Shown: positions 1 through 64,000 of the stretch, piece after piece
Position numbering within the stretch: the stretch's first letter is position 1
Layout: each line of letters opens with the position of its first letter
NCBI RefSeq assembly: GCF_009914755.1
Contig: NC_060941.1
From: the human T2T-CHM13v2.0 reference genome, Homo sapiens
Direction: 5' to 3' (one strand)
Length of the DNA: 64,000 nt
The notes under the pieces: model-generated
Told to the model about the DNA's origin: nothing
The model's database searches: none
The model's input: only the letters and a program-made list of their open reading frames with translations
Position numbers and translations under genes: made by a program

Positions 1-311
1 CTAATACCCACCTTTTCTGTCTCTTGGGGTCACTCTAATGTCCATGGTGACACTTGTTATTATCTATTGCCAGGGGACCCACAATGTGAGGACCATGAGG
101 GAGGGGAGTTAGATCTTCCTGCCCCATGGTTGACAGTCCACCTCAACCATGGGGCAGAGCAGCCCCTCAAGGGGCTGAGCAGCACCATCTGTCTCAGACA
201 TCATCCAGGGTGTACCAGCAGGCACCCTAGAGAAGGAAGGGGGCCAGCTACAAGAGTCAAAAGCAACATGATTCAGTATGCAGCACAATCATTTTAAGAA
301 TCCTGATTCTG

Positions 312-947
<636 letters not shown>

Positions 948-1789
948 CTAGCAGTTGGAGATGCCAGACGTGAGTTATTGAACACATCTGCCGAGACCAG
1001 AGACCAGGACACGACATTTGTATCTACCAAATGAGTGCTGGCAGCTAGCTCTGCTCCCCTGGAACATCCTCTCAAAACCCTTTTGCCTTGACTATTACCT
1101 CATCTCTCTCCTGGCCTGCACTGATCCTTGGCCGACTCTAAGAAGTCACCCGTGGGGCCCTGGGGCAAGACAGGTCATGGTTCTGGGCACCAGCACTGCC
1201 ATCTGGCTGCTTCTTCTGGCCTCTCTTTGCTGGACTAGTGCCTGGCCCAATATCATGCCATCATGATCACGCTCAACTCGAGGGATATCATTTACTCCTT
1301 CAAGGGCAAGATTCTAGACCCCTCACTGCAGAGCCCTTCACTGGGGACACCCGGTCTTCTTTGCCTGCTTGGACATTGAGGGTGGAGGGAGGAAGGGGTT
1401 GTGGGCATCCATAGAAGCTGTGGGGGGCATCCAGAAATAAGGGAGAGAGGCATCTTCACTGCTGGCGGTGTGCGGGACCAATTCCAGGGATTGTCTGACT
1501 GCGCTCCCCCCCACCACCCCATAGGTAGCAGGGTCTGCTGGGCTTGGATGCCAGTGGGAAGAATGCGTTCTTCGAGAGTGAGTGGACCCTCCTCTGGGCT
1601 CACTGGAGGGGACGGGTCTGGAGCAGGCAGAGTGAGCCGCTGCTTGCGGGATCCGGGATGGAGCTCAGGAATGGAGCTCCACACTCTCCCAGCTGCCTGG
1701 CCCGGGACAAGCATTGGCCCTTTCTGGGCCTCCTCAGGAATCTCCAACCTCCGAGGCGATTCTAGTTTAAGCCTGATGAGGCAGACGTG

Positions 1790-2710
1790 CATCCGGGCGG
1801 ATGATTAGCCGGTGTGGGCGCGGCCTGGAGCGGGCCCAGGCTGGGGAGTGGCGGCTGCACGCGGTGACGACTGTGTGTTCGCTGAGTCAGGGCCCGGAGC
1901 GCTTCAGCACCGCGGCTTGGACAGCGCCCCGGGGCAAGCGGGTGGCGCTCTCCCTACAGGGACAAATGACCCCAGGGCCGGCATTTCTGACCTAGAGAAC
2001 GGGCCTGGATTGCTCTGGCGGGTTCTGAGCCTGGGGTTGGGGGCGGGTGGGGAGCGGACGAAGTGGGGGCGGCCTTTGGAGACGATGGCAATTTACCGCC
2101 TTAGGCGGGCAAGCGCACGAGTCCCGGGAACCCTAAACAGGTTGGGGTGCCCCTTGGGGTCTAGATGAGGCCCGGGCTTGCGATAAAGCGTGGCGGCGTC
2201 TAGACATAACGTCCCATCTCCTGAACCCGTCAAGGCCGGTGGCACCCAACCTGGCGGGCTCATCTAGGACCAGTCCACACCCAAGGCCCCAAGACCCAAA
2301 ACCTCCTGGGCTGGGTCTGCCTGGCTAGGGGCCCCTCATCCTGGGCTCTACTCTTTTGGCGCAGAGGCCATGTGGCAGGCCCCTGGTCTGCGCCCTGCTC
2401 AGCTTCCCCTCCCCACCCCGAAAAGTGGAGAGCCCCACGGCTTCCCCAGAAAAGCAGTCTGCTCCCCGCGCCCCAGCGCAGCTCGTTTACTATGGGTCAG
2501 GAGAGGAATCCCGCCTTTTTTCCGCAGCGAGGATGGCCTGGGCTCCTGCGCGAAGCGAGGCTCCGTCCTGGAGAGGCTCAGTGACCCGGCAGTGGCGCCG
2601 ATCCGGGTTAGCCAGGGCCGCGCTGGGACCCGCGGAGTCGCGTGATGCAAACGGGAAGGCGGGAGCAACCCAGCTCCTTCCCGGTGCTGCCTGGCTGCTG
2701 CATAAGCCGC
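1790..2710. promoter_or_regulatory. Orphan CpG island with split RE1, AP-1/ARE and CTCF-like motifs
   Basis: CpG-dense; TTCAGCACC-N7-GGACAGCGCC at 1903-1928; GCTGAGTCA at 1881-1889; CAAGCGGGTGGCGC at 1935-1948. Confidence 0.65.
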
Positions 2711-3672
2711 CCTTTCTTCCCTGACAAACACTGTCCAGATGGGCAACAGGTCCGTGTCTCCTTTGGCAGCCACTGTCTCCAGAAAGGCATTGGGCAGTTA
2801 AGGTGGTCAGAGCCCTCAGGTAAATCCTCCCTCTCCAGGAGTCAGCCCTTCCAGCTGCGGGAGGGCAGGTAGTGGGATGCGGGACCTTCGCAGGGCTGGG
2901 AGATGTCATCAACTTTTACCCTCACATGGGGAGAGTGGGAGTGCTGGGCCTGGCGGTCCTCTTACGTCCTTACTGTGCAGCTTGGGATTCTAGGTTGGAA
3001 GGAGTCACCCTACTGCTCAGTCAGCTCTATTTGCCACCTGCCCAAGAAGACCCATGGGAATGGAGGCTACAAGACACTCTAGGGCACAGTGACAAGGAGG
3101 GATTGATTCCAAGACTCCTTGGAAGAACCAGATCCCTGAGCTTCTCAACAAAACAAGGGGCCACCTCTGGTCTTTGCCCTCCAAAGGGGAAGGCAGGAAA
3201 ATTGTTAGAGGCAGATTGGCAGGAGGGGCCTGTGGAGTGTGCAGGGGGCCAGAGCCAGTTCCTAGAAGTTGAGCAAGGGGATATGGGCACCAATGCACAC
3301 AACTGTGCACTGGGGGCCTCTGTCTCCTATCCCCTGGTCCCAAGGATGTCATGATGGTTTGACCTGTCTTCTAGGACATTCTCTAACTAGGGCAGCAGCC
3401 ATGCCTGTTGACCTGGTGAAACAACTCCAGCCCTGGTACCCTGTGACATGACCCAGGAGGTGGTGACCATATGTGGTAAGTGAGTTGGGAAGCAGAGTGG
3501 AGGATGAAGAGGACCACCACAGGCGCCAAAACAGCAGTCTCAGTGCAGGGGACCGGGCTCTGGGAAGCAAGGGGCTGTGGTCCTCAGTGATGCTTCTCGG
3601 CTCCCAGCTAGAGCTGCAGGAAGTTGTGGACAAATTCAGCCAAGGACTCTGAAACTCAGGTGAAATAAATAA

Positions 3673-3715
<43 letters not shown>

Positions 3716-3758
3716 AAGGGAGGAAGACAGAGAGAGGCAGAGGCAGAGACAGAAAGAA
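3673..3758 (+). repeat. (GA)n purine-rich repeat
   Basis: Direct inspection. Confidence 0.9.
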
Positions 3759-3869
3759 AGAATTTCAAAAGATGCAGGCGAATCAGCCCTCCTTCTGCCC
3801 CCTGAGCCTGTGTCCTGGACTGAGTCTGAGATGGGAGGTGAGACGCTGCTGGGCCTCCCACCAATCTTA

Positions 3870-6270
<2,401 letters not shown>

Positions 6271-6754
6271 AAGAGAGAGATTGGAGTGGATAAGACCAAA
6301 GGCAAAAAAAATCCAAGGAGAATGAGCAAAATACAATAGGTTGAGGACCTAGAAAGGGTCTCTGAGAACAGAGAAGGGTCAGATTGAAGAAAGACAGGCT
6401 TGAAAAAACTTGGGAAGCAATCAGATGTGAGAAGTGAAGGAAAGGGGTCTAACCAGGGAGTTGGTGAGGACAGCTACCAATAACTGAAAACTTACTAACA
6501 GCCAGGCACTTATTCATAGTGTCTCGTTTAATTCTTGCAAAAAAGCCTGTGACAGTGGTATTATTTCCACTTACTGATGAGGAAACAAAGGCTTCAGGGA
6601 ATAAAGAAACTGGTCGAAGCTCCACAGCTAGAAAGTGTCAGAGACAGACTGTGAACCCAGGTCTAACTCTAAGGCTGTGTTACACACTAGGAAGTAGGGA
6701 GGATGAGGAGAATAGAGAGGAGAGCGAACCCCAAATGTGGACAGATGGTTCTAG

Positions 6755-7730
6755 TGAAGCAGGGTATTTCCCTGACCGCTTCGCGGGATTTGCAACAGGA
6801 GTGCCTCATTTACTCAGCCGGCAGCTCTCAACATCCCGTGGGAGGGAATGCATGAGTGAATGAGGCAGGAACTGGAGTGCACAAGTGCTGGAACCAGCTG
6901 GCCACTTCGGTGCTGGCAGGAGCGATCTTCACTCACTTGGACCACCCCTTGCAGGAGGGAGCACACAGGTGAGTGGGTGCAGGATCTGGGGAGAGTGCTT
7001 TTGGGCGCCGGCAGGAGCAAACTCTGTGTGGGCTCCACAGCAGCATCTAGGCAGGAGGGTTCCTGTGGCCCCTGAAGCCCCAGAGGGCGTGTTACGGTGT
7101 TCTTTTAGCTCTTCTGTCCATGGATGGCTTAAGCATTAACAGCTCAGTGGACCCTCTGCCTTTTCACATGAGGCGGCTGCCTTCCACCAGCGAGGGCAAA
7201 GGGCCAGTGTGACAGCCTTTTGTATCTGCACTCGTAGCTCCCAGGCTCTAGTCCAGCATCCAGGAAAAATGAAGTTGCATGAATGAATTGAAGGATGGTA
7301 AATGCGGGGATTTTACGGCTGATTAAAGTGGCCCTCAGTGGCTCTCAGTGGGAATGGGAGCTGAAAAGGGGTCAGGGGGGTGTAAGTGATCCTCCCCTGA
7401 AGTCCGGCCATCTCCAGCTGATTCTTCTCCAAAGTTACGCTGTCAGACCGTCCCTCTGAAGTCAAGCCATTTCTCTCTGACATTCAGCCAGAGTGCCTGA
7501 TGTCCAGCTCCTTCTTTCTGATGGCTGAGTCTGGGGTCTTTATAGGGACAGGATGGGGTGGAGCAGGGCCATGTGTAGTTTAGGAAAAGGCAACATTTGA
7601 GCAGGAAAACATCGATAGAAGTTCTCACTTTGGGTCTCAGGCTTTTTGGCTTGAGTCGGGGGGGCTTCACCGGGGACCCCCCCGCCAACCCCGTGTCTGC
7701 CTAGAATTTCTCGGCCTCCTGTAGCTATCA
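6755..7730 (-). mobile_element. 3' LTR of provirus
   Basis: TG..CA ends; minus strand starts TGATAGCTACAGGAGGCCGAGAAATTCTAGGCAGAC; preceded by PPT AGAGGGGGAAA. Confidence 0.92.
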
Positions 7731-8269
7731 TTTCCCCCCTCTGAAGATGCACATCTAACTGCTGTTAGGATACAATGACCGATCTAAGCTGCTTCCTGCA
7801 GAGAGGGGGCATTGTTTTGGGGAGAAGAGCAGTCAGATTCTTCCCAGAGGTCTACCTAAGGGTCCCCAGCAAAAGGGAGCCATCATCCAGGGCTCTGCTT
7901 GCCTTGACCATTTGGAGTTTGATGGTCTCTAGGTGAGAAGAAACAAGTTCTACAAGGTTAAGTATGCATGAATCAAATATGTGTATTATACAAAAAGGGG
8001 TTAAAAGGAAAGAATCTAGTGGCAAAGTTTACAGAAATAAGAAGTAAAATATACAAATTATTCTGAAAACAACATTATATCCTGTGGTATAGAACAGAGC
8101 AAAGGTAAGAACAGCAAGCATAGCCAAGACTTTTAAGGAAGATATCCATGGAAGGTTAATTATTAACACTTATCTTTTGTGATTCTTAGCTTGAGGTCCC
8201 TGATCTCTTCACATTGGTACTTTGAGTGCTCTTCTGGGTTAATGGAGGTAACTCCATTAGCTTCCTAGG

Positions 8270-9860
8270 CCCTTACTAGGGTATAATGAATCCAAGAATC
8301 TATTCCAGTGACCTTCACTGCCATAGGAGTAGAAAGAAGTACAGTGTAAGGTCCCTCCCAATCTGGGCTTATAGAGGGACAAAGGGAAGGAAGTACCTTT
8401 ACCAGTACTAGGTCCCCAGGGTTGAATAGAGGTGGTCCTGGTTCATGGGATTGTGCCTCTCTGACAGTTGTTTCAGTTCCTGTTGGAAATGGGCCAAAGA
8501 AGTGATATGTTTAACCAAATCAAAGGTTTCTTGGTCTAGCAAGAAATCATTGGTGAGAAAAGGCCATCCATACATCATTTCAAAGGGATTCAAACCTAGC
8601 CTTGAAGGGGTGTTTCTAATACATAGTAGAGATATGGGCAGAAGGGTAGTCCAGGGGAGGTGAGTCTCCTGAGGTGTCTTTTGATAATATCATTTGTCTT
8701 TTCTACCTTTCCTAAGAATTGTGGTCTCCAAGCACAATGAAGAACCATCTTCATTGTACTGTATGCCTAGTGCCTTTGAGATCCCCTGGGTGACAGCCGC
8801 ATTGAACAAGGGGCCATTATCACTCTGGAGGTACTTAGGGAGTCCAAAGCGAGGAATTATCTCATTAATTAGTAAACCTTACATCCTCTGTTAGCCAGAA
8901 AATTAAGAAGAGCCTTACTGCCCTCCTGAGAGATTTTTTTAGTTAGAGTGCAGAGGAGAATGTCATCTACATATTGTAAAACTTTCACCTGAGGATAAAG
9001 GAACTTGGAGAAGTCTCTTGACCGTGCCTGCCCAAAAAAGTGGGGGCTGTTTCAGAATGCCTGAAGTAACACTATCCAGATTAACTGGGTGGTCTGGTTA
9101 GAGGGATCCTCAAATGCAAACAAATACTGGGGGTTTATATAACAGTATGCAGAAGAAGCATACCATTATATCTTTAGGTCCAGGACTGTGAACCTTTTAG
9201 TTCCCTCAGGTATGTGAGCTAGCAAGGTATACAGATTGGGAGCCACTGGGTGAATTGGAACCACAGCCTCATTAACAAGATGAAGGTCCTGAACTAGTCT
9301 CCATTCCCCTTTGGGTTTTTGTACCCCCAATATTGGGGTATTACAAGGGCTGTTGCAGAGTTTGAGGAGGTACTGCAACCTTAAGTTATCAATGATGGCT
9401 TCTGGTCTTTTCTTAACTTCTGGTTTCAGGGGCTATTGTGTCTGGTTCAGACTGGTATGGTGGTTGTGGCTCTGCCAATTTTCCCTTGAGTTACCCAAAC
9501 TTCTGGGTTAAAATCAGTCTCCACTAAGGGGAGACAAAGAGTTTGTCCTGGGGCCATCAGGATGGTGGTTCCTACACGGGCCACAATACCCCTACCCAAC
9601 AGAGTATTTGGCCTTTCAGGCACAATTAGAAAGGCACAGGTGAACAAGAGGTCTCCCCAACTACAACTAAGGGGTTGGAAAAAATATTGGGTTTAAGGCC
9701 TTCCTGGGATGCCCCTCACAGTCATGCTAAGAGAGGACAGGGGGCTTGAATTGGAGATGAAAACCGAGAGACCAGCCCCAGCGTCCAGAAGGAGGTCCAC
9801 TTTCCTCCCTTCCATATCCAGAATTGTAAATTCTGGGGCTCCTGGATGGTAATGGTGGTC
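8270..9860 (-). pseudogene. pol: ERV pro-pol remnant (protease, N-terminal RT, integrase core and C-terminus)
   Basis: LLDAGAGLS (protease); NTPILGVQKPKGEWRLVQDL, FTVLDLK and YVDD at 8962-8973 (RT); IIPRFGLPKYLQSDNGP, PFEMMYG and WEGPYTVLL (IN). RNase H is absent. Confidence 0.9.
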
Positions 9861-9899
9861 TGGACCACCGGAGCCAGGGAGAGGAGCCCCAGGACTTGT

Positions 9900-11360
9900 C
9901 AGTCTTGCTGGACCATTTGGGAGATTGGCTCTGGGCCTGGCGACCAGTGCCCCCGGGGACAGTCCACTTTCTAGTGGTCCCCATTGTACATTGGACAGGG
10001 TTGGGGTGGCTTCCTCATGTTGCCTGGGCAATCCTTCCTAAAATGCCCTGGCTTACCACATCTGTAGCAGTTAACAGGTGTAGCTTGGGGATTCTGGAGT
10101 TTGTGGGTTTGCATGGTGGCCATTAAAGCCTCTGCCTCTTGCCTGTGTCTCCTCTCTCTCTCTTCTGGGCCTCCCTATCTTATTACAAAAGACTGAGGTG
10201 GCCACTTTCAGGAGATTCTCTAAGGTACTATCTGGTCCCAGGGCCTGTTTCTGCAGCTTTCTCCTGATATCAGGGGCTGCCTGAGTAATAAATTTATCCT
10301 TTAGGATTACTTGTCCCTTGATGGAATCAGGAGCTAGTGAGGTGTGCTTTACCAAGACTCTATTAGCCTCTCCAGGAAGGCAGTAGGATGCTCATTGAAT
10401 CCCTGGTCCATCCTGGATAGCTTGGTATAGTTGAGAGGCTTAGTTCTAGTCCTACATAAGCCCTCTATTATGCCCACCTGAAACTGTCTCCTCTTACATT
10501 CTCCCGTCTTGTCATTGGGATCCCATTTAGGGTCATTCATTGGTACTGCTTCTCCTCCAGTTGGATAAAGTTTGACCCCCTCCCTGACACTATATGTGAC
10601 ACAAACCTCATCCCCAGATCTCTCTGTCACTTGCAGAGCAGACTGCTTCTCAGTGTTAGTCAGGTTTGATTCAAAAGTAACATAATGTCTTTCCAGGAGA
10701 GTTCAAATACTTGGGTTAAATTCTGGAAAGCCTTTATATATCTGTCAGGGTCATCTGAAAACTTGCCAAGATCCCCCTTAATTTGCTTTAAGTCCTGTAG
10801 AGAGAAGGGGGACCTGGACCAGGGGGCCAAATTCACCAAGCATCTGATGGAGGGCAGGAATGAGACTGGGGCTTGTCTAGGGTGAGGAGTTCTAGGAGGG
10901 GCCAAGTGAGAGAAAAACTGGGTAGGCAGGATGGGGTGGACCCAGAGGAGCAGGGCCAGTGGGAGCTGGCTCCCTTGCTGGAGGTGCCTCTGGAGTTCAT
11001 TTCTTTAGTTCTCTGGTATTGTTCTCTGAGATGGCAAACAAGAGGTCTGGAGCAATCCTACACTGTCAGCAAAGGTCTGGATTGCCCTGCAAGGTAAAGA
11101 AGGCCTGCACATATGGAGCCTCAGACCATTTGCCCTCACATTTACAGAAAAGGTCCACCTGCAGGATGGTTATCGAAATTAATGGTTCCTTCCTGAGGCC
11201 ACGCCAGTCCTTCCTACAGATCATAATTTGGCCAAACCTTTGTGCAAAGGGCTATGAGGTGTTTTCCCTCTAGAGTCTGAGGGTTAAAGCAGTCCCAGTG
11301 ATTCAGGATACACTCCAGAGGCGTATAGACTGAGGATGGTGAAAGTAGTTGGTGCCCATT
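9900..11360 (-). pseudogene. gag: ERV gag remnant
   Basis: MGTN start at 11360; PFSLQDLKQIKGDLGKFSDDPDRYI; KDKFITQAAPDIRRKLQK; zinc knuckle CYRCGKPGHFRKDC at 10028-10069; multiple frameshifts. Confidence 0.9.
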
Positions 11361-11769
11361 CTGAAAGAGAGGGAAATAGGCATCGCTCATTTTCTTTCCC
11401 TCTTTCCCCAAGAGAAAACAGGTGTCCTCCTTTTCTCTTCTATATGTTTATCCCCGAGTTCTGGCAACCTTAGATGGACACCATCCATAGGTGCCATTGT
11501 GGCCTGTACCCGTGAAGCAGGGAGGGCCTAGAGAATAGGAATTATCTGCACTCACTTACGCCTCCATGCCCCCTACTGTCGGCAACCTTTGGGTTCCTTG
11601 GGCCTTATCTATGCCATGGAGTGTGGCCTCCTTCCATGAAGCAGGGGCTTAATTGGCAGGAATTAGTCCTGCCCATTGATACTGTGCCTGTTGCTTGGCT
11701 TTGAATCCCTCAGATCTGATTTTCCTTTCTAGGGCTTCAACCTGAAGTTTAGAATTGAGTTTGGGATTG

Positions 11770-12064
11770 GGCCAGGCACAGTGGCTCACGCCTGTAATCC
11801 CAACACTTTGGGAGGCCGAGGAGAGCAGATCAAGAGGTCAGGAGTTCGATACCAGCCTGGCCAACATAGTGAAACCCCATCTCTACTAAAACTACAAAAA
11901 TTAGCTGGGCGTGGTGGCGGGCGCCTGTAGTCGTAGCTACTCCGGAGGCTGAGGCAGGAGAATTGCTTGAACTAGGAGGCAGAAGTTGCAATGAGCCAAG
12001 ATTGTGCCACTGCTCTCCAGGCTGGGAAACAGAGCAAGACTCCATCTCAAGAAAAAAAAAAAAA
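11770..12064 (+). mobile_element. Alu inserted in the ERV leader
   Basis: TSD TGAGTTTGGGAT on both sides. Confidence 0.95.
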
Positions 12065-13134
12065 TGAGTTTGGGATGAAAAGGTGTCTCGGGGGTGCATG
12101 GATTCATTTAGATTAAGTCCCAGGCAGGCCTTGCCAAATTTGCAGTTATTAGCCAGTGGGCTCGCTCCTCCACTGCTTTTCTATCATAAGCAGAGTGCTG
12201 AGGTAGGAAAAGAACCTCCTCGCATAGAAAAGGAAAGAGGGAAAAAACAAAACAGCTTAAGAGGGGGAAGAACCTCTTGCTCTCTGTAAATGGGTTCCTT
12301 TAATCACTATATCCTTCCTCTGGTTTGGACGGAGCTGGACCCCTCGGCTGTCTGGGGGAGGAAAGACTCTGTGGGCATGTGGAAGGAGGGGATGGTGAGT
12401 GGGAAATGCTGGCCAACTGGCTGCATTGGGCCCCTGGCCCCCAAGACTGCCCTGGGGCCTGGGCAGCAGCCACAGTTCTCTCCCACCCTGCCCTTGGGCA
12501 CTTCATGTGCATGCTGTGGACACGCCCAGGTGCCGTAGCTGGGAGGGAAGGGTGAGGAGGGGAACAGCCACGTGCTGCACACCTTTGTGGCTGTTGGGGT
12601 TGGGCGTGGGGGTCGCACCTCTAAGAACAAATGGAAGTCACATTGTTCTGAATTGCATATCTGGTGGCTGAGCCAAATGCTCATTCTACCTAGTAACATT
12701 TCTGCAGTTTGCAGCAAAACCCTTATCATTATAAAGGGAGAGAGAGGAGCCATTTTTAACCATGAAAGAAGAAAGGGAAAGATACCATAGAAAGGTCCAG
12801 GGGTGTTGGTCAACGCCTTAAGTGCTATCGGGGATGGGATCCAGTTTAGGGGCCTTCTGGCAACACCAAGGAGTGGCCTCCTCCAGATGCCTTCAGTTGC
12901 CCCAGGACTTTATTCTGGTCCCACCCGATGGCTAGACCTCTTTGAAGGGAAACAGAGCCAACATTCCTTTCACCTGAAACAAAGAGATAGGTGGCAGGAT
13001 TGCATCCTGTCCTCTGCAAATGGCATAGCTCAGAGGAAAGTCTGAGGACAAGAAGTCTTAGGAAAAAAGTGAAGAGACAGATATGGCAGATCTGCATTTA
13101 TTTGCCCTTCTGAGAAATCCTGGATAGGCCCCGT

Positions 13135-14106
13135 GGAAGCAGGCTATTTCCCTGACCCCTTCAAGGGACTTGCAACAAGGGTGCCTCATTTACTCAGCCT
13201 GCAGCTCTCAACTCCTCACAGGAGGGAGTGTGGGAGTGAATGAGACAGGAACTGGAGTGCATGAGTGCTGGAACCAGCTGGCCACCTTGGCACTGGCAGC
13301 AGCAAACTCCACTCACTCAGACTGGCTGTATTGCACCACTCACAGGAGGGAGCGTGCAGGTGAGCAGGTGCAGGAGCCAGCATGAGCACTTTTAGGCACT
13401 GGCAGTAGCGAATGCTGTGCAGGTCCCAGGCAGCATCTAGGGTGGGGGTGCCTGTGACCCCTGAAGCCCCAGAGGGCGTGTTACATTGCTCACTTAGCTC
13501 TGCCATCCGCAGACAGCTTAAGTGTTAACAGCTCAGTGGGCCCTCTGCCTTTTCATGTGGGATGGCTGCCTTCCACTAGTGAGGGCAAAGGGCCAGTGTG
13601 ACAGCCTTTTGTATCCACACTTGTGGCCCCCAAGCTCTTGTCCAGCATCCAGAAAAAATGAGGTCACACAAATGAATTGAAGGATGGTGAATGTGGAGGA
13701 TTTTATTGCTGATGAAAGTGGCTCTCAGAGGGAAGGGAGGTTGAAAAGGGGCCAGGGAATGTAGGTAATCTTCCCCTGAGGTCCAGCAGTCTCTGGCCAG
13801 ATTCTTCTTTGAAGTTACACTGTCAAGCTGTCCCTCTGAAGTCAAGCTGGTTCTCTCTGACTTTGGCCGTAGTCCCCAACATGCAGCTGCTTCTCCTCTC
13901 TACCGGCTGAGTCTGGGGTCTTTATAGGCACAGGATGGGGCAGGGCAGGACCATGGTAGTTTAGGAAAAGGCAACATTCAAGCAGGAAAATGGGGATATA
14001 AGTTCTCACTTTGGGCTGTGGTCTCAGGCTTTTTGGCTTGAGGGTGGGGCTTCACCAGGGATCCACCCCTCTCTGCCTAGAATTTCTCTGCCTCTTGTCA
14101 CTATCA
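13135..14106 (-). mobile_element. 5' LTR of provirus
   Basis: Diverged direct repeat of 6755-7730; minus strand starts TGATAGTGACAAGAGGCAGAGAAATTCTAGGCAGAG; followed by PBS. Confidence 0.92.
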
Positions 14107-14619
14107 CTAGGACTAGAGCTATGGATCTGAGAGGCGGAATAAAAAGATAAAAGCCATGCAGCCTTGGATAATCATTAAGTTAAAAAGGAATTTGCTTAGG
14201 GGACCAAGGGAAGGGGACACTACAGACTGTCCATCCCCTCCACCCCTACCCTAGGTGTCATGCCCTTAACTTTTCACAGCTACACTCAACTTTAGTCAGA
14301 TTTTTTTTCGTCTGTTTGTTTGGTAATTGTCTTTATTTGCCATGTTCAACTGTAATCTGCAAAAGAATAAAAACAATTGTCTTTGGCTGGTAAGTGAGTA
14401 GTTAAAAACTTTGATTTGAAGGTGTCATCAGATATCACCTTTGTTTCTGTCTCAAGGCAGGAAAGTTTTGCTTCCATTCAATGCAAACATAGCTGCCTGG
14501 ATCTGGCTAGTGTTAACTCATCAGAAGCTTTGTGTGAGGGACCCCTAAGTTCTTTATTTCAGGCAGTGAAAGGGCCAAGGGGGTATCATTGTTGGGCTGT
14601 GTTTAAGGCATCGGTTGAC

Positions 14620-19620
<5,001 letters not shown>

Positions 19621-20449
19621 CTTGTCCTCATTTTTAAATGATAAGGAAATAAACCTGGGGTCTCAGTTCCTCTTCCCCGCCCCTCACTGAGCAGAGTTCT
19701 TATGCACTGCTGCCATGTGGGAGGTGGAGATGGGTTCAGAGGTTTGTGAAAAGCTTGACGCGCTGCACGCCCACTCCACAGGGCACCTTTAGAGGCTTCT
19801 TGGGGAAGCTGGTCGGGTAGCTCTGACTCCTCGCATCTCTGTGTGTCCTTGGGAATGTCAGGTGGAAGATCGATGTGCATTTGCAAATGGGAGTGAGTGT
19901 GAGAAAAGAAAAATGTGGGGTTGTGGCTGGTAGGGTGTGTTCAGGGAGCAATGGTGACCTCTGTTGTCTGTGCTCTCCCAACAGTTCTGGGATTGTGGGG
20001 AATGCAATTGTTCTGTATCCCTTTTGTATTTTGGAAGTTCTCCGTGAAGTCTAACTGCAGGTCATATTGTCATTTAGTCTAGAGTTGGAGGATGGATATA
20101 ATTTCATGAGTATGAAATAATATGCAGAGTTGTTGGACACCAACTGGGCCCACCCACTCCACCAGAACTCAGGTCTCCTTCATTTGACTCCCACCGGCAA
20201 CGTCACTCACTTTAACACCTGAATTACTCTCTCTTAGATACCAGAGGGGAAACGGAGGCATGCAGGTGAGAACGTGGCAGCAGTCCCTAAAAGTCACTTC
20301 TGGTGCTGGCCCTGGCTCATCCGTGCCCTGGGGGAGAAATGCAAGTGTCAGAGCTGCGGAAAGGAGCTGAGATCTAGCAGGGCTCGCCCTTATCAACCTC
20401 CGCCTCTAACAAGGGCCACACAGCACGTAGGGGAGATTAGGCCGATCTG

Positions 20450-22722
<2,273 letters not shown>

Positions 22723-24436
22723 GCACAGGATTTAAATATGGCCCTGGACAAGTCACTGGCCTTCTCTGGCCTTCCCAGGTAAGCTTGGACTTTCTGGGAT
22801 GCTTCAAGTTCAAATCATCAGTGGTACAACTGTTGAACAATATGAGGAACGCTGCGGGTTACTGGGCCTGTGTGGACCCGTTTTGGATTCTAAGCTGGGT
22901 CCTGGGCAGAAGTTGGAGGCTGGGGCAGCTGCAAGCAGGACAGGCAGGTGGCCAGAGGGCCCAGCAGCTTCAGCACTGAGGACTGGACTGGGTCGCCACG
23001 CCCAAAGGAAGGATAATTACTCACCTCCCACTCAAGAAGCAGGCGGCAGAACTGTTTTGGAGAGCATGGCTTGGGGCCTGGGACCTATGTTCATGCGGTC
23101 CAGACGGAGATCCATGAGAGTTAAGACTCTTTCTAGATATCAGGTAGCACTTCTGATTACAAAACTTTTGCACATGGTCTCCTCTCTGCTTTACAACAGC
23201 TCAGGAAAGTAGGCCCAAACATCCACTTTAATAGATGAGGGAGCTCAGAGGGGGTAACCAACCCCTCCAGGTCACACAGCCAGGGAGGGGGTTGAGCCAA
23301 GGTTCAAACCACTGCCTCGGTTGTTGCAGATACATCCCTGCAGACACCTTTATTGAAGAGGGACCCTGAAGGCTGAACGGCCAACACAGAAGAGGAGGCA
23401 CTTGGGAGTAAGGGTGATTTATGGCCCTGGGAGGGCCCAGTGCAGGTAGGATGGGAGCTAAGGTAAGGCTGGGCCATGCCTAGCTGCAAGCAAATTTCCT
23501 TAAAAAACAAACAACAAAAAACATTACTTTTTCTAAACCTAAAGTTTGTGGTGGCATTCAAGTCCCATCATAGCCCATCTATCCAGACTCATCTGCCTGG
23601 GATCCCCGTCTTGGGACTAGTGGTCACTGGCCTGCTTCCTGGTCAATTAGCTTCCGGGACTAGGGGGAGGTGTGAGGAGCCTAGAGTGCAAAATTTAAGA
23701 AGCACTCAGTCTCAGGGGCGTGCAGGTGCAGGGTAGCGACGGCAGGACTCTAAGAGTGAGTCTCTTTCCTCCCCGTTTCCCCGTCCTACTTTCACTCTAA
23801 GCATTTAGTTCCCAGGGGACAGAGACGACTTCTTCATTAGAAGACCCCGGGGGGTCCCCAGCCCGGAAGGGCTCACAGTTGGAGCTCAAACATTTGCCAC
23901 TGTTCAGGCTCATCTTTCTTTCCCCAGTGAAAAATGGTCTAGGTTGGGAAGGGCAGGTTCCTGTCTACTGCGTGATCCAACCGATTCTGGTTCGCCCAAT
24001 GTCTGGACTTGTCCTTTGCCAAGAATAAGCAGATGAGATGGGCGGATGAACCCCAATGTCCCTGCAAGATTCAGGAAGTCCCAGCCAGAAAGTAAAGGAC
24101 GTTTAGTTCCATGTATTGTTTTCTTTTTTACATGCGGGGCAACACACCTGGACAGTGTCGATGGCTTGCTCCAAGCCACACGGCCGCATAGGGACAGGGA
24201 CTGGGCTACATAACAAGTTCTTCGACGCTGTGATATAATCAAGGAAAACCTGGGACGCAGCTAATAGATGCGCATCGAGTGTATCGACGCTCTAAGTACG
24301 AGGGCTGGAACAGTGAGCAGGATCAGTCCATTGCTTTTGCCTACCTGCTGAGCGCTGATTGGTCCCCGTTTAGGAAACGGAAAAAGGGGCGTGCACGCGG
24401 GCGCGGCTGCGTGAGAGGCGCGCGGCGGCGCAGTGA

Positions 24437-33157
<8,721 letters not shown>

Positions 33158-33402
33158 GATGGATTATTGTGCTGCTTGCTCAAGCGTGTGCTTGACTCCT
33201 GGAACCTGCCTGCTCCCTCTCCCAGACCAGCTAGTTTGGGGCTGGGGAGCTCAGGCAAAAGAGGTTTCCAGGATGCAGATTAGGTCATGCAGGCCTTTAC
33301 CGGCATTGATGTGGCTCATGTTTCAGGCAGACTTGGGGTCCTTAAGGTGGCAAGTCCTTTATGGAGAGAAAACTTGACATTCAGATGATTGTTTTTAAAT
33401 GT

Positions 33403-33532
33403 TTTACTTTTGGTACAGTTGATAGACATCATAAACGATATCAAGCTTACACTTCATATGGAGTTAAACTTGGTCAGTGTTAATAAAATCAAAACGTGAT
33501 TCTACTGTACATTGCATTATTCATAATTTAAT
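33403..33532 (-). terminator. Candidate MYO19 polyadenylation signals
   Basis: Minus-strand ATTAAA at 33527-33532 and AGTAAA at 33403-33408; no canonical hexamer seen between these and the MYO19 stop. Confidence 0.55.
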
Positions 33533-33555
33533 TGTTTGAAATTACATTAAATAAA
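33482..33555 (+). terminator. ZNHIT3 polyadenylation signals
   Basis: AATAAA at 33482-33487 and 33550-33555, ATTAAA at 33546; U-rich stretch downstream. Confidence 0.75.
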
Positions 33556-34003
33556 TCAACTAATTAAATACTAAAGTTTTGTTCCTTTTTAAAGGAAATA
33601 ACCACAAGATTTTTCCCAGCCCAAATTCCAGCGCCAATTTTAGGCCAACTTTGGCTGTTTTCTTCCAAAAGTGCTTATGTGGAATTGGGATCCCCAGTGT
33701 AGTGACAGACAGTCATGACTGCTGCTGAGTTTGATCTGTGAAGGTAGTGAAATGTGGCCCTGATGTTTCTTAACCCTGATTTGGTAACTACCAGCCCTGA
33801 CACCATCAGTGCTTGATGTAGCCTGGAACCCCAGGCCCACTGACGCACTGGGCACGGGGCTCTGGGTCGAAGGCTGGAGCCGTCACTGTTGTTCATGTGC
33901 ATTTGGAGCACTGTGGGAATAGTCTGGCAGCTGTGTGCTGATTAAATGTCTTTGGCAAGGCAGGGGGCAGGAAAAGGCCTTGTGGAAACAAAGGCACCAA
34001 GGA

Positions 34004-63094
<29,091 letters not shown>

Positions 63095-64000
63095 CTGGAA
63101 CATCAAGGAGTGAAAGGTCATGTGAGGGAATGCCTGTTTTTCAATGATGACTGAGCCAATGATGACTGAGATGGGGAGGCTGCCAATAGCAGTGGTGGGA
63201 TGCTTCCTCCAGAAAAATTTTCTGGATGTCACATTGTTAGGCCCAACTTTAGAACCCCTATGTTGGCTTTACCTATTCATTTTCTCTCAGCCTAGAAGCA
63301 GGGCTAGCCTTGACCAGTTTATGACATTAACACTTTATACCCCCATCTTATCTTGCTTTAATTGTCTTATCCTTCTGCCTATTACTTCATATTACTATAA
63401 TTTGCAATTTGCAAAGTTCGTATAAACTACTAAGAAGCCTGTCCACTAATTGGAAATATAACCCTATTTTATAGATAAGGAATGTGAGGTTCAGAGGAGT
63501 TAAATAACCTTGCAAGGCCACTCAGCAAGTAAGTATATCCATGTGATTTAAATTCCAAAGCCACTGTTCCCCTTTTCTTCAACAACTATTAACTGTCTTC
63601 AATGTACTAGGCATCAATCAAGCTGGATGCTGAGGAAACATAGGGGACTACGACTTGGCTTTTACTTTTCCGGAGGCAGGGCAGACAGCAGACAGGGCTC
63701 TCAGGACAGACTGCCCCTGGATTCCAACTGGATACCTCATCACGCATGAACTTCTGGAGGGCCACGCCATCTCCACAATGCCTAGCTAACCCAGCCAGCA
63801 GTGATCACTTACCCACAGCTTGCTGAGGGAGAAGGCAACTGTTCCATATGGCGTCAGAGCCACTCCTCTCTACACCTGCCCTTGCCCCAGCCACCTATCA
63901 CCTGGAGGGATACAAAGCCTCCAACTGTTGTCTCTGCCTCCTGCCTCACCTTCTTGAACCCAACTCCCACAGTAATTATTCGTCTAGTGGGTTCTGTTCC

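What the first reader, a model, noticed from the sequence alone, without database searches (positions are those of the whole stretch)
2754..2901. 148-bp non-coding block far better conserved than the flanking pseudo-exons
2754-2901 aligns without gaps to the reverse complement of 39523-39670 (MYO19 intron) with 14 mismatches by my count (134/148). Adjacent homologous intron and exon sequence is much more diverged and gapped. The block contains CAG|GTAAAT (donor-like, 2820) and a weak CTCF-like CTGCGGGAGGGCAG, both intact in each copy. It has one of two explanations: purifying selection on an unrecognised regulatory element or exon in both copies, or a later gene-conversion tract between inverted repeats 37 kb apart.
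Basis: partly seen in the sequence, partly recalled or inferred. Interest (0 to 1): 0.75.

Follow-up and report, generated by a model that had tools for sequence, protein, structure and literature searches.

The report
Well-kept patch in old MYO19 duplicate
A 148-base stretch upstream of ZNHIT3 is much more similar to a piece of a MYO19 intron and alternative exon than the old, decayed duplication around it, most likely because the two copies were re-matched by a later DNA repair event, although shared function is not excluded.

Summary
Window 2754-2901 (+) matches the reverse complement of 39523-39670 at 134/148 with no gap. It is the first 148 bp of an old inverted partial copy of the MYO19 3' end (2754-5424 vs 39670-33167). 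The rest of that copy is about 71-76% identical at aligned columns and full of gaps.

The T2T genome holds only these two copies, so the block is not an interspersed repeat.

In MYO19 the block covers the 3' part of an annotated alternative exon, its CAG|GT donor and 82 nt of intron. That exon puts a stop in frame. In the other copy the block abuts an unannotated CpG island.

The 14 mismatches are evenly spread and look neutral. The identity step on the 3' side lies exactly at a small retro-insert in the MYO19 copy.

No Rfam match, no stable fold and no CTCF core were found.

- Later conversion or template-switch patch followed by drift: about 0.5.
- Selection on both copies: about 0.3.

A cross-species tree, which cannot be built with these tools, would decide. 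Interest is modest.

The parts
2754..2901 (+). Copy A of the 148-bp block. 2754-2819 corresponds to the 3' part of the MYO19 alternative exon. The GT of the donor-like CAG|GTAAAT is at 2820-2821. 2820-2901 corresponds to intron.
   Evidence: 134/148 identical to copy B with no gap. Donor 9-mer identical. CpG o/e 0.22.
39523..39670 (-). Copy B of the block, inside MYO19. 39670-39612 is annotated alternative exon (hub table). The CAG|GT donor is at 39607-39603. The rest is intron.
   Evidence: Only these two copies in the genome.
39605..39714 (-). MYO19 alternative exon, annotated 39612-39714. A polypyrimidine tract and AG (39716-39715) precede it. The nearest GT donor follows 39605. Inclusion puts TGA in frame after 6 codons.
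   Evidence: Hub gene table. Sequence and translation (103 or 110 nt, stop in both versions).
39452..39532 (-). A 57-bp AT-rich insert (39520-39464) in copy B only. Its reverse complement ends in an A-rich tail. It is bracketed by a perfect 12-bp direct repeat (39532-39521 and 39463-39452), which is the form of a short retroposed piece with target-site duplication. It sits exactly at the 3' edge of the block.
   Evidence: Absent from copy A.
2902..5424 (+). Rest of the old inverted partial copy of the MYO19 3' end and the ZNHIT3/MYO19 3' overlap. It is colinear with 39451-33167 (-), heavily diverged and gapped, and includes a decayed copy of the last MYO19 coding exon at 4342-4479.
   Evidence: Colinear HSPs. 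tblastn gives 48.7% over 39 aa, E 2e-4, with a stop inside. Identity profile.
1650..2753 (.). CpG-island-like stretch directly upstream of copy A, with no detectable homology to MYO19 and no gene in the hub table. GC is 0.62-0.69 and CpG o/e mostly 0.6-0.85, with a dip to 0.30-0.38 at about 2200-2500.
   Evidence: 200-bp windows. (2400-2753 has o/e 0.71, the block 0.22). No homology upstream of 2754. Unique in the genome.

Best explanation
The block is a patch of secondary homogenisation inside a much older inverted duplication.

Shown. A segment holding the 3' end of MYO19 and the overlapping ZNHIT3 3' end was copied in inverted orientation about 37 kb away. It has since decayed to about 71-76% identity with many indels.

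Inferred. Later, at roughly a third of the age of the duplication, one copy of the first 148 bp was rewritten from the other. The mechanism would be homology-guided repair of a break: a short non-allelic gene-conversion tract or a template switch during repair synthesis. The rewritten stretch could run only between two breaks in homology. One is the outer end of the duplicated segment at 2753/2754. The other is a small retro-insert present only in the MYO19 copy at 39522/39523. Since then both copies have drifted neutrally to 14 differences.

On this reading the shared splice donor and G-runs are passengers. The function of the MYO19 copy, as the end of a stop-bearing alternative exon, would belong to that copy alone.
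For: (1) Block K2P is 0.10 with 0 gaps. Flank K2P is 0.30 with 43 gap events in 845 columns. Binomial P is 3e-6, and P(no gap) is 5e-4.

(2) Both edges are steps at structural breaks.
- No homology at all upstream of 2754, where CpG o/e also jumps from 0.71 to 0.22.
- On the 3' side, identity falls to 25/35 and 74/96 directly behind a 57-bp insert with a 12-bp target-site duplication in copy B (Fisher p 0.005 for each).

(3) The mismatches look neutral.
- The longest perfect run, 30, is reached by 9783 of 20000 shuffles.
- Mismatch density is 6/66 in the exonic part and 8/82 in the intronic part.
- There are 9 transitions to 5 transversions.
- Three of the 14 are CpG-to-TpG/CpA changes, including one CpG that decayed separately in each copy.

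(4) 148 bp is inside the estimated tract-length range for human non-allelic conversion: mean 250 bp, CI 63-1000 (bioRxiv 10.1101/135152, passages read).

(5) The copies lie in cis, inverted, 37 kb apart.

(6) The rest of copy A is clearly dead. There is a stop in the last-exon copy. By my reading of the and 23 alignments, the AG acceptor of the 38988-38822 exon is lost. No gene is listed there in the hub table.
Against: Homology-guided repair is strongly suppressed between diverged sequences.
- Non-allelic conversion slows as duplicates diverge, and models put its limit at a few per cent divergence.
- In human cells, Alu/Alu recombination falls with divergence up to 10% and shifts to end joining at 15-30% (PMC4356517, abstract).
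- In yeast, 68-76% identity cuts break-induced replication 900- to 38,000-fold, two-ended conversion about 230,000-fold and template switching about 400-fold (PMC4215184, sections 6-8).

At the inferred time the flanks would already have been only about 76-83% identical (my arithmetic). Only 148 bp lay between the two heterologies.

The order of the retro-insert and the event is unknown. If the insert came later, its position at the edge is a coincidence.

The block holds an annotated exon end and a consensus donor in MYO19, and it abuts a CpG island in copy A in the orientation of a first exon. That fits function.

Confidence: 0.5

Rival explanations
1. Purifying selection has held the block in both copies since the duplication. 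In MYO19 it would be the end of a stop-introducing alternative exon, its 5' splice site and downstream G-run splicing enhancers. In copy A the same donor module would serve as the first 5' splice site of an unannotated transcript driven by the CpG island directly upstream on the + strand.
For: Copy B overlaps an annotated alternative exon (hub table). It has a polypyrimidine tract with AG, a consensus CAG|GTAAAT donor and an in-frame TGA.

The donor 9-mer is identical in both copies.

Copy A starts at the 3' edge of a 1.1-kb CpG-island-like stretch, the usual place of a first donor.

There are no indels in 148 bp in either lineage.

None of the 8 intronic mismatches falls in the 18 G-run sites (P 0.14, not significant).

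Classical conversion is disfavoured at this flank divergence.
Against: No transcript is listed at copy A in the hub table.

Mismatch density is the same in the exonic and intronic parts, and the mismatches are evenly spread. A donor needs about 9 nt, not 148.

The other MYO19-derived exons of copy A are decayed.

The identity step coincides with an insertion edge, which selection does not predict.

The block in copy A is CpG-poor (o/e 0.22), unlike the island beside it (0.71).

No RNA family, stable fold or CTCF core was found.
Confidence: 0.3
2. Constraint acts in the MYO19 copy only, and copy A has been neutral. The low divergence and the lack of indels in copy A are then a chance outcome.
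For: The 95% interval of the block's JC distance is 0.055-0.172. It touches a one-lineage neutral distance of about 0.15, half the flank K2P of 0.30.
Against: P(<=14 mismatches) is 0.033 at p = 0.15 and 0.003 at p = 0.18. At half the flank gap rate, the chance of no indel in 148 bp is about 0.02 (my arithmetic). Jointly this is about 1e-3 or less.
Confidence: 0.05
3. The block is a copy of an interspersed or ancient repeat family, and the likeness is that of two family members.
For: The genome search scores only the best word-based candidates and skips very common words. A very old, highly diverged family could therefore be missed (tool text).
Against: There were 2 of 2 candidates genome-wide with copy A as query. 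No further copy appeared with 2.9 kb around A or 951 bp around B. The same tool returns 1362 candidates for a 604-bp repeat at 75-80% identity and finds a 57-nt match at 82%. The block is colinear and co-oriented with the flanking paralogy. A shared old repeat would not explain identity above the flanks.
Confidence: 0.03

Closest known systems
Non-allelic (interlocus) gene-conversion tracts between human duplicates (Harpak et al., bioRxiv 10.1101/135152; passages read)
   Same: A short tract (148 bp against a mean of 250 bp, CI 63-1000) is markedly less diverged than the paralogous sequence around it. The copies lie in cis.
   Different: The described tracts lie in duplicates that are still similar, and the rate falls as the copies diverge. 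Here the flanks are only about 71-76% identical and the tract is boxed in by two heterologies. No species tree is available to show the event.
Template switching between diverged repeats during break repair (Anand et al., PMC4215184; abstract and sections 6-8 read)
   Same: This mechanism copies a short stretch from a 68-76% identical template. It tolerates divergence better than two-ended conversion (about 400-fold against about 230,000-fold reduction). It would give one abrupt junction.
   Different: It was shown in yeast with induced breaks. Nothing here shows a break, and the junction at 2753/2754 may simply be the old duplication edge.
Stop-introducing ('poison') alternative exons with conserved flanks (recalled general knowledge; no paper read)
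   Same: Copy B is the end of an annotated alternative exon that puts TGA in frame. It has a consensus donor and G-runs downstream.
   Different: Conservation across species is untested. The second copy lies outside any annotated gene. The well-kept stretch starts after the stop codon and misses the exon's acceptor half.
Duplicated conserved non-coding elements kept in both paralogous loci (recalled; no paper read)
   Same: Two old paralogous non-coding stretches remain far more alike than their surroundings.
   Different: Those elements accompany retained developmental paralogues. Here copy A is a decayed gene fragment.

Membership tests
Interspersed repeat | Many dispersed copies in the genome | tested here: not met
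   Only the two copies at E <= 10 with copy A as query. No further copy with wider queries. Positive controls for the tool: 1362 candidates for window 7127-7730 and a 57-nt match at 82%.
Non-allelic gene-conversion tract | A discrete tract significantly less diverged than the flanking paralogous sequence | tested here: met
   K2P 0.10 against 0.30. Binomial P 3e-6. 27 of 20000 shuffles. 0 gaps against 43 gap events per 845 columns.
Non-allelic gene-conversion tract | Tract length in the known range | tested here: met
   148 bp against a mean of 250 bp, CI 63-1000.
Non-allelic gene-conversion tract | Paralogues group by lineage, not by locus, in species that split before the event | not testable with these tools
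   No other mammalian genome is held. The tool states that the genome 'has no relatives here'.
Non-allelic gene-conversion tract | High donor-acceptor similarity around the tract | tested here: not met
   Flanks are now 71-76% identical at aligned columns and would have been about 76-83% at the inferred time (my arithmetic). The literature expects a few per cent divergence at most. This lowers 'classical conversion', not 'templated patch'.
Conserved non-coding element under purifying selection | Conservation of each copy across species above the neutral rate | not testable with these tools
   No comparative or population data are available here.
Conserved non-coding element under purifying selection | Uneven constraint centred on functional motifs | tested here: inconclusive
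   Mismatches are evenly spread (9783 of 20000 shuffles reach the longest run). Density is 6/66 against 8/82. 0 of 8 intronic mismatches fall in G-runs, P 0.14. With 14 mismatches the power is low.
Structured RNA (Rfam family) | Match to a covariance model, or a fold more stable than shuffles | tested here: not met
   Best E-value is 0.67, far below gathering scores. 0 matches at gathering score in the whole window. Fold z-scores are +1.18, +0.98, +0.63 and -1.45.
CTCF binding site | Match to the core motif (consensus recalled, not from a library) | tested here: not met
   No hit within either copy at up to 2 mismatches. The window has 21 hits against 20.25 expected. No ChIP data are available here.
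Alternative exon with 5' splice site (copy B) | Annotated exon, AG acceptor, GT donor | tested here: met
   The hub table lists exon 39612-39714. AG is at 39716-39715 behind a pyrimidine tract. CAG|GTAAAT lies 7 nt past the annotated end. TGA is in frame. The annotated 3' end itself is not followed by GT.
Alternative or first exon with 5' splice site (copy A) | Evidence of transcription and splicing at 2819|2820 | not testable with these tools
   The donor 9-mer is intact and a CpG island lies upstream. No transcript is listed in the hub table and no RNA data are available here.

The most novel reading that the evidence does not exclude
The block is a functional module kept in both copies for roughly the age of placental mammals: exon end, 5' splice site and G-rich downstream region. 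In MYO19 it would end a stop-bearing alternative exon that tunes MYO19 output. Upstream of ZNHIT3, the same module would have been taken over as the first splice donor of an unannotated transcript driven by a CpG island. This would be a rare case of a duplicated non-coding splice module under selection in a gene and in its otherwise dead fragment.
Probability: 0.3. Interest if true: 0.5.

Novelty: new member of a known kind. Interest (0 to 1): 0.3.

Why it matters
If the patch reading holds, it is a small natural example of homology-guided repair between copies that were already only about 80% alike. That bears on how long old duplicates stay exposed to conversion. It also warns that short high-identity islands in old paralogues need not be functional.

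If the selection reading holds, it points to an unannotated promoter and first exon 22 kb upstream of ZNHIT3, and to a regulated stop-bearing exon in MYO19.

Either way the region borders the 17q12 recurrent deletion/duplication interval. Inverted paralogous sequence there is of some interest for rearrangement mapping. The finding is real but of modest weight, and public comparative tracks would settle it quickly.

Tried and rejected
- **Interspersed repeat:** rejected (control).
- **Known RNA family:** nothing found.
- **Stable RNA fold on either strand of either copy:** none; z-scores are +1.18, +0.98, +0.63 and -1.45.
- **CTCF core:** no hit in the block.
- **Coding exon in or beside copy A:** the reading frames into the donor are closed. 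Four ORFs of 91-166 aa around the island have no Pfam family at E <= 0.1.
- **Recent (primate-age) duplication with shared Alus:** joined two Alus of copy A to two Alus of copy B. The unique DNA between A's Alus matches the last MYO19 coding exon and 37030-36944, not the DNA between B's Alus. The Alus are therefore separate insertions.
- **Homology upstream of 2754:** none found with relaxed scoring.
- **Extension of the duplicate to 6423-6682 vs 29857-29585** (63%, E 1e-14): left open. Part of that stretch has weak matches elsewhere in the genome, and the B match did not reappear at E <= 0.001.
- **Family of the 57-bp insert:** one other genomic match only, so it is not classified.
- **Papers:** three searches turned up nothing about this duplicate or block, and I found nothing in print.
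  - MYO19 + ZNHIT3 + duplication gave 26 papers, 15 listed. All 15 listed are copy-number or 17q12 deletion/duplication studies; I judged them from the listing only.
  - MYO19 + cryptic exon gave 2 papers. One was opened and proved irrelevant.
  - ZNHIT3 + TBC1D3 + breakpoint gave 0 papers.

Full report
**Observation.**
BLASTN of window 1-13500 against the rest finds 2754-2901 (+) matching 39670-39523 (-). The match has 148 columns, 14 mismatches and no gap, which is 90.5% identity at E 1e-53. The base-by-base listing gives 9 transitions and 5 transversions.

**Context: an old inverted partial duplicate.**
With relaxed scoring the homology continues colinearly on the 3' side only:

| Copy A (+) | Copy B (-) | Identity |
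|---|---|---|
| 2973-3629 | 39334-38693 | 61.4% over 695 columns, gaps counted, E 1e-33 |
| 3753-3866 | 37266-37159 | 66% |
| 4268-4359 | 37030-36944 | 69% |
| 4365-4479 | 34133-34021 | 66% |
| 5001-5098 | 33657-33563 | 63% |
| 5124-5424 | 33439-33167 | 64% |

I translated the window's 21 MYO19 coding exons and searched the protein against window 1-24000. It finds a decayed copy of the last coding exon at 4342-4458, with 48.7% identity over 39 aa, E 2e-4 and a stop inside.

Copy A is therefore the remnant of a genomic duplication, introns included, of the MYO19 3' end and the ZNHIT3/MYO19 3' overlap. It lies inverted about 37 kb away.

Nothing upstream of 2754 resembles MYO19.

Two Alus of copy A that joined to two Alus of copy B are not positional partners. 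No shared Alu dates the duplication as young.

A further match, 6423-6682 vs 29857-29585, is uncertain.

**How unusual is the block?**
I made a gap-friendly global alignment and counted columns:

| Region | Matches | Mismatches | Gap columns | Identity | K2P |
|---|---|---|---|---|---|
| Block 2754-2901 | 134 | 14 | 0 | 90.5% | 0.10 |
| Flank 2902-3620 | 477 | 153 | 215 | 75.7% | 0.30 |

No 100-bp flank window exceeds 81%. That scoring flatters the flank; plain BLAST gives 71% for its best part.

- Binomial P is 3e-6.
- 27 of 20000 shuffles of all aligned columns reach 134 matches in a 148-column window.
- The flank has 43 gap events in 845 columns, so a gap-free run of 148 columns has P 5e-4.

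The heterogeneity is real.

**Copy number.**
The window's own genome (3.1 Gb, 24 contigs) holds only these two copies of the block at E <= 10. Wider queries around A (2.9 kb) and B (951 bp) add nothing relevant. The tool does see true repeats. The 604-bp element at 7127-7730 gives 1362 first-look candidates at 75-80% identity, and an 86-nt query found a 57-nt match at 82%.

**What the two copies are.**
*Copy B.* The hub table lists 39612-39714 as an exon of other MYO19 transcripts. A pyrimidine tract and AG (39716-39715) precede it. The annotated 3' end is followed by CC, not GT. The consensus CAG|GT lies 7 nt further on. Joined to the upstream coding exon, the exon puts TGA in frame after six codons, whichever end is used (103 or 110 nt). 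The block begins 44 nt into this exon, behind the stop. It runs over the donor and 82 nt into the intron.

*Copy A.* The block starts exactly where a CpG-island-like stretch ends. That stretch runs from about 1650 to 2753, with GC 0.62-0.69 and CpG o/e mostly 0.6-0.85. Positions 2400-2753 have o/e 0.71, while the block has 0.22 in both copies. The hub table has no gene there. The frames into the donor are closed, and four nearby ORFs have no Pfam family.

**Edges.**
- The 5' edge is the end of all detectable paralogy.
- The 3' edge lies exactly at a 57-bp AT-rich piece found only in copy B (39520-39464). Its reverse complement ends in an A-rich tail. It is bracketed by a perfect 12-bp direct repeat (39532-39521 and 39463-39452), the form of a short retroposed insert with target-site duplication.
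- Directly behind the insert the copies align again, but at 25/35 and 74/96. Fisher p is 0.005 for each against 134/148.

**Pattern inside the block.**
- The mismatches are evenly spread. The longest perfect run is 30, and 9783 of 20000 shuffles reach it.
- Density is equal in the exonic part (6/66) and the intronic part (8/82).
- Three of the 14 mismatches are CpG decay, by my reading of the triplets listed. One CpG was hit separately in each copy.
- None of the 8 intronic mismatches lies in the 18 G-run sites, but P is only 0.14.

**Other tests.**
- No Rfam match was found.
- No fold is more stable than the shuffles on either strand of either copy.
- A recalled CTCF core consensus with up to 2 mismatches hits neither copy, and its 21 hits in the window equal chance.

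**Explanation.**
I favour a secondary homogenising event followed by neutral drift, at about 0.5. One copy of the stretch between two breaks in homology would have been rewritten from the other by homology-guided break repair. The flat, neutral-looking mismatch pattern, the step-like edges at structural breaks and a length within the known tract range support this (mean 250 bp, CI 63-1000; bioRxiv 10.1101/135152).

With recalled primate neutral rates, a block distance of 0.10 would place the event at roughly 25-45 million years. The flank distance would place the duplication near or before the placental radiation. This dating is inference, not a result.

The main objection is mechanistic. Conversion slows as copies diverge. 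Alu/Alu recombination in human cells drops with divergence and gives way to end joining at 15-30% (PMC4356517, abstract). In yeast, 68-76% identity cuts break-induced replication 900- to 38,000-fold and two-ended conversion about 230,000-fold. Template switching is cut only about 400-fold (PMC4215184, sections 6-8). A one-ended or template-switch patch is therefore the more plausible form.

The break might have been linked to the neighbouring retro-insertion. That is speculation.

**Rivals.**
- *Selection on both copies, about 0.3.* It gains from the annotated exon and donor in MYO19 and from the CpG island beside copy A in first-exon geometry. It does not predict the edge coincidence or the even mismatch spread, and copy A has no listed transcript.
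- *Constraint in MYO19 alone plus chance, about 0.05.* This is unlikely.
- *Repeat family, about 0.03.*

**What is known.**
Three literature searches found nothing on this duplicate or block. The kinds of process invoked are well known. I file the block as a new member of a known kind.

**Verdict.**
The block is real, has exactly two copies and is statistically solid, but its cause cannot be fixed without other genomes. Interest is 0.3.

Noticed in passing
window 1650-2753: A 1.1-kb CpG-island-like stretch with no gene in the hub table. GC is 0.62-0.69 and CpG o/e mostly 0.6-0.85, with a dip at about 2200-2500. It is unique in the genome and ends sharply at the start of the MYO19-derived duplicate. 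It could be an unannotated promoter about 22 kb upstream of ZNHIT3.
   Followed up: partly
window 2754-5424 vs 39670-33167: An old inverted partial duplicate of the MYO19 3' end and the ZNHIT3/MYO19 3' overlap. It includes a decayed copy of the last MYO19 coding exon at 4342-4479 with an internal stop.
   Followed up: yes
window 39605-39714 (-): The annotated MYO19 alternative exon puts TGA in frame after six codons, so it would truncate the protein or mark the mRNA for decay. Its annotated 3' end (39612) is not at a GT; a consensus donor lies 7 nt downstream.
   Followed up: partly
window 39452-39532: A 57-bp AT-rich insert with an A-rich tail on the + strand and a perfect 12-bp target-site duplication. 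It is present in the MYO19 copy only. One other genomic match was found, on contig C9 at 82% over 57 nt.
   Followed up: partly
window 7127-7730 and 13516-14106: Two copies, in direct orientation and 80% alike, of a roughly 600-bp interspersed element with over a thousand first-look candidates in the genome. The second overlaps the last exon of lncRNA LOC105371749 (13677-14356). Observed only.
   Followed up: no
window 3673-3761: A GA-rich stretch that matches tandem arrays on contigs C2 (about 1.22 Mb) and C23 (about 0.27 Mb) at 74-85%.
   Followed up: no
window 28952-29075: The annotated 5S rRNA pseudogene RNA5SP439 does not reach the Rfam gathering score. The whole-window scan returned 0 matches.
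   Followed up: no
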